Source of the DNA: Candidatus Latescibacterota bacterium
GTDB lineage: Bacteria > Latescibacterota > UBA2968 > UBA8231
Reading direction: 5' to 3'
Assembly (NCBI GenBank): GCA_965217585.1
Contig: OZ244561.1
Location: 2,656,001 to 2,720,000, forward strand
DNA length: 64,000 bases
Shown here: positions 1 through 64,000 of the stretch, in pieces
How positions within the stretch are numbered: the first letter of the stretch is position 1
Layout of the letters: every line of letters begins with the position of its first letter
The notes under the pieces: generated by a model
What the model was told of the DNA's origin: nothing
What the model saw: the letters and a program-made list of their open reading frames with translations, nothing else
Databases searched by the model: none
Made by a program: the position numbers and the translations under genes

Positions 1-1
1 G

Positions 2-754
2 AGCGCGCTGCCGGCGGCGGAGCGCCCCGTCCTCTTCTTCAATCACCCCGCTGCCGGCCAGTGGTCCACAGATAGCATCAACCGCTATCTAGCCGCTGAT
101 TCGGCGGACCTCGTCGTCGGCATCGAAGCCCTGCACGGGCACCAAGCTTACGCCAAAGTCGCTGCGATGGACCCGTGTGCCTATCCGGGAGGGGCCATCG
201 GCGGCTTGGTTGACCAAGTGTACGCCTACCAGCGGCCATTTTCCCTACTGTTGCACTCCGATTTCCACGTTCACAAGCAATGGCACCAGCCCGACTATTC
301 GCTAGGCGTCTTCAATCACGCTTGGGTCGGCGTGGAATCAGGGCACCAACCCACCCCAGAAGCGATCTTCGCCGGCCTGCGCCAGGGGCGTACTTGTGCC
401 ATCCAAGGGCACTGGCTCGACCTCGTCGATTTCTCGGTCGATAACCATTTTATCGGCGACACTTGGACGGGAGGTGCCGGTGTTCTGAGCGCTGCCTTTG
501 AGGCAACCGAAGCGATCGAAAGGGCCGAGCTGATTGGCCGGTGGCAGCCAAACACCGCGCCCGCCGTGCTGGAGCGTCTGGGGCCCCTGCCAGCCGGGAG
601 CTGCGAATGGACGCTGGAGATCCCGCCCGATGCCCAGGGCTTTGTGCGTCTGCGCATAATCGCCGAGAGCCGTGCTCGCCCGGCACCGGGACCACCGGCC
701 CCCAAACACTTCCTCACCTCGGCAATCCTCTTAGACGCTAGCTGCGGCAGTTAA
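2..754 (+). CDS. PHP-domain metallohydrolase (CehA/McbA-like), 5'-truncated by the window edge
   Basis: The frame of ORF 167..754 is open back to base 2 (SALPAAERPVLFFNHPAAG...VVGIEALHG...). FNHP, GIE and HSDFH motifs are typical of PHP hydrolases. Confidence 0.6.
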   Translation, partial: SALPAAERPVLFFNHPAAGQWSTDSINRYLAADSADLVVGIEALHGHQAYAKVAAMDPCAYPGGAIGGLVDQVYAYQRPFSLLLHSDFHVHKQWHQPDYSLGVFNHAWVGVESGHQPTPEAIFAGLRQGRTCAIQGHWLDLVDFSVDNHFIGDTWTGGAGVLSAAFEATEAIERAELIGRWQPNTAPAVLERLGPLPAGSCEWTLEIPPDAQGFVRLRIIAESRARPAPGPPAPKHFLTSAILLDASCGS

Positions 755-856
755 GGAGACGACCTGTCCGCCAGTACTCTTCCGGCGAACAGCCCTGTGA
801 AGGAAAACCCGTTTTCTTATGTTTGAACGGTAAGATCTCAAACCACTGGAGTTTCC

Positions 857-3220
857 ATGTCTGTCCAGCCTGCCGTACGCATCGTCTATTGGAAAAGGTT
901 CACGCAGGCATCCCTGTTCTGTATGCTTTTCGCGAGCTCTGCCCTCCACGCCGAGTACCCCCCCGGTCAAGTCCGCTTAACGCCCAAGATCGACCTCCAC
1001 CTCGAACCAACGCCTGTGGAGGGACTCCCTGATCGCACCCTCAACCTCCCGCCTGGTTTTAAGGTCAAACTCTTCTCCGACCAAGTAGATAAAGCCCGAT
1101 TTATGGCCTGGGACGACCAAGGCGTCCTGCATGTGGCCAACATGAAGACTCGGGGAAGGAATCAATGGAGCCCGGCCTCCGGCCGCCAAAGCACGGTGTT
1201 GGCCTTGCCCGACAAGGACGGAGATGGCCGCGCCGACACCGTGTACAAGGCTGCCGACGACTTTCACTGGCCCCACAGCGTCGCCTTCTATCAGGGAGCA
1301 CTTTTCGTCGCCGACGACGATGCGATCTACCGCCTCGAAGACCGGGACGCGGATGGCTTTTACGAGGAGCGCACTGTCTTCGCCGAGGTGCCCGGTTTTA
1401 TGGGCCGTGCCTCTGAGCACGTAACCCATACACTGGTTTTCGACGAATCCAACGACAAGCTCTACTTCCACGTTGGCTCAAGTTGCGACCTGTGTCGCGA
1501 GGACGACCCCGAACGTTCCACGGTTCTACAGCTCAACACCGACGGCAGTGGTCGGCGGATCTTTGCCTCTGGGCTACGCAATGCCATCGGCCTCGACTTG
1601 CACCCGGTCACCGGTGAGCTATGGGGCGCTGGCAATGGGCACGACCGCGAAGGACTGGACTTGCCGCCGGAGTGGATCACCCCCCTCCGCGATGGCGGCT
1701 TCTATGGCTGGCCCTTGGCGTACGCCTATCAGGTCTGGACCGATTTCTCCATTGGTGCCTACCGAAGGGCGATCTTCCCGCTGACCGGTGCCGACTCGCT
1801 GTTGGTTGCCAACATGGAGCGTCCGGCGGCCCTCGTTCCCGCCCACTTGGCACCGATGGGGCTGCATTTCTACACGCACGACCAGTTTCCCCCCCAGTAC
1901 AAACACGCCGCGTTTGTCGCCTTCCGCGCGGGCGTCTTGGGCAACGATCCCGGCTACAAGGTCATGGCGCTTTTTGCCGCGCCCGATGGCTCCAACGTTC
2001 GCATCGCCGATTTTCTCATCGGCTTCCGCCCCAATCCCAACGAAAAGGCCGTGTGGGGTAAGCCGGTTGGGCTGATTACTGACGAAGCCGGACGCCTCTA
2101 CGTGACCAGCGATGACCTCACCCAAGCCATCTTCCGCATTGAAGCCAGCTCCCTCCAGGGCGCGTGGGAAAACCCGCCGCCCGACACCCTGCTCGCCGGT
2201 GCGTCGCTGCCGTTGCGTTCGACGATTCGCCTCTGGCGGCAAGCAGAAGGCGCAGAGCCAGCTCAGTTAACGGCCAATCTGGCTGCGCTGGGTGGCCCGG
2301 AGGCATTGCCGCTGCAACGAGTAGACGACCAGACCTATCGCTTGGAGGCCGACCTCTCAGCCGGCGAGCACAACGGCCGCAAAAAATTGGTGGTACATCT
2401 CGCTCAAGGCGACGAGGAGACTAAGCTGGTGCATTCTATCGTCGTGCTGCCCAGAGAGGATCAAGCCCTCTTTGCCGACGAGTTCGCTTGGGACCAAGGC
2501 GCACTCTACAGCGCGGAACTCGGCCCGACCCATACCGATACCGTCTTCGCCGGCCAGCGGGCGATGCGAGTAGAAGCTCGGGGTTTTTCCATTGAATTTC
2601 TGCCCCGCGAACCGGTCGCCAGCGTCGGCTACGTTGCGCTGCGCTTGGCCCTGCATCCCGGCACAGCCGTCGGCGGCTTCCGGCCATCTTTAGCTTGGGT
2701 TGTCAACGGCGATACCGACAATCGGTTGGATATGACGGATCAATTGGACTGGGAACTGGACCAATGGCAAGTGATTGAGATTAGCTTGGACCGGCTAGAC
2801 AGCGACGACCCTATCGAATCGTTGCGCTTCATCGGCTCTCTGCGCGGAACCTTCTATCTCGACGATATTTACTTGGTCGCCGCCCAGTCCTCTGGAGATA
2901 TTACGGCTGTACGGGAAGGGGACGACCGAAGCGGTGCGCCGCGAGAATTTGCCCTGGATCCGAACTATCCCAATCCGTTCAATAGCTCCACAACCATCCG
3001 CTACCGCCTCGAAGAGCCGGGCCGGGTGCGCTTGGATATTTTCGACGTACAGGGCCAGAAAGTGAAGACGCTCGCCGACGGCTATACAGGAGCGGGCGTT
3101 TACCAAGTTGAATGGGATGGGGCGGACGCCAGCGGGAAAGCTGTGGCCACGGGCGTCTATCTAGCGCGCCTACAGAAGGGCAACGCCTCATTAGTCCACA
3201 AGATGCTGTTGCTCAAATAA
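857..3220 (+). CDS. Secreted PQQ-dependent sugar/sorbosone dehydrogenase-family beta-propeller with accessory domains and FlgD/T9SS-type C-terminal domain
   Basis: Signal peptide; LPPGFKVKLF, GSSCDLCRE, ASGLRNAIG, GGFYGWP, PAHLAPMGL and GKPVGL...LYVTSD motifs; C-terminal NYPNPFNSSTTIRY...GVYLARL...KMLLLK. Confidence 0.8.
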   Translation: MSVQPAVRIVYWKRFTQASLFCMLFASSALHAEYPPGQVRLTPKIDLHLEPTPVEGLPDRTLNLPPGFKVKLFSDQVDKARFMAWDDQGVLHVANMKTRGRNQWSPASGRQSTVLALPDKDGDGRADTVYKAADDFHWPHSVAFYQGALFVADDDAIYRLEDRDADGFYEERTVFAEVPGFMGRASEHVTHTLVFDESNDKLYFHVGSSCDLCREDDPERSTVLQLNTDGSGRRIFASGLRNAIGLDLHPVTGELWGAGNGHDREGLDLPPEWITPLRDGGFYGWPLAYAYQVWTDFSIGAYRRAIFPLTGADSLLVANMERPAALVPAHLAPMGLHFYTHDQFPPQYKHAAFVAFRAGVLGNDPGYKVMALFAAPDGSNVRIADFLIGFRPNPNEKAVWGKPVGLITDEAGRLYVTSDDLTQAIFRIEASSLQGAWENPPPDTLLAGASLPLRSTIRLWRQAEGAEPAQLTANLAALGGPEALPLQRVDDQTYRLEADLSAGEHNGRKKLVVHLAQGDEETKLVHSIVVLPREDQALFADEFAWDQGALYSAELGPTHTDTVFAGQRAMRVEARGFSIEFLPREPVASVGYVALRLALHPGTAVGGFRPSLAWVVNGDTDNRLDMTDQLDWELDQWQVIEISLDRLDSDDPIESLRFIGSLRGTFYLDDIYLVAAQSSGDITAVREGDDRSGAPREFALDPNYPNPFNSSTTIRYRLEEPGRVRLDIFDVQGQKVKTLADGYTGAGVYQVEWDGADASGKAVATGVYLARLQKGNASLVHKMLLLK

Positions 3221-3221
3221 T

Positions 3222-3656
3222 ATGCAGCGTCTCAACCTCCCGGCCGCTGCGTTTGACATCCGCCAAGTCGAAGGCAAGCGCGAGATACTAGACCCTTTGC
3301 GCCGCAAGTACGTGCGATTGACGCCCGAGGAGTGGGTGCGGCAGCACTTGGTGCAATATCTAGTATCGGACTTGGGCTACCCGCGCGGGTTGATCGCCAT
3401 TGAGAAAAGCATTGACCTCCACGGCAAGCAATTTCGCGCCGATGTCATCGTCCACAATCGTGCGGGCGGTGCCGTGCTAATGGCCGAGTGCAAAGAGCCG
3501 GACGTTTCCATCAGCCAGCAGACCTTCGACCAAATTGCCGCATACAACCGCGTGGTCCAGGCCCGCTGTCTTTTGGTCACCAATGGCTTGGTCCACTACT
3601 GCTATGTCACCGATCGCGGCTTCATCGACCAAGTGCCGCGTTACGACGAGTTATGA
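3222..3656 (+). CDS. Stand-alone type I restriction enzyme HsdR N-terminal domain protein (HSDR_N_2)
   Basis: DPLRRKYVRLTPEEWVRQH, RADVIV, AECK, QIAAYN and LVTNGL motifs. Confidence 0.85.
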   Translation: MQRLNLPAAAFDIRQVEGKREILDPLRRKYVRLTPEEWVRQHLVQYLVSDLGYPRGLIAIEKSIDLHGKQFRADVIVHNRAGGAVLMAECKEPDVSISQQTFDQIAAYNRVVQARCLLVTNGLVHYCYVTDRGFIDQVPRYDEL

Positions 3657-3663
3657 ACGTTTT

Positions 3664-4875
3664 TTAGCCTGCCTCCGCGCTCCAGAAATCCGATACGACA
3701 CCATCCCGCGCGATCATCCTCTCCAACGCCAATAAGTTCCGCATCACGCACCGCGGATGGTGATAGTGCTCTTTTCGGGATACGTGGTCGGTGTAATTCA
3801 CCTTCCGGTCGCCGCCATACAAATACAGCGGATATCCATACTGCTTGAGCGAAAACCGCTCCTCTACGTAATCGAAAATTCGTCCAAACCACTCCCCGGC
3901 CCACTCCACCCCCGCGTGTTCCAACAGAATCAGACAGCCGATCAAGGCCTCTTCCTGCAACCAGAGCACCTTGTCGAAGGTATAGGTTCCGTGTACGTGC
4001 ATCGCGCGGAAAAGCCCGCCATAGACGTCATCCCAGGCCACTTCGAGATGGCGGCGGAAGCGCGCGGCAGCCAAATCAAAGAGTGCGCGATCTCTGCGGC
4101 GCATCGCCTCGGGCAGCAGCATCCACAGCGTCTCGATTGCGTGGCCTAAGTAGATAAAGTCCTCGTTGGGGTCGTCGGGCCGTCTGTAATCGTGGTCCAG
4201 TGCCTCGTTCATCAGGCGGTACTCGGGATGCCAGAAGCGATGGACAATCGCATCGACGACGCGGTCGGCGAGCGCTTCCAACTTGGGGTCGGCAACCTGT
4301 TCGAGTAGCTGTGTCAGTATCAGCACTAGCACCATCTGGTTGCCTAGTATTCGCATCCCAGGATAGTTGTGCGGGATGTACCCTTCCTCTGGGGAGCGCT
4401 CGGGATCGTCAAAAAAAGAAACCGATCGCCAGAGGCTAGCTATGGCGGTTTCGAGAGCCTCTGCGTCGCCGGTCGCACAGGCGTAGGCCTGTAGCCCCTC
4501 GGCGACGAAAAGGCCCTCGTAGCCTCGCTTCGTAGCCGGCGAGACGACCCGTCCCCGCCGATCTAATGCCGTTACCCAATCGCCTGCTTGGTCTCGGCCA
4601 TGAGCTAGGAGAAAGTCGCGTGCCTTGCGTGCCACCTGCAGGTGTTCCTCCCCACCAAAGTGCTGGTATAGATACGAGTATGTCCACAGGCCGCGACCCT
4701 GATACCACATGTTTTTGCTGTCTTCTAGGCGAGTGCCGTCGTGATCTAGGGCGCAGATAAACCCGCCTAACTCGTGGTCTATGCCGTACTGGGACCAAAA
4801 GGGCAGATACTCCTCGAAGAGGTAATGCCGATAGTGGTCCCTGAAAGCGATCAGGCTTTTCCCCGCGATATCCAT
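3664..4875 (-). CDS. AGE-family (N-acylglucosamine 2-epimerase-like) epimerase/isomerase
   Basis: YLPFW..GIDHELGGF, KNMWYQGRGLWTYS, GHAIETLW, KVLWLQEE and EHYHHPR motifs. Confidence 0.85.
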   Translation of the reverse strand: MDIAGKSLIAFRDHYRHYLFEEYLPFWSQYGIDHELGGFICALDHDGTRLEDSKNMWYQGRGLWTYSYLYQHFGGEEHLQVARKARDFLLAHGRDQAGDWVTALDRRGRVVSPATKRGYEGLFVAEGLQAYACATGDAEALETAIASLWRSVSFFDDPERSPEEGYIPHNYPGMRILGNQMVLVLILTQLLEQVADPKLEALADRVVDAIVHRFWHPEYRLMNEALDHDYRRPDDPNEDFIYLGHAIETLWMLLPEAMRRRDRALFDLAAARFRRHLEVAWDDVYGGLFRAMHVHGTYTFDKVLWLQEEALIGCLILLEHAGVEWAGEWFGRIFDYVEERFSLKQYGYPLYLYGGDRKVNYTDHVSRKEHYHHPRCVMRNLLALERMIARDGVVSDFWSAEAG

Positions 4876-4890
4876 GTCGTTCTCCTAGAG

Positions 4891-5790
4891 CTAAGAGTCC
4901 GGATCGGTCTTAAAGCGGCCTTGGCCATCGATGTGCAAAGAAGCCCGCGTCTTCCCCTCTTCGTCGTAGAAGTCCAGCCGAGGGTTCCCGCCGGTCGGTA
5001 GGCCTAACCCGGCGCGGAAACGCTGTTCCTCGTCGAGAACCCCAAGCCAAGCGATTCCCTCTTCCAGTACCCCGACGATGGTGCGCGTGTGGCTGTCTTG
5101 GTCGCGCATTTCAAGCAAGGTCATGCCATCGGCCCGCACGCTCAATGTGGCGCGCACCTCGCCTTGGGCATCGTAGAGCTTGAGCGAAGGCACTTCTTCG
5201 TCTTCGAGGCCGCTTTGCAGCCGCATCCGTCCTTGGGCATCGAAGAAACTCAGCCGCATTGCGCCAGCGTGGCCACTGCCTAGGCCCGCGCGAGGCCGCC
5301 CGGTCTCGTCGTAAAAGGCCAAACTGCCGGCCCCGTCCTCGCTTAGCGAAAAGCCCGCCCGCACTTCGCCCCGCTCGTCGTAGAGTTCCAGCAGCGGGGC
5401 CTTATCGCTCCCTAACCGCAAGTCGGCCCGCACCTGTCCTTCTCGGTCGCGCAACCTAAGCCCATTGCTCAGCACGGCGGTAATTTCACCGTCGGCATCC
5501 CTCAACTCCAGTTCGCCGCCATTGGGGCCTTGCACCAATTGAGCCAGTAGTTGGCGCTCGTCGCCGCGCAATACAAAGCGCCGTGCCTGCACCGTCCCCA
5601 GCCGCCAACGCGCGACGAGCAACCCCAGCGAGATCAGCAGTGCCGCTCCACTGGCCAAACCCACTAGATAGACGACGCGCTCCAACTCCTCCAAGTCCTT
5701 CCTCAAGGCATCCCCTTCTAGGGGCTGAGCTCCACCAAACGAGCTGAGCAGGACTAGCAATTGCACCGCCTTTAGCCAATGGATCGACAT
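4891..5790 (-). CDS. Membrane-anchored hypothetical protein with about nine 23-aa LxLxDxxGxxRAxL repeats
   Basis: Signal-like N-terminus, one TM helix, then regular repeats (LELYDERGEVRAGF, LAFYDETGRPRAGL, LKLYDAQGEVRATL, LDFYDEEGKTRASL). Confidence 0.7.
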   Translation of the reverse strand: MSIHWLKAVQLLVLLSSFGGAQPLEGDALRKDLEELERVVYLVGLASGAALLISLGLLVARWRLGTVQARRFVLRGDERQLLAQLVQGPNGGELELRDADGEITAVLSNGLRLRDREGQVRADLRLGSDKAPLLELYDERGEVRAGFSLSEDGAGSLAFYDETGRPRAGLGSGHAGAMRLSFFDAQGRMRLQSGLEDEEVPSLKLYDAQGEVRATLSVRADGMTLLEMRDQDSHTRTIVGVLEEGIAWLGVLDEEQRFRAGLGLPTGGNPRLDFYDEEGKTRASLHIDGQGRFKTDPDS

Positions 5791-5813
5791 GCCGTAGTTT
5801 TCCGTTTCTGGCC

Positions 5814-6803
5814 CTACGCAGTTTGCGTCTCTTTGTTAACCGCTTGGATCATGGCGATGATATACCCGAACTGAAAGGCCCAGGCTTGGCGCACCCGGCC
5901 CGAAGCGCCCGCGGGCGGGTTGTCGTCGGGGTGGGACGGCGCGTGGTCGGGCATCAGCATGTATTCATAGTCTACGTCCCTCAAGGTGCGCGCCACCTCG
6001 TGCATGTCGACGTCGCCTTCGTCGGGCCAGACCTCTTGGAAATTGTGCAGCCCGCCCTTGATGTTGCGGTAGTGGATGTTGAAGAGCTTCCCCCGCTCGC
6101 CGAAATAGCGCACGATATCGCAAAGCTCTTCCGCCGGATTCTCCAACCCCTCAGACGCCACGCCGCAACAAAAATTAAAGCCGTGATACGGGCTATCGAC
6201 CAGCTCGGAAAAGCGCTTGAGCCCCTCCATCACTGGCCAGTTCCAGCGTTCGACGCCACGCAGGACAGGCGCTGGCGGATCGTTGAGATGGCAGGCCATC
6301 TGCACCTTGTTTTCCTCGGCTACCGGAATCACGCGCTCGAGCCAATAGGCCGCCCGTTCAAATGCTTCTTCGCGGCTGACCACGCCCGCTTCGCTCAGCG
6401 TTTCGTTGTCGAACTTCGCTAGGTCAAATGAGCTGTACGTCACGCCCCCGCGCCCGGGCGTGGGCTCGGTGCGCTGGTGCGGCAGGATGCAGAAATTGTA
6501 GAGCAATGCCCGCAGCCCGGCCTTGCTCGCGTTTTCGATCCAACGGCAGACCTCGTCGAGGTCTCGGTCTCGCTGCGGGTCCTGCGCCAGCGTGACGCTT
6601 TTGGGTACGCCGATGTGGATCGCCTCCATGCTTACCCCGTACTCGGCCGCCTCCTCCTTGTGTCGCACCAGTGTATCGACTTCGTTGTCCTCTACTGAGG
6701 CATCCATGTGCGTCACTCCGTGCCGCACCAGAAACTCTAGCTCCATCTTTGAGGTCCCGATTCCCTGCACTCCGACGTGCATGCTGCTTTGTCCGTCACT
6801 CAT
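5814..6803 (-). CDS. uxuA: Mannonate dehydratase (UxuA) family protein
   Basis: LERVIPVAEE..V.MACHLNDPP, GFNFCCG, NIHYRN, E..PDEGDVDM and LMPDHAP motifs. Confidence 0.75.
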   Translation of the reverse strand: MSDGQSSMHVGVQGIGTSKMELEFLVRHGVTHMDASVEDNEVDTLVRHKEEAAEYGVSMEAIHIGVPKSVTLAQDPQRDRDLDEVCRWIENASKAGLRALLYNFCILPHQRTEPTPGRGGVTYSSFDLAKFDNETLSEAGVVSREEAFERAAYWLERVIPVAEENKVQMACHLNDPPAPVLRGVERWNWPVMEGLKRFSELVDSPYHGFNFCCGVASEGLENPAEELCDIVRYFGERGKLFNIHYRNIKGGLHNFQEVWPDEGDVDMHEVARTLRDVDYEYMLMPDHAPSHPDDNPPAGASGRVRQAWAFQFGYIIAMIQAVNKETQTA

Positions 6804-6844
6804 TTCTGTTTCCCCTTTCTATAAAATGGCAAGATGGACCATCG

Positions 6845-7630
6845 TTAAGCCGATGCCCCTGAATAGTGCCGCACCCCCCACAACCAAAACGCCCGCGCCC
6901 CCACCAGCATTCCTGCCGCCATTGCCAACGCGCCCCACAACACCTCCGGCGACAACCGCCCGACCAAGGCTTCCGACGGCACAGTCACCGCAAAGGCCAC
7001 CGGCACCAGAAAGGTCATCGCCAGCTTGAGCCAGCGCGGATAGATGGCCACTGGATACTTGCCAGCATTGTAAACGGCTTGAAAGATCACTAGGATGTTT
7101 TCTGCTTTGATAAACCAGAATGTAGTTGTTGCTAGCACCAGCCAAAAACTGTAGACGATTGCCGCGCCAGCCGCAAGCGTCAGGGCAAATCCCGCCGCGT
7201 GTGCAAGGCCCGTCTGCATCCCGATTTCGACTAGGGCCACTGCAATCAGTGCCGTCCCCTGCACTACGTCCAAAAACTTCCAAATCCGCACCTCGCCGAC
7301 GCTCACTAGCACTTGTGAGTCCTCCGGCTTAGTGAGGGTAAAGTCCAGCGTGCCTAGGCGCACGTCCTCCATAAAGCGCTGCATCGACGGCTGGATCAGT
7401 GCGCCAATCAGGCCGCTCATCAGGAAGAACACCCCCAAGAGAGCCACCAGTTCGGCCGGTTGCCAGCCGCCCAGTTCCTCGGTATGCGAGAAAATCACCG
7501 CCAAACCCGCCAGCGCGACTCCTAGATTGAGCAAGCTCTGCAGGAGCTGCACCCAGAAATTGGCTCGGTACGCCAGTTCGTTCATTGCGCCGATGCGCAG
7601 AAAGATCCACAGTAGCCGTAAATAGTTCAT
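6845..7630 (-). CDS. ABC-2 family transporter permease (DUF990 type)
   Basis: Start moved to MNYLRLLW (ATG at 7630, ATGA overlap with the upstream stop); YRANFW, GTLDFTLTKP, GKYPVAIYP and C-terminal YSGASA. Confidence 0.85.
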   Translation of the reverse strand: MNYLRLLWIFLRIGAMNELAYRANFWVQLLQSLLNLGVALAGLAVIFSHTEELGGWQPAELVALLGVFFLMSGLIGALIQPSMQRFMEDVRLGTLDFTLTKPEDSQVLVSVGEVRIWKFLDVVQGTALIAVALVEIGMQTGLAHAAGFALTLAAGAAIVYSFWLVLATTTFWFIKAENILVIFQAVYNAGKYPVAIYPRWLKLAMTFLVPVAFAVTVPSEALVGRLSPEVLWGALAMAAGMLVGARAFWLWGVRHYSGASA

Positions 7631-8430
7631 GAGCCGACCGCCGAGTATCTGCGCACGCCGCGCGACCAGACCGCGGTCAGAATCCCCCAGCTCAGCCCCA
7701 GCCACATCACCTGCGCCGCCGCGCCCCAGAGCACTTCGGTGGGCGTGAGTCGGCCGAGCAGAAGTTCGGTGGGGAAGGCCAGCATCCAGCGGAAGGGCAA
7801 AAGCGCGGCCAGCGTCTGGAGCCACTCGGGCAAAAGCGACAGCGGTGCCATCTGGCCCGAAAAGAAAAGCGCGACCGCGAAGTAGAGTTGGTTGGCCGCG
7901 GCCGTGCGCGTTGTCCACAGAGCCACTAAAGCCAGTGCCCACTCGACGAAAAAGCGCATCAGGAAAGCCAGCAGGATGACAGGTATCGAGGCCCAAATTG
8001 CCCAAGCCGGCGGGTCGAAGACGGGATCGAAGAGCCAGATCATTAGACCCATCGTCGGCAGCATTACCGCCAGGGTCAGAAACTTGTAGGAGATATTCGT
8101 GGCGATGTCGCGGTGGATCGGGTGCAGCGGCTGGAGCAGGAGCGGCGAAAAGCCCCCCGACCGCACCCGATATTCAAATTCGAACATAAACCAAGTAAAC
8201 GTCAGGTGGCCCACCATCATCATGACGATGTAGTAGGCGGCAAAGTCCCCGGTAGAGAAGTCGCCCACCTGCCCGCCCTGCGAGTGGGCCACCGCCGTCC
8301 ACACCGAAAGGAAGACCAGCGCGTCGACGACGCGCCCGATCAGCCAGATTGCCATTGCCGCCCGGTACTGGAACTGCACGGCCAAATCGGTGCGGAAGAG
8401 CGTGGTGTAGATGTCGGCTAGCCCCCTCAT
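7627..8430 (-). CDS. ABC-2 family transporter permease
   Basis: Multi-TM protein with QYRA, LLQPLHP, FSGQMAPLSLLP and YSAVGS end; coupled to the ATPase gene. Confidence 0.85.
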   Translation of the reverse strand: MRGLADIYTTLFRTDLAVQFQYRAAMAIWLIGRVVDALVFLSVWTAVAHSQGGQVGDFSTGDFAAYYIVMMMVGHLTFTWFMFEFEYRVRSGGFSPLLLQPLHPIHRDIATNISYKFLTLAVMLPTMGLMIWLFDPVFDPPAWAIWASIPVILLAFLMRFFVEWALALVALWTTRTAAANQLYFAVALFFSGQMAPLSLLPEWLQTLAALLPFRWMLAFPTELLLGRLTPTEVLWGAAAQVMWLGLSWGILTAVWSRGVRRYSAVGS

Positions 8431-9401
8431 GCGCGTTCAAAAACTTCTTCGATCACGTCCTCAATCGGCGGATCTTCCACCGTCAGATCGAGAACGGGTT
8501 GCTCGCTGAGGAGCCGTCCGGTCACCTGCGCCGTCTCCGCCTTGGGCACTCGTAGCGATACGCGCCCCTCGCTACTGGCGACTATTTCTCCATAGCCCCC
8601 GAGGTCTCCGTGCCCATTTTCCAGTTCGACGATGATCGTCTTATGCGGTGAGAATCGCTGCACTAGCTCGGTGAGCTGGCCGTCAAAGAGCAGCAGGCCG
8701 CGGTGGATGACCACCACCCGTTTACACAGCGCCTCGACATCGGCCATGTAGTGACTAGTGAGGAGCACGGTGGCACCGTAGCGCTGATTGTATTCGCTTA
8801 AAAAGGCGCGGATCCGCCGCTGCATGGTCACGTCGAGGCCGATGGTCGGCTCATCGAGGAAGAGGACTTGCGGCTTGTGCAAAAGCGCGACGGCAACTTC
8901 GCACTTCATGCGCTCGCCCAAGGAGAGGTTGCGCACGGGCTTGTCGAGGAGCTCACCTAGGTCGAGGAGCGCGGTCAGTTCGTCGACTGTTTGCTGGTAC
9001 GCGCTCCGGTCTAGACGGTAGATAGCCCGGTTGCGTTCAAAGGAGTCGATTACCGGAATGTCCCAGAGCAGTTGGTTGCGATTGCCCATCACCAAGGTGA
9101 TCTGGCGGAGGAAATCGCGCTGCCTTTTGAACGGCTCAAAACCGAGGACTCGCCCTTGTCCGCCGGAGGGGTACAGGAGGCCCGAAAGCATCTTGAGGCT
9201 GGTGGTCTTGCCCGCGCCGTTAGGCCCCAAGAAGCCGACGATTTCGCCGGGGGCGACCTCAAAGCTGATCTGCTTAACCGCCTCGACTTGGCGCGTCTGG
9301 CGCTGCACGAGGCTCTTGAGCGCCGCGGCCAAGCCGCCCTCGCGCACGGGGACCGCATAGGTCTTGCTCAATTCGCGGACATCAATGGCGGGCACTGCCA
9401 A
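8427..9401 (-). CDS. ABC transporter ATP-binding protein
   Basis: Walker A GPNGAGKTT, LSLGERMK signature, LFLDEPT and TSHYM. Confidence 0.95.
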   Translation of the reverse strand: MAVPAIDVRELSKTYAVPVREGGLAAALKSLVQRQTRQVEAVKQISFEVAPGEIVGFLGPNGAGKTTSLKMLSGLLYPSGGQGRVLGFEPFKRQRDFLRQITLVMGNRNQLLWDIPVIDSFERNRAIYRLDRSAYQQTVDELTALLDLGELLDKPVRNLSLGERMKCEVAVALLHKPQVLFLDEPTIGLDVTMQRRIRAFLSEYNQRYGATVLLTSHYMADVEALCKRVVVIHRGLLLFDGQLTELVQRFSPHKTIIVELENGHGDLGGYGEIVASSEGRVSLRVPKAETAQVTGRLLSEQPVLDLTVEDPPIEDVIEEVFERA

Positions 9402-9505
9402 AGGTTTCGCGTCTCCGGGTTAGAGGGTAAAGGGCGAATATAACCGAAAGGATTAACAGGGAAAATCAGCTATCGGCGCGTCTCCTTTGCCGAAGATGCC
9501 CGATC

Positions 9506-10117
9506 CTAGGCGAGGGGTCGGCCGCAAAGCCGGATGCGCATGGAATCGAGGGGAAAGGCTGGGCCGGGATCGACTTTGCGCGAGGGAGCGATTTCCTCGT
9601 GGCCGAGAATGTGCTGGATGCCGTAGCGTTGGATCAGCGCAGCGCAAATCGCCTCGATGACCGCTAGCTGTTCGCTTGGGTAGCGGTGCCAGTAGGAGGC
9701 CTCCGACTGGTTGCGATGGACGCCGCGCACCACTTCCTCGGGCGGATATAGCTGCCCAAACCAAGACTCGTAGCCGCCATCTCGCTCGCAAAGCTGGCCG
9801 GCGTTATCGATCTCGATGCCGATTGCATATTTGTTAAACCCCGAGCGCGTCCCCCAGTGGCTCACGCCAGCGTGCCAGCCGATGATGTCGAAGGGCAACA
9901 ACTGCGTCACTGCGCCGTCGCGGGCAACCACTAGATGGGCCGAGACCTTGTTTTCGCGCTGGTCGTCGCAGAGGGTGTGGATGGCCGACTCGGCGTTGGC
10001 ACCGGCCGTATAGTGAATGACGATGGTGTCCGGCAGCCCTAGGGCAAATGGGTCGCCTTGGTTGGGCGATTCGATGTAGTTGACGCCTTTGAAGCGGTGG
10101 TTAAGGTCTATTTCCAT
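9506..10117 (-). CDS. N-acetylmuramoyl-L-alanine amidase (Amidase_2, AmpD-like)
   Basis: IVIHYTAG, VSAHLVV, WHAGVS, IGIEIDN and GHEEIAP.RKVDPGP Zn-amidase motifs. Confidence 0.9.
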   Translation of the reverse strand: MEIDLNHRFKGVNYIESPNQGDPFALGLPDTIVIHYTAGANAESAIHTLCDDQRENKVSAHLVVARDGAVTQLLPFDIIGWHAGVSHWGTRSGFNKYAIGIEIDNAGQLCERDGGYESWFGQLYPPEEVVRGVHRNQSEASYWHRYPSEQLAVIEAICAALIQRYGIQHILGHEEIAPSRKVDPGPAFPLDSMRIRLCGRPLA

Positions 10118-10264
10118 AGTATTTTCAGTAGATGCGTTTTCTACACAATAGACGCGGAGGGCCGCAGTCGATAGGTGCTATTTCGTTGTTGAGCCACGAT
10201 TAAGATATATTATACGAAATGCGAAAACGCGTCGAGCATCACCTCCCTTTAGGGTTGACTGCCC

Positions 10265-11305
10265 ATGACAACTGACGAATATGCCGCTGATCTCGCGTGG
10301 CAGCGCGCGATCCTGCAAGAGGTATCGCGCACATTCGCGCTCACCATTCCGCAGCTTCCGTCGGGCCTGCGCGATGTCGTAGGCAACGCGTATCTGCTGT
10401 GCCGCATCGCCGATACTATCGAGGATGAGCCGGCTCTCTCGGCCAGCGGGAAGCGCGAATTTTCCGAGCGATTCATCCGGGTCGTCGCGGGAGAGGAGCC
10501 GCCCGCTCCATTCGCCGAGCAGCTCGCGCCGCGCCTGTCCGACAGCATGCTGCTCGCCGAACGCCAGCTTGTGGCCAACACCCCGCGGGTGCTGCGGATC
10601 ACCCAAGGGTTTTCCGACCGGCAGCGCGCCGCACTCGTGCGCTGTGTGCGGATCATGTCGCACGGCATGGCCGAGTTTCAGCAAAGCCCGGGCCTCAAAG
10701 GCCTAGACGATCTCCCCCATCTCGACCGCTACTGCTATCATGTCGCCGGCGTCGTCGGCGAGATGCTCACTGAACTGTTTTGCGATTATTCGGCGGAAAT
10801 CGACCGCCATCGCAAAAAGTTGCTGCAACTCGCGGTGTCGTTCGGCCAAGGCTTGCAGATGACCAATATCCTCAAGGACATCTGGGATGATCGGGCGCGC
10901 GGCGCGTGTTGGCTGCCGCGCGACGTGTTCCAGCAATCCGGGTTTGATCTGCACTCGCTTGAAGCCGACCGGACGAATCCCGCGTTCCGCACGGCGCTGA
11001 GCACACTGATCGGCCTGGCCCGGATGCACCTCGGCAATGCGCTGGCGTTCACGTTGCTCATCCCCGGGCGCGAAACCGGCATTCGCCGGTTCTGCCTTTG
11101 GGCCTTGGGTATGGCCGTACTGACGTTGCGCCGCATCCACGCCCACGCGGATTTTACCAGTGGGCAGCAGGTCAAAATTTCGCGGCGCAGCGTGTGGGCA
11201 ACCGTGATCGTGACCAGCCTTGCGGCGCGCAGCGACGTTGTGCTCAAAGCGCTGTTTGCGCGGTTTACGCGCAAGCTGCCCTCGCATGTCGAGGTATCGG
11301 CTTGA
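10265..11305 (+). CDS. Squalene/phytoene synthase family protein, single-enzyme SQS type
   Basis: VSRTFALTI, YLLCRIADTIED, YCYHVAGVVG, GLQMTNILKDIWDD and VKISR motifs. Confidence 0.85.
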   Translation: MTTDEYAADLAWQRAILQEVSRTFALTIPQLPSGLRDVVGNAYLLCRIADTIEDEPALSASGKREFSERFIRVVAGEEPPAPFAEQLAPRLSDSMLLAERQLVANTPRVLRITQGFSDRQRAALVRCVRIMSHGMAEFQQSPGLKGLDDLPHLDRYCYHVAGVVGEMLTELFCDYSAEIDRHRKKLLQLAVSFGQGLQMTNILKDIWDDRARGACWLPRDVFQQSGFDLHSLEADRTNPAFRTALSTLIGLARMHLGNALAFTLLIPGRETGIRRFCLWALGMAVLTLRRIHAHADFTSGQQVKISRRSVWATVIVTSLAARSDVVLKALFARFTRKLPSHVEVSA

Positions 11306-11379
11306 AGTTGGGCGCATAGCAGACTTCAGTGCTGTTTTTTATCTTCTAGCCTTCATCAAATTCTCGGAGAAATTTCACC

Positions 11380-12600
11380 ATGCAGTTTGATCTTGTACTC
11401 AAGGGCGGACACCTGATTGACCCCCAAAACGGCATTGATGCGCCCAAGGACCTCGGCATCAAGGGGAAGGTGATCGCGGCCGTAGATGCGGATTTGCCAA
11501 CGGAGGGTGCCGGGCAGGTCATCGACGTGAGCGGACTCTACGTGACGCCGGGGCTAGTGGACATCCACATCCACGCCTATGCCACGGCCGGTCACCGCAA
11601 TACGTGGGCTGGCGACAACAGCATCCTGCCCGACGGGTTTAGTTTCCGCACCGGGGTGACGACGCTGGTGGATACCGGGAGCGCGGGCTGGCGCAACTTT
11701 GCGGACTTTCGCTATCGGGTAATCGACCGCTGCCAGACGCGGCTCTTCGCGCTGGTCAACATCGCCGGCACCGGAATGACCTCTATCGACCACGAGCAGA
11801 ATCCGTACGACATGGATCCCGACAAGACAGCGGGCGTGGCGCGAGAAAACGAGGACGTAGTCGTCGGCATCAAAACGGCGCACTACATCGGCCCCGAATG
11901 GATTTCGGTCGATCGCACGCTCGCGGCTGCCGAGCAGGCCGCGACGCGGGTGATGATCGACTTTGGCTACTTCAAAAAGGAGCGGCCCTACTACCAGCTC
12001 TTGGGCGAAAAACTGCGCCCGGGCGACATAAGCACCCACATCTTCCGCGGGCCGACGCCGTGGTTTGACGCGGAGGGCAAGGTGTTGCCCTACCTGCACG
12101 AGGCGCGGGCGAGGGGCGTCATCTTGGACGTGGGGCACGGTGGCGGCAGTTTCTGTTTCCGCAACGCGGTCCCAGCCATCGCCCAAGGTTTCTATCCAGA
12201 TTCAATCTCGACCGATCTACACGCCCTCTGCATGAATATGGGTATGCTCGACATGGCGACGACCATGTCGAAATTTCTGGTGATGGGCATGCCGCTCGGC
12301 GAGGTCATCCGCGCCTCAACCATCAATCCAGCGCGGGAGATTGGCCACCCCGAGCTGGGGCATTTGTCGGTGGGTGCCGTGGCCGATGTGGCCGTTTTGC
12401 AGCAGATGGAAGGAAATTTTGGCTACGCCGATTCTTTCGACGGCCGGTTGGACGGCCAAAAGCGTCTATTTTGCGAGCTGACGGTCAAGGATGGCGAAGT
12501 GGTCTGGGACTGGAATGGCCGCGCGGGGGTTGACTACCCCGAACTCGGCGAAAGCTATGGGATCCGCGAGGGCGAGTATCTGATCCCACCGCCGGCGTAA
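11380..12600 (+). CDS. Amidohydrolase/deacetylase family metallohydrolase (dihydroorotase-like)
   Basis: PGLVDIHIH, GVTTLVDTGSAG, DVGHGGGSF, ISTDLH and G.VADVAVL motifs. Confidence 0.85.
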   Translation: MQFDLVLKGGHLIDPQNGIDAPKDLGIKGKVIAAVDADLPTEGAGQVIDVSGLYVTPGLVDIHIHAYATAGHRNTWAGDNSILPDGFSFRTGVTTLVDTGSAGWRNFADFRYRVIDRCQTRLFALVNIAGTGMTSIDHEQNPYDMDPDKTAGVARENEDVVVGIKTAHYIGPEWISVDRTLAAAEQAATRVMIDFGYFKKERPYYQLLGEKLRPGDISTHIFRGPTPWFDAEGKVLPYLHEARARGVILDVGHGGGSFCFRNAVPAIAQGFYPDSISTDLHALCMNMGMLDMATTMSKFLVMGMPLGEVIRASTINPAREIGHPELGHLSVGAVADVAVLQQMEGNFGYADSFDGRLDGQKRLFCELTVKDGEVVWDWNGRAGVDYPELGESYGIREGEYLIPPPA

Positions 12601-12613
12601 AAGGAACGTTCTG

Positions 12614-13051
12614 ATGAAAATCGTCTCTGCGCTTCTGCTTCTTGTCGTCGGATGCGGGCAAGAGCACACCGGCGATCCCATCGTCGTGCGCGACGCTTGG
12701 ATCCGGGAGCCGCCCCCGCGCAGCCCGGCCGCCGGTTACTTAGTCGTTGAAAATCGGGGCGGCGAATCCGTCGAGTTGGTCGCTGTGGCAACCGAGGCTG
12801 CCGAGCAAACCGAGATACATGTAATGGAATACAAAAACGACCGGATGACGATGCGCCGAGTCGAAGGGCTACAGGTCCCAGCGGGCGGAGAGGTTGCGCT
12901 GAAGCCGGGCGGTGCCCACTTGATGCTAATGGAACTACGTCAGCCGCTGCGGGACGGCGATGAGGTGGAGCTGGTGCTGCGCTTTGGCGATGGAACGGAA
13001 AGGCGCACTCAGGTGCCGGTGCGGAAGAAAGGTCTTTATGAGAGCGAGTGA
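12614..13051 (+). CDS. Copper chaperone PCu(A)C
   Basis: Lipoprotein signal (VVGC); EIH...MTMR...LKPGGAHLML copper-binding motif. Confidence 0.9.
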   Translation: MKIVSALLLLVVGCGQEHTGDPIVVRDAWIREPPPRSPAAGYLVVENRGGESVELVAVATEAAEQTEIHVMEYKNDRMTMRRVEGLQVPAGGEVALKPGGAHLMLMELRQPLRDGDEVELVLRFGDGTERRTQVPVRKKGLYESE

Positions 13052-13664
13052 CACGCTGGTATTTTGTGCGGTTTTTGCGCTGCTCGCAGCCTGCGGCGCT
13101 CAGCCGGAGGCCCAAAAGGCCCCGGTCGCCGAAACCCCCACCCCCGTGGAGGTCCCCTCCTTGCGGGATTACGGCGGCATTGGCGGCGACTTTGCGCTCG
13201 AGGATCAGCACGGCGCGCCCTTTGAGTTGCAAAGTTTGCGCGGCCAGGCCGCCATGCTCTTCTTCGGGTACACCTATTGCCCCGACATCTGCCCGGTGAC
13301 CCTGTCGAAGATGGGCCGCGTCTATCAGCTCTTAGACGAGCGCCAGCAAGAGCTGACGACCCTCTTTGTCACCGTTGACCCCAAGCGCGATACTCAGGAG
13401 AAGCTGGCGGAATACCTCGACTACTTCGCCATTGATGCGATTGGCCTGCGCGGCGACAAGGAGGGAATCGACCAGGTCGTGCGTCAGTATGGCGGCCACT
13501 ATAGCCTCGGAGAGGAGCAGGCCTCCTACTTAGTCGATCACTCGACCTATACCTACCTGATTGATCAGCAGGGCAAGGTGCGGTTCCTCTTCCGCCAGAG
13601 CGACGGCCCAGAGCTGATGGCAGCGGTGACCGAACAACTCTTCGCCGAGGCAGAAAAGCCATGA
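13038..13664 (+). CDS. SCO1/SenC family copper protein
   Basis: Start at MRASDTLV (ATG 13038); lipobox LAAC; FGYTYCPDICP and DHS motifs. Confidence 0.9.
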   Translation: MRASDTLVFCAVFALLAACGAQPEAQKAPVAETPTPVEVPSLRDYGGIGGDFALEDQHGAPFELQSLRGQAAMLFFGYTYCPDICPVTLSKMGRVYQLLDERQQELTTLFVTVDPKRDTQEKLAEYLDYFAIDAIGLRGDKEGIDQVVRQYGGHYSLGEEQASYLVDHSTYTYLIDQQGKVRFLFRQSDGPELMAAVTEQLFAEAEKP

Positions 13665-13843
13665 AAAACGTTTTGTACAAAATCATCAAGATCGTCCACG
13701 CGCTGCTTTGGTTTCCGCTGAGTCCGATCATAGGCCCGGATTTTCCGCAGCGCTTTTTGTTTAGAGGGCGGCGAAAGAAGCCGACTCAGACAGGTCCGTA
13801 GCCGACGGTTTGATTCCATCCTCACGGCATCTCCAAGGACTTT

Positions 13844-15268
13844 ATGCCAACCATGCAACGACCGAATATCCTCATACTCTACACCGACCAGCAGCGGTGG
13901 GACGCCCTCGGCGCCAACGGCAACTCCGAAATCCGCACGCCGCACTTGGACCGGCTCGCTGCTGCCGGGATAAATTTCGATCACTGCTTTGTGCAGAATC
14001 CGGTCTGCATGCCCAGCCGCGTGAGCTTTCTCACTGGGCAGTATCCATCCGCGCTAGGGCTTTCGCACATGGGAGTGCCCGTGCCCGCGGACGCGCCGAC
14101 CTTGCCGCGCCTGCTGCGCAACTACGGCTATTGCAGCGGCCAGATAGGCAAGCTCCACTTTCTGCCGCACGCCAACCGCGACCACCGCCAGCCCCATCCC
14201 GACTACGGGTTCGACCACTTGGAAATTTCGGACGAGCCGGGTTCCTACCACGATGCCTACCGCGCTTGGGTGGCGGCGCAGGCCCCTGAGCAACTCGACC
14301 ACGTCAGTCTTGGCGAGGCGCCCAGTTCAATCGAGTGGAAGCGGATTATGAACGTCCGCGACGGGATCGCGCATCCAGCAGAGCGCTTTGTCAAGCGCGC
14401 CTTGGCCAGCCGCTGCCGCAGCGACCTGACCCACACGGCGTTTGTCGCCGAGCAGACCATGGAGTTTTTGACGCGCCACAGGGACGGCCCTTTCCTCTGC
14501 ATCGCCGGCTTCTATTCGCCGCACGATCCGTGGGTGGCTCCCGAGGAATTCCTCGATCGCTACGATCCAGCCGCTCTGACTTTGCCGCCCTTCCCACCGT
14601 CCCTCGACGCTCGCCGAGGCCCACAGCACTTTTCCGACGACGAATTGCGCTCCGCCCGCCACGGCTATTACGCCATGGTATCCGAGGTTGATCACCACGT
14701 CGGCCGCATCCTCGACCGGCTCGACGTCCTCGGCATTGCGGACAATACCATCGTCGTCTTCACGTCCGATCACGGCGAGTGGCTCGGCGAGCATCTGCGC
14801 TACGGCAAGGGCTACCCTGGCCATGATGCGGTCACGCGCGTCCCCTTGCTGATGCGCTGGCCCGCCGGGGCAAGGGACGGTGGGCATTGCTCCCGCATCG
14901 TCGAGGCGTTAGACGTGGTGCCGACGCTGCTGGAAGCCGCGGCAATTCAGCGGCCGGCTGCATTGCAAGGCAGTTCCCTGCTGGCCGATTTGCGCGAGGA
15001 GGAGGGCGCTGGCCCCGGCTGCGCCATTACGGAAATGACGCCGACCAAACCGCAATCCAACTGGAAGACGCTGCGCGTGGAGGGGTTGCGCTACGTGGTG
15101 GATGCAGGTGGAGCGGAGACTCTCTTCGACTTGGAGCGCGATCCGCTGGCCTACGAAGATGTGGCGGGCGAAAGCGCGTACGCCACTCAACTGCAAGCGG
15201 TCCGCAAGCGGTTGCTAGAGAGGCTGCTAGTGCGCGAGCGGCCGCTGCCGCGACAGTGGACGTACTGA
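13844..15268 (+). CDS. Sulfatase (Cys-type, formylglycine-dependent)
   Basis: RPNILILYTDQQR, CMPSR (CxPxR), GKLH, PHDP and FTSDHG. Confidence 0.92.
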   Translation: MPTMQRPNILILYTDQQRWDALGANGNSEIRTPHLDRLAAAGINFDHCFVQNPVCMPSRVSFLTGQYPSALGLSHMGVPVPADAPTLPRLLRNYGYCSGQIGKLHFLPHANRDHRQPHPDYGFDHLEISDEPGSYHDAYRAWVAAQAPEQLDHVSLGEAPSSIEWKRIMNVRDGIAHPAERFVKRALASRCRSDLTHTAFVAEQTMEFLTRHRDGPFLCIAGFYSPHDPWVAPEEFLDRYDPAALTLPPFPPSLDARRGPQHFSDDELRSARHGYYAMVSEVDHHVGRILDRLDVLGIADNTIVVFTSDHGEWLGEHLRYGKGYPGHDAVTRVPLLMRWPAGARDGGHCSRIVEALDVVPTLLEAAAIQRPAALQGSSLLADLREEEGAGPGCAITEMTPTKPQSNWKTLRVEGLRYVVDAGGAETLFDLERDPLAYEDVAGESAYATQLQAVRKRLLERLLVRERPLPRQWTY

Positions 15269-15269
15269 G

Positions 15270-15434
15270 CTTGGTCTTGCTGCGAGATTCGGCGTGAGCG
15301 ATGAGGATGTGATCGGCAAGAGCGGCGACATAGGCGTTGAGATGGGCGGCGAGTGCTGTGGTGGGGCGGCGGATCCTATTAGAAAAAAAAGGGCAGCAAA
15401 AACCGGCGTCGTGCTGATAGGCTGCCGGGAGCGT
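15270..15434 (-). pseudogene. Remnant of a DprA/SLOG-like gene (C-terminal part)
   Basis: Start-less minus-strand frame reads LPAAYQHDAG...FFSNRIRRPTTALAAHLNAYVAALADHILIAHAESRSKT. This resembles the 'RR.T..LA..RN..VAALAD...IAHA...SKT' end of short DprA-like proteins, recognised from memory. Confidence 0.45.
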
Positions 15435-15509
15435 CCAGTTACAAAAGTATCAGGTTCTCAACATCTATAATATCCGGTTCTTGGTGTGTGGGAGAGCGAC
15501 ATAATCCCC

Positions 15510-15538
15510 TTGACTCGGATATGTGCCACTCATAGGCT
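15510..15538 (+). promoter_or_regulatory. Putative sigma70 promoter of the HD-domain operon
   Basis: TTGACT-17 nt-TAGGCT about 140 nt upstream of the GTG start. Confidence 0.35.
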
Positions 15539-15679
15539 TTTATCGTAGCGTAGCTCTTTGACAAGAGAATAGGTTGCTAGTTCCAGTACTGTCGACCACC
15601 CGGTCAATGTAACTTCTGTGCTGGGTAAAACCTGTTAGGTGGGTGGCCCGACTGATTTTTTCATAAGGAATAAAATTCC

Positions 15680-17014
15680 GTGAAGTATACTCACGAAATT
15701 AGAGACCCAATCCATGTGTTCATTCGTTTGGACAGCGACGAACGCAAAGTTCTTGATTCCCGTCCGTTCCAGAGACTACGTCATATCCACCAACTGGCAA
15801 TGACCTATCTTATTTATCCTGGCGCAACACATAAGCGATTCGAGCATTCGCTCGGCGTTATGGAACTCGCCGGACGGGTCTTCGATGTTGTCACTGATCC
15901 AGACAATGTCACGGATGAAATCAAGCATTTGCTGGAACCGCTCAATGCTCCTGACAAACGAGCGTATTGGCGGCGGGTGGTTCGTATGGCCGCACTATGC
16001 CACGACATTGGCCATCTGCCGTTCTCGCACGCGGCTGAAAAGGAGCTTCTACCAGACGACTGGGATCACGAGGATTTGACGCGGAAGATTATTGTTAGCG
16101 ACGAAATGAAAACGATTTGGGGATCTGGCACCCCCCCGCTTCGTCCCGAAGACCTCGAAAAACTGGCCATCGGACCAAAGAAGGCTACCGACTTAGAGTT
16201 CGCAGATTGGGAGACGATCTTGACGGAAATTATCGTTGGAGATGCGTTCGGCGTCGACCGCATGGACTATCTGTTACGGGACTCGCACCATGTAGGAGTC
16301 GTCTATGGAAAGTTTGACCACCACCTGCTGATCGATACTCTGCGCATTTTGCCGCCGGCCCCATCGGACGAGAATGGGGAATCTCAAGAGCCAGCACTAG
16401 GTATGGAAGAGGGCGGCATTAAGTCAGCGGAAGCGTTGATGCTTGCACGATATTTTATGTACTCGCAGGTTTACTTTCATCCCGTGCGTCGAATTTACAA
16501 CATTCATCTAATGGATTTTCTCAAGGAATGGCTCGATGGTGGCGCGCTTGCAACGGACTTGGAGAGTCATCTAAAAATGACGGACAACGAAGTGACGGCT
16601 GCTCTATGGGAAGCCGCATTTGAGGAGGAGGAGAAGGTTGGTCATACACATGCACGCCGAATCGTACGGCGCGAGCACTTCAAGTGCCTCTACCGACGGA
16701 ACCCCAAAGATGTCACCATCAACCCGGAGTCAGGAAAATTAGTTTTTGAGGCGTTAGCGGATCAATACGGTGAGGAACACTTCCGTCATGACCGTTATAG
16801 TCAGAAAAGCGGTGCGCCGGATTTCCCGGTGCGAATGCGTGACGGCCGGATTGTATCGTCCATCACTTTTTCCGAGGTGTTAAGCAACATACCTGTGGTT
16901 TCAATCGACTACGTCTTCGCTAATCGGCAGTTTTTCGATGGGGCAAATACATGGATGGACAACAACCGTCTCACAATTATCAACAAACAGGAAGAGGAGA
17001 AACAAGATGGATAG
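15680..17014 (+). CDS. HD-domain dNTP triphosphohydrolase (SAMHD1/YwfO-like)
   Basis: IRDPIH, FQRLRHIHQL, YPGATHKRFEHSLGV, LCHDIGHLPFSH, DRMDYLLRDS and RYFMYSQVYFH; lower GC than the flanks. Confidence 0.9.
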   Translation: MKYTHEIRDPIHVFIRLDSDERKVLDSRPFQRLRHIHQLAMTYLIYPGATHKRFEHSLGVMELAGRVFDVVTDPDNVTDEIKHLLEPLNAPDKRAYWRRVVRMAALCHDIGHLPFSHAAEKELLPDDWDHEDLTRKIIVSDEMKTIWGSGTPPLRPEDLEKLAIGPKKATDLEFADWETILTEIIVGDAFGVDRMDYLLRDSHHVGVVYGKFDHHLLIDTLRILPPAPSDENGESQEPALGMEEGGIKSAEALMLARYFMYSQVYFHPVRRIYNIHLMDFLKEWLDGGALATDLESHLKMTDNEVTAALWEAAFEEEEKVGHTHARRIVRREHFKCLYRRNPKDVTINPESGKLVFEALADQYGEEHFRHDRYSQKSGAPDFPVRMRDGRIVSSITFSEVLSNIPVVSIDYVFANRQFFDGANTWMDNNRLTIINKQEEEKQDG

Positions 17015-17579
17015 ACTGAGAAGGGCTGGGCTATTGACGCGACTGATAGAGGGTCTTCGCAACAATGGAAGCTGGTGCGGCGAGACGCATGTTCAGAAAG
17101 CCACGTTTCTTGCGCAGGAGCTCGCCGGAATTCCGCTGGGCTTCGATTTCATCCTGTACAAGCATGGACCGTTCTCGTTCGACTTGAGAGATGAACTCAC
17201 TGCTCTACGTGCGGACGGATTATTGAAGCTTGAAACGCAATGGCCCTACGGTCCCCGTATCTCCCCTACGCCCCAGAGCGAATACATAGAGGGCCTGTAT
17301 CCTAGGACATTGGAGAAGTACGGGACCGCCGTTGCGTTCGTGACCAACCGGCTCAGCAACAAAGGCGTCAGCGAGCTCGAGCGTCTGGCAACCGCGTTCT
17401 ACGTAAATCTTCGAGAGGATAAAACTTCGGTTGATGAAAGAGCCACGCGGCTGACGGAATTGAAACCGCACATATCGAAAAAAGACGCTAGGGACGCGAT
17501 TCAGGCGATTGACAAGATTGCCGAGGATGCCGAAGCACAGTTCTCTCTACTCACCGATCTCTCTACTCACCGAGTTTGA
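17007..17579 (+). CDS. YwgA/Panacea(SocA)-like winged-helix partner protein
   Basis: ATG at 17007 after GAGGAG, overlapping the HD stop; GETHVQKATFLAQ...FDFILYKHGPFSFDLRDEL and LERLAT motifs. Confidence 0.65.
   Translation: MDRLRRAGLLTRLIEGLRNNGSWCGETHVQKATFLAQELAGIPLGFDFILYKHGPFSFDLRDELTALRADGLLKLETQWPYGPRISPTPQSEYIEGLYPRTLEKYGTAVAFVTNRLSNKGVSELERLATAFYVNLREDKTSVDERATRLTELKPHISKKDARDAIQAIDKIAEDAEAQFSLLTDLSTHRV
17542..17573. repeat. Perfect 16-bp tandem duplication TCTCTCTACTCACCGA x2
   Basis: Copies at 17542-17557 and 17558-17573, at the junction of two convergent genes. Confidence 0.95.
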
Positions 17580-18684
17580 CGATTAGATCCTTGCCGAACT
17601 CGATGCCGGCGACTCGGCACGCTATCTGAATTTGGTTCCTTTTCGTGGATGTAGAGCTGTTCGTTCCTAGCCACCACCCGCCGGATAGGGAAGCTGACTG
17701 TGTCTCGGCCAGCTTGAGATCGTCGGGGTAGAGCGCATACCGATCGCGTGCGAGGTACTGCCGCGTACGTCCCTTCAAATGCGGTTCCAGTTTCTCGCAG
17801 AACTGGACATCCTTTTCTAAAAGCCGCTCGAAGACGCCCACCAACAATTCCTTGCCATTACGGAACCATTCCGTTTGCCCGCGGAAGGTGAACGAAAACT
17901 CTTTCCCCTGTCGGCCCTTGGGGAGTTCGGAAACTGCTTGGAAATGCTCCAGTGTTGGTTCGGTAGGGACCTCAGAAGTCTTCACCGTTTGAGAACGTCT
18001 TGGCGATGATTTGGAACCTTGCCCCCGAATAAACTCCTCCACGCGGCGAAGGTCCGGTCGCACACCGCTGGTCCGTTCCACTTCCTCACAGAACCAGTCC
18101 TTGAGGACCTCGGGTGGCTCGTGGAGAAGTTCGGCCCACACCGCCTCAAAGTTCGCGGCCGCTTCGCTCTGCTGTCGGAAAGTGTAGTAGTCGTCATGGG
18201 CGCGTCGGTGCGCTTCCCCGGCTCGCACGGTCTCAAAGGCGAGATAACGGCTTATTCTCTCGGCACCTTCAGTCGCGTCGTCATTAACTAAGTCCACCGT
18301 GGCAAAGCGCCGTTCTTGATAGCTACCCTGTCCTGCTGGAAAGAAGAACCCCCAAGAACGCCCATCAGTCAGCACGGCGAGCGGAACTCCCTGCCTAAAG
18401 CAGTAATCAAAGAGCTGCTCTTCGCCTTTTGCGTTTGCCTTGCCGACATCTTTGACCTCGACCAAGACGGACGGCTTGCCGGGCGGATGACAAAGTGCGT
18501 AATCGACTTTGCGTCTCTTGATGGGAAACTCGGGAATCACCACTTTAGGATCCCAGACGTTCCAACCCAGTGTATTCAGGAGACGCATCACCACGCTGCG
18601 AGAGATTTGAGCTTCGTTGGCAAAGTCCCCCCGCGTCAAACTGTCGCGAATTTCCTCGATTTGAAGGGTCAGATTTTCCGCCAT
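17563..18684 (-). CDS. HsdR_N-type PD-(D/E)xK nuclease fused to a SeqA-like C-terminal domain
   Basis: NEAQI....V..LL..LGW, VIPEF, VDYAL, VEVK, QLFDY and VLTDG in the N-terminal part; KGRTRQYLA...GWWLGTNSST..K in the C-terminal part. Confidence 0.75.
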   Translation of the reverse strand: MAENLTLQIEEIRDSLTRGDFANEAQISRSVVMRLLNTLGWNVWDPKVVIPEFPIKRRKVDYALCHPPGKPSVLVEVKDVGKANAKGEEQLFDYCFRQGVPLAVLTDGRSWGFFFPAGQGSYQERRFATVDLVNDDATEGAERISRYLAFETVRAGEAHRRAHDDYYTFRQQSEAAANFEAVWAELLHEPPEVLKDWFCEEVERTSGVRPDLRRVEEFIRGQGSKSSPRRSQTVKTSEVPTEPTLEHFQAVSELPKGRQGKEFSFTFRGQTEWFRNGKELLVGVFERLLEKDVQFCEKLEPHLKGRTRQYLARDRYALYPDDLKLAETQSASLSGGWWLGTNSSTSTKRNQIQIACRVAGIEFGKDLIVKLGE

Positions 18685-18847
18685 GGTATCTCCTCTTCAA
18701 TTGAAAAACGTTCGGACTCCTCTAGCCCTCGGGTCGCATGAGAATAGATTATTGTAAATTTGGTCTCAAAGTCTAGCAACGTCTCCTTAGAAGCAGCAAC
18801 GGGTACCGCCTCGCCGTGTCGATAGGATCAACGGCCGCAAAAGCGCG

Positions 18848-18876
18848 GGAATGAATCGCGGTGATGGGGTGTCTAA
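18848..18876 (+). promoter_or_regulatory. Putative ECF (RpoE-like) sigma promoter
   Basis: GGAATGA-16 nt-GTCTAA upstream of a Spy/CpxP-like periplasmic gene. Confidence 0.3.
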
Positions 18877-18920
18877 TTCGCCGTAGTGTCCCTCAAATTT
18901 TTTACAAGGAGAACCGTGAG

Positions 18921-19379
18921 ATGTGCATTCGCAAGGTGGCCTTATGGATTGTCGCCATTAGTTTGTCGAGCGCCGCGGTGCTCGAAGCTCAGCCAGGAGG
19001 TAGGCGTGGCGGCATGGGCGGCGGCATGGCACCGGAGCAGGTTTTTGCCCTACTGGCCTTTGATGAAAAGTTCAAGGTGACCGACAAGCAGCTACCCGCG
19101 CTGCGGCAGGCGCTTAGGCCGCTATACGTCGAGCAAAGGCAGATGTTGGCGGAAATGTTCAGTGGCGAGGTCGATTTTCGGGCTATGCGCGAGAAAATGC
19201 GCGAGCAGCAGACCAAGATGCGCGACAAGATCATGACCGCGCTCGCCACGGCGTTAGACGCCGAGCAGATCGAAGCCCTAAAGGCGCATCTACAGCAGAG
19301 GCAGCGCCAGCGCGGTGGGCCGCGGGGCGGTGGTGGGCCGCGAGGGGGTGGAGACGGTCCGCAGGGCGGCGGGTTTTAG
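18921..19379 (+). CDS. Secreted helical protein, Spy/CpxP-like, with Gly-rich tails
   Basis: Signal peptide MCIRKVALW...LEA; VTDKQ and LDAEQ (LTxxQ-like) motifs; GGPRG repeats. Confidence 0.55.
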   Translation: MCIRKVALWIVAISLSSAAVLEAQPGGRRGGMGGGMAPEQVFALLAFDEKFKVTDKQLPALRQALRPLYVEQRQMLAEMFSGEVDFRAMREKMREQQTKMRDKIMTALATALDAEQIEALKAHLQQRQRQRGGPRGGGGPRGGGDGPQGGGF

Positions 19380-19386
19380 AATATTC

Positions 19387-21669
19387 TCAACGCAACAACA
19401 ACATTTTCCGCGTCTCCACCAGCACTCCAATCCGCAAGCGGTACAGGTACACGCCGCTGGCCAGTGCAACCCCCGCGTCGTTGCGGCCGTCCCAGGTTAT
19501 CCGATAGTGTCCTGCGGTCCGGACGCCTCGGACTAAGGTGGCGACCTGCTGGCCGGCGATGGTGTACACGCTCAACTCCACGGCCTCTTGGTGGGGTAGG
19601 TCAAAGGCAATGGCCGTGCTGCTGTTGAAGGGATTGGGGTAATTTTGGGACAGGGTGAACGCGGTGGGCCTGTCAGCGGTGAACTCCTCGGCTACGGCAG
19701 TGGTCGGTTGCCCGAAATACGCTTCGGCCAGCGCAAAAGCATCCACGCCAATGCGGGCACCGATAGCCCGACCGGGAATATCATCGGCCGGCGGATGGAT
19801 ACCTCCCCATATACGCGACAGGCTGGTCTGATCTGCGGCGTCGCGGTAGGTGGCCCATTGCAACACCACATCGACGCTAGGGCCTTCCTCAAAAACGAGA
19901 AAGCTGTTGCGCTCGGCGCGAAATTCGCCTAGGCCCCCCGGGAAAAAGGGATCGCCGGTGAGCAGGGTCAAAACCTCGGCGGCAGCCCGCGAGAAGGTGG
20001 AGTGGCCTGAGATGTAGCCAGCAAAGGGCGGGGTTACAAACGAGGCCCGTTGGTACGGCCACCAGTTCTCGGCCAAGATCCAGCCGACGCCGGCCAAGTC
20101 GATGTCTGGATCGGCGATGTAGGTCGGCCCGCGCCAAGACTTCAACTTGATTTTGCCGATGTGATCGCCCTCCTCGCCAGCAAGGGGATCGTCGGCTTGG
20201 ACCAACTCGATATAGCCGTCGATGAGCGGCAGACCAGCCGGGTCGTAACGCGGTAGATCGGGATCGGTGCTCTGGCCGCGGTCGGCCATCCAGCGAATGG
20301 CCGAAATGGGGCGGACATAGTCGTACCAGCCCTTGAGACCCCAAGCGGTTACTGCGGCGTCATGCACGGCACCTCCTAGGGCAAAGTAGGATTTGACATC
20401 CCATTCAAGGTCGTCGAGGATCGGCCCCTCTCCTTTGAAGCGCTTCTCAAAGAGGGGATGGTCGCTGACGTAGTTGAGGATGGTAAACCAATGGCCGGGT
20501 GGGGTCTCGGTATCCGGACCATCGGCCCAGAATTCGGCTAGCACTCGGGTGTAGTCGCCGCGCGGTACCCACTGTTCTTCGTAGGGCTGGCCAGTGTGGG
20601 GATTGAGCGGGTGGCCCTGGCCGACGTCGCCACCTTCGAGCAGGTTGTAGAACGCTTGGTACTCGGCGAAGGTCTGGGGCAATTCGGGGGCATTGCCGAT
20701 GTTGCCGGGCGAAATATCCCAGAGGACGCCATCGGCCGGGTCGAGATGGGACGCCCAGAGAGCTACGAGGGCAAAGCCCCACTGATATTCCCCAGAGGCC
20801 AGCTTCAGTTCCCCGATGCGGCCGACGACATCGGGCTGTTGGCCGTCAATGTGGGGCGGCGGCCCGGGATCGTGGTACACGGGATAGTCATGGCCCTCCC
20901 TTTGGTACACGGTCAAATCCTCTGGACCGAGGGCAAAGGGCGTCACCAAACCCCATTCCGCACTGAGGAACGGCGGGGCCGCATCGGGCAAGACATTGCC
21001 GCTTTGATCGATGAACTCCTCAAGTTTGAGGGGCTGCCAGAAGTTGGGGTCGAGGAGGCCGCCGTGGCCCGGCAGGATCGGCTCTAAGGGAGGATTGAAA
21101 GGCATATAGAAGCGGTTGCCGTAGTTGCCGTAGTAGACACTGCGCTCGTTGGCACCGTCCTGCATCCCAAAATCCATCAGGCATTGGGCGATGTAGTTGC
21201 CCAAGGCCGCGGGGTTGCCGTCGGCGTAGTCTGTGGAGTGAAAGGTCGTACTGTAACCCAACTCCCCTATGAGTCGGTTGATTTGGGAGAATGACTGTAC
21301 CCAGCCCGGCGAAAGGCGAAAGCGGAATCTCAGGAGGCGAGCGGCCGCATAGCTCATGGCTTCGCGGCGGGCGGCCTCCACGTCGTCGGGGCGGGGTACG
21401 CCGGAAAAGGAGCAGGTGAAGCCGCCTATGGTTTTGCCCAGCATATAGGTCTGCTCTGGTCCGTCGCTGTATACCGCCCAAGCGTCGTACAGGGCTATAC
21501 TGGTGTGGAAGAGGTTGCGGGCGTGGACCGTGGGTCGAGCGAAGTCGTCGCGGATGGCCGCTAAGAGGACGTCGTTCCACTGGCGTGCCGCCGAATGTTG
21601 GGCCGGGGCCGGAACAGCCGACAGGGCGAAGACGAAGAGTGCACAGGCGAGCAACGTTGGCCGTAGCAT
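19387..21669 (-). CDS. Secreted vanadium-dependent haloperoxidase-like (PAP2 superfamily) protein with FlgD/T9SS-type C-terminal domain
   Basis: WGLKGWYDYVRP, PPFAGYISGHSTFS and SRIWGGIH vanadate/phosphate-binding motifs; signal peptide; NYPNPFN tail. Confidence 0.8.
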   Translation of the reverse strand: MLRPTLLACALFVFALSAVPAPAQHSAARQWNDVLLAAIRDDFARPTVHARNLFHTSIALYDAWAVYSDGPEQTYMLGKTIGGFTCSFSGVPRPDDVEAARREAMSYAAARLLRFRFRLSPGWVQSFSQINRLIGELGYSTTFHSTDYADGNPAALGNYIAQCLMDFGMQDGANERSVYYGNYGNRFYMPFNPPLEPILPGHGGLLDPNFWQPLKLEEFIDQSGNVLPDAAPPFLSAEWGLVTPFALGPEDLTVYQREGHDYPVYHDPGPPPHIDGQQPDVVGRIGELKLASGEYQWGFALVALWASHLDPADGVLWDISPGNIGNAPELPQTFAEYQAFYNLLEGGDVGQGHPLNPHTGQPYEEQWVPRGDYTRVLAEFWADGPDTETPPGHWFTILNYVSDHPLFEKRFKGEGPILDDLEWDVKSYFALGGAVHDAAVTAWGLKGWYDYVRPISAIRWMADRGQSTDPDLPRYDPAGLPLIDGYIELVQADDPLAGEEGDHIGKIKLKSWRGPTYIADPDIDLAGVGWILAENWWPYQRASFVTPPFAGYISGHSTFSRAAAEVLTLLTGDPFFPGGLGEFRAERNSFLVFEEGPSVDVVLQWATYRDAADQTSLSRIWGGIHPPADDIPGRAIGARIGVDAFALAEAYFGQPTTAVAEEFTADRPTAFTLSQNYPNPFNSSTAIAFDLPHQEAVELSVYTIAGQQVATLVRGVRTAGHYRITWDGRNDAGVALASGVYLYRLRIGVLVETRKMLLLR

Positions 21670-21732
21670 GATCGGGTCCTCTTTTTTCAGCCCAAGCGGC
21701 CCATTAGGGGAATAGCAAATAGGTACTGACGC

Positions 21733-22290
21733 TCACAGCTTCTTCACAATATCTCCAACCCGTATCGCGCCCGGGCGAATGACCTTGGCGTTGACGCCGC
21801 GTAGCTGAAGCTGTTTGCCCACCGGGGAACTGATAAATTTCAGGGCGTCCAGCCCAAAGCGGGCAGCAAATTTTTTACAACCAGTGTGGGGTGGCTCCGT
21901 GATTTGGATCACGGCCGCGCCTAGGGACAGACGAGTCCCGGGCGGCACGTTATCCACGCTTAGGTCGAAGTCGATGTATAGCTGATCCCCTGCTAGGGGC
22001 CAATGCTGCTTCTCTTGGGCCACTAGGGCCATCAAACGGGCGTTGGTCAGCGTGAGCTGCATGTCTGGGTGCGCCGATCCATCTGCGGTTTGTGAGCTGC
22101 CGCGCCGTTTCCAATTGTCGCCCACCAGCCCTTCGGCTAGATCGAGTTCCCCCACGTCTAAGACTTCCCGCGTCTCCGTCTGTGGCCGCCGCACGATCAG
22201 CTCCAACACGCCGATGGCTTTGGGCGACTGACGAATGTCGTCTAGCCCTGCGGTTAGCGTTTCCATGGCTAGGTGTTTTACTTCGGCCAA
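21733..22290 (-). CDS. MOSC domain-containing protein
   Basis: TTG start after AGGAGG (MAEVKHLAMETL); GLVGDNW, LAGDQL, PHTGCKKF and LRGVNAKV..PG.IRVGD. Confidence 0.85.
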   Translation of the reverse strand: MAEVKHLAMETLTAGLDDIRQSPKAIGVLELIVRRPQTETREVLDVGELDLAEGLVGDNWKRRGSSQTADGSAHPDMQLTLTNARLMALVAQEKQHWPLAGDQLYIDFDLSVDNVPPGTRLSLGAAVIQITEPPHTGCKKFAARFGLDALKFISSPVGKQLQLRGVNAKVIRPGAIRVGDIVKKL

Positions 22291-22328
22291 TATCGACCTC
22301 CTGAACGTTTTGTCTGTGTAGGCATCTT

Positions 22329-23474
22329 TTATCGCGGCACTTCGTAGGACCCTGCAATCCCGCTGGACGAGAAGAGCACTTGCCAAAGTTGGTTCGCCCG
22401 AGCGCGGAAGGAGCCAGCGGAGGACAGCAAGTAGAACGTCCACATCCGGTAGAAGCGCTCGTCGTAGTGGGCCTTGAGTTCGCTCCAAGCCGCGTTGAAG
22501 TTGGCGCACCAAGCCATCAGCGTCCGGTCGTAATGCGGGCCGAAGGCATGCCAGTCCTCTAAGACGAAGTGCCCCTCGGCGGCCGTGGCAATCTGCTTGG
22601 CCGAAGGCAGCAGGGAGTTGGGGAAGATGTAGCGTTCGATCCAAGGATCGTTACGGGCCGCCGAGTTGTTGCGACCGATGGTGTGCAATAAAAAGCGCCC
22701 GTCTGGGGCGAGGCAGCGTTTGACCGTGTGCATGAAGATTGAGTAGTTCTTGACGCCCACGTGCTCGAACATGCCGATCGACGAGATGCGGTCAAAGCGC
22801 TCGTCTAAGGCTCGGTAGTCCTGCAAGCGAATCTCTACCGGCAGCCCGCGGCACGTCTCCGCAGCCAGTTTTGCCTGCTCCTTGGAGACGGTGACGCCCA
22901 CCCCTTTGACTCCGTAGCGCTGGACCGCAAACCGCAGGGTGCCTCCCCAGCCGCAGCCGATGTCGAGTAGGGTCATCCCCGGCTCCAGCCCTAGCTTGCG
23001 GCAGCACAAGTCGAGCTTGGCTTCTTGCGCCTCGTCTAAATTGGCGGCGTTGCGCCAGTAGCCGCAGCTATAGATCATGCGCTGGTCGAGCATAGCCCGG
23101 TACAGGTCGTTTCCTATATCGTAGTGGCGCTGGCCGACTTGGAAGGAGCGAGCGGGCGTTTGCAGGTTGAGCAGCCGTGCCCTCAGATAGGGCAAAAGCA
23201 GGTGCCGACCGCGCAACTTCAGGTTCAGCCGGGCGCGCAAGATCCGCGCGCAAAGTTCGTCTAGTTGCGGGCAGTCCCACCACCCATCCATGTACGACTC
23301 ACCCGCGCCCAGCGATCCGTGGCCCAGCACGTGCGCGAACAAGCGGTCGTCGTGGATTTCTATATCCCAAGGCCGATCTCCGCCGATGCGCACATCGGCC
23401 TCCTCTAGCAGTGCTTCTATGCGTCGCCAATTCTGGCGACGGACAGCACTGCGGCGATAGGCGTCCTGATTCAT
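22329..23474 (-). CDS. cfa: Cyclopropane-fatty-acyl-phospholipid synthase
   Basis: GSLGAGESYMDGWW, HYDIGNDLY, YSCGYW, LDIGCGWGG, SIGMFEHVG and YIFP. Confidence 0.93.
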   Translation of the reverse strand: MNQDAYRRSAVRRQNWRRIEALLEEADVRIGGDRPWDIEIHDDRLFAHVLGHGSLGAGESYMDGWWDCPQLDELCARILRARLNLKLRGRHLLLPYLRARLLNLQTPARSFQVGQRHYDIGNDLYRAMLDQRMIYSCGYWRNAANLDEAQEAKLDLCCRKLGLEPGMTLLDIGCGWGGTLRFAVQRYGVKGVGVTVSKEQAKLAAETCRGLPVEIRLQDYRALDERFDRISSIGMFEHVGVKNYSIFMHTVKRCLAPDGRFLLHTIGRNNSAARNDPWIERYIFPNSLLPSAKQIATAAEGHFVLEDWHAFGPHYDRTLMAWCANFNAAWSELKAHYDERFYRMWTFYLLSSAGSFRARANQLWQVLFSSSGIAGSYEVPR

Positions 23475-23678
23475 GGCAGCTTCTTCTCGGCGTTATCTGT
23501 TTTTGAGAATTGGCAGCGCATATTATGCGTAACGAGTATGCCGCAAACAACCCTGTGCCAGCGAGCAAGCAGCCGGGGTGCAGGTGAATCGCGCGCTTGA
23601 CAGTTCGCCGCATCCCGCTGCAACTTTCGGCGCGTCGCGAACCATTACGTTGTCAATAAAAATAAAGGCTAGAGATCT

Positions 23679-25277
23679 ATGGCTGAGCGAAAGCCCAATT
23701 TCCTGTGGATTTCATTTGAGGATACCAATCCCCGGTACGGGTGCTACGGCGATGCGGTGGCGCGCACGCCCACCTTGGATCGGCTCGCAGCCGAGGGCTG
23801 CCGCTGGACGCACTGCTTCTCCACGGCCGGTGTCTGTGCCCCGGCCCGGTCGGCCATCATCACCGGCATGTACTCGATCTCCATCGGCACCCACCATATG
23901 CGCACGACCCACGCCAATCGCGCCACACCGGAAATGCCCACGCCGTATTCGGCCGTTGTGCCGCACTACGTAAAGTGCTTCACGGAATACCTGCGGGCGG
24001 CTGGGTATTACTGCAGCAACAACGCCAAGACCGACTACCAGTTTACTCCCCCGCTGACCGCTTGGGATGCGCTCGGCACGCACGCTCACTGGCGCGACCG
24101 TCCCGACCCAGACCAGCCGTTTTTCGCGGTCTTCAACCCCACGCGCACCCACGAAAGCGGCATGTGGCCCGAGAAGTGCCCGGAGCCGGAGTTCGACCCG
24201 GATGCCATCCCGCTGCCGCCCTATTTCCCCGATACCCCCTTAGTGCGTCAAGCCATGGCGCGAATGTACACGCATATTGCGCACAGCGACCAAGAGCTTG
24301 CCCAGCTCCTGCAACAACTCGACGAAGACGGCTTGTCCGAGAATACGTACGTCTTTCACTGGAGCGATCACGGCCCGCTACCGCGCGGCAAGCGCTGGCC
24401 GTACGACGCAGGCATTCACGTGCCCCTGATCGTCCGCGGCCCAGGCATGGAAGCGGGACAGGTCTGCGGGGACTTGGTAAGCACCGTCGATTTAGGCCCC
24501 ACGATGCTCTCGCTCGCGGGGATTGATGTGCCTGCCCACATGCAGGGCCGTGCGTTTTTGGGCCGCCAAGCCCAATCGCCGCGAGAGTACATATACGCGA
24601 GCCGGGACCGGCACGACGAGGCGTACGACATGGTGCGGGCCGTGCGCGACCGCCGCTTTAAGTACATCCGCAACTATCGGCCAGATCTCCCCTACCTGGC
24701 GTGGATCCCCTATCGCAATCGGCACCCCATTGTGCAGGAGATGTGGCGCTTGCACTTGGCCGACGGGCTGGACGAGACGCAAGCGGCCATGTTCCGGTAT
24801 CCGAGGCCGGTCGAAGAGCTGTACGACACCGAAGCCGACCCGCACGAGGTCAACAACTTGGCGGCCAATTCCCAGTACCAGCCGGAGCGGGATCTCCTAC
24901 GGGGAGCCTTGGACGAATGGCTGCGAGAAGTGGGTGACATGGGCCGAATGGCGGAAAGCGAAATGGTGCGGCAGTGGTATCCCGAGGGCCAACAACCGCA
25001 GACGGCCCCGCCGGTATGCGTGCCTATTTGCGCCGACAGTCCCGGGACCGAGCCAGCGCTGGAAGGCGGTACATTCCGCGGGCCGCTGCTGGTGCAGCTC
25101 CACTGCGCCACGCAGGGTGCCTCTGTGGCGTATGCCGTGGATGACCAGCCGCACTGGCACCTCTACACCGAGCCGTTGCGCATGGAAGCTGGGACGACCA
25201 CCTTGTTGCGGGCCAAGGCGATCCGCATTGGGTACCGGGAAAGCCAAGAGACCCGTGCGACCTTCGTCGTAGAGTGA
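23679..25277 (+). CDS. Sulfatase with C-terminal Fn3/chitobiase-like domain
   Basis: PNFLWISFED, CAPAR, WSDHG and GKRWPYD; C-terminal CATQGASVAY...LRAKAIRIGY. Confidence 0.9.
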   Translation: MAERKPNFLWISFEDTNPRYGCYGDAVARTPTLDRLAAEGCRWTHCFSTAGVCAPARSAIITGMYSISIGTHHMRTTHANRATPEMPTPYSAVVPHYVKCFTEYLRAAGYYCSNNAKTDYQFTPPLTAWDALGTHAHWRDRPDPDQPFFAVFNPTRTHESGMWPEKCPEPEFDPDAIPLPPYFPDTPLVRQAMARMYTHIAHSDQELAQLLQQLDEDGLSENTYVFHWSDHGPLPRGKRWPYDAGIHVPLIVRGPGMEAGQVCGDLVSTVDLGPTMLSLAGIDVPAHMQGRAFLGRQAQSPREYIYASRDRHDEAYDMVRAVRDRRFKYIRNYRPDLPYLAWIPYRNRHPIVQEMWRLHLADGLDETQAAMFRYPRPVEELYDTEADPHEVNNLAANSQYQPERDLLRGALDEWLREVGDMGRMAESEMVRQWYPEGQQPQTAPPVCVPICADSPGTEPALEGGTFRGPLLVQLHCATQGASVAYAVDDQPHWHLYTEPLRMEAGTTTLLRAKAIRIGYRESQETRATFVVE

Positions 25278-25290
25278 GATCTGCGGACTT

Positions 25291-26334
25291 ATGACGAGAC
25301 GATTCCAAGCCGACGCGCTGGAGCGGTTAGCCGCCAGCGTTTTTGAGGCCCACGGCACCCCGGCCCAAGAGGCGCAGACTGTAGCCTGCCTGTTGGTACA
25401 GGCCGATCTCATGGGCCTGCCTTCGCACGGGGTATTGCGCGTCCCGCAATACGTAGAAGACATCCGCCGTGGTGTCATTGTGCCGGGCGCGAAGGTATTG
25501 GTGCGAGAGGGTGCTGCCGCTACCGCGCTGGTGGATGGGCAGTGGAATTTTGGCCAGATTGGGGCCGGCCGGGCCACGGAGCTGGCGATTGAACGCGCCC
25601 GGCGGTTTGGCGTGGGCAGTGCCAGCCTGCGCCGTTGCCGCCACGTGGGGCGGCTAGGAGCGTACGCGGAACAGGCCGCTCAGGCCCAGTGTGTGGCGCT
25701 GGTCACCTGCAGCACGGCGGGCGAGGGGCATTGGGTTGCGCCGTTTGGCGGTCGCGAAGGGCGGTTGGGCACCAACCCCATTTCGTTTGCCGCGCCCACC
25801 TCGGACCAACCCGTAGTAATGGATTTTTCAACCGCGGCCCTGCCCGAAGGGCGCGTGCGCCTATACCGGGATACCGGGCAAGCGCTACCTGAAGGCACCT
25901 TAGTAAATCGGACTGGAGCGCCTTCCACCGACCCCGCCGACCTGTACGAGGCCGGGGCGATCTTGCCATTTGGCGGAGTCCAAGGATACAAGGGCTTCGG
26001 CTTGGGCTTCATGGCCCAGATTTTTAGCTGCCTGCTAGGCGAGCCGACTTGGCGCGAGGAGGGGCTGGAGTCCAATGCCAATACGATGTGGCTGTTGGCG
26101 GTGGACGCGGCTGCTTGGGGAGAAGCCGAGCGCTTTCGCGCTGAATTGGACCGCATGATCGCCTATGTGCGCTCGTCAGCGCCGGCGCTTGGCAGCAACG
26201 GGGTGCTGGTGCCGGGCGAACGCGAATTCGCTGCCGAAGAGCGCTATCGGCGCGAAGGCATCCCGGTGGAAGAAGAGGTCTGGTGCCAGCTAGTGCAGGT
26301 CGCCCAAGAAGCCGGCGTGGAGGTAGAGGCATGA
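25291..26334 (+). CDS. Ldh_2 family (malate/L-lactate/sulfolactate-type) oxidoreductase
   Basis: ADLMGLPSHG, HVGRLGAY, GTNPISFA, MDFST, KGFGL and VLVPGERE. Confidence 0.9.
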   Translation: MTRRFQADALERLAASVFEAHGTPAQEAQTVACLLVQADLMGLPSHGVLRVPQYVEDIRRGVIVPGAKVLVREGAAATALVDGQWNFGQIGAGRATELAIERARRFGVGSASLRRCRHVGRLGAYAEQAAQAQCVALVTCSTAGEGHWVAPFGGREGRLGTNPISFAAPTSDQPVVMDFSTAALPEGRVRLYRDTGQALPEGTLVNRTGAPSTDPADLYEAGAILPFGGVQGYKGFGLGFMAQIFSCLLGEPTWREEGLESNANTMWLLAVDAAAWGEAERFRAELDRMIAYVRSSAPALGSNGVLVPGEREFAAEERYRREGIPVEEEVWCQLVQVAQEAGVEVEA

Positions 26335-27086
26335 ACGAAGAATTGCAGACCGCCGCCGAGCATCTACACGCGTATGGGTACTGCGTGCTAAAAGACCGCA
26401 TACCCCGCGAGGCCGCCTTGGCGTTGGGCCGCCGCTGTCTGGCGCTACACAGCGACCCGCGTTGCCTGGACTATATCGTGGGCGACGAGCACTATCAGAC
26501 CTTGTTCGGTATGCTCAACCAAGACGACGAGGTTTGGAGCTGTGCCTTCCACCCGGACCCCGTGGCCCTTGCGCGGCACTTTTTGGGGCCGCGTTGCCGC
26601 GTCGTTGAAGCGTGCTCTAAGCCGACTTGGCCTGGGGCACCAACTCAGCATTTACACGTAGATTCTGCGGGCGCGTTTGCCCAAGTGCCCGATGTGCCGT
26701 GGATGATCAACAGCATCTGGATGCTCACGGATTTTACCGCGGCCAACGGGGCCACCGGCGTCGTGCCCATGAGCCATCGGTCGCGGCGGCCCGCTCCGCC
26801 ACCCGATATGGGTGCTGATAGCCCGTTGATCAAGCCCGTAGAAGGCCGCGCTGGTTCCGTGATGCTGTGGCACGGGGGGCTTTTTCACCAAGCCCGGGCC
26901 AATCAGAGCGAGGACGTGCGGATCGGGCTGAATATCGCGTATTACCCGCCTTGGTTTAACAATTGGATCGAAGGCGGCCATCAGCCTCTGTGGCCGGAGA
27001 CGTACGAACGCATGCCCGATGACTTTCGCCGCCTGTGCCCGGGGCTGTTGGGTCGCCGCCGAGCCGATCGCTATGAACGGCGGTAA
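26331..27086 (+). CDS. Phytanoyl-CoA dioxygenase (PhyH) family Fe(II)/2OG oxygenase
   Basis: ATG 26331 overlaps the upstream stop; HVD...H triad; WMLTDFTAANGAT..VP.SH. Confidence 0.88.
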   Translation: MNEELQTAAEHLHAYGYCVLKDRIPREAALALGRRCLALHSDPRCLDYIVGDEHYQTLFGMLNQDDEVWSCAFHPDPVALARHFLGPRCRVVEACSKPTWPGAPTQHLHVDSAGAFAQVPDVPWMINSIWMLTDFTAANGATGVVPMSHRSRRPAPPPDMGADSPLIKPVEGRAGSVMLWHGGLFHQARANQSEDVRIGLNIAYYPPWFNNWIEGGHQPLWPETYERMPDDFRRLCPGLLGRRRADRYERR

Positions 27087-27172
27087 CTAGCGAGCGACAA
27101 GTCCGATCGGTAGCTGCCGCAAGCCACTTCTGTTGCCGTGATGCCATCGGCGATTCGAGAAAGGAATTCCCC

Positions 27173-27916
27173 ATGAAAACAGTAGTCTTCGGTGCCGCCG
27201 GTTGGCTCGGCCGCGCCGTCTTGCAAAACCTAGCTGGCAAGCACGATATCCGCGCCTTTGACTACGGGCCCCAAGCTTGGGAGGCGTATCGCGACACAGA
27301 CGGCGACTGGAACGACGGCGAAGTGATCCACGGCGATTTGGCCGATTACCACGCGGTGGAGCGGGCCATTAGCGGCGTGGATTGCGTCATTCACACGGCG
27401 GTTTACTTCGTCGGCGATCCCAACGACGACAAGCCCTTCCTCATCAATCTCAAGGGTTTGTGGAATGTCCTGCAAGTGGCCCAAGAGCAGGGCGTCCGCA
27501 AAGTAGTACACATCGGCTCGTGCCAGACCGTGCATCCCGAGGGAATTTTCTTTTCCTCGGAGGTACGGCGCCCCGACGGCAGTCTGTACGCGGTGTGCAA
27601 GCGACTACAGGAGGAGATGTGCCGCCAGTTCCACGAAGCCTTTGGGCTGCCCGTCGTGGTCTTGCGGCCCGACTATATCGTGGATTCGCGCTTGGGGATC
27701 GGCAAATACCGGGAACCATTGCAGAACATTCGCAACGGCTTTGTCTGTCGCCACGATTTGGCCGAAGCCTGCCGACTGGCCTTAGAAAGGGACGAGGTGG
27801 AGTTTGACGTATTGCACGTGGTCGGCACGCCCGAAGCCGACGCCACCTGCAATACGGCGCGGGGCCGGGAAGTGCTGGGCTTGGAATACAAGGGGAATTT
27901 GGACCAGTACCGCTGA
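27173..27916 (+). CDS. NAD-dependent epimerase/dehydratase
   Basis: GAAGWLG Rossmann motif and YAVCK (YxxxK). Confidence 0.85.
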   Translation: MKTVVFGAAGWLGRAVLQNLAGKHDIRAFDYGPQAWEAYRDTDGDWNDGEVIHGDLADYHAVERAISGVDCVIHTAVYFVGDPNDDKPFLINLKGLWNVLQVAQEQGVRKVVHIGSCQTVHPEGIFFSSEVRRPDGSLYAVCKRLQEEMCRQFHEAFGLPVVVLRPDYIVDSRLGIGKYREPLQNIRNGFVCRHDLAEACRLALERDEVEFDVLHVVGTPEADATCNTARGREVLGLEYKGNLDQYR

Positions 27917-28006
27917 GCGCAGAGGACGTTGCGACGAACGGTCCCGTTGACACTGTTTAACGCCGACTCTTCCTTCGAGACCTTACTTATGAAGAGAGGA
28001 GAAAGC

Positions 28007-30958
28007 ATGAACAGACGAGTCTGTGGGGCCTTGCTGTCGCTGTTGTCGCTGTCGCTTGCGGGAGCGGCGTTTGCCGGCGATGTCGATTGGCCGTACTACG
28101 GGGCCGACCAAGGCGGCACCCGCTACACCCCGGCGGACCAGATCAATCGCGACAACTTCGATCAGTTGCGCGTGATCTGGCGCTACCGCCCCCCCGATCA
28201 GCAGATCTATGAGACGGCTGGCCCCAACCCGGAGGGACGCAACCTCAGCTTCGACAACAACCGCGGCACGCCGCTGGCCGTCAACGGCGTGATCTACTAT
28301 GCCTCGCCCTTCAACATTCTCGTGGCTCTCGACGGCCAAAGCGGCGAGGAACTGTGGACTTTCGACCCAGAGGCTTGGCGGATGAACTTCCGCTTTTTGG
28401 GCAATTTGCGCGGAGTTGGCTATTGGACCGATGGCGAGGTCGAGCGGATCTTTCTGGCCACTTCGACTTCCCATTTGTATTCCATCGACGCCAAGACCGG
28501 CCTGCCCGACCCGGACTTCGGCGAGGGTGGACGCGTCGATTTGGGGGCCTCGCTACGCCGGCCGCTGGGCGAAAGGGATCGCTGGAACTACGGAGTCACA
28601 TCCCAGCCCGTGGTCTGCCGAAGCGTGGTCGCCGTTGGCTCGGCTATGGGCGACTGGCGCTTCCAGCCGCCGCCCGAGTACACCCCTCCCGGCGACGTGC
28701 AGGCCTTTGACGCGCGTACCGGCGAGAAGGTATGGGAATTCCACACGATCCCGTTAGAGGGCGAATACGGCAACGAGACGTGGGAAAGCGATGCGTGGAG
28801 AAAGTACGGCGCGGCCAATGTCTGGGCTACGATGACGGCCGACGAGGAGTTAGGCTACCTCTACCTGCCGGTGAGCACAGCTAGCCACGACTACTACGGC
28901 GGCGAGCGCCCCGGCGACAACCTCTTCAGCGAGTCGGTCGTCTGTCTGAAAGCCGACACCGGCGAGCGAGTTTGGCACTACCAGCTCGTCCATCACGGTC
29001 TGTGGGACTATGACCCACCGGTTGCACCTCTGCTGTTGGACGTGGTCGTGGCTGGCCAAGTGCGCAAGGTCGTCGCCCAGCTAACCAAACAGGCCTTTTG
29101 CTTCGTCTTTGATCGCGTGACCGGCGAGCCGATCTGGCCGATCGTCGAACGGCCGGTGCCCCAATCGCAGGTGCCCAGCGAAAAGACGGCCCCGACGCAA
29201 CCCTTTCCGACCAAGCCTGCTCCCTTCGAACGCCAAGGCATCAGCGAGGACGACCTCATTGACTTTACGCCCGAGTTGCGCGAGGAAGCCAAGGCCATTC
29301 TCGCCGAATACGACTATGGTCCGCTCTACACGCCGCCAACGGAGCAGGGCGTCTTATCAGTCCCCGGTCAATGGGGCGGTGCCGACTGGGCGGGCGGTGC
29401 GGCGGATCCGCGCACGGGAGTACTCTACGTACCGTCGCACATGGCCATTACCACCGTGGAGTTGCATCGGGTAGATGACCCGGAGGCTCATTCGGCGTTT
29501 TCTGCTAGCAATAACATGCACGTCGTCGGCCCTCGGGGCCTACCGCTGGTCAAACCCCCGTACGGCAGTATCACCGCCATTGACCTCAACAGCGGCGAAC
29601 ACCTGTGGCAGACGACGGTAGGCAAGGGGCCGGTCGATCATCCGGCGCTCAAAGGGCACGACTTGCCGGATATGGGCTGGGACAACCGAACCTTTGTCCT
29701 AGCCACGCCGAGCCTCCTGTTGGCCACTTCGCAGGACCCGCACGGCTTAGCCGACGCCGGCGAGGATTACTTCGTCGATCGCGACGCGTACCTGCGGGCG
29801 TACGAGCTGGCGTCGGGCGAGGAAATCGGCCGCGTCGAATTGCCCAGCAATGCCTATGGCGCGCCGATGAGCTATACGGCCGGCGGCCGTCAGTTCGTGG
29901 TCCTGCCGCTAGGTAACTATCTAGGCGAATCGGGTCGCCCGCCCGAATTGGTCGCCTTGGCCATTCCGCACGAGGGCGAGGAACTGCCGCCCCAAGGCCG
30001 CGACCGCGGCGATGCCGATCACGGAGCCTTTTACGAAGCTGTAAAAGCCATTGATGCCGGAGACCGCGAGACGCTACAGAAACTGCTCGCGGAGTACCCC
30101 GAGCTAACGACGGCACGCGGCTATTCCGACGAGTACTACGAATATCCTTACTTTCGTGGAGCCACTCTCTTGCACCACCTCGCCGGCGAGCCGCAACGAG
30201 CGCCGCTACCCGAAAACGCGGTTAAACTAGCTGCTGCCCTGCTCTCAGCCGGTGCCGACCCCAACGCCACCACGTATGACTCGGTCGCTGTGCTGGACTT
30301 GGTGATAAGCAGTGCCCAGCTCGGTTGGGCTGGGAATAAGGACGAGATGGTTCAGCTCTTGGCCGCCGAGGGCGTGGACTTAGGGCGCAACCGAGGTCGG
30401 GTGCTGTGGGACGCGCTTATCGAGGGAGAATTGGAGCTAGCTCGCATGTTGATCGCGGTGGGTGCGCCCGTGGATTTGCGCTTTGCCGCCGGGGTCAACC
30501 GCGTTGATCTGATGGCGGAATTCTTCGACTCGGAGGGCAAGTTGAAAGAGGGAACCGGCCATCTCTACCACCCGGACCCGGACACTGTGCTGACCGCCGA
30601 GCAGATTATAGTGGAAGCACTCAATTTTGCGGCCTATAGCGGCGCGTTGGAAGCGGCGGAATTCTTGCTGGATCGAGGTGCGGATATCGACGGCTTTGCC
30701 GGTGAGTTTCACCGTTACGACCACGGCAGTACGCCTCTGCACAAAACCGCCATGGCCAACCAGCTAGAGATGGCCCGCCTGCTCTTGGCGCGGGGCGCGA
30801 ACTCGCTCCTGGGGGACCGGGCCTATGACACCACGCCTTATGGGTGGACCAACTACTTGGATACCTCTAAGGCCCTCGACGAGCTGCTCAAAGAGCACTA
30901 TGAGGCCGCCGTAGAGAAGGCGGGTACCCGAACGGAAGAGGAGAAATCCGATGAATAA
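28007..30958 (+). CDS. Secreted PQQ-dependent (quinoprotein glucose dehydrogenase-like) dehydrogenase fused to a C-terminal ankyrin-repeat domain, copy 1
   Basis: ATG after GAGGAG; DWPYYG.D.GGTRY, GAANVW, DYYGGERPGDNL, QLVHHGLWDYD and PPYG..TAIDL; ankyrin GATLLH, GADPNA and STPLH. Confidence 0.85.
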   Translation: MNRRVCGALLSLLSLSLAGAAFAGDVDWPYYGADQGGTRYTPADQINRDNFDQLRVIWRYRPPDQQIYETAGPNPEGRNLSFDNNRGTPLAVNGVIYYASPFNILVALDGQSGEELWTFDPEAWRMNFRFLGNLRGVGYWTDGEVERIFLATSTSHLYSIDAKTGLPDPDFGEGGRVDLGASLRRPLGERDRWNYGVTSQPVVCRSVVAVGSAMGDWRFQPPPEYTPPGDVQAFDARTGEKVWEFHTIPLEGEYGNETWESDAWRKYGAANVWATMTADEELGYLYLPVSTASHDYYGGERPGDNLFSESVVCLKADTGERVWHYQLVHHGLWDYDPPVAPLLLDVVVAGQVRKVVAQLTKQAFCFVFDRVTGEPIWPIVERPVPQSQVPSEKTAPTQPFPTKPAPFERQGISEDDLIDFTPELREEAKAILAEYDYGPLYTPPTEQGVLSVPGQWGGADWAGGAADPRTGVLYVPSHMAITTVELHRVDDPEAHSAFSASNNMHVVGPRGLPLVKPPYGSITAIDLNSGEHLWQTTVGKGPVDHPALKGHDLPDMGWDNRTFVLATPSLLLATSQDPHGLADAGEDYFVDRDAYLRAYELASGEEIGRVELPSNAYGAPMSYTAGGRQFVVLPLGNYLGESGRPPELVALAIPHEGEELPPQGRDRGDADHGAFYEAVKAIDAGDRETLQKLLAEYPELTTARGYSDEYYEYPYFRGATLLHHLAGEPQRAPLPENAVKLAAALLSAGADPNATTYDSVAVLDLVISSAQLGWAGNKDEMVQLLAAEGVDLGRNRGRVLWDALIEGELELARMLIAVGAPVDLRFAAGVNRVDLMAEFFDSEGKLKEGTGHLYHPDPDTVLTAEQIIVEALNFAAYSGALEAAEFLLDRGADIDGFAGEFHRYDHGSTPLHKTAMANQLEMARLLLARGANSLLGDRAYDTTPYGWTNYLDTSKALDELLKEHYEAAVEKAGTRTEEEKSDE

Positions 30959-33911
30959 ACGCGTCTGTCGGGCCTTGTCGGTCTTGTTATCGCTATCGAT
31001 CGCGACAGCGGCGTTTACCAGCGATGTTGATTGGCCGTACTACGGGGCCGATCAGGGCGGCACCCGCTACACCCCCGCCGACCAGATCAATCGCGACAAT
31101 TTCGATCAGTTGCGCGTGGTCTGGCGCTACAGGCCCCGCGACCAGCAGATATCCGAAACGGCTAGGGCTAGCCGGGGTCGGGATCGGGGCCAAGGTGGTC
31201 GGCGGCGCGGCGGATTCCGCCTCGGTTTCGACAACAATCGCGGCACGCCGGTCGCCATTAACGGCGTGCTTTACTATGGCTCGCCCTACAACATCCTCTC
31301 GGCCATTGACGGCCAAAGTGGCGAGGAACTGTGGGCGTTCGATCCGGAGTCTTGGCAGGCCAGTTCCATGTTCTTGGGCAATTCGCGCGGGGTGAGCTAT
31401 TGGACCGATGGTGAGGTTGAGCGGGTCTTTCTGGCCACTTCGACCGCTCATCTGTACTCCATAGACGCCAAAACCGGCATCCCCGACTCGACTTTTGGCG
31501 AGGGCGGGCGCGTCGATTTAGGGGCCTTACTGCGCCGGCCGTTGAGCGAACGGGAGCGCAGGGGCTACGGAGTTACCGCCCCGCCCGTGGTCTGCCGAGG
31601 CGTGGTCGCCGTTGGCTCGGCGATCATGGATGTGCGCGGCCGGCCGCCAGCCGAGTACATACCCCCGGGCGATGTGCAGGCCTTCGATGCGCGTAGCGGC
31701 GAGAAGGTGTGGGAATTCCACACGATCCCGCAGGAGGGCGAGTACGGCAACGAGACGTGGGGGTACGCTGCGTGGAAAACCTACGGCGCGGCCAATGTGT
31801 GGGCTACGATGACGGCCGATGAGGAACTGGGAAACCTCTACCTGCCGGTGAGCACGGCCAGCCACGACTACTACGGCGGCGAGCGCCCCGGCGACAACCT
31901 CTTCAGCGAGTCGGTCGTCTGTCTGAAAGCCGAGACTGGCGAGCGGGTGTGGCACTACCAGCTAGTCCACCACGGCCTGTGGGATTACGACCCGCCGGCC
32001 GTGCCCCTGCTGTTGGACGTGGTCGTCGATGGCCAAGAGCGCAAGATCGTCGCCCAGCTTACGAAACAGGCCTTTTGCTTTGTCTTTGACCGCGTAACCG
32101 GCGAGCCGATCTGGCCCATCGTTGAAAAGTCGGTTCCGCAGTCGCAGGTAGCGGGGGAAAAGACCTCGCCGACGCAGCCGTTCCCAACCAAGCCCGTGGC
32201 CTTTGAGCGCCAAGGCATCAGCGAGGACGACCTCATTGACTTTACGCCCGAGTTGCGCGAGGAAGCCAAGGCCATTCTCGCCGAATACGATTACGGTCCG
32301 CTCTACACGCCGCCGACGGAGAAGGGCGTCTTGTCGGTTCCCGGCCAATGGGGTGGTGCCGACTGGGCGGGCGGCGCGGCCGATCCGCGCACGGGTGTGC
32401 TCTACGTGCCGTCGCACATGGCCATTACCAACGTGCAGTTGCGTCGGTTAGATGACCCAGAGGCTTATTCGGCGTTTTCTGCCCGCGCCGGCGAGCACAT
32501 CGTCGGTCCTCGGGGTCTGCCGCTGGTCAAGCCCCCGTACGGCAGCATCACCGCGATTGACCTCAATAGCGGCGAACACCTTTGGCGGACCGCAGTGGGC
32601 GAAGGCCCGGTCAATCACCCAGCACTCAAAGGGTTTGACCTGCCGGATATGGGCTGGGACAACCGCACCTTTGTCCTAGCCACGCCGAACCTTCTGTTGG
32701 CCACTTCCGAGGACCCGCACGACCTAGCCGACGCCGGCAGGGACTACTTCGTCGACCGCGACGCGTACCTGCGGGCGTACGATTTGGCGTCAGGTGAGGA
32801 GATCGGCCGCGTCGGACTGCCTAGCAACGCCTATGGCGCGCCGATGAGCTATACGGCCGGCGGGCGCCAATACGTGGTCGTGCCGCTGGGCAACCGCCAA
32901 AGCAGGTCTGGGCGCCCGCCCGAATTAGTCGCCTTGGCCATTCCGCACGAGGGCGAGGAACTGCCGCCCCAAGGCCGGGACCGTGGCGATACCGACCACC
33001 GGGCCTTTTACGAGGCCGTAAAAGCCATCGACGTCGGCGACAGTGAGACGCTACAGAAACTGCTCGCTGAGTACCCCGAGCTAGCGACGGCACGTGGCTA
33101 TTTCGACGAGTACTACGAATACCCGTACTTTCGCGGAGCCACTCTCCTGCACCACCTAGCCGGCGAGCCACGAGGAGTGCCGCTACCCGAAAACGCGGTT
33201 GAACTAGCCGCTGCCCTGCTCTCAGCCGGTGCCGACCCCAACGCCGCCACGTACGACTCGATCACCGTGCTAGATCTGTTCATAAGAAGCGATCAGCTCG
33301 AATGGGCCGGGAGCAAGCCCGAAATGGTCCGACTGCTAGTGACCAACGGCGTAGATGTGAACCGCAACCGGGGCCAAATTTTATGGAACGCGCTTAGGGA
33401 AAGGAATCTAGATCTGGCGCACATGTTGGTCGCTGAGGGAGCGACCGTGGATTTGCGCTTTGCCGCCGGGGTCAACCGCGTTGATCTGATGGCCGAGTTC
33501 TTCGACTCCGCAGGCCAGCTAAAAGAGGACATCGGCCACCTCTACCACCCGGATCCGGACACCGTGCTCACCGCCGAGCAGATTATGGTGGAAGCGCTCA
33601 ATTTTGCGGCCTATAGCGGTGCGCTGGAAGCGGCGGAGTTTTTGTTGGATCGCGGTGCGGATATCAATGGGTTGGCCGGTGGGTTTAACCGTTACGACCG
33701 AGGTAGTACGCCCCTGCACAAAACCGTCATGGCCGACCAGCTAGAGATGGCCCGCCTGCTCTTGGCGCGGGGCGCGGACCCACTGGTGGGGGATCGGCGC
33801 TTTGACATCACGCCTTATGAATGGTCCAATTACCTGAATACCTCTAAGGCCCTCGACGAGGTGCTCAGAGAACACTATGAGGCCGCCTTAGAGCGGGCGG
33901 ATACGGACTAG
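30951..33911 (+). CDS. Secreted PQQ-dependent dehydrogenase/ankyrin fusion, copy 2 (tandem paralog)
   Basis: Same architecture as copy 1, with long nucleotide stretches identical to it. Confidence 0.85.
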   Translation: MNKRVCRALSVLLSLSIATAAFTSDVDWPYYGADQGGTRYTPADQINRDNFDQLRVVWRYRPRDQQISETARASRGRDRGQGGRRRGGFRLGFDNNRGTPVAINGVLYYGSPYNILSAIDGQSGEELWAFDPESWQASSMFLGNSRGVSYWTDGEVERVFLATSTAHLYSIDAKTGIPDSTFGEGGRVDLGALLRRPLSERERRGYGVTAPPVVCRGVVAVGSAIMDVRGRPPAEYIPPGDVQAFDARSGEKVWEFHTIPQEGEYGNETWGYAAWKTYGAANVWATMTADEELGNLYLPVSTASHDYYGGERPGDNLFSESVVCLKAETGERVWHYQLVHHGLWDYDPPAVPLLLDVVVDGQERKIVAQLTKQAFCFVFDRVTGEPIWPIVEKSVPQSQVAGEKTSPTQPFPTKPVAFERQGISEDDLIDFTPELREEAKAILAEYDYGPLYTPPTEKGVLSVPGQWGGADWAGGAADPRTGVLYVPSHMAITNVQLRRLDDPEAYSAFSARAGEHIVGPRGLPLVKPPYGSITAIDLNSGEHLWRTAVGEGPVNHPALKGFDLPDMGWDNRTFVLATPNLLLATSEDPHDLADAGRDYFVDRDAYLRAYDLASGEEIGRVGLPSNAYGAPMSYTAGGRQYVVVPLGNRQSRSGRPPELVALAIPHEGEELPPQGRDRGDTDHRAFYEAVKAIDVGDSETLQKLLAEYPELATARGYFDEYYEYPYFRGATLLHHLAGEPRGVPLPENAVELAAALLSAGADPNAATYDSITVLDLFIRSDQLEWAGSKPEMVRLLVTNGVDVNRNRGQILWNALRERNLDLAHMLVAEGATVDLRFAAGVNRVDLMAEFFDSAGQLKEDIGHLYHPDPDTVLTAEQIMVEALNFAAYSGALEAAEFLLDRGADINGLAGGFNRYDRGSTPLHKTVMADQLEMARLLLARGADPLVGDRRFDITPYEWSNYLNTSKALDEVLREHYEAALERADTD

Positions 33912-33948
33912 GCTCCGCTCCTTCGAGGATTCGCCGGGTGAAATGTGC

Positions 33949-33977
33949 TTGACAAATTCAAGGCGCAAAGATAAAAG
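33949..33977 (+). promoter_or_regulatory. Putative sigma70 promoter of the TauD-family gene
   Basis: TTGACA-17 nt-TAAAAG; the -35 box lies inside a CTTGA-n5-TCAAG inverted repeat. Confidence 0.35.
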
Positions 33978-34023
33978 TGCATAGACGAGCCACGCGGATC
34001 GCTATGGTAGAGGATGGAGCATC

Positions 34024-35232
34024 ATGGGCCAAAAGACAGAACCGTTAGACGAAAAGCTGCGCGAGTTATTCGGCACGGACGCCCGCAGCGAGGGGCCGCT
34101 GGCCGCTAGCGGTGCCGGGCGGCGCTTCACCGGCATAGACCTGTGCCGCCCGCTCAATCCCGAGCAGGTCGCCTTTCTGCTGGATGCCCTGAGCCAGTTT
34201 CGCATCGTCAGCATTGCCGGGCAGGACTTGGAAGCCTTTTCCCTAGCCCACTTTGAGCGCTTCGCCAACCACTGGGGCGCGCCGGTGCCGCATCCCAACA
34301 ACTTCATGCGTGGGGGTAAACCGGCCCAGCAAGATGGCGACAGCGACGGCCCTTTTGAGCTAATTCCCTTTGAGCGTCGCTCGGCAGCCGCGGTCAACGC
34401 CGCCTTCCCCGGCCAACTACAATGCCTGCCGCACGAGTCGCCTGCGGTGCTGGTTGTGTCCAACTTTCGGGGGGAACGCAGTACGGCTCCCGTCGGAGTG
34501 ACCGGGGGCGGCTCGTGGCACACGGATATTGAGTACGAGCCCTTGCCGATCTACGTCTCGATGTTTCTCGCCCACAAGTCGCCGGTGGCGCGCGATGCCC
34601 CAGGCGGGAATTGGGTGCAGGCACCCGACGACGGCAAGGCTCATCCATACTACGAAGGCTCGGATAGCGAACTCATACGGTTGCGCAAGCGCCTGCCGTT
34701 AAACGGCGAGACGGCTTTTGCCGACACCGCGGCGGCTTTTGCGGCGCTGCCGCCGACAGAGCAGACGGCTCTGGAGCAAATCCAGCTACGGCGGCGGTTG
34801 AACGAGGGAGACGAGGGCTGGCTCGCTCCGCTGGTGCGCACCAACCCGCGTTCCGGGATCAAGTCCCTGCACAGTCCAATCTGGGCATCGCGGCCACGGG
34901 TGCGGCCGGCGGTCGAGGTGGAGGGGTTGTCGGCGGAAGCATCGCGCGCATTCCTCGACCGGCTCGAAGCGCACGTGTTGCAGCCGCAGTTCCGCTACGA
35001 CCACCTGCACGAGCCGGGCGATGTGACGCTGTGGGACAACTACATGACCCTGCACAACTCGCCGCCGATCAAGTCGAATATCAACTCGCTCGACGATGCC
35101 CGGCTGCTGTACCGCTTGAGCTGCAAGGGCGAGCCGGCCCTGTCGTTGCCACGACGCGATGCGCCGGAGTGGCGCGCCGCCCACATCCCCGGTGGCTACG
35201 CCACGCCCTTGGAAATTATCGACATCGCTTAA
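34024..35232 (+). CDS. TauD/TfdA family Fe(II)/2OG dioxygenase
   Basis: WHTD, GETAFAD, PLVRTNP.SG.KSL, PGD..LWDN...LH and R.LYR. Confidence 0.85.
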   Translation: MGQKTEPLDEKLRELFGTDARSEGPLAASGAGRRFTGIDLCRPLNPEQVAFLLDALSQFRIVSIAGQDLEAFSLAHFERFANHWGAPVPHPNNFMRGGKPAQQDGDSDGPFELIPFERRSAAAVNAAFPGQLQCLPHESPAVLVVSNFRGERSTAPVGVTGGGSWHTDIEYEPLPIYVSMFLAHKSPVARDAPGGNWVQAPDDGKAHPYYEGSDSELIRLRKRLPLNGETAFADTAAAFAALPPTEQTALEQIQLRRRLNEGDEGWLAPLVRTNPRSGIKSLHSPIWASRPRVRPAVEVEGLSAEASRAFLDRLEAHVLQPQFRYDHLHEPGDVTLWDNYMTLHNSPPIKSNINSLDDARLLYRLSCKGEPALSLPRRDAPEWRAAHIPGGYATPLEIIDIA

Positions 35233-35303
35233 GAATATTGACAGCGTTCGTGTGAGATCGAAAAATATCGACATATCACTTCTTACTCCAGACGGAGGAT
35301 ACT

Positions 35304-35558
35304 ATGGCGAGCATTCTCGAAAAATCTCGTTCCCCCAAATGGGTATATGATGACTCGGGCAAGGTAATTGAGGTGATACTTGGATATGACGACTTCAAGA
35401 CCTTACTGCAAAAGATCGCTCGGGAAACCGATTGGGAGACACTCCCTCTGCATCTGCAAGATGCCGTTGATGCCCTATTAATGGAAGAGGCTAATGAGGA
35501 AAATGGCGAAACGCGGTCGTTACGAGATTTTCTTCGTGGGACCGGAGAATCACCTTAA
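35304..35558 (+). CDS. Putative antitoxin of a type II TA pair
   Basis: Small acidic ORF with GGAGG RBS directly upstream of relE; lower GC. Confidence 0.65.
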   Translation: MASILEKSRSPKWVYDDSGKVIEVILGYDDFKTLLQKIARETDWETLPLHLQDAVDALLMEEANEENGETRSLRDFLRGTGESP

Positions 35559-35560
35559 CG

Positions 35561-35821
35561 ATGGCTTATGCTGTTTATCTGCGTCCAGCAGCAGAACGAG
35601 AACGCCGTCGCCTGCAAGATCCTATTCGTCAACGCATAAATCAGCATCTTCTTCACTTAGAATCGGAACCACGTCCTTTAGGAGTAGAGAAACTAGTTGG
35701 CCGCTCGAATTCGTGGCGTATTCGAGTGGGAGACTATCGCATTCTTTACGAAATTGACGACGCTAATCAGCGCGTTACCGTCTTTCGCCTCGCTCATCGT
35801 AGAAACGTATATCGACCCTAG
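35561..35821 (+). CDS. relE: RelE/ParE family toxin
   Basis: PRPLGVEKLVG...WRIRVGDYRILYEIDD...HRRNVY. Confidence 0.9.
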   Translation: MAYAVYLRPAAERERRRLQDPIRQRINQHLLHLESEPRPLGVEKLVGRSNSWRIRVGDYRILYEIDDANQRVTVFRLAHRRNVYRP

Positions 35822-35907
35822 CGCAAGGGGTGGCAAAAAACATGGCCCCGACGCTCATATACTTAGCCACTTGGGACAGCGACAGCTTTCTTTTTCGTTG
35901 GCTAGGC

Positions 35908-36861
35908 TCAGTCGATATTGGTCTCGACGATTTCGGCATGAACCTGGAAGATATGGCTGTCGGCTGGATCGACGGTCACCCGCAGATAGTGGATATCGGG
36001 CGTGCCGAAAGGCTCGATGCGCGTGAAGCGCACCAAGCGCCGGCCCGTGGCTGCTTGGCGTAGCGGCTTGTCCACGCGGAAATAGTGGGAGTCGCCGTGG
36101 GCTAGGGCCACCGGTCGGCCAAAGCGGACGACCTCTTCTTCTAGAGCCTGCAAAAAAGTGGCGTACGGCCCGTCCGGCTCGTCTTCCCGTCTCTCAAAGC
36201 GCGGATTGGCGTGAATGATGAGGAAAATGGCGCGATGGTCTTGTTCCGCAGCTTGGACGAATGTTTCGCGCATCCAGGCAATGGCGGCGTTGGTGCGGCT
36301 TTTGACTTCCTCGTCGTTAGCTTGAGCGCGGCCTTTAAACTTGGCGGTGGCATTGTGACTGCCGACAATGTGCAGCACGGCAAAGCTCGTCCGCCCGTGG
36401 GTCCAGCGCACGTGCTCGGGGAAGGTGCCCCCTTGGGTGCCGACGCGCATGGGTTGCTGGCCCAGAGTCCAACCTGGGCGCGGAAAAAAGAGCGCCCGCA
36501 CGCGCGCCAGCCGATCCAGCGGCTGGTATCCGCTCCGGTGGCAGTCGGTCCAATCGTTGTCGCCAGGAGCCAAAATAAAAGGGCGTGCAAATTGCTGGAA
36601 CCACTCGAAGCGGCTCTGTAGCAGGCCATCGCTACAGGGGCTGCTACCGCCCTTGATATCGCCCACGTGGACGACCCATTCCAAACCCTCGGCGCGGTTA
36701 ATGTCCTCAACGAGCCGACCAAAGCGGACGCTGTCGGTCGGAGAGTATGGCATGTCCCCGATCAGGGCGAAGGAGAAAGGGGCATCGGCGGGTGGGTTTT
36801 GGGCGCTGGCGACGTCTAGCAGTGCGAGAATTAGGGATAGACTCAGAAGATGCCGGGCCAT
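35908..36861 (-). CDS. Secreted calcineurin-like metallophosphoesterase
   Basis: IGDMPY, HVGD, PGDNDW and HGDSH; signal peptide. Confidence 0.85.
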   Translation of the reverse strand: MARHLLSLSLILALLDVASAQNPPADAPFSFALIGDMPYSPTDSVRFGRLVEDINRAEGLEWVVHVGDIKGGSSPCSDGLLQSRFEWFQQFARPFILAPGDNDWTDCHRSGYQPLDRLARVRALFFPRPGWTLGQQPMRVGTQGGTFPEHVRWTHGRTSFAVLHIVGSHNATAKFKGRAQANDEEVKSRTNAAIAWMRETFVQAAEQDHRAIFLIIHANPRFERREDEPDGPYATFLQALEEEVVRFGRPVALAHGDSHYFRVDKPLRQAATGRRLVRFTRIEPFGTPDIHYLRVTVDPADSHIFQVHAEIVETNID

Positions 36862-37018
36862 ACATTTCCTCCATCTGGTTGTCAGTGCGTTGCTTGATGT
36901 CGGTTTTCTTAGGCATAAGCGAACTAAAAAATAAAGGTAGTTTTGGTAACAATGTTAAGGATCGGCTGTTCCACCTGATTAGCAAAATCGACCACTTTCA
37001 AGGAAAGACCGCAAGGCC

Positions 37019-37615
37019 ATGAATACACTCGTAGATCCCTCCCTAGCCAGAGAATTGGCCCAAGGCACGCCGACCCAGAAAGTCGATGCTTTATTCGCGT
37101 ACATGGAGCGCAGAGGCCAGTCCTTTTACGACGAAGTCGTGACCCAACTCGAACACGCCCTGCAATGCGCCCACCAGGCCCACCAGGCTGGGGCTGATTC
37201 GGTGCAAGTGGCGGCGGCCCTGCTGCACGATCTGGGTCATTTCCTAGCTGACGAGCACAACGAAGAAGCCGATTTCCTGACCGAGGATTTCCTTCACGAA
37301 AAAGTGGGTGCCGAGTATCTGGATCCCTTTTTCATCGACGCAGTGACCGAGCCAGTCGGGCTGCACGTGCCGGCCAAGCGCTATATCTGCACTGTGGATA
37401 GGTCCTATTACCAGACCTTGTCTCGGGCTTCCAAGCGGAGTTTTGAGTTGCAGGGCGGCTTCATGTCGGGCGAAGAAAAAGCGGCCTTTGAACGGAATCC
37501 CCATTGGGAAAGTGCCGTGCAGTTGCGCAAGTGGGACGACTTGGCCAAGGAGAAGGACCTAAAGACGCCGGGTTTGGAAAGCTATCGGGCGGCCGTGCAG
37601 GGCTGTTTGAAGTAA
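37019..37615 (+). CDS. PhnZ/TmpB-like HD-domain diiron oxygenase
   Basis: VTQLEHALQCA, ALLHDLGH, HEKVGA, LHVPAKRY, S...QGG.M and LRKWDD.AK. Confidence 0.8.
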   Translation: MNTLVDPSLARELAQGTPTQKVDALFAYMERRGQSFYDEVVTQLEHALQCAHQAHQAGADSVQVAAALLHDLGHFLADEHNEEADFLTEDFLHEKVGAEYLDPFFIDAVTEPVGLHVPAKRYICTVDRSYYQTLSRASKRSFELQGGFMSGEEKAAFERNPHWESAVQLRKWDDLAKEKDLKTPGLESYRAAVQGCLK

Positions 37616-37642
37616 TCGCGGCCCTCCGCTTCATGCTCTGGC

Positions 37643-40600
37643 TCACTTGACCAACGACATCTTGCGCTCCTGCACAACATCGCCCGTTTGCAAGCGCACA
37701 AGGTACACCCCGCTGGCGAGCTCGCCAGCGTCCCAGCGCACCCGGTAAGCCCCTGGTTTCCGCCACGCCTCTAGCAGCGTTTTCACCCGCTGTCCAGTCG
37801 GGCCGAAAACCTCTAGCCGCACCTTGCCGGCCTGCCCCACGCTGAAATCGATATGCACTCGGCTGTTGAATGGGTTGGGATAAGGCGGCTGTAGATGCGT
37901 TTTTTGCGGCGTGCTCTCCACGGCCTGTACCGCGGTGGCAGCGGCCTCCCCCATGTACGCCTTTACATAGCCGTCCGTGGTCGTCACCACAATATCCAGA
38001 AATCCGTCTTTATCCACATCGGCCAGGGCGATATCGCTGCTGCGACCCTCCACTTCGAGGGTCCAGGCCCGGCTCAGGGTGCCTTCCTCCTGTTCCACGC
38101 AGATCAACTTGGTGCCGCTACCAAACAGGAACTCGTCGCGCCCATCGCCGTCCACATCGCCGGAGACCACATCCGTATGGGCCCGCACCCCATCGTCGAA
38201 CTCCAGCAAAACCGCGCCGTCCGCCGCCTGGAACAGGCGCACCCCGTCCGCAGTCGAAGCCAGCAACTCCACGCTCCCGTCGCCATTGCTGTCGCCCACT
38301 CCCATCAGCGATTGCACCTCGGTATTGTTGCGGTACGGGGTTTGCCAAATGCGCTGGCCGTCGCCGTCCAGCACGGCGTTCAAATAGCTGCAGTGTCCCC
38401 AGAGGAGTTCCGGCCGGCTGTCGCCGAACAAATCGACCACCGCTGGGAACGCATAGCCGATAAAGGAATCGCTCTCAAACAGCGGATTGAGTCCGTTGGT
38501 ATAGCCATAGGCCTGACGCACCACTTGCGCCGTGCCTGTGACCCCGTCGATAATGTGCAACCGGTCGGGCCACATCACCACAATCTCCTCCAGACCGTCG
38601 CCGTCCACATCCCCCGCAGCGCTGGGATGCCCGCCCAGACTGCGGCCGCTGCCGTCCTCGGGCAAGGTGAAACCATTGGATTCCCAGACGATTTCGCCGC
38701 TGCGTCCGTCGAGCAAAAAGCCCACTTCGCTGCCCAACTTGCCGCGCCGCAGACTGGCGAATACATCCATGTACTCGTTGCTGCGGAAATACCCGACGCT
38801 CCAGTAGGACAGGCCGCTGAAGTTCCAGATAGGCATACTGCCGTCAAAGCCGACGAACTCGGTCTGCCAGCGGATGGAGCCATCGGCCGCGAGCGCCACC
38901 AAGCTGGCGTTGCCACTGGCCGCCTCGCGCGCCGCCAGCACTTCCCGGCGGCCATCGCCGTCCACGTCGGCAGCGACCACTCCCCAGTGATAAGGCGCGT
39001 TATTGGTCTGGCCATAGCCTGGCACCTGCCACAGTGGGCGGGGATCGCCCCCACCTTCTCCCGGAGCTTGCAGACACAGCACTTCCCGAGTCGCTGTCTG
39101 CACGACCACTTCCACCCGGCCATCGCCCTCCAAATCGGCCACTACCGGCGTGCCGGCCGGGGTAAATGCCTGACGACTCCACTGGTGCAGCACCCCTGAA
39201 GCCCCCTCCAGCACCAGCGCCTGACTAGGGAGCCCACTCCCCTTCAGATACAGCAAAGCCGCCGCCCCATCGTCCGCCACCGCGGCGGTCTCCAGAGCCA
39301 TTCCGGCCGGACCGCGCACCGACCACTGCGGTCCGATTCGTCCCGCGTCGTCGCTGCCCAAGGCGACCAGCACTTCGCTTGCTCCGTCCGGCGCGAGCGC
39401 AAAGAAATCCCGTCGTCCATCGCCATCCACATCGCCGGTCGAAACCGTGCGCAAACCGTCGGCGGCCCCAGTGCTCACCGTCAAGGGCAATTGATTCAGC
39501 AATACCGTACTGAAGCGCCCCCGCTCGTGGCTCCAACGCACCGTTGCCGCCCCCATCTCTATGGACCAGACCTCCAGCGGCGCATAGGTCGGCAGAGCCT
39601 CGCCCGTCGTGGCCGAGACGAACAGCTCCAAGCGCCCGTCGCCATCCACATCGGCCATACCGTGTAAATGGTGCTGTGGGAAATCAAAGCTGGTCTCGCC
39701 GCTGAGCGCATCGACGCCGACGATGTGCCACTGGCCGTCGCCTTGGTCGTTGTAGATGCTGTACACCAGCTCGAAGCGGCCATCGCCGTCCACATCGACT
39801 AGGGCCTGCGGTTTGGGCCGCACCACCTTGGTTGACTGCGATGGATCGGGCTGAATGTCGCGCAGCCAGCGCAGCGTCAGTTTCGTCCCGTCGTTGTCAA
39901 TGACCTCGGCGTGCATGCTGAAATCGGCCACCACGCCGAATTCGGGGTACGGATCATCGTCGATATTGGCAGCCCCGAACCAGCCGTAGTTGCGGTACCC
40001 GTGGTACTGCAACTGCATCTTGGTCGCCCCGGTCGCCCCGTCGAAGACGAGGATGCGGTAGTGGGTGGCCACGACTATATCGAGCTGGCCATCTACATCG
40101 ACGTCAACCACGAGGACATTGGGGTCCCAGGTATTGGTAAAGAACTCGGTCTCCCACACCACCCGGGGTTCGCCGCTGTCGTACGCGAGCAGTTGGCCCT
40201 GCTTGGGCTCGGCCCCGCCGTCACTGAACGAATTTCCCATCTCAAAGCGCTGTAAGCCCGCCTCCCCGGGCAGGATCTGGGCCACTTTGAAGACATTGTC
40301 CAGCGGCATAGCCACCTCGACGCCGCCGAGGTCAAAAATCTGTGGCCCAATCCCCCAATCTCGCCCGTGGGTGCCGATGTACCCGGGATCTACTGGGGCG
40401 GCAAAGGGCAAGGACACCGAGGCGTCGCCCTCGTGCTGGGCCACTTCCACATAGCCCTCCCAAGCGGCGATGTCGTAGCGCCAGCGCTCTTGCGGTGGGT
40501 CGTGGCGCATTTGACCGACCCCTGAGGCCCGGCCGCTCATGTGGCGGTCGCCGCGCAATTGCAGCCACTCGCTCGTTTGCCCGTGCGCCCCTCCCGCCAG

Positions 40601-40669
40601 CATCGTCAGCAGCAAAACTCCCGCCACCGCATTTGCTCTACTGTCTTTGGAAAGCCTATCATTGGGCAT
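37643..40669 (-). CDS. Secreted FG-GAP/VCBS repeat protein with FlgD/T9SS-type C-terminal domain
   Basis: Many DVDGDG..E repeats; PYPNPFN...SGVYLVRL...KMSLVK tail; start MPNDRL after GAGGA. Confidence 0.8.
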   Translation of the reverse strand: MPNDRLSKDSRANAVAGVLLLTMLAGGAHGQTSEWLQLRGDRHMSGRASGVGQMRHDPPQERWRYDIAAWEGYVEVAQHEGDASVSLPFAAPVDPGYIGTHGRDWGIGPQIFDLGGVEVAMPLDNVFKVAQILPGEAGLQRFEMGNSFSDGGAEPKQGQLLAYDSGEPRVVWETEFFTNTWDPNVLVVDVDVDGQLDIVVATHYRILVFDGATGATKMQLQYHGYRNYGWFGAANIDDDPYPEFGVVADFSMHAEVIDNDGTKLTLRWLRDIQPDPSQSTKVVRPKPQALVDVDGDGRFELVYSIYNDQGDGQWHIVGVDALSGETSFDFPQHHLHGMADVDGDGRLELFVSATTGEALPTYAPLEVWSIEMGAATVRWSHERGRFSTVLLNQLPLTVSTGAADGLRTVSTGDVDGDGRRDFFALAPDGASEVLVALGSDDAGRIGPQWSVRGPAGMALETAAVADDGAAALLYLKGSGLPSQALVLEGASGVLHQWSRQAFTPAGTPVVADLEGDGRVEVVVQTATREVLCLQAPGEGGGDPRPLWQVPGYGQTNNAPYHWGVVAADVDGDGRREVLAAREAASGNASLVALAADGSIRWQTEFVGFDGSMPIWNFSGLSYWSVGYFRSNEYMDVFASLRRGKLGSEVGFLLDGRSGEIVWESNGFTLPEDGSGRSLGGHPSAAGDVDGDGLEEIVVMWPDRLHIIDGVTGTAQVVRQAYGYTNGLNPLFESDSFIGYAFPAVVDLFGDSRPELLWGHCSYLNAVLDGDGQRIWQTPYRNNTEVQSLMGVGDSNGDGSVELLASTADGVRLFQAADGAVLLEFDDGVRAHTDVVSGDVDGDGRDEFLFGSGTKLICVEQEEGTLSRAWTLEVEGRSSDIALADVDKDGFLDIVVTTTDGYVKAYMGEAAATAVQAVESTPQKTHLQPPYPNPFNSRVHIDFSVGQAGKVRLEVFGPTGQRVKTLLEAWRKPGAYRVRWDAGELASGVYLVRLQTGDVVQERKMSLVK

Positions 40670-40831
40670 CGCTTTTTCCTCGGTATCGCCATAAAACTGC
40701 AATTATGGAGTCCAGAAACCATACAAGTCAATCTGCAACGGTTTCGCCGCGATGGCTACTTTAAATCGCGATATTCCCGCCAATTTTGGCGTCGATTAAT
40801 TTATTGCTAACTGAGGAGCCTAGAAAAGCAG

Positions 40832-41578
40832 ATGGATCCGCAACCACTCAAGGGAAAAAACGCCATTGTCACCGGTGCCGCCCGTGGCATAGGCCGCGCC
40901 ATTGCCCAGCGCCTTGCCGCCGAGGGCGGCCGGGTGGCCATTCTCGATATCGCCGCCGCCGGTGCGCAACGGATGGCTGCTGAAATAGGCGGTTCGACCA
41001 TCGGCCTTGCCGTCGATGTGAGCCAAGCCGCTTCGGTTGACCGGGCCTTTGCCCAAGTTGCCGATCGGTTGGGTGGCCTCGACATCTTGGTAAACAACGC
41101 CGGCATTGTCGGCACGGACACGCCGGTCAAAGATTTGGCCGAAGACGACTGGGATCGCGTCCTCGACATCAATCTCAAGGGGACCTTTCTGTGCTCGCGG
41201 GCGGCCTTGCGCTACATGCTGCCGCAACAGAGTGGGGTCATCTGCTCGCTGGCCTCTATCTCCGGCAAAGAGGGCAACGCCAATATGGCGCCCTACTCCG
41301 TATCCAAGGCTGGCATCATCTGCTTTACCAAGACGCTGGCCAAAGAGGTTTTGGACTGCGGCATCCGCGTCAATTGCGTGGCTCCGGCCCTGATTGACAC
41401 GCCGATATTGCAGGGCATGGACCAGGCCCGCGTCGATTTCTTGACCGCCAAAATTCCCCTCGGCCGCTTGGGCCGCCCCGAAGAAGTGGCGGCGACCATT
41501 TTATTTTTAGTATCGGACGAGGCGACCTTTACCACGGGCCAGTGCTTTGACGTGAGCGGCGGTCGAGCGACCTATTGA
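40832..41578 (+). CDS. SDR family oxidoreductase
   Basis: TGAARGIG, NNAG, YSVSK and RVNCVAP. Confidence 0.92.
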   Translation: MDPQPLKGKNAIVTGAARGIGRAIAQRLAAEGGRVAILDIAAAGAQRMAAEIGGSTIGLAVDVSQAASVDRAFAQVADRLGGLDILVNNAGIVGTDTPVKDLAEDDWDRVLDINLKGTFLCSRAALRYMLPQQSGVICSLASISGKEGNANMAPYSVSKAGIICFTKTLAKEVLDCGIRVNCVAPALIDTPILQGMDQARVDFLTAKIPLGRLGRPEEVAATILFLVSDEATFTTGQCFDVSGGRATY

Positions 41579-42370
41579 CTACTCGTCGCCTTCCTCGACA
41601 AAGCGCACGTACCCAAAGCGCTGGGGCACGTGGTAGGACTGCAAATCGAGCGGTGCCCACCCCGACAGCTCCGGCTGCTCCTCGTCGCGGGGCCGTTCGT
41701 AGCGGTTGATATTGATGCGCCAAACATCGCCCGCCCGCGGCGGGACGGGGGTTCCTCCGGTGATTTTGCCAAAGCCCTGCCACGGCATGGCAAACTCGAA
41801 AACCGAGCCCTGGTCGATATCCGTGCTGTCGTTCACTGTGCCGTGGTTTTCAACCGCATGCCGCATGCCCGCCTGAGTCCAGGCGTACAGCTCGGTCCAG
41901 ACCACTGGCGAGCCGTCGGCGTACTTAAAGTCGTTTTTGGGGATCCAGATATCGTTTATCGTATCGAGACAATTTATGTGGATCTCGGCGTAGTCTTTCC
42001 CATCGGAGTCGGGATCGATGAACAGCTCAATGGTTTCCTCTTGACACAGACACTTCTCATCGCCCTCTTCCATAGTGCTCCAAATATCGGGATCTCCGAC
42101 CGCCACCAAAAAATAAAGATGGTCCTGGTCCCACAGCATTTTCGCCACCGTCCGATGGCGCGGTTGGATGTCCTCGTGCTGGAAGCGGGTAAAGGTGCCC
42201 ACTTCCGGGGCCAGTTGCCAAGCCAATTCATCGCCCTTTCCATCGACGACAATAGTGCCGCTGTTGAACATGCAGTCGTAGCGACGCACCCAGTCGGGAT
42301 TTTCCTGGGCCCAGGCAACTGCCGCGACCAGCGCGATCACACTCCAACCGGTTATAGCCTTGCTGTACAT
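41579..42370 (-). CDS. Secreted carbohydrate-binding family 9-like protein
   Basis: VDGK.DE..W, KMLWD...LYF, ELFIDP and GDVWRININR...H.P.RFG. Confidence 0.75.
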   Translation of the reverse strand: MYSKAITGWSVIALVAAVAWAQENPDWVRRYDCMFNSGTIVVDGKGDELAWQLAPEVGTFTRFQHEDIQPRHRTVAKMLWDQDHLYFLVAVGDPDIWSTMEEGDEKCLCQEETIELFIDPDSDGKDYAEIHINCLDTINDIWIPKNDFKYADGSPVVWTELYAWTQAGMRHAVENHGTVNDSTDIDQGSVFEFAMPWQGFGKITGGTPVPPRAGDVWRININRYERPRDEEQPELSGWAPLDLQSYHVPQRFGYVRFVEEGDE

Positions 42371-42410
42371 GCCAATCCTCCTTCTGTAGAGCCGAGTTAT
42401 CGGTTCTCCT

Positions 42411-44012
42411 CTAATCGGCTAGGTACCGGCGGATGGCGTTTGCCGTGATTTTGGATACCGCCTCGTCCACCAAAATGGAAGCCGGCCAGCAGATGGAGCC
42501 CACCGAAAAGACGGCACCGCCGCTGGCGGTCGTGTGTTCGACGATTTCGGCACCGCCTTCGTCCGGGTTGAGCCCTTTGGCCAACAGCCGCGTATTGGCT
42601 GGCGACTGCGGCGACATTTTATCGGTTTCGTGGCCCGAGGCCCCGCCCGGCACGCGCTGATGCAGGCTTTTTTCGCCGAACACATCGCCGTTTTTCAGGC
42701 CCGTCCCCGCAAAACACCAGTGGGCATCGTCTAACACCCGATACGGTGCGGCGGTCATTATGCCGCTGAAGGAAAAGACCACGCCCAATAAATTGGCCTC
42801 TGATTCCACCCGCCGGTCAAAGCGGCTCTCGTACTCCCGCCCGTCCGCGGCGATCTGGGGCTCGGAATGGCTCCAGTTGGTATTGTGGTACACGATGCGG
42901 TGGTCGTCGAGGAATTCGACCTCGCAGTTGAGTCCGTTGCCGCCCAAGTACAGCAAGCGCCCGCCGCGCTCGAAGACCCAGTTCTTGAGCCGGAAGTACA
43001 TCTCCTTGGACCAGTACTCGGGATGGGTGCTAATCACCAGCACTTTGTACTGGTCGAGAGGCACTTGGTCAAAGTGGAATTGCGTCTCTCCGTACAAGTC
43101 GTAATCAATGCCCTGGCGCTCCATCCAGCCGAACAAACGCCATTCGGCCGCGGCCATGTGGCAGCCCTGGCGGCCGGCAATGGGATCGGTCAGACCCTCG
43201 TTCTCGTCGATGTGGTTGTACGGGTCGGGCCGCTCTAGGGAAAGCGGCGCGTACGTCTCCGCATTGTACGTGCGGTGCTCTTTTTCGGTATAGCGCTTTA
43301 GTTCAAGGCGCGCGTTGATTGTCGGCGTTGCGGGGAAGCAATCGGCGTGGATGTAGTTGCTGCGGCCGCCAAAACTATTGTACGCGTTCCAGTTGATATC
43401 CGCGGCCAGCACTGCCATCGGTGCCGTGGGTTGGGTCGGCGCGACGACCCAAGGGAAGGAAAAGAAGCGTCCCTCCTTGTCGCGGGCGTGCATGTAGTAC
43501 AGGCCCGAGCGCTGGGGAGCCTCGACGAATTGGCCCAGCGCTTTGCTGTGGTACCCGTGCTTATTCCACTGCACGCCAGTCTGGGTGTAATCGCCGTCGG
43601 GCGTGATCTGCATATTGGCCCGCGGCCCGTGCTCGTCAAAAGTGCCGATGCGGCGGATGAACTCCTTTGCGGCACCGTAACGCCACAGTTCCAGTTCGTA
43701 CTCGACCACCCCGTGTACCCGGAATTCGGCCCGTTCTCCGCCGCGCACGCATTTGGGCCACATATAGCCCAGCAGCCCGTCCGACAGTAGGCGAAACTGG
43801 TATGGCTGGTCTTGCCGCGCCTCCATGCGCACGATCTTTGAACCGTGGCCCGGTCCGCCTAGGACGACCTCGTACTCCCCAGGTTCGATATCCGCGTACA
43901 CTGCGCCCGAAATGGTCGAGCGCGCCGTTGCAACCCGGCCGGCGCGGCGAAACTCAAATAGCATATCGGCCAAGGCGACATAGCGTTCATTGCTGACATA
44001 TCCGACGAGCAT
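42411..44012 (-). CDS. N,N-dimethylformamidase large-subunit family protein
   Basis: SGLYY, WNAYNSFGG, HPEYWS, YLGGNG, GASGHETDK and VFSVGSI.W motifs. Confidence 0.75.
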   Translation of the reverse strand: MLVGYVSNERYVALADMLFEFRRAGRVATARSTISGAVYADIEPGEYEVVLGGPGHGSKIVRMEARQDQPYQFRLLSDGLLGYMWPKCVRGGERAEFRVHGVVEYELELWRYGAAKEFIRRIGTFDEHGPRANMQITPDGDYTQTGVQWNKHGYHSKALGQFVEAPQRSGLYYMHARDKEGRFFSFPWVVAPTQPTAPMAVLAADINWNAYNSFGGRSNYIHADCFPATPTINARLELKRYTEKEHRTYNAETYAPLSLERPDPYNHIDENEGLTDPIAGRQGCHMAAAEWRLFGWMERQGIDYDLYGETQFHFDQVPLDQYKVLVISTHPEYWSKEMYFRLKNWVFERGGRLLYLGGNGLNCEVEFLDDHRIVYHNTNWSHSEPQIAADGREYESRFDRRVESEANLLGVVFSFSGIMTAAPYRVLDDAHWCFAGTGLKNGDVFGEKSLHQRVPGGASGHETDKMSPQSPANTRLLAKGLNPDEGGAEIVEHTTASGGAVFSVGSICWPASILVDEAVSKITANAIRRYLAD

Positions 44013-44052
44013 GTCCGTCCTCCCAATTGAGTGTGAAGTGTGGTGCCGCTCC

Positions 44053-44211
44053 TCAACTCGCCCCTTCGTCGTGCCACGACATGGCTTCGCCGCGCACGAT
44101 GCGCGAGCGGATCTCGTGGCGTCCGGGCCATTCGACCGGCAAGTCGCCGTTTTCGACCATGTAGTTCAAGGGGTTCACCCGCGTCTTCAAGGGCACGGGC
44201 CACTGTTTGCC
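44053..44211 (-). pseudogene. Possible 3' gene remnant or small ORF
   Basis: 53 codons in frame after the DUF481 stop: GKQWPVPLKTRVNPLNYMVENGDLPVEWPGRHEIRSRIVRGEAMSWHDEGAS*, with host-like codon use. Confidence 0.3.
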
Positions 44212-44976
44212 TCAATCCCAATCTAGTGCCAGACCCGTTGATAGGCGAAAATCGCTTCCATCCACTCCATTGAGCGGATCGCTATCGCGCCGGAAGGTCA
44301 CGGCCGTGGTCGAGGATAAGGCTTGGGTGATCGACACTTTCAAGGCCGCGTCCCACAAAACGCGGTAGTCGTCAAATTGCCGCACCGCGGGCTGCACGTA
44401 GGCCGTTCCCGCTAGCTGGGCCGTTTCACCGAGCTTGATATCAGCCGACAAGTAATTGCTCCAGCGGACAATCGAGGTCCGAGCCGCATGGTCGTCCGCC
44501 GCTGTGAGCTCATTTTGTTCGTGCTCGAACATAAGCGACGAGCCTAGCCAAAAAGACGACTCGCCCGGGGCGATGAGAGCCCAACGGATACCGCCGCCGC
44601 CAATGCCGCGAAACTCCAAGCGCCGGGATTGATCGTAATTAACTTGTCCGAAGGCTTCTCCGTGCAGCCGCGAGCCCACGGCTCGGACATAGCGCAGATG
44701 CGCCAGCGCTTCATTGGAAAAGCGCTCCTTACCCTCCCAGCCGGCATCGCCTGAGCCGATAAAAATAAACGTGTCCTCGGCGCGGCCGTAACTAAAAGAA
44801 AGCTCGGGACCGCATTCGAATAATTCGACATTGCCGGCCCGCAACGTCAGGTCAATCGCCACGGAACCGAAAAAGCCCGCTTGATCGTCCCGGCGCAGGC
44901 TTTCGATATCGACTTGCGCCCGCAGGGGACTCGCCTGCCAGACTAGGGCCGCTAGTAAGAGGCAATAAAGCTTCAT
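44212..44976 (-). CDS. DUF481-like outer-membrane beta-barrel protein
   Basis: Signal peptide, Q.DIESLR start, alternating beta strands, YVQP and aromatic C-terminus. Confidence 0.7.
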   Translation of the reverse strand: MKLYCLLLAALVWQASPLRAQVDIESLRRDDQAGFFGSVAIDLTLRAGNVELFECGPELSFSYGRAEDTFIFIGSGDAGWEGKERFSNEALAHLRYVRAVGSRLHGEAFGQVNYDQSRRLEFRGIGGGGIRWALIAPGESSFWLGSSLMFEHEQNELTAADDHAARTSIVRWSNYLSADIKLGETAQLAGTAYVQPAVRQFDDYRVLWDAALKVSITQALSSTTAVTFRRDSDPLNGVDGSDFRLSTGLALDWD

Positions 44977-45109
44977 TGTCTTGGGGTGTTAAAGCCCTTG
45001 GCGTACCGCTAAAAGTGCCAGCTTGATAAGACGCGCTGGGGCGGTTGCGACCGGTGTGGCGCTAGAGCATGTAATTCGATCCCGTGATTCCATGCCATCC
45101 GGCGGATCC

Positions 45110-46285
45110 TCATGACAGCCCCCGCTCGGGATCGACCTCTGCCGCGTAGTCGATGTCCGCAAAGCCAAAGCCGAAAAGCCCCAGAAATTCCGCGCGATAG
45201 CTCTCGATATCCGACAGCGCTTCGAGGTTGTCGGTGTTGACTTGCTCCCACAGCGCAGCGACTTCCCGCTGCACATCCGTGCGCATTTCTCGGTCGTCGA
45301 TGCGGATGCGCCCCTCGGCGTCGGTGGGGGCATCTGCATACAGGCCGTCGGCGAAGAGTCGGTGCATTTGCTCGATGCAGCTTTCTTGGCAGCCCTTTTC
45401 CTTCATCACCTTGTACAGCAGCGAGATATAGAGCGGCACGACGGGGAGGGCAGCGCTCGATTGGGTCACCATGGCCTTGTTGACGGAGATGTGGGCACTG
45501 CCGCTGCTGGCTTGCAGAAATTCGTCGAGGGCCTTGGCCGTCTTTTCCAGATGATTCTTGGCTTGGCCGATGGTCCCGTCGCGATAGACCGGGTGGGTGA
45601 TTTCAGGGCCGATATAGGTGTAGGCGACCGTGCGAACGCCGTCGGCGAGTACACCCGCTTCGTCGAGGGCTTCAATCCACATCTGCCAGTCTTCCCCGCC
45701 CATGACCGCGATGGTGTGGGCGATCTCTTCTTCGTTCGCCGGGTCGATGGCGATGTCGGAAACTTCGCCGGTTTGGACGTGGACGGTCTTGTTGGTATAG
45801 GTGCTGCCGATGGGTTTGAGGACGGAGCTAAAATTTTCGCCAGTGCGCGGATGAGTCCGCCGCGGCGAAGCCAAGCTGTAAACGACCAAATCGACTTCTT
45901 GCAGATCCTCGCGGATGGCGGCGATCGTCTCGGCTTTGATTTCGTCGGAGAAGGCATCGCCGTTGATGCTGCGGGCGTAGTAGCCGGCGTTGCGGGCGGA
46001 TTGATGAAAGGCCGCGCTATTGTACCACCCGGCCGTTGCCGTGCGGTTGCCAGCCGCTGGCCGCTCGAAGAAGACCCCGAGCGTGGCCGCGCCCGCGCCA
46101 AAGCAGGTGACGATGCGCGACGCCAGCCCGTAGCCAGTCGAAGCGCCGACGACGAGGACTTTCTTAGGGCCGTCGAAGGGGGGTTGGCGTTTGACCCAGT
46201 CGATCTGGTCTTGGACGGCACTGGCGCAGCCGTCGGGATGGGCGGTAGTGCATATAAAGCCGCGAACTTTGGGTTGGATGATCAT
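45110..46285 (-). CDS. fabV: Enoyl-ACP reductase FabV (trans-2-enoyl-CoA reductase family)
   Basis: MIIQPKVRGFICTTAHP, GASTGYGLASRI, YSLASPRR, VMGGEDW, Y..GTIG.AK and RIRIDD. Confidence 0.95.
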   Translation of the reverse strand: MIIQPKVRGFICTTAHPDGCASAVQDQIDWVKRQPPFDGPKKVLVVGASTGYGLASRIVTCFGAGAATLGVFFERPAAGNRTATAGWYNSAAFHQSARNAGYYARSINGDAFSDEIKAETIAAIREDLQEVDLVVYSLASPRRTHPRTGENFSSVLKPIGSTYTNKTVHVQTGEVSDIAIDPANEEEIAHTIAVMGGEDWQMWIEALDEAGVLADGVRTVAYTYIGPEITHPVYRDGTIGQAKNHLEKTAKALDEFLQASSGSAHISVNKAMVTQSSAALPVVPLYISLLYKVMKEKGCQESCIEQMHRLFADGLYADAPTDAEGRIRIDDREMRTDVQREVAALWEQVNTDNLEALSDIESYRAEFLGLFGFGFADIDYAAEVDPERGLS

Positions 46286-46451
46286 AGAATTTCCTCAAGT
46301 TAGGATTAAGGCAAACTATTGAATAATGGCCCGCGCTGCGGTCGGGCGCAAATGATCGGCTTGGCTGCCTTCGTTCGGCGGAATAGTTATACTTTCAGCC
46401 TAACGAGGGCAACTACCGCTGCCAAACTCAGCCATTGCAAAGAAGGCGAAC

Positions 46452-47237
46452 ATGAAGATAGGCCAGCTCGGTCTTTTGCTCGTGTCGCAGGTGCTTTGCG
46501 CGGCCCCAAGTGCGGCGCAAGATACAGTGCCTGCGGCGCAGGCCTTATTGGAACAGTTCGATGATATGTACCGCTCTGCGGGCACTGCGGCGCGGATCGA
46601 GATTAAGATCGAGCGCCCGAAAAAGGTGCGGACGATGCGGATGCGCTCTTGGAGCCAAGGCGAGGACAAGGCACTGGTAGTCATTGACGCGCCCGCCCGC
46701 GACGCGGGCACGGCCACGCTCCGGGTCGGCAGTAATCTGTGGAACTATCTGCCCAAAATCTCGCGCACGATCCGCGTGCCCCCCGCGCTGATGATGGGCG
46801 CGTGGATGGGCAGCGACTTGACCAACGACGACTTGGTGCGCGAGTCGTCTTACGCCCACGACTACGAGATTACAGGGGTCGGCCCGAGCGAGGAGCCGCC
46901 CGGCTGGCAGGTAAGTACCGAGGCCAAACCTGGGGTGCCGGGTTTGTGGGAGCGGGTGGAGGTCGTCTTTGCGTCGCCAATGCTGGCGACGGACAGCACG
47001 CGCGCAGAACAGTTGCCCATACTCGTGCGCTACTACGACCGCAAGGGGCGGCTCTCGCGCACGATGCAACTTGAAGAGATCAAAAAGATGGGGCCCCGGC
47101 AGATACCCACCCGGATTGTGATCTCGCCCGAGCGCGAGGAGGGCCGACGCACGGTATTGACCTATTTACACGTGGAATTCGATGTCGAGCTGGACGAGAG
47201 CCTCTTTAGTCTGGCGGAGTTGGAGCGCAGGCGCTAG
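46452..47237 (+). CDS. LolA-like outer-membrane lipoprotein-sorting protein
   Basis: Signal peptide; P..DAGTA.L....LWNYLP, WMGSDLTNDDL and YYDRKG.L. Confidence 0.8.
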   Translation: MKIGQLGLLLVSQVLCAAPSAAQDTVPAAQALLEQFDDMYRSAGTAARIEIKIERPKKVRTMRMRSWSQGEDKALVVIDAPARDAGTATLRVGSNLWNYLPKISRTIRVPPALMMGAWMGSDLTNDDLVRESSYAHDYEITGVGPSEEPPGWQVSTEAKPGVPGLWERVEVVFASPMLATDSTRAEQLPILVRYYDRKGRLSRTMQLEEIKKMGPRQIPTRIVISPEREEGRRTVLTYLHVEFDVELDESLFSLAELERRR

Positions 47238-48476
47238 ATGGCCGAGAACAGCACATTTCGCCTAGCTTGGCGCGGCTTGGGCCGCAACCGCAAGCGCTCG
47301 GCCTTGGCGATAGCGGCGATAGGGCTGGGGCAGTTTGCCTTCTTGGCCACGGCTGGGATCATGCGAGGCTATGCCGACCATTACTTCGATTCGGTGACTG
47401 GCCCTTTGGTGGGTCACGTGCAGATCGTGGCACCGGGCTGGCGCGAGGAGCGCGCCGTCGATCAGACGCTGGACAACGTCGAGGCCATGCTAGCGGCGAT
47501 TCGCGGGCAGTCCCAAGTGGCGCGGGCCGTGCCGAGGATTTACGCGCCGGTGTTGGCCGCGCTGGAAGAGGAAGGTTTTGTGGGGATGGTCGTCGGCACC
47601 GATCCAGCACTAGAAGGGGTCGCGGACGGCCTGTTGGGCAGCGAAGAGCTGGCCGGCCTCTTGGGAGACGGCCGAGTGCTAGTGGGGAAGGGCTTGGCGC
47701 GGCAGCACGGCATCGAGACCGGTGCCGAACTGGCCGTGGTAGGCCAAGACATTGACGGCTCCATTGCCAGCGAGCTATACGAGGTGGCGGCGGTTGTCGA
47801 ATCGCCGGTGGAACTCGTCAACAGCATCGGCATCGTCGCCGGGCTGCAAGACGCGCGAGCGCTCCTGAGAATGGATGACGAAGCGCACGAGATTGCCGTC
47901 CGCTTGCACGAGGCCGAGCAGGTAGATCAGGTCGCAGACTCGCTCGGCGCGCAGCCCGCCCTGCAAGGGACGGAAATCAAGCTCTGGCACGAGGTCGTAC
48001 CTCAGCTAGCCGGGATCATCCGAATGATGGACATGTATTCGCTGGTGGTTTTGGGGATCGTCTGCTTGGCGTCCATCGCCGGCATTGCCAATACCATGAT
48101 GATGTCCACCTTTGAGCGCCGCCGCGAGTTGGGGATGTTGTTGGCACTGGGCGCGAATCCGGGCCGGCTCTTTCGGATGGTGGCGACCGAGGCCGTGCTG
48201 TTGGGTGCTTTGGGGGTGTTGCTGGGTACCGCGCTAGGTGCGTGTTTTGCGGAGTTGACAGCTGGATCGGGCTTTGACCTCGCCGAGTTGGGCGGTGAGG
48301 AGTCGTTTGAAATGGGCTTCCAAGGCGTGCAGATCGCCTCGCGGGTCTATCCCGAAATGCGCGCGGCCGACGTATTGGTCGGCGTGTCGGCGGTGCTGGT
48401 GACGGCCCTTTCCGCCTGCGTCTGGCCGCTGCTGCACGTCGCGCGGCTGGAGCCGGTGGAGGCCATGCGGACATGA
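47238..48476 (+). CDS. LolE/FtsX-like ABC permease
   Basis: LAWRGLGRN.KRS, GHVQI, ERRRELGMLLALG and L.PVEAMR. Confidence 0.88.
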   Translation: MAENSTFRLAWRGLGRNRKRSALAIAAIGLGQFAFLATAGIMRGYADHYFDSVTGPLVGHVQIVAPGWREERAVDQTLDNVEAMLAAIRGQSQVARAVPRIYAPVLAALEEEGFVGMVVGTDPALEGVADGLLGSEELAGLLGDGRVLVGKGLARQHGIETGAELAVVGQDIDGSIASELYEVAAVVESPVELVNSIGIVAGLQDARALLRMDDEAHEIAVRLHEAEQVDQVADSLGAQPALQGTEIKLWHEVVPQLAGIIRMMDMYSLVVLGIVCLASIAGIANTMMMSTFERRRELGMLLALGANPGRLFRMVATEAVLLGALGVLLGTALGACFAELTAGSGFDLAELGGEESFEMGFQGVQIASRVYPEMRAADVLVGVSAVLVTALSACVWPLLHVARLEPVEAMRT

Positions 48477-49711
48477 GTGCCAATCTGTCGCTTCAATACG
48501 CCTTGCGCTCGCTGGGGCGCAGTCGCCGCCGGACGAGCCTGTCCGTCTTGGGCGTGGGGCTAGGGTGCGCCATTGCGCTCTTTGCCACGGCCTTTATGCG
48601 CGGCGGTCAAACCATGCGGGTGCAGGCCATTTCCCAGAGCGGATACGGCCACCTGCGGATCGCGCCCGAAGGCTGGGAGCAGAGTCGGCGCGACGATCTG
48701 CGCTTGCAGGACTCGGCGGCCGCGCTCGCAGCCGTGCGCGGCCTCGAAGGCGTAGCTGTAGTGGCCGCCCACGTGCGGGTGCAGGGCCTGTTGGCCTTTG
48801 GCACGCGGGTGGCCGGAGTCCAGCTTTTGGGCGTGGATCCAGCCGCCGAGCCTCGGCTCAACAGGCTGGTGCGCACGGTCGACGAGGGACGTTACTTGCA
48901 GGCAGGCGACAAGGGCTCGGTGGTCGTCGGTAAAACCCTCGTCGAGCGCTTGGACGTAGAGCTGGGGGACGATTTGTTGTTGACGCTGACGCGCGCCGAC
49001 GGGGAGATGGAGTACGCGATGCTGCGGATCGTCGGGATCGTATCTACCGGCAGCCGCACGATTGACGAGACCATCTGCCACGCGATGCTCGCCGATGTCG
49101 AGAGCATGACGGGCCTGAAGGGCGTGGCCGAGGTGTCGGTAGCCTTCTCGGACCCGCAACAGGTGGCGGCGCTCTCGGCCGAGCTGGCGCAGCGAGTGCA
49201 GGGCGACGAAGTGCTCACTTGGCGCGAGGTCCTGCCGGCGATGAGCGGCGACGCGGCGGCCGACCAAGCTTTTTCCAGCTTTTTTATTGTGGTCGTAGCC
49301 GCGGTGGTAATTTTGGGCGTGACGAGCGCACAACTGACGGCCATGCTGGAAAGGAGGCGCGAATTTGCCGTGCTAATGGCGCTGGGACTCAGGGAATTCA
49401 AGCTGGTGGGATTGGTGCTTTTCGAGGCCGTGTTCATGGGCGCGTTCGGTGCGCTCTTGGGCCTGTTGCTGGCGTTGCCGCTCGTTTGGCACACGGCGAC
49501 GGCGGGGGTTGATTTTTCCGCGATGATGGGAGACGATATGACGGTCATGGGGGTCTTCTTCGACCCGATAATCTACGCGGACATGGGGCTGTGGATGCTG
49601 CCCTACGCCTTTGGCTTGGGGCTTTGTGCGACGCTTTTGGCCGCGCTTTATCCGGCTTGGTCTGCCACGCGCTTGGATCCGGCGGCGGCCCTGAGCCAGC
49701 GGGATGCGTGA
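48473..49711 (+). CDS. LolE/FtsX-like ABC permease (second)
   Basis: ALRSLGR..RRT, ERRREFAVLMALG and YPAW.A.RLDPA.AL. Confidence 0.88.
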   Translation: MSANLSLQYALRSLGRSRRRTSLSVLGVGLGCAIALFATAFMRGGQTMRVQAISQSGYGHLRIAPEGWEQSRRDDLRLQDSAAALAAVRGLEGVAVVAAHVRVQGLLAFGTRVAGVQLLGVDPAAEPRLNRLVRTVDEGRYLQAGDKGSVVVGKTLVERLDVELGDDLLLTLTRADGEMEYAMLRIVGIVSTGSRTIDETICHAMLADVESMTGLKGVAEVSVAFSDPQQVAALSAELAQRVQGDEVLTWREVLPAMSGDAAADQAFSSFFIVVVAAVVILGVTSAQLTAMLERRREFAVLMALGLREFKLVGLVLFEAVFMGAFGALLGLLLALPLVWHTATAGVDFSAMMGDDMTVMGVFFDPIIYADMGLWMLPYAFGLGLCATLLAALYPAWSATRLDPAAALSQRDA

Positions 49712-50414
49712 TATGGATAAAGTGCTAGTAGCCGCTCAAGGCGTGAAAAAGGTGTTTCGGGCGGGAGATATTGCCGTGGAGGCCCTGCGCGGAATCGACC
49801 TCGAAATCGGCGGCGGGGAGTTCATGGCCATCGTCGGGCCGAGCGGCAGCGGCAAGACGACGCTGCTCAATCTAATCGGCGCGCTCGACGTGCCCACTGG
49901 CGGGCACATTGTGCTCTTTGGCCGCGACTTGGGGCCGCTGAGCCGCAGCGAGCGGGCCGAATTGCGGCTTCGATCCTTGGGCTTTGTGTTCCAAGCCTAC
50001 AACTTGGTGCCGGTGTTGACGGCGCGCGAAAACGTGGAGTTTGTGCTAGAGTTGCAGGGCATGGACCCAAAGAAGCGGCGGGCGCGAGCCGAGGAGACGC
50101 TAGCTGAGCTAGGGCTAAGCGAGCTCGCCCGCCGGCGGCCCAGCCAGATGTCGGGCGGCCAGCAGCAGCGGGTGGCCGTGGCGCGGGCCGTAGCTTCGCG
50201 GCCGGGCTTGGTGCTCGCCGACGAGCCGACGGCCAACCTCGACAGCGACAACGCGCAGGCTCTCTTGCAGATGATGCGGCGGCTCCGCGACGAGATGGGC
50301 ATGGCCTTTGTCTTTTCGACGCACGATCCCTTGGTGGTTTCTTATGCCTCGCGGGTGGTTACTTTGCGCGATGGCGAGGTGCTGAGCGACGAACGCAAGG
50401 GGGCATGCGACTGA
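49704..50414 (+). CDS. LolD-like ABC ATP-binding protein
   Basis: GPSGSGKTT, GFVFQAYNL, MSGGQQQRVA, ADEPTANLD and THD. Confidence 0.93.
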   Translation: MRDMDKVLVAAQGVKKVFRAGDIAVEALRGIDLEIGGGEFMAIVGPSGSGKTTLLNLIGALDVPTGGHIVLFGRDLGPLSRSERAELRLRSLGFVFQAYNLVPVLTARENVEFVLELQGMDPKKRRARAEETLAELGLSELARRRPSQMSGGQQQRVAVARAVASRPGLVLADEPTANLDSDNAQALLQMMRRLRDEMGMAFVFSTHDPLVVSYASRVVTLRDGEVLSDERKGACD

Positions 50415-51622
50415 CGCTGGCAGTTCTCTTGGCAGCGCAGCCCGCGTTTGGCATCAGCTTGTGGTCAAATGTTGACGGGAGTCGCTACTGGGCACTGGAT
50501 GCTGCGGTGAAGTGGACCGCGCTCTCGTCGTACGCACCCGACGCGCCGCTGCTGTATCCCAAGAGTTGGAGCGCAGCCGCACTGGGAAGGGGGCGGCTCG
50601 CGCTGAGAGGCCAAGCCGCGACGGATCTGCACGTGCGCTTGGCCTACGAGCAACGGGCGCGGGCGGTGTCCACGGGTGCTGGCGCGGGCGGGGGCGCAGG
50701 TATCTTGGTGCCGGAGAGCCACGCGCCGTATCGGCTCAAACAGTTCGATGACGCGCTGGCGATGGGCGAGAACATCGCCTATCGGCACGAGCTAGACCGC
50801 GCATTCGTCGCTTGGCACCTAGGGCGTGGCGAGCTACAAATTGGCCGCCAAGCCATTGGGTGGGGGCGCGGCGTGCTCTTTGGCGCAGTGGATATTTTCG
50901 CGCCGTTTAATCCCTTAGAAAGCGATCGCGAATGGCGGCGTGGCGTGGATGCGCTGCGCGTTTCCGTGCCGCTGGCGGATCGCTTTTCGCTAGACGCGGT
51001 AGCGGCTGGCGGTTCATCGGTTGACGAATCGGCCTTTGTGGGGCGGCTCTACGGCTATATCGACGCGCTCGACGGAGAGTTGCTGCTAGGGCGTCGCCGC
51101 GGCGATGGCTTTGTCGGCACAGCTATGTCCGTGCGGGTCAAAGGCGCTGAGATACACGGCGAGTTAGCATCGTTCAAGACGCCTGCCACAGCAGGGGGCG
51201 AGGTGGTGCTCAAAGCCCTTGTGGGCGGTTCGTACGCATGGGACACCCAAGGCGGCTTGTTGCTCGTGAGCGAATATCACTTCTCGGGCTTTGGCGTTAG
51301 CGATATTGCCGAGCTATATACGGCCCCTTACCTGGAGCGCCTGATCCAAGGAGACGCGCAGATCTTGGGGCGGCACGCCGGAGCCTTGCAGCTATCGCAG
51401 GGGATCACGGGCACTCTGCCGAGGACGTTGGGTTGGCTCTTTTCCCCGATAGATGGCTCCGGAGTGCTAACGGGCGTGGTGACGTGGATTTTCTCCGACG
51501 CGCTGACCATGGCGGCCAGTGCGTACTGGCCCTATGGGGAGAGGCCGAGCGGATATGCCTTGAGAAGCGAGTATGGGGGAGGGGCAAAGAGTGGGTTGGC
51601 GCAGATTAGTTTTTACTATTGA
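50405..51622 (+). CDS. Putative outer-membrane beta-barrel of the Lol-like ABC operon
   Basis: Signal peptide; LDRAFV, IGRQAIGWG, D.E.R.GVDA and terminal aromatic residues. Confidence 0.6.
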   Translation: MRLTLAVLLAAQPAFGISLWSNVDGSRYWALDAAVKWTALSSYAPDAPLLYPKSWSAAALGRGRLALRGQAATDLHVRLAYEQRARAVSTGAGAGGGAGILVPESHAPYRLKQFDDALAMGENIAYRHELDRAFVAWHLGRGELQIGRQAIGWGRGVLFGAVDIFAPFNPLESDREWRRGVDALRVSVPLADRFSLDAVAAGGSSVDESAFVGRLYGYIDALDGELLLGRRRGDGFVGTAMSVRVKGAEIHGELASFKTPATAGGEVVLKALVGGSYAWDTQGGLLLVSEYHFSGFGVSDIAELYTAPYLERLIQGDAQILGRHAGALQLSQGITGTLPRTLGWLFSPIDGSGVLTGVVTWIFSDALTMAASAYWPYGERPSGYALRSEYGGGAKSGLAQISFYY

Positions 51623-51671
51623 TGGGGTCGTCGCAGTTATAGGCCGGTAACTTCTCCCGGTGTGCTAAGCG

Positions 51672-52121
51672 TCAGGTGCGGCTTTGCAAAAGCGCGGCGA
51701 TTTCGGCGTGGCCCTGTTGCTCGGCCCAAGCCAGCGGGGCCGTCCATGGCGCACCCGCCAGCGGCTCGACCGAAGCCCCGTGCTCCAAGAGCAAAGCGGC
51801 CAGCTTGGCCAAGCCGTAGCGGCAGGCGTGGCCCAGAGGCGTGGACTGGAGTTCGTCGTCGCGGGTTTCCAAGTCGGCACCATAGTCTATGAGCAACTCG
51901 GCGAACGGGAGCTTCTCTGCGTCGGCCCCGGCAGCTAAGAGCGCGGCCACGATCTCGGCGTACCCCTCGCGGGCGGCGAACTGGATCGCCAACTGGCCGT
52001 TTTGGGTGATGGGCTGGCGGGCGAGCAGGGCGTTTTGGGCAAGTATCTCCTCGACTTGGGCCAGATCGCCGGCTTGGGCGGCGTCACACAACTGTTGCAC
52101 GGTCGGCGTTTGCTCGGCCAT
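51672..52121 (-). CDS. Ankyrin repeat protein
   Basis: AAREG..EIV..LL.AGAD, STPLGHA, TAPL.WA..QGH.EIA.LL. Confidence 0.8.
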   Translation of the reverse strand: MAEQTPTVQQLCDAAQAGDLAQVEEILAQNALLARQPITQNGQLAIQFAAREGYAEIVAALLAAGADAEKLPFAELLIDYGADLETRDDELQSTPLGHACRYGLAKLAALLLEHGASVEPLAGAPWTAPLAWAEQQGHAEIAALLQSRT

Positions 52122-52212
52122 GGTGCGTTCCTTTCTTTTAGAAGTTTCTGGCGATACTAGTCGGCCGATATAACCGCCGCAAGCGTTTTTTCTACCCTAA
52201 GCAGAGGTGTTG

Positions 52213-52938
52213 ATGTCGTTGATCACTGTCATTGGCCGCGGCCACTCGGGCACGCGCGCCATAGCCCACACTCTCTATGCCAGCGGCGTTTTTATGGGCC
52301 ATACGCTCAATCGCTCGGGCGACAAGGTGCCGCCCCACGCGCTCTACGCCGCCTGTCGGGTCATGGCCAAATACGTCAAGTGGAAAGGTGGCCTAGAGTG
52401 GGATTTCGACGATTTGCACAGCGCGAAAATTGACCCGGAATTCGAGGACTTGATCGGCGAATACCTGCAAGACATTGCGTCCGACCGCTCGGAGCACAAG
52501 GGTTGGAAGCTGCCTGAGACGACGTTGATTTACCCGTGGATTGTGCGGATGTTTCCCGACATCCACTACATTCACTGGATCCGCGATCCGCGCGACAGCA
52601 TCATCGGTGCCCACAAGACCGATGACCTAGCGGATTTCGGCGTCGAGTACGAGCGCACGGACGACATTCGGCGGCGGCGGGCCATTTCGTGGAAATACCA
52701 ATACGAGCTGATGAAGGCCACGCCCAAACCAAAGAAGTGGATGTTGGTGCGGTTCGAGGATTTTGTGCTGAAGCAGGAGGAAGTGTTGCGGGAGTTGGAG
52801 GCGCTTTTGGGGTTTGAGTTGGGACGGATCGTGGTGCGGCCGGAGTCGCTTGGGCGGTGGAAAACGGACCGGGAGCAGCACATGTTTGACTTTTTTAAGG
52901 ATGCCATGGACGAAAACGGATACGGAGAGATGCCATGA
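52213..52938 (+). CDS. Sulfotransferase family protein
   Basis: GRGHSGT PAPS loop, GWKLP, IRDPRDS and VRFEDF. Confidence 0.8.
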   Translation: MSLITVIGRGHSGTRAIAHTLYASGVFMGHTLNRSGDKVPPHALYAACRVMAKYVKWKGGLEWDFDDLHSAKIDPEFEDLIGEYLQDIASDRSEHKGWKLPETTLIYPWIVRMFPDIHYIHWIRDPRDSIIGAHKTDDLADFGVEYERTDDIRRRRAISWKYQYELMKATPKPKKWMLVRFEDFVLKQEEVLRELEALLGFELGRIVVRPESLGRWKTDREQHMFDFFKDAMDENGYGEMP

Positions 52939-53762
52939 AAATCAGCTTTACGACGTTGGGCTGTCCAGAGTGGGATTTGGATACCATTTGCCGCAGGGGC
53001 CGCGAATACGGCTACGAAGGCGTCGATTTCCGCGGGTTGCAGGAGACGATGGATATTACCCAATTGCCGGCCTTCACCAGCGGAGTCGTCCAGACTCGAC
53101 GCCAGCTAGCAGACGCTGGCATGGAGGTGTCGGGAATTAGCTCCAGCATCCGGGTCTGCGTGCCGGAGAAGCTAGAGGAGAACGTAGAGGAAGCGCGGCG
53201 CTCGATTCCAGTGGCCAATGCGTTGGGCTGCGGAGCGATCCGAGTTTTCGGCGGCGGCGATTCCAAGACCTATTCCAAGGAGGAGCTGGCCGACATCGGG
53301 CGGGAGACGATGGAACAGATCCTCGAATTGGATGGAGCCTGCCAACTCAAGTGGCTTTTTGAGACCCACGACGAGTGGATCAAGGCGGTGGAGTGCAAGC
53401 TGCTGCTCGACCGCATTCCGAACGAGGCGTTCGGCGTACTCTGGGACATGGGTCACACGGCGCGGGTGGGTGAGGAGTCGCCGGCGCAGACCTATGAGGC
53501 AGTGGGGCCGCGCATAGGTTACACCCACGTCAAGGACGCCGTCTATGATCCCGATCACGCCGAGGCGATGAAGGATGGTTGGCGCTACGTACCGCCGGGC
53601 ACGGGCCAATTGCCCTTAGAAGAGGCGATAGCCCTGCTCAAGGGACACGGGTACGACGGCTGGATCATGTTTGAGCACGAGAAGCGCTGGCACCGCGAGC
53701 TGGAGTCGCCGGAGGAGATATTCCCGATCTTTTCGGCTTGGGTCAGACCGTTGCTCGGTTAG
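52935..53762 (+). CDS. Sugar phosphate isomerase/epimerase (xylose-isomerase-like TIM barrel)
   Basis: SFTTLGCPEW, ETHD, WDMGH, HVKD and EHEKRW. Confidence 0.88.
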   Translation: MKISFTTLGCPEWDLDTICRRGREYGYEGVDFRGLQETMDITQLPAFTSGVVQTRRQLADAGMEVSGISSSIRVCVPEKLEENVEEARRSIPVANALGCGAIRVFGGGDSKTYSKEELADIGRETMEQILELDGACQLKWLFETHDEWIKAVECKLLLDRIPNEAFGVLWDMGHTARVGEESPAQTYEAVGPRIGYTHVKDAVYDPDHAEAMKDGWRYVPPGTGQLPLEEAIALLKGHGYDGWIMFEHEKRWHRELESPEEIFPIFSAWVRPLLG

Positions 53763-53768
53763 CCGGTG

Positions 53769-55070
53769 ATGCAGCTACACTATCCCAAGGTCGCCCTGCA
53801 CGTGCCGACCTTGCTCCTACCGCGAGCAGATATTCCCCTCGAAACTTGGTCAGTCATTGCCTGTGACCAGTACACCTCGCAGCCCGAATACTGGGAGGAA
53901 GTGCGGCGGATTGTCGGAGCCGACCCTTCGACACTATATCTGGTTTTTCCCGAAGCATATCTCGGGTTAGCTGACCGCAAACAGGCCATCGCCGGCATTA
54001 ACCAGCGGATGCAGGCGTATCTCAAAAGCGGCGCACTGGTAGAGCAGCGGCCCGGGTTTATGCTGGTGGAGCGGGAAGTGGGACGCGCCGCACCGCGCAA
54101 AGGGCTGGTCGTCGCCTTGGACCTGGAGCAGTACGACTACCGAGACGGAGCTCAGAAGCTAATCCGCACGACCGAGGGCACCGATCAGAGTCGGCTGCCG
54201 CCCAGAATCCAAGTGCGGGAGAAGGCGTCGCTGGAAACGCCGCATATCATGGTGCTGATCGACGATCCGCAGCAGACGGTGATTGAGCCGCTTGGCGAAG
54301 AAAACCTGAAGCAGGCCTACGATTTCGAGCTGATGTTAGGAGGAGGCCGACTTAGAGGCTGGCATATTGACGACGGGACGTTGATCGACGAAATCGCCGG
54401 GCGCCTTTCCCGCCTCGCGTGCGGCGAGCCACCGCTGATCTACGCGTTGGGCGATGGCAATCACTCCTTCGCCACAGCGCGCGCCGTCTGGGAGCGGCTC
54501 AAGGCGGAGGCGGCAGACGAGTGCCAGATAATGCATCACCCGGTCTTGGCCGAACTAGTCAATGTCCACGACGAGGGGTTGGAGTTTGCGCCAATCCATC
54601 GGGTGATTTTTGGAGTAGATGCGGCCGATCTCTTGCGGGCAATGGAGACACACTGCACAGAGTGGGGATTTAGCCATCGGACCTTCACTGATCGGGATCG
54701 ATGGGAGACCGCCTGTCGCGAAGCGGCCGTCGGCCCGGGGCACCACATTCCCTATATAAGCGAGACAGAGCGCGGCCTGTTGAATATCGCCAGACCCAAC
54801 TTCCAGCTCGAAGTAGCGTCCTTGCAGGCCTTTTTGGACCGCTATCTCGACGCGCATCCCCGCGCCCGTCTCGACTATATTCACGGCGATGATGTGCTAG
54901 AGAAGCTGACTGCGGAGCCGGACAGCGTCGGCTTCTTGCTGCCGGCGAGGGACAAGCGCGATTTGTTCAAGACGATCATCATGGACGGGGCCACGCCGCG
55001 CAAGACGTTCTCGCTGGGCGAGGCTGAAGAGAAGCGCTACTACTTGGAGTGTCGGCGGTTGGTGCCGTGA
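53769..55070 (+). CDS. DUF1015 family protein
   Basis: WSVIACDQYTS, IRTTEGT, GDGNHS.ATA and PRKTFSLG. Confidence 0.85.
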   Translation: MQLHYPKVALHVPTLLLPRADIPLETWSVIACDQYTSQPEYWEEVRRIVGADPSTLYLVFPEAYLGLADRKQAIAGINQRMQAYLKSGALVEQRPGFMLVEREVGRAAPRKGLVVALDLEQYDYRDGAQKLIRTTEGTDQSRLPPRIQVREKASLETPHIMVLIDDPQQTVIEPLGEENLKQAYDFELMLGGGRLRGWHIDDGTLIDEIAGRLSRLACGEPPLIYALGDGNHSFATARAVWERLKAEAADECQIMHHPVLAELVNVHDEGLEFAPIHRVIFGVDAADLLRAMETHCTEWGFSHRTFTDRDRWETACREAAVGPGHHIPYISETERGLLNIARPNFQLEVASLQAFLDRYLDAHPRARLDYIHGDDVLEKLTAEPDSVGFLLPARDKRDLFKTIIMDGATPRKTFSLGEAEEKRYYLECRRLVP

Positions 55071-55074
55071 GCGT

Positions 55075-55140
55075 TGCGGCCCCAATGCGGCCCTCATGCG
55101 GCCCCAATTCTGAGGCCGGACTGCACGGAGGCCGGACTGC
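55075..55140. repeat. Intergenic short tandem repeats: TGCGGCCC(C/T)(A/C)A x3 then GAGGCCGGACTGC x2
   Basis: 11-mers at 55075, 55086 and 55097; 13-mers at 55112 and 55128; between convergent genes. Confidence 0.85.
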
Positions 55141-55145
55141 TGGGC

Positions 55146-56000
55146 CTACCCGGAGTAATCGTATTTACGATTGCGGCTGATATAGTCGATCGGCCCATCG
55201 ACAAATTCAGCTACCGTCTCCAACGCACTATCTGCAAACAGTTCTTCCGTCCCCTTGGGAAACAGCAGCGGCTTCCCTGTGTGCCACCAGCGCGCCCAGT
55301 GGATCATGGCGATCATCGGGCGGGGCTGGTTGCTGAGGTTGGGCATGCCGCGATGCCAGAGGCGCATGTCGCGGACCAGCACGCTGCCGGCGGGCACGTT
55401 CGGCTGCAGGGGTTTGCACTCGTCGCGGAGGCGTTCTTCGATTGCGGGTGGCAGCTTGATGTCGCCGTCGTTGAGGGCGCGGGTGGTGTCTAGGTGGGTG
55501 CCGGGCCACAGTTCGGTGCTGCCGTTTGCGGGCGTGGCATCGACGACGGGCACATTGACGACGATGCCGTAGGCCGGCGTCGCCACTTCGAGATTGGGCC
55601 ACAGCTGACCCGCGTCAACGTGGAGGGGTTGCTGAGTGGTGTTGGGTAGGCAGGTGTTGCCGCTGTAGAAGGCGTTTTTGACGCCCTCGCCGAGTACAGC
55701 TTGAGTTATTTCGACGACGAGGTCGTTGGCCAGCACGTCGCGGAAGAGGTACGGCGGAAAGGGCGGCGGGTCTTGCTGTAGGTGGCCGTCGTTAAACTGA
55801 TAGGGGACGTCGGCGAGGGCGAGAATCTCTTCGACATCGGCGAGCATGCGCTCGCGCAACATTTCGATATGGGCGGGATCAATGGCGCGATGGAGGACGA
55901 CGAAGCCAGAGTCGTGCAGGGCGGCGACGGCCTGTTGCAGGTGCTCCGGTTTTAGCTTGCGCGCGCTGTGTTCGGCCTCACTCAATTCCAATTCGACCAT
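55146..56000 (-). CDS. PhyH family dioxygenase
   Basis: Start MVELELSE (ATG at 56000); QPLHVD, NGSTELWPGTH and WHRGMPN. Confidence 0.88.
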   Translation of the reverse strand: MVELELSEAEHSARKLKPEHLQQAVAALHDSGFVVLHRAIDPAHIEMLRERMLADVEEILALADVPYQFNDGHLQQDPPPFPPYLFRDVLANDLVVEITQAVLGEGVKNAFYSGNTCLPNTTQQPLHVDAGQLWPNLEVATPAYGIVVNVPVVDATPANGSTELWPGTHLDTTRALNDGDIKLPPAIEERLRDECKPLQPNVPAGSVLVRDMRLWHRGMPNLSNQPRPMIAMIHWARWWHTGKPLLFPKGTEELFADSALETVAEFVDGPIDYISRNRKYDYSG

Positions 56001-56005
56001 AGCGT

Positions 56006-56995
56006 TCAGGCGCAGGTGGGGTCTTCGAACGGCCAGCGATTGAAGGAGGGCAGGTTTTCGCCAGTCAGCCTTTCGCGTGCGTCGTACCACGATTGTGCCC
56101 AAGCTTCTGGGTCGCGCAGTTCGCTTGGGGGATATTTGCGGCTGCGAGCGACAAAGCCGGGGAAGAGCGGCCGGCCGGTGGGCTGACCGGTGGGGCTGTA
56201 GCGGAGGTCGAAGCTGATCCGCACCTGCTCGCTGACGTTGGGTAGCGACGAATGGCAGGTCTGCCGGTGCATGAAGAGGACATCGCCGCGCTTCGTTTCG
56301 GCGGTGACGACGCGGTCGAGGGCTAGATCTTGGTCTCGGATAAAGTGGCCGACGCCCTTGAATAAGCAGTGGTGCAATAGTCCGTCGCGGTGGCTGCCGG
56401 AGACGACTTCGATGCAGCCGTGCTCGCGGAAAGCGTTGGTCAGCGGCACCCACACGGTGAGCATGTCGGTCTCGTCGGCCTCGGGCAGCACCACGCCGTT
56501 GTCCTGATGCCAAGGCGTGGCACCGACGGCGAAGCCAGCGATGCGGCCGTGGTGGTCTTTGGGTATGCCGGGTAAGTACTGTTCGGGTGGTTTGATGCGG
56601 ATGTGCTGGACGGGGTTGGAGTAGATTTCCGGGCCGATGAGGTTTTCGATGATGTCGAGGAGCTTTTCGTTGCGCAGCATCGCGAAGGTGGCGGGGCCGA
56701 CGGCAATGGGCGAGTCGGTGCAGATGCCGCCTTGGGGTAGCGAGATGTCGAAGTGCTGGGCGTGAACTTGGCTGGTTTCGTTGTAGATCTGGCAGAGGCG
56801 CTCGTCAAAGCCGAGGTCGGCGTAGGTGGAGGCGATCTGACCCGCGGCGAGAAGCTCGTTGGCAAGGTTGTCGAGGACTTCGTCGTATTCGGCCAAGACG
56901 GGATCGATGTCGGTGGTGGGGTCGAGGAGGTCTTCGACGAGGACGAAGCCGTGCTCGCGGTAGTGGCCGAGTTGGGATGGGGTTAGTTGGGGCAT
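56006..56995 (-). CDS. PhyH family dioxygenase
   Basis: MPQLTPSQ...Y.EHGF; PWHQD, TVWVPL, GSH and HSSLPN...RISFDLRY. Confidence 0.88.
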   Translation of the reverse strand: MPQLTPSQLGHYREHGFVLVEDLLDPTTDIDPVLAEYDEVLDNLANELLAAGQIASTYADLGFDERLCQIYNETSQVHAQHFDISLPQGGICTDSPIAVGPATFAMLRNEKLLDIIENLIGPEIYSNPVQHIRIKPPEQYLPGIPKDHHGRIAGFAVGATPWHQDNGVVLPEADETDMLTVWVPLTNAFREHGCIEVVSGSHRDGLLHHCLFKGVGHFIRDQDLALDRVVTAETKRGDVLFMHRQTCHSSLPNVSEQVRISFDLRYSPTGQPTGRPLFPGFVARSRKYPPSELRDPEAWAQSWYDARERLTGENLPSFNRWPFEDPTCA

Positions 56996-57099
56996 AGATT
57001 GGATTCCTATTTGATGCGTCATCGCGCCCTCGGCGTATTGGACGAAGGCGATATCGTGTAGTTATGGATTGGTTCTAATCACTGAGCGAGAGGTGTCGA

Positions 57100-57338
57100 T
57101 CAGATACGAAGGCGACAGTTCATCTGCTCTGTGGCCGAGAATTCATGCTCAATTTCCTGAAGTTCCTTTTGGATTTCAGGATCAGCGGCCATTTTACTTA
57201 ATTGAGCGTCTATATCAGTTTTACCAGAAATATCAGTTCGTATCCGGTGGCTCACTCGCTCAATAAGCAGCAATTGCTCATCTAAAGACAAACGACGGAT
57301 GTTTTCTTTAATTCAGTAAGAAGAGATGGCGCAGACAT
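57100..57338 (-). pseudogene. Frameshifted small antitoxin-like gene
   Basis: AGGAGG then ATG at 57338 reads MSAPSLLTEL. A one-base shift near 57305 joins it to NIRRLSLDEQLLLIERVSHRIR...MAADPEIQKELQEIEHEF. AT-rich. Confidence 0.55.
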
Positions 57339-57377
57339 CTCGTTCCTCCTTGATAGATTGCTCATTTGGGATAATCG

Positions 57378-57438
57378 AAAGTACGACAAAGATCTCTTGA
57401 AGGTCAAGAAACTCCCCATCGTTGCCATCCTTGGCAAC
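57378..57438 (-). promoter_or_regulatory. Putative promoter with palindromic operators
   Basis: Minus-strand TTGACC-18-TACTTT; the -35 lies within TCTTGA-n3-TCAAGA; second palindrome GTTGCCA-n4-TGGCAAC at 57421-57438. Confidence 0.4.
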
Positions 57439-57510
57439 CCCACCCTGCTTGCACCAACGTGTAACAGGTCCATTTACGCTAACGTTCCTTTACCCTGATT
57501 GGAGTCCGCC

Positions 57511-58734
57511 ATGAAACTCAATCGCGACGAATTTCTGGAAACCGGCTACCTCATCGTCAAGGAAGCCGTGCCACGCGACAAACTTGAAAGCGTCCGGCAG
57601 GCGTACGAAACGCTCGTCAACCGCCAGCGCGAAAACTGGAAGGCCGAGCGCGCGGAAAATGATCCACCCGGGGGCGTCTGGGAGACCGCGGCGCAGCCCC
57701 GCCTGCAACTCTCAAGGTCACCGCTCGTCAATCAGATTGACCCGGAGACCGCGCCGGCGGTCGAGGTATGGCTTGAAGAGAACATCCATGGGGTCAGCAC
57801 AGAGCTCCTCAATATAGCGGACGGGGCCGTCACAGAGATGATGATGATGTGCAATCCTGTCAGAGATCACGGCCCGGCAAGGTGGCACCGCGATCTCCAT
57901 CCGATCGACACCGCGCCGCTTCAGGGCTATATCAACGACATCCTCGAAGGAGGCCCGCGCTACGTCCAATGGAACATCTCGCTTTACGACGACAGCGTCC
58001 TTTGGGTGGTGCCGGGCAGCCATCTGCGGCGGAACACGCCCGCAGAGAACGAGGTGATGTTGGCAGATCCCCGCTGCCCGCTGCCCAATGGCGTGCAGAC
58101 CCATCTCGGAGCTGGCGACGGCGTGGTCTATATCCTCCCGATCCTCCACTGGGGCAGCAACTACAGTCCGAAAATGCGGCGAACCGTGCACGGTGGTTTC
58201 TCGAACTATAATTCAATCGACGAACTCTCGTTTACCGAGCATATCTCCACAGACGCACAGGCGGCGTTCGCGCGCTGGAACGACCGCAGCGAGAAGATGA
58301 AGCAGCACACGGAATCGGCTCTGCGGGCCGTTCTCTCGGGAGATGGTGCCGCGTATCTAGGTGCCCTAGACAGTCTTCATCCAGAGCGGGCCGAGAAAGG
58401 CAGAATGCTGTCAACGGTCTTTCTCTGCAAGGCAGCGCTGGCGATTCGGCTGCATAAGGATCCACCGCTGCGTGGAATCGCCGAAGACCTCCGAGGTCGC
58501 GTTCTGGGGAAGCACCCCATCACGCTCAACTGGGGGCCGAAGTTCGCCGATCAATTCACCTCGGATGAGGCGCGATTGCTTTGGGATGGCTTCAGTCCGC
58601 TTGAGGCCCTGCTCCAAGCGGACGAGGAACACTTTGTGCCGGGATTCCAGGCCATCCCGATGAAGCACCACTTCAACGAGATGCCCGCGGACTACAGCAC
58701 GGCGGACTTCATCGCCAGTTGGACGGCCACGTGA
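57511..58734 (+). CDS. PhyH family dioxygenase with C-terminal extension
   Basis: F.ETGYLIV, WHRD, LWVVPGSH and ILHWGSNY; ATG after GGAG. Confidence 0.8.
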   Translation: MKLNRDEFLETGYLIVKEAVPRDKLESVRQAYETLVNRQRENWKAERAENDPPGGVWETAAQPRLQLSRSPLVNQIDPETAPAVEVWLEENIHGVSTELLNIADGAVTEMMMMCNPVRDHGPARWHRDLHPIDTAPLQGYINDILEGGPRYVQWNISLYDDSVLWVVPGSHLRRNTPAENEVMLADPRCPLPNGVQTHLGAGDGVVYILPILHWGSNYSPKMRRTVHGGFSNYNSIDELSFTEHISTDAQAAFARWNDRSEKMKQHTESALRAVLSGDGAAYLGALDSLHPERAEKGRMLSTVFLCKAALAIRLHKDPPLRGIAEDLRGRVLGKHPITLNWGPKFADQFTSDEARLLWDGFSPLEALLQADEEHFVPGFQAIPMKHHFNEMPADYSTADFIASWTAT

Positions 58735-58790
58735 TCCGACCGTAGTTCCGTCGATAGAGACCAGCAACCTCAACCGGGAGATAAACAAAA

Positions 58791-59810
58791 ATGAGCCAAC
58801 TCAGCATCGGCGTCGCCGGACTTGGTCACGGCAGAACGCTGCTTGGTGCCAACCAGCCGGAAAACAGCGCTTTGCCGGTCCGCGTCGCCGCCCTGTGCGA
58901 TAAACAGCAGGACAAGCTCGAAGCGCTCGGCCGCGAATTCGGGATCGACGCCCTGACATCTGATTTCGACGAACTAGTCGCGCGCAGCGACCTCGACATC
59001 ATCGGCATTTACACGCCTGGACCGCTCCACGCGCAGCAGATCCTGACCGCGCTCGACGCGGGCAAGCACGTGATGGTCACTAAGTCGATGGTGTACACGA
59101 TGGAAGAAGTGGAGCAGGTTGTGGAAGCTGTTGACAGATCCGGCAAGGTGCTGCTCGTCACGCAGAGTCTGCGCGGGAGGTATGACTTCATCGAAGCGAA
59201 GCGCGCCTGCGATGCCGGAGAAATCGGCGAACTCTTCATGGCCGAAGCCCACTACGTTCACGATCTCCGCCCGGTCTATGACTACTCCCCTTGGCGGGTT
59301 GAGATGCCGCAAGACCTGATCTTGGGCGGTGCCTGCCACCCAATTGACCTTCTGCGCTGGTTCATGGGCGACATCGACGAAGTCCACTGTTACGGGCTGC
59401 GCAGCGGCGTCGCACCGGACTATCCCCAGGAGGACAACTTCGTCATCAACGCAAAGTTCACATCTGGAAAGATCGGACGCATTGCGAACTTCCTCGGCAT
59501 CGTACATCCGCATGAAGTCCCGATGAACAGTCTGGCCGTTTACGGAACCCGTGGCTCAATTCTCAACGGCGCAAAGAGCCTCGATCCAACCGGCGATCTG
59601 CCTTCGCGCAAGGTCACCGCCGAGTTTTCATCCATGCGGGGCCACGCCAGCGAGATGATCGTCATGCTGCGGCACATGGCAGATTGTGTCCTGAACGGCA
59701 CGAAGCCCTGGGTCGGCGTTCGAGAAGGGGCCAAGGTCGTCGCCACAGGGCTTGCGTGTTGGGCCTCCGTTAGATCGGGGATGCCGGAGAAAGTGCGGAA
59801 TGACTTCTGA
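58791..59810 (+). CDS. Gfo/Idh/MocA family oxidoreductase
   Basis: GVAGLGHG, TP..LH, ALDAGKHV.V.K and CHPIDLL.W. Confidence 0.88.
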   Translation: MSQLSIGVAGLGHGRTLLGANQPENSALPVRVAALCDKQQDKLEALGREFGIDALTSDFDELVARSDLDIIGIYTPGPLHAQQILTALDAGKHVMVTKSMVYTMEEVEQVVEAVDRSGKVLLVTQSLRGRYDFIEAKRACDAGEIGELFMAEAHYVHDLRPVYDYSPWRVEMPQDLILGGACHPIDLLRWFMGDIDEVHCYGLRSGVAPDYPQEDNFVINAKFTSGKIGRIANFLGIVHPHEVPMNSLAVYGTRGSILNGAKSLDPTGDLPSRKVTAEFSSMRGHASEMIVMLRHMADCVLNGTKPWVGVREGAKVVATGLACWASVRSGMPEKVRNDF

Positions 59811-59833
59811 TTCGCTGTAGATGGGAGGCTTGC

Positions 59834-60823
59834 ATGCCCGTTTGTATTCCCAAAGACGCCAAGCGCATCATGCCGGATCTGTTGCGCGATTTTACTACTG
59901 AAGTGCTGCGCAAAGTCCACTTGCCCGATGGCGATGCTGCGTTGATTGCGCGCTATCTGGTGGATGTGGATTTGCGCGGGGTGGTCTCCCACGGCACGCG
60001 CCAGTTGCAACGGTATGTGGCTGAGTTTCGCGAGGGGCGCATTAACCCACATCCCGAGATTGCCCAAGTCATGGATGCCCCTTCCATGGCGATTTTTGAC
60101 GGCGATGGCGGTGCGGGTTACTTGGTGGCAACGCGGGCGACAGAGGCGGTCATTGAAAAAGCGAAAGCAAATGGCATCGCCGTTGCGTGTACGCGCAATC
60201 ACGGGCATGTGGGCAGCGTGGGAATTTATGCGCGGTTGGCACTGGTACGCGATTTGGCAACCTTTTCCGTGGCAGGGGGTGTCGCTTGGGAAAAACCGAC
60301 GAGCCCCGATGCAACAGTATGGGATGCGATGGGTGCCCCTCCGATGTGTTTTGGCATTCCAACGGCAGAAGGCCCGCCGTTTGTGCTGGATATGAATGCG
60401 AATATGTTGAAGGACCGCAGCAAACTCCCCGAAGCATTGCAGACATTTCCAGATTTTGTTTTCAAGAGTTTGGGAATGCGATTTACATCGTGGTTTTTGG
60501 CGGGCATTTTAGCGGGCACGGCGACCCCTGAATCGCGCAAACCAAAGTTTTCAAGTGCCACGCGGGCATTTACGATGGTGGCGATTGACGTGGCGCGGTT
60601 GGGCGATTTGGAGGCTTATAAGGCAGAGCTTGCTCGCATTTTGCGCGAGAGCCGGTCGCTGAACCCCATGCCGGGACTGGCAAGTGCCGAAGTCCCCGGC
60701 AGCTTGGAGTGGCAACGCGAACGAGCACGCGAGCAAAGCGGGATCCCACTGACTGAAGCATATCTCGACATGTTGCAGCGCATTGCCACAGAGATCAATG
60801 TGCCCGTTCCCTGGGAGTCATAG
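59834..60823 (+). CDS. Ldh_2 family oxidoreductase
   Basis: DLRGVVSHG, RNHGHVG, LDM and VPGSLE; codon usage more T-rich than its neighbours. Confidence 0.82.
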   Translation: MPVCIPKDAKRIMPDLLRDFTTEVLRKVHLPDGDAALIARYLVDVDLRGVVSHGTRQLQRYVAEFREGRINPHPEIAQVMDAPSMAIFDGDGGAGYLVATRATEAVIEKAKANGIAVACTRNHGHVGSVGIYARLALVRDLATFSVAGGVAWEKPTSPDATVWDAMGAPPMCFGIPTAEGPPFVLDMNANMLKDRSKLPEALQTFPDFVFKSLGMRFTSWFLAGILAGTATPESRKPKFSSATRAFTMVAIDVARLGDLEAYKAELARILRESRSLNPMPGLASAEVPGSLEWQRERAREQSGIPLTEAYLDMLQRIATEINVPVPWES

Positions 60824-61042
60824 TGGGCGATAACACGGCGATGCGAAGGTCGGTTCTGCGTGGTCGGCTTCGGCGGAAGTGAGGGCTGCATGGTCAACGG
60901 CGAGAATCTCCAGCGCGGATCGTAGCTACCCTTCAAAGGCGAGTACGCGCAGCGGAATGGCTGGGCGGACGGAGTGAGGAAGTGGATTGATCGGAAAACG
61001 GATATGGTCCAAATCACTGTTGTAGATGAGGAAATATTATGA
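60824..61042 (+). pseudogene. Decayed ORF upstream of the dynamin operon, possibly an FHA-domain remnant
   Basis: Frame WAITRRCEGRFCVVGFGGSEGCMVNGENLQRGS*LPF...VDEEIL* has one internal TAG, and its TGA overlaps the dynamin ATG (ATGA). Confidence 0.3.
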
Positions 61043-63252
61043 GGATTTCGAGAGAGACGTTGAAGACTGAGGCGGACGCCTTGCGTCAGCGGGCCGAGCC
61101 GATTTGGGCGGCTCTTGAAGATATTCAAGACCGCGAGCTCAACCAGAGAGCTTTCGATAGTTCACTTGAGCACCTTGAACAACAACGCCTTTGCATCACG
61201 GTGATGGGTGAGTTCAACACGGGAAAATCTACTCTCCTCAACACTTTTATCGGAGAGGAACTGCTTCCGACCGACCAATTAGAATGTACGGCAGTGCCGA
61301 CTTGGGTTCGGTGGGCAGACGACGAAAGCCTTGATGAAAATCGACAGGCTACTGTGATTTACGCGGATGGAAGTTCGGATGCTATACCCCTGTCTGAGAT
61401 CAGTGCCCGTACTACCCTTGATCAGGATTCTTGGAAGGAAATTGAACGGGTCGAAATTACTCTACCTAAAGACGAAGGAGAACAAGGACCGACGAACATG
61501 GTGCTCGTAGATACGCCTGGGCTCAACGGCAGTGAGGAGTTGGAGGCACGTAGCAGTCATCAGCTTGGCATGTCTCATGTGACCATTGTCGTGGTTCCCG
61601 TCGATGGGATTGGGCGAAAGAGCGATGTCGATCTAATCAAAAAGGCGTGGTCTATTGCGGACCGTGTCATGGTCGTTATCAACAAGTGCGATCAGCACGT
61701 AAAGACGGGCGATGGCTTTGAGAGGTTTCGGGATGAACTCCGCAGACGGGTTCCCGATCTTCCTCACGAGGCTATTTACACGATCTCTGCCAAATGCGCT
61801 TTCGATGACAACGCCTACCGAGATGAAGAAGATGAACTAAAGAGCGAATTTTGCCGCTTCTACAATGATTTGCGGCAGAATGTTTTAGAGGACCCAACCG
61901 CTGCGTTAAAAAAGCGTCCATTATTACTCCTGCGCGAAATTTGCAAGAAGGAGATCGCTCGCATTGAGAAATTAGAAGCAGAATTCGATACGAGCATTGA
62001 AGCAGCGGAAGCATATCTCGAAGAAGCCCAGGTAAATCTACAACGCTCGCAGGAGAAAATTCTCCAACTTTCGCGTAAGACTTTGATGGGGGAAGTGGAT
62101 ATTTTCCAACACTTTCTGAACGAGGAGCGGTCTCACATCGAACAAAATATGACGAAGTTTGTCGATGAGTTAGATGACGAGTTGCTAAATCGAGATGATC
62201 TGAAAGCGGCGCGACAGTGCGTTTCCAAATGGCTGAACGAAAGCATGCAAGGCGCTATTTTCAATAGGGTTTCTAGCCTGTTAAAGGCAGCGGCGAATCG
62301 ATTGATCTACGACCTTGAAAATCGCGGGCAGGACTCTGCGTTGAATTTGCCCAAGGTGGCTTCTATCAAATTGAACATGGCCCCCTTGAAACAGCAAGCT
62401 GACAAAGCGAGTGAGGCGTTGAGTCGCCGCGAAGACGAAATTGATAGGCTAAAGCAGCAGGTTGCAAGGTGCGAGCGAGCGGTGAAAAAGCGAAAGAAAA
62501 AAGTCGAAACGCTTAGGGAGCAGTCTGCTCAGTTAGAGAATTTAGAAGCGCAACGCAAAAAAGCTGTGAAAGATAAAAGGCAACTTGGGAAGAAACCGAA
62601 TCCAAAAGTGGAAGATTACACTGCTTATGAGACGAGGGAAGTAAAGCGTAGAGGACTGATGAGAATATGGGACTTGTTTTCTACTAAGAAAGAGAGGGTC
62701 CCAGTGAAGCGGCAGCGCAAAAATTATAGCCATGTAAGAAAATGGGAACGCGAGATCGAGGCGGCGGATAAGAAAGTTTCCGGTTTAGAAAAGAAGATCG
62801 CGCCTCTCAAAGACATGCGGAAAGAGATGCAAGAGATCAGAGATGAACTCCCAAAATTGCGGCGGGAAGCTAAGAATACCAAAGCAAAGTTGGAGTGTGC
62901 AGAAAAGTGTCTATTAGAGGAACAGGAAAAGTATCGTCAGGCAGGGATAAAAACCCGACGAGCACAGCTTAAGACAGGTGCCCGAAGGGAGTTGGAAAGT
63001 CTTTTCGATTCACTTCCCGATAGACTTAAAGGGGAGGCTAAGCAAATGCTGAAGGAAATTTCAAGAGATTTCAGTACGCGCTTCAAAGAGGCTGCTGACC
63101 GACAGCACAAATTACTCGCAGACGAGATGGAACAGCGGAAGAAAGAGGCGCGTGCGGCAGATGCCGAACGAGTAAAACGAGAGGGTGTTCGCAAAGCGCT
63201 TGCGGAAGCATTGGAGACTTTTCTCAGTGAAAACCAAGGAGAGAGAACGTGA
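61039..63252 (+). CDS. Bacterial dynamin-like GTPase with long coiled-coil stalk
   Basis: G1 GEFNTGKS, G2 ECTAVPT, G3 DTPG, G4 NKCD and ISAK; lower GC. Confidence 0.88.
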   Translation: MRISRETLKTEADALRQRAEPIWAALEDIQDRELNQRAFDSSLEHLEQQRLCITVMGEFNTGKSTLLNTFIGEELLPTDQLECTAVPTWVRWADDESLDENRQATVIYADGSSDAIPLSEISARTTLDQDSWKEIERVEITLPKDEGEQGPTNMVLVDTPGLNGSEELEARSSHQLGMSHVTIVVVPVDGIGRKSDVDLIKKAWSIADRVMVVINKCDQHVKTGDGFERFRDELRRRVPDLPHEAIYTISAKCAFDDNAYRDEEDELKSEFCRFYNDLRQNVLEDPTAALKKRPLLLLREICKKEIARIEKLEAEFDTSIEAAEAYLEEAQVNLQRSQEKILQLSRKTLMGEVDIFQHFLNEERSHIEQNMTKFVDELDDELLNRDDLKAARQCVSKWLNESMQGAIFNRVSSLLKAAANRLIYDLENRGQDSALNLPKVASIKLNMAPLKQQADKASEALSRREDEIDRLKQQVARCERAVKKRKKKVETLREQSAQLENLEAQRKKAVKDKRQLGKKPNPKVEDYTAYETREVKRRGLMRIWDLFSTKKERVPVKRQRKNYSHVRKWEREIEAADKKVSGLEKKIAPLKDMRKEMQEIRDELPKLRREAKNTKAKLECAEKCLLEEQEKYRQAGIKTRRAQLKTGARRELESLFDSLPDRLKGEAKQMLKEISRDFSTRFKEAADRQHKLLADEMEQRKKEARAADAERVKREGVRKALAEALETFLSENQGERT

Positions 63253-64000
63253 ACATCAAAAATAGATTTGCGGAATTGCGCGACGAAATGGTTGATCTAT
63301 TGAATCGAGCTGCCGCAGTCATGGAGAACGTCGTCCCACACTTAGGCGATGAAAGCGCGAGCAGTCTGCCAAAGACTTTCCAAGAACGGGCCAACACAGT
63401 TCAGAATGAGGAGTTCGTAGTCGTGGTCGTCGGCGAAATGAATCGCGGGAAGTCCGTGCTCCTCAACGCCATGATGCATAAGCAGTTGCTCACAATGGAT
63501 ACGCTTGAGTGTACGGCGACGGTCAATTTTCTTCGACATCCAATTCCGGAAAAAGATCAGTCGCCCGACCGCGTAGAGGTGCATTTTACCAATGGAAAGC
63601 CTCTGGAAAAAGTGCCGGTTGAAAAACTCGCGGATTATACCTCGCGGCTCTCGACTCTCGGTAGTGAGGAGGTGGCAGATTTGGTGGATCATGTAGATGT
63701 CTTTGTTGAATCGCGCTTCCTCAAAGACAATGTATTGCTCGTGGATACTCCGGGAACGAACACAACGACCCATAATCACATTCGGATTACCAACGAACAG
63801 GTCGAGCGTAGTAATGCGGCCATTTTTATTTTTGATGCGGGGACGCAAATGACCCGGTCGGATCGAGAGTTTCTCGAGAGTGTGAAAGAGTCGGTCTCTC
63901 GCCTATTCTTCGTCGTGAACAAAATTGACGATATTGACAAGAATGACATAGACCGGGTTTTGGAGCGCGTGGAGAGCAATATTCACGGGGTGGTGGAGCA
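63249..64000 (+). CDS. Second dynamin-like GTPase (partial, runs off the window; absent from the ORF track)
   Basis: GTG at 63249 overlaps the upstream TGA. Manual translation gives VVVVGEMNRGKSVLLNA...LECTATV...LLVDTPGTN...FFVVNKID. Confidence 0.88.
   Translation, partial: MNIKNRFAELRDEMVDLLNRAAAVMENVVPHLGDESASSLPKTFQERANTVQNEEFVVVVVGEMNRGKSVLLNAMMHKQLLTMDTLECTATVNFLRHPIPEKDQSPDRVEVHFTNGKPLEKVPVEKLADYTSRLSTLGSEEVADLVDHVDVFVESRFLKDNVLLVDTPGTNTTTHNHIRITNEQVERSNAAIFIFDAGTQMTRSDREFLESVKESVSRLFFVVNKIDDIDKNDIDRVLERVESNIHGVVE

Follow-up and report, generated by a model that had tools for sequence, protein, structure and literature searches.

Why should the gene for an enzyme that resembles SAMHD1 overlap the gene for a small YwgA-like protein, and what might the two products do together? 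We asked this of a locus in the window, the whole stretch of 64,000 nucleotides that was analysed. Nucleotide depletion is an antiviral strategy common to animals (SAMHD1) and bacteria (dGTPase, dCTP deaminase and Clover); to our knowledge, the off-switches of the enzymes that carry it out are known in only a few cases. The best explanation for the locus as a whole, to which we assign a probability of roughly 0.5, is that the two genes form a mobile, type II toxin-antitoxin (TA)-like module that would defend against phage by draining dNTPs, the HD-domain protein being the presumed effector (or "toxin") and its partner the presumed inhibitor or sensor. The features on which the argument turns are these:

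15506..15679, plus strand: conserved upstream region, a candidate promoter and 5' leader, defined by alignment with two related genomes (L001 and L002).
15680..17014, plus strand: HD-domain protein, a predicted dNTP triphosphohydrolase of the SAMHD1/EF1143 type (GTG start, 444 aa).
17007..17579, plus strand: the partner, a YwgA-family protein that is homologous, as a standalone unit, to the C-terminal toxin-binding domain of DarG (Panacea-like; 190 aa).
17563..18684, minus strand: convergent neighbour, a standalone HSDR_N protein (restriction-type PD-(D/E)xK; 373 aa).

The first protein is of the SAMHD1/EF1143 type both by sequence and by fold. Pfam recognizes an HD domain (31.1 bits against a cutoff of 22) together with an HD_assoc_2 region (52.6 bits), and the full SAMHD1-type motif set that had been proposed from the letters alone (the sequence-only reading) could be located in its entirety, with HKRFEHSLG at residues 51-59, HDIGHLPFSH at 108-117, and DRMDYLLRD at 193-201. 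Across 27 HD sequences, H51, R53, H56, H108, D109, H112, H117, D193, D196, Y197, R200, and D201 are invariant, and these include the metal ligands of the H...HD...D arrangement (H56, H108, D109, and D193). That the protein is SAMHD1-like, as the same reading held, also emerges from two further lines of evidence. PDB sequence matches run over the full length (2hek, 1e-52; EF1143, 2.9e-26; SAMHD1, about 1e-20), and in Foldseek searches the AF2 model (pLDDT 87.5) matched each of these structures with a probability of 1.0, at TM scores of 0.74/0.89 for 2hek, about 0.7 for EF1143, and 0.72-0.76 for SAMHD1. Residues 26-39 (DSRPFQRLRHIHQL) align letter for letter with a stretch of SAMHD1 (pattern D..Q.LR.I.QL) that we take to be its allosteric site 1 plus the substrate-contacting Q-L. 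The dGTPase models fit poorly: the anti-phage dGTPase models of PADLOC (34.5 bits) and NCBIfam (antiphage_dGTPase, NF041026; 17.5 bits versus a cutoff of 400) match at the N-terminal residues 18-123 only, and TIGR01353 also stays far below its cutoff (34.6 bits versus 152).

The partner gene sits within a longer open reading frame (16938..17579, plus strand). Given that its homologues start at an internal Met in the family alignment and that GAGGAG stands before the ATG at 17007, we assign the gene to 17007..17579. Its first 8 nt are thus shared with the end of the HD gene (ATGGATAG), in keeping with the earlier description of two overlapping genes, and the YwgA/SocA-type motif attributed to the protein is present as QKATFLAQ (residues 30-37) and FILYKHGPFS (residues 48-57). 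Its assignment to YwgA is supported by the JGI naming, since 8 of 120 partner homologues among the matches listed bear that name. Upstream of the HD start, about 170 nt can be aligned between the window and its two closest genomes, L001 and L002, and the spacer further upstream of 15506 shows no alignment among the three; a sigma-70 scan of the plus strand upstream of the HD gene found no consensus promoter.

The suggestion that the partner is Panacea- or antitoxin-like held up in part. The protein in the window fails the Pfam test, with no match at E<=10 to any family, PF13274 (Panacea) included. Nevertheless, PF13274 is the commonest Pfam match in the partner family (8 of 141 members, all below threshold at E<=1, the best at 0.0025), the next family matching 3 of the 141. 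Moreover, the PADLOC DarG model (4.9e-7, model positions 168-324 of 329) and NCBIfam antitoxin_DarG (1.3e-4, model positions 172-324) both cover the whole partner, through their C-terminal toxin-binding part only. Consistent with this, the AF2 model of the partner (pLDDT 90.8) matched the DarG C-terminal domain (DarG-CTD; 7yk3_B and 7yk3_D) in Foldseek at E values of 4e-5 and 6e-5 and TM scores of 0.66-0.68; the structural alignment extends over 183-186 columns, which is the full length, at 20-22% identity. A PDB sequence search gave a chance-level match only (E 1.7), the partner family profile was not significant against the DarG of locus L065 (E 0.11), which was the sole DarG compared, and the viral fold library gave no match at E<=1e-3, a phage SocA-like Panacea protein standing at rank 8 (E 0.16). 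A resemblance of the partner to antitoxin domains is supported at the level of the superfamily. A 2026 paper points the same way, describing DUF4065 proteins as homologous to the DarT-binding C-terminal domain of DarG.

Within the second motif, the partner reads G54-P55-F56, of which G54 and P55 are kept in at least 90% of the 141 members; the Panacea GPV signature is described in the literature as critical for neutralization. The family is well conserved throughout, with a median identity of 51% across phyla; at many polar positions, the residue is the same in at least 90% of the 141 representatives, and one conserved face carries WCGETH, HGPF, and LKPH. Conservation of this order is unusual for an antitoxin and could mean that the protein has a role other than simple neutralization. 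We also considered whether the partner might be a DNA mimic. It is not acidic (median pI 7.1) and is thus unlike such proteins in overall charge.

The two genes travel together. A scan of 185,579 species genomes yielded 409 confirmed loci, the best 80 of which were examined; at E<=1e-3, 7240 of the 8000 scored candidates match the HD protein and 3906 of 4391 match the partner. Among these best 80 of 409 loci, an intact HD gene lies directly upstream of the partner in 51, and a broken HD gene or remnant does so in 19 more (a biased count, since the loci were selected by how well the partner matched and some of the genomes are MAGs built from long reads). The HD reading frame ends 8, 4, or 1 nt inside the partner start in 44 of 70 cases, and the identities of the two proteins co-vary (r = 0.79; none of 2000 permutations was as high). 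No third conserved gene was found at the best 80 of 409 loci, conservation being limited to the HD-partner pair. The pair is a bicistronic, tightly coupled, and co-inherited two-gene unit.

The HD gene has been damaged in several ways across the family: nonsense codons have replaced conserved W, Q, and R codons, the reading frame has shifted or lost segments to deletion, and in two cases an IS element has inserted. Throughout, the partner reading frame persists, and from this recurrent, one-sided decay one may argue that the enzyme is costly to its host. Two other arrangements were considered and rejected. Of 8 longer matches, the one inspected (P0392, 613 aa) was a candidate for a true HD-partner fusion, but it looks like frameshift read-through: an HD alignment over residues 3-373 is followed by some 60 unrelated residues and then by the partner, which begins from its own Met at residue 433. 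Similarly, the loci without an HD gene might have been taken for toxin swapping of the Panacea kind. However, the genes found upstream there (a type ISP enzyme and BrnA) are the same as those upstream of HD in related, HD-bearing loci, and we therefore read these loci as HD deletions. Outside this reading stand L066 and L076, where the gene upstream of the partner encodes a P-loop ATPase and an uncharacterized protein, respectively.

The distribution of the unit is patchy and crosses both phyla and domains. At least 12 named phyla are represented among the best 80 of 409 loci, 10 of which are archaeal. The topology of their tree conflicts with taxonomy, and some of its well-supported clades are mixed (one, with support of 96, unites archaea with Bacillota and Bacteroidota). 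Sequenced plasmids gave a single distant match to the partner family in 72,556 records, on an archaeal megaplasmid (30% identity), where it adjoins a DNA polymerase gene and is not beside HD; phages gave none in 50,697.

In the window, the pair occupies an islet of lower GC content, as the sequence-only reading had noted. The islet (15269-18860) has a GC content of 0.528 (HD gene, 0.506; partner, 0.536), compared with 0.614 in the left flank, 0.608 in the right flank, and 0.601 in the entire window. The restriction-like nuclease reported beside the pair is there too: the convergent gene at 17563..18684 carries an HSDR_N domain (Pfam, 32.8 bits versus a cutoff of 25.1), and its look-alikes in the Atlas are standalone HSDR_N clusters (score, 0.99). 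This gene lies inside the islet and outside the conserved pair, and it is found only in L001-L003 of the best 80 loci. Not every element of the earlier picture survived. The supposed DprA remnant gave no Pfam DprA match at E<=1 in the two stop-to-stop frames scanned in 15231-15470. The placement "among catabolic genes" is right for some neighbours only, since the flanks (squalene/phytoene synthase, amidohydrolase, PCuAC, SCO1, sulfatase, MOSC, and CFA synthase) are ordinary metabolic genes. A search for tRNA genes across the window found none.

The case for a defence-island context, with its DprA part unconfirmed, comes mostly from the relatives of the pair. By our own classing of Pfam names, 36 of the 148 genes next to the pair belong to the defence, TA, or mobile categories, compared with 4 of the 70 that lie further away (odds ratio, 5.3; p = 6e-4). 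In 10 of the best 80 loci, the pair adjoins or lies inside an Hma (DUF499/BREX-related) system, the Hma genes having been identified by direct scan in L026 (from Desulfacinum infernum) and by clustering or a DUF1156 match at the other Hma loci; in L026 and L065, the order could be read directly as HmaA helicase, then the pair, then HmaB (DUF1156) methylase. DarT adjoins the pair only in L065 among the best 80 loci, where it has its own macrodomain DarG. PADLOC 2.0.0 defines no system for the HD-partner pair. Since it passes between distantly related microbes and is frequently found among antiviral genes, the pair is probably a defence module of the TA style.

Some of these features would also suit a plain addiction module, in which the partner neutralizes a growth-arresting HD enzyme and the genes persist selfishly without contributing to phage defence. 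Homology of the partner to an antitoxin domain speaks for this, as do the overlap of the genes in toxin-then-antitoxin order, the patchy distribution, and the likeness of partners that have lost the enzyme to orphan antitoxins; the Panacea study, moreover, lists HD-DUF4065 pairs among its putative TAs. However, the family is almost absent from plasmids, where addiction modules thrive, and its recurrent place inside Hma systems and beside restriction-modification genes suggests recruitment to defence. In addition, at 444 aa and with its conserved allosteric motifs, the enzyme is more elaborate than TA toxins usually are. On balance we consider selfish addiction by itself unlikely.

It is also conceivable that the HD enzyme has a housekeeping function, trimming or cleaning dNTP pools, with the partner as a regulatory subunit that responds to growth state. 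The closest solved relatives of the enzyme include the housekeeping dNTPase EF1143, and EF1143, TT1383, and YwfO are thought to trim or clean dNTP pools. Several loci lie among core genes, many have housekeeping neighbours such as PGK, GidA/ParB, GluRS, and FtsH, and in four related archaeal loci the pair has a gene for an anaerobic ribonucleotide reductase less than 8 kb away. The literature, furthermore, treats relatives of the enzyme such as YwfO of B. subtilis and its homologue in mycoplasma as housekeeping nucleotide cleaners or sanitizers and YwfO-type proteins as co-evolving with PolC. Against this, the pair was found at just 409 loci among 185,579 species genomes, its tree conflicts with taxonomy, the copy in the window lies in a low-GC islet, the enzyme gene has been inactivated repeatedly, and defence, TA, and mobile genes are overrepresented beside the pair. 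For these reasons the pair fits a conserved core function poorly, and we think such a function quite improbable. Least probable of all is that the partner serves mainly as a winged-helix, DNA-binding operon regulator or as a SocA-like activator or adaptor rather than as an inhibitor: although the N-terminal half of its model is winged-helix-like and has weak Foldseek matches to PadR and MarR regulators, and although the Panacea protein SocA acts as a proteolytic adaptor and the authors of a 2023 study favour a sensor role for Panacea, those regulator matches are partial (E 0.04-0.5; TM 0.2-0.35), the sole strong structural match is to the protein-binding DarG-CTD over the whole length, and the 2023 study considers Panacea unlikely to be the transcriptional autoregulator.

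If the pair is indeed a TA-like defence module, it might operate as follows. The product of the first gene would be a dNTP triphosphohydrolase of the SAMHD1/EF1143 type under allosteric control. The second gene, translationally coupled to the first, encodes a small homologue of the domain with which DarG binds its toxin, and this product is also more remotely related to Panacea antitoxins. In healthy cells it would bind the enzyme and hold it off, thereby sparing the cell its presumed toxicity. A phage-related cue (loss, titration, or a conformational change of the partner) would then release the enzyme, and the freed enzyme would drain its predicted dNTP substrates so that viral DNA replication stalls, which is how the pair might protect against phage. 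Direct tests are within reach because the pair is small, its active-site mutants are clear, and the read-out (dNTP pools and plaque assays) is simple. More speculatively, HD-YwgA may be an unrecognized anti-phage system that is widespread in bacteria and archaea, in which the partner both inhibits and senses, and which has been recruited repeatedly as a back-up effector at the helicase-methylase junction of Hma/BREX-related systems; this wider proposal we put forward only tentatively.

The interest of the locus lies in its combination of two products: an enzyme that, among those of bacteria and archaea, is nearest in fold to SAMHD1 and, coupled to it, a protein of the DarG-CTD/Panacea antitoxin type. 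Were our proposals correct, this would be a new mode of dNTPase control and a prokaryotic counterpart of SAMHD1 restriction, in which an inhibitory protein takes the place of phosphorylation or a nucleotide signal. It would give a testable function to the long-unexplained gene pairs of the YwfO/YwgA type, widen the range of toxins that Panacea-like proteins control to include a large allosteric metabolic enzyme, and add an auxiliary effector that is not a nuclease to the Hma/BREX-related systems. A literature search, made mostly without subscription papers, found no experimental work on a pair of an HD/SAMHD1-like enzyme with a YwgA, Panacea, or DarG-like protein.

How does the pair compare with systems already described? 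The HD protein shares its fold, metal site, catalytic residues, and the stretch corresponding to allosteric site 1 with SAMHD1, EF1143, and Aquifex Aq_1910 (2hek). Unlike SAMHD1, however, it has no SAM domain, and it differs from the SAMHD1/EF1143 family in its C-terminal HD_assoc_2 region and in the coupling of its gene to that of the partner. The proposed outcome, depletion of dNTPs as a defence, would be analogous to that of the anti-phage dGTPase reportedly described by Tal and colleagues in 2022, although that enzyme belongs to a different branch of HD enzymes and the dGTPase systems are single genes. In B. subtilis, ywfO, which we take to encode a COG1078 HD protein, presumably lies adjacent to ywgA; such an arrangement would resemble ours, in which homologues of the partner carry the JGI label YwgA. 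As for DarTG, the modelled fold of the partner corresponds to that of the DarG domain responsible for binding and blocking DarT, the toxin (7yk3). Nonetheless, the partner lacks the DarG macrodomain (an ADP-ribosyl glycohydrolase), amounts to 190 aa with no Pfam domain, and is paired with an HD hydrolase rather than with the ADP-ribosyltransferase DarT.

Clover offers perhaps a functional analogy, in that a proposed nucleotide-depleting effector would be kept under control by what the neighbouring gene encodes; according to PMC12265719, the CloA dGTPase is restrained by CloB, a nucleotidyltransferase. The two differ in means, since CloB, as described there, makes an inhibitory nucleotide, whereas the partner has no recognizable enzyme domain and resembles protein-binding antitoxins. 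CloA, which in the same account uses an HE catalytic dyad, appears to lie on the Dgt branch and not on the SAMHD1/EF1143 branch.

The nearest precedent is a prediction. The pairing of HD (YdhJ) with DUF4065 is already on record in a 2022 supplement, where Dataset S1 of Kurata et al. (PMC8832971) gives, in its accessible portion, the predicted PanATs pT33/T34, consisting of a "YdhJ" HD toxin and a DUF4065/Panacea antitoxin arranged toxin first and overlapping by -4, 0, or -17 nt, marked "notest"; by term counts there are about seven YdhJ-DUF4065 rows, and the rows in that portion come from Clostridia. In both cases, as far as that portion of the dataset shows, the gene for an HD phosphohydrolase is followed by a small gene of the Panacea type. 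The antitoxins of pT33/T34 pass the DUF4065 model, however, which the partner in the window fails, and no Hma or defence context is reported for them in the accessible text of PMC8832971, in contrast to the relatives of our pair.

Finally, the pair can be set against the Hma systems themselves. In the window it adjoins the sulfatase and the HSDR_N protein and so, unlike the pairs at Hma loci (HmaA helicase, HmaB DUF1156 methylase, and HmaC DUF499 ATPase), has no Hma genes as immediate neighbours. The auxiliary effectors named in the accessible text of PMC12839542 are nucleases and not HD enzymes. That text nevertheless describes Hma systems as carrying embedded auxiliary cassettes, with Septu at the helicase-methylase junction in Halomonas, and the position of the pair in L026 and L065 resembles that of these embedded cassettes of the Hma/DUF499 BREX-related type 1 systems.

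We consider it about an even bet (probability near 0.5) that the HD protein, a predicted dNTP triphosphohydrolase (dNTPase), and the small YwgA-family partner encoded directly downstream are a type II toxin-antitoxin-like defense module, in which a SAMHD1-type effector is silenced by a partner resembling Panacea and the C-terminal domain (CTD) of DarG. The pairing is not wholly new, since the 2022 Panacea paper (PMC8832971) already tabulates, in its Dataset S1, toxins annotated "HD domain-containing protein" (cluster pT33/T34, CDD YdhJ) with a DUF4065 antitoxin behind each; by term counts in that dataset there are about seven such rows, marked "notest" and, in the rows examined, from Clostridia. 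Our literature search found no experimental work on an HD enzyme paired with a YwgA-, Panacea- or DarG-like protein, and PADLOC 2.0.0 holds no system for the HD-partner pair. What is new is a partner family far wider than the Panacea model catches, its DarG-CTD fold, the occurrence of the pair in many phyla, archaea included, its recurring position within Hma systems (DUF499-centered and BREX related), and the recurrent loss of the HD enzyme.

The sequence-only reading had proposed two overlapping genes in a lower-GC islet, and both reading frames were found, together with a convergent neighbor.

15680..17014, plus strand: HD protein, 444 aa
17007..17579, plus strand: partner, 190 aa (frame open from 16938 to 17579)
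17563-18684, minus strand: convergent neighbor, HSDR_N protein

Homologues of the partner start at an internal Met (alignment A1, 23 sequences), and GAGGAG precedes the ATG at 17007, which lies within the final HD codons (ATGGATAG); we therefore take the partner to be 190 aa long, its start overlapping the HD stop by 8 nt. All of the motifs that had been read from the sequence are present, namely, HKRFEHSLG (51-59), HDIGHLPFSH (108-117) and DRMDYLLRD (193-201) in HD and QKATFLAQ (30-37) and FILYKHGPFS (48-57) in the partner. The islet (15269-18860) is indeed of lower GC (0.528, versus 0.614 and 0.608 in the flanks); gene by gene, GC is 0.506 (HD), 0.536 (partner) and 0.558 (convergent neighbor). 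Ordinary metabolic proteins are encoded on both sides (squalene/phytoene synthase, amidohydrolase, PCuAC, SCO1 and sulfatase on one, MOSC and CFA synthase on the other), and the window contains no tRNA gene. At the right edge of the islet, a 172-aa protein (18861-19379, plus strand) with a hydrophobic N terminus and a Gly/Arg-rich tail gave only a chance-level Pfam match (LTXXQ; E = 0.81). The HSDR_N protein has a weak, subcutoff match to the SeqA C-terminal domain, which binds hemimethylated GATC (residues 292 to 353; 22.1 bits, cutoff 25.5).

Pfam recognizes HD (31.1 bits) and HD_assoc_2 (52.6 bits) in the HD protein. Its top PDB sequence matches are Aquifex Aq_1910 (2hek; 1e-52), the Enterococcus faecalis dNTPase EF1143 (2.9e-26), the unnamed HD protein 9mr6 and numerous SAMHD1 entries (ca. 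1e-20). The AlphaFold2 model (pLDDT 87.5; 27 sequences) superposes on 2hek (TM 0.74/0.89), EF1143 (ca. 0.7) and the SAMHD1 catalytic core (0.72 to 0.76), and the metal ligands and catalytic His, Asp, Arg and Tyr are invariant across the 27 sequences of alignment A2. The stretch DSRPFQRLRHIHQL aligns without a mismatch to a SAMHD1 stretch which we take to be allosteric site 1 and a contact to the substrate sugar. Models of known anti-phage dGTPases cover only residues 18 to 123, with scores far under their cutoffs, which by sequence places the protein in the SAMHD1/EF1143 branch rather than the Dgt branch. Together, these data argue strongly for dNTP hydrolysis as the predicted activity.

The partner is best described as a standalone DarG-CTD-like protein. 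It had no Pfam match even at an E value of ≤10 and no meaningful match in a PDB sequence search, but two independent DarG antitoxin models match it, each through its C-terminal toxin-binding region alone (PADLOC, 4.9e-7, positions 168 to 324 of 329; NCBIfam, 1.3e-4, positions 172 to 324 of 338). For its confidently predicted structure (pLDDT 90.8, pTM 0.87), the sole strong Foldseek PDB matches were to the DarG CTD bound to DarT (7yk3, chains B and D; E = 4e-5 and 6e-5; TM 0.66 to 0.68; 183 to 186 aligned columns; 20 to 22% identity); the next, at an E value of 0.04 or worse, were weak matches to winged-helix regulators. The label "YwgA/Panacea-like" holds at the superfamily level, given this fold, the JGI name YwgA for 8 among the 120 homologues listed, and SocA_Panacea (PF13274) as the commonest Pfam match in the family (8 of 141 representatives, best E = 0.0025; next family, 3; E ≤ 1); the window protein itself fails the Panacea model. 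Weak leads to Panacea also came from the Atlas and from a library of viral folds (E = 0.16, at rank 8). The PF13274 matches are in line with the homology of DUF4065 (Panacea) proteins to the DarG CTD stated in a 2026 paper. The family comprises 1,841 representative clusters at an E value of ≤1e-3 (400 at ≤1e-30), and all 150 matches listed are 137 to 263 aa long, mostly ca. 180 aa. At least 90% of the 141 representatives retain W23, G25, E26, T27, H28, Q30, K31, Y51, G54, P55, S57, F58, E125, K153, P154 and H155. The conserved blocks span residues 23 to 31, 51 to 58, 124 to 130 and 153 to 155, with a polar set (E26, T27, H28, Q30, K31, K153 and H155) plus W23, G54 and P55. Such conservation of polar residues exceeds what would be expected of a simple antitoxin and may mark a putative enzyme-binding face or ligand site.

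Scanning 185,579 species, each represented by a single genome, with the partner profile confirmed 409 loci, and we analyzed the best 80. By record title, these belong to Acidobacteriota (21), Pseudomonadota (17), archaeal Methanobacteriota (10), Latescibacterota (6), Planctomycetota (5), Myxococcota (4), Thermodesulfobacteriota (3), Bacillota (2) and four further phyla (1 each), with 8 giving no phylum; their partners are 49 to 79% identical to the window copy. All-against-all ORF clustering of these loci yielded no third conserved gene (partner, 72 loci; HD, 67; next cluster, 7), and of the 70 HD ORFs that clustering recovered, 44 run 8, 4 or 1 nt into the partner start (29, 7 and 8, respectively). 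Pairwise identities of HD and partner covary (r = 0.79; 51 pairs; 0 of 2,000 permutations as high), indicating that the genes move as a unit. Phyla are intermingled on well-supported branches of the HD tree, which over all phyla requires 18 label changes against a minimum of 9. Acidithiobacillus groups with Desulfacinum (support 99), and the four archaeal copies share a clade (96) with copies from Bacillota and Bacteroidota and two of deltaproteobacterial type. A Bacteroidota copy (L054) and a Bacillota copy (L069), both from MAGs, are nearly identical (branch lengths 0.03 and 0.01; support 100), reflecting either very recent cross-phylum transfer or a misbinned contig; misbinning could cause some of the phylum mixing but not the overall pattern. 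The window HD groups with three Latescibacterota genomes (L001, L002 and L005), the sulfatase flank recurs in L001 and L003, and the HSDR_N neighbor is common only to the three closest genomes (L001 to L003), so the islet is old within that lineage. Four related archaeal loci (L051, at 2-1591; L059; L066; L075) carry NrdD, an anaerobic ribonucleotide reductase, within 8 kb of the pair; this proximity of a dNTP-making to a dNTP-destroying enzyme may be just lineage synteny.

Among these 80 loci, HD directly upstream of the partner is intact in 51, full length but broken in 10, a partial remnant in 9 (one of which, L046, is probably cut by a contig end), absent in 8 and cut by a contig end in 2, in a sample biased toward loci with a good partner match. 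The damage comprises in-frame stops (at W97, W128, Q38, R327, K319 and, in two loci, Q375), frameshifts, an internal deletion, N-terminal truncations and two insertions: an IS of ca. 2 kb, bounded by terminal inverted repeats and encoding a DDE_Tnp_1 transposase, in a close Latescibacterota relative (L003:4830-6875) and an ISAzo13-type transposase (L045:6691-7917), the partner being intact in both. The partner ORF is still readable in nearly all loci with a damaged HD, and where HD is missing, the genes usually upstream of it abut the partner. This pattern fits a costly or toxic enzyme whose loss leaves an "orphan antitoxin."

The immediate neighbors were compared with Pfam (138 proteins; E ≤ 1e-6), and 10 more were assigned to HmaA or HmaB by clustering with scanned proteins of locus L026. 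By our own, subjective classing of family names, 36 of the 148 (in 29 of the 80 loci) are defense, toxin-antitoxin or mobile-element genes, including type ISP and other restriction-modification enzymes, BsoBI, Uma2, HNH, HSDR_N, DUF5131 (a PADLOC candidate), BrnA, PIN, DarT, DUF4258, DUF4411, MNT-type nucleotidyltransferases, AAA_21, an IS1595 transposase, a group II intron reverse transcriptase and Hma genes. As controls we used, per side, the most distal complete gene lying 5 kb or more away; of these 70 genes, only 4 fell into these classes (two RAMPs, HicA and GIY-YIG), or 7 when a plasmid-type protein and two Xre-type HTH proteins are added. The odds ratio is 5.3 (P = 6e-4) and drops to 3.8 (P = 0.012) when the ten Hma genes are left out, for loci that are related and thus not independent. 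Many other neighbors are plain housekeeping genes (PGK, GidA/ParB, GluRS and FtsH).

More telling than any other feature of the neighborhoods is where the pair lies in Hma systems. Locus L026 reads HmaA (SNF2 helicase with NOV_C; 2e-92), the pair, HmaB (DUF1156 methylase; 6e-114) and HmaC (DUF499 ATPase; 5e-114). Clustering found the same genes in L028, L040, L061, L065 and L070 and a subset in L062 and L071, in bacteria and archaea alike, and in L013 and L031 the pair is bordered by DUF1156 fragments. In the latter, a 176-aa ORF upstream of the pair (172-702) joins the N terminus of DUF1156 (HmaB) to the C-terminal NOV_C (HmaA) and resembles a scar left by a deletion in an Hma system. On the HD tree, a minimum of five state changes is required for these ten loci, so the association has been gained or lost several times. 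A Septu cassette is reported at the same helicase/methylase junction in Halomonas (Table 1), and a 2026 survey (PMC12839542) describes auxiliary effectors embedded in "BREX-related" systems, the named examples being nucleases. The archaeal (Methanosarcinales) locus L065 has two adjacent cassettes between the helicase and methylase genes (5934-9979): the HD-partner pair, then DarT (2.7e-47) and a macrodomain DarG-like gene. The partner itself has the fold of the DarG toxin-binding domain.

Under the defense reading, the SAMHD1-type dNTPase would be the effector; the partner, its synthesis tied to that of the enzyme by translational coupling, would bind HD and silence it until infection lifts the block, whereupon dNTP depletion would halt phage DNA synthesis. 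The high conservation of the partner, its nonacidic character and the near absence of its family from sequenced plasmids and phages count against this reading or leave the matter undecided. The only plasmid match, a distant homologue (30% identity; L081:5998-6543, on the Methanomethylovorans plasmid NC_019972.1), adjoins a family-B DNA polymerase gene, with a helicase gene near and no HD neighbor. A toxin-antitoxin module with no role in defense, to be weighed with the orphaned partners on one side and the Hma placement on the other, is the likeliest of the alternatives but an unlikely one. Somewhat less likely still is a housekeeping regulator of dNTPs, with the housekeeping neighbors to be set against the excess of defense-type genes. 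That the partner is a transcription factor or activator, in keeping with its winged-helix rather than its DarG matches, we regard as improbable. For the favored defense reading, each half has a precedent: standalone Panacea domains are described as neutralizing toxins directly and possibly acting as sensors, and in Clover (PMC12265719) a dNTPase is restrained by the product of a neighboring gene.
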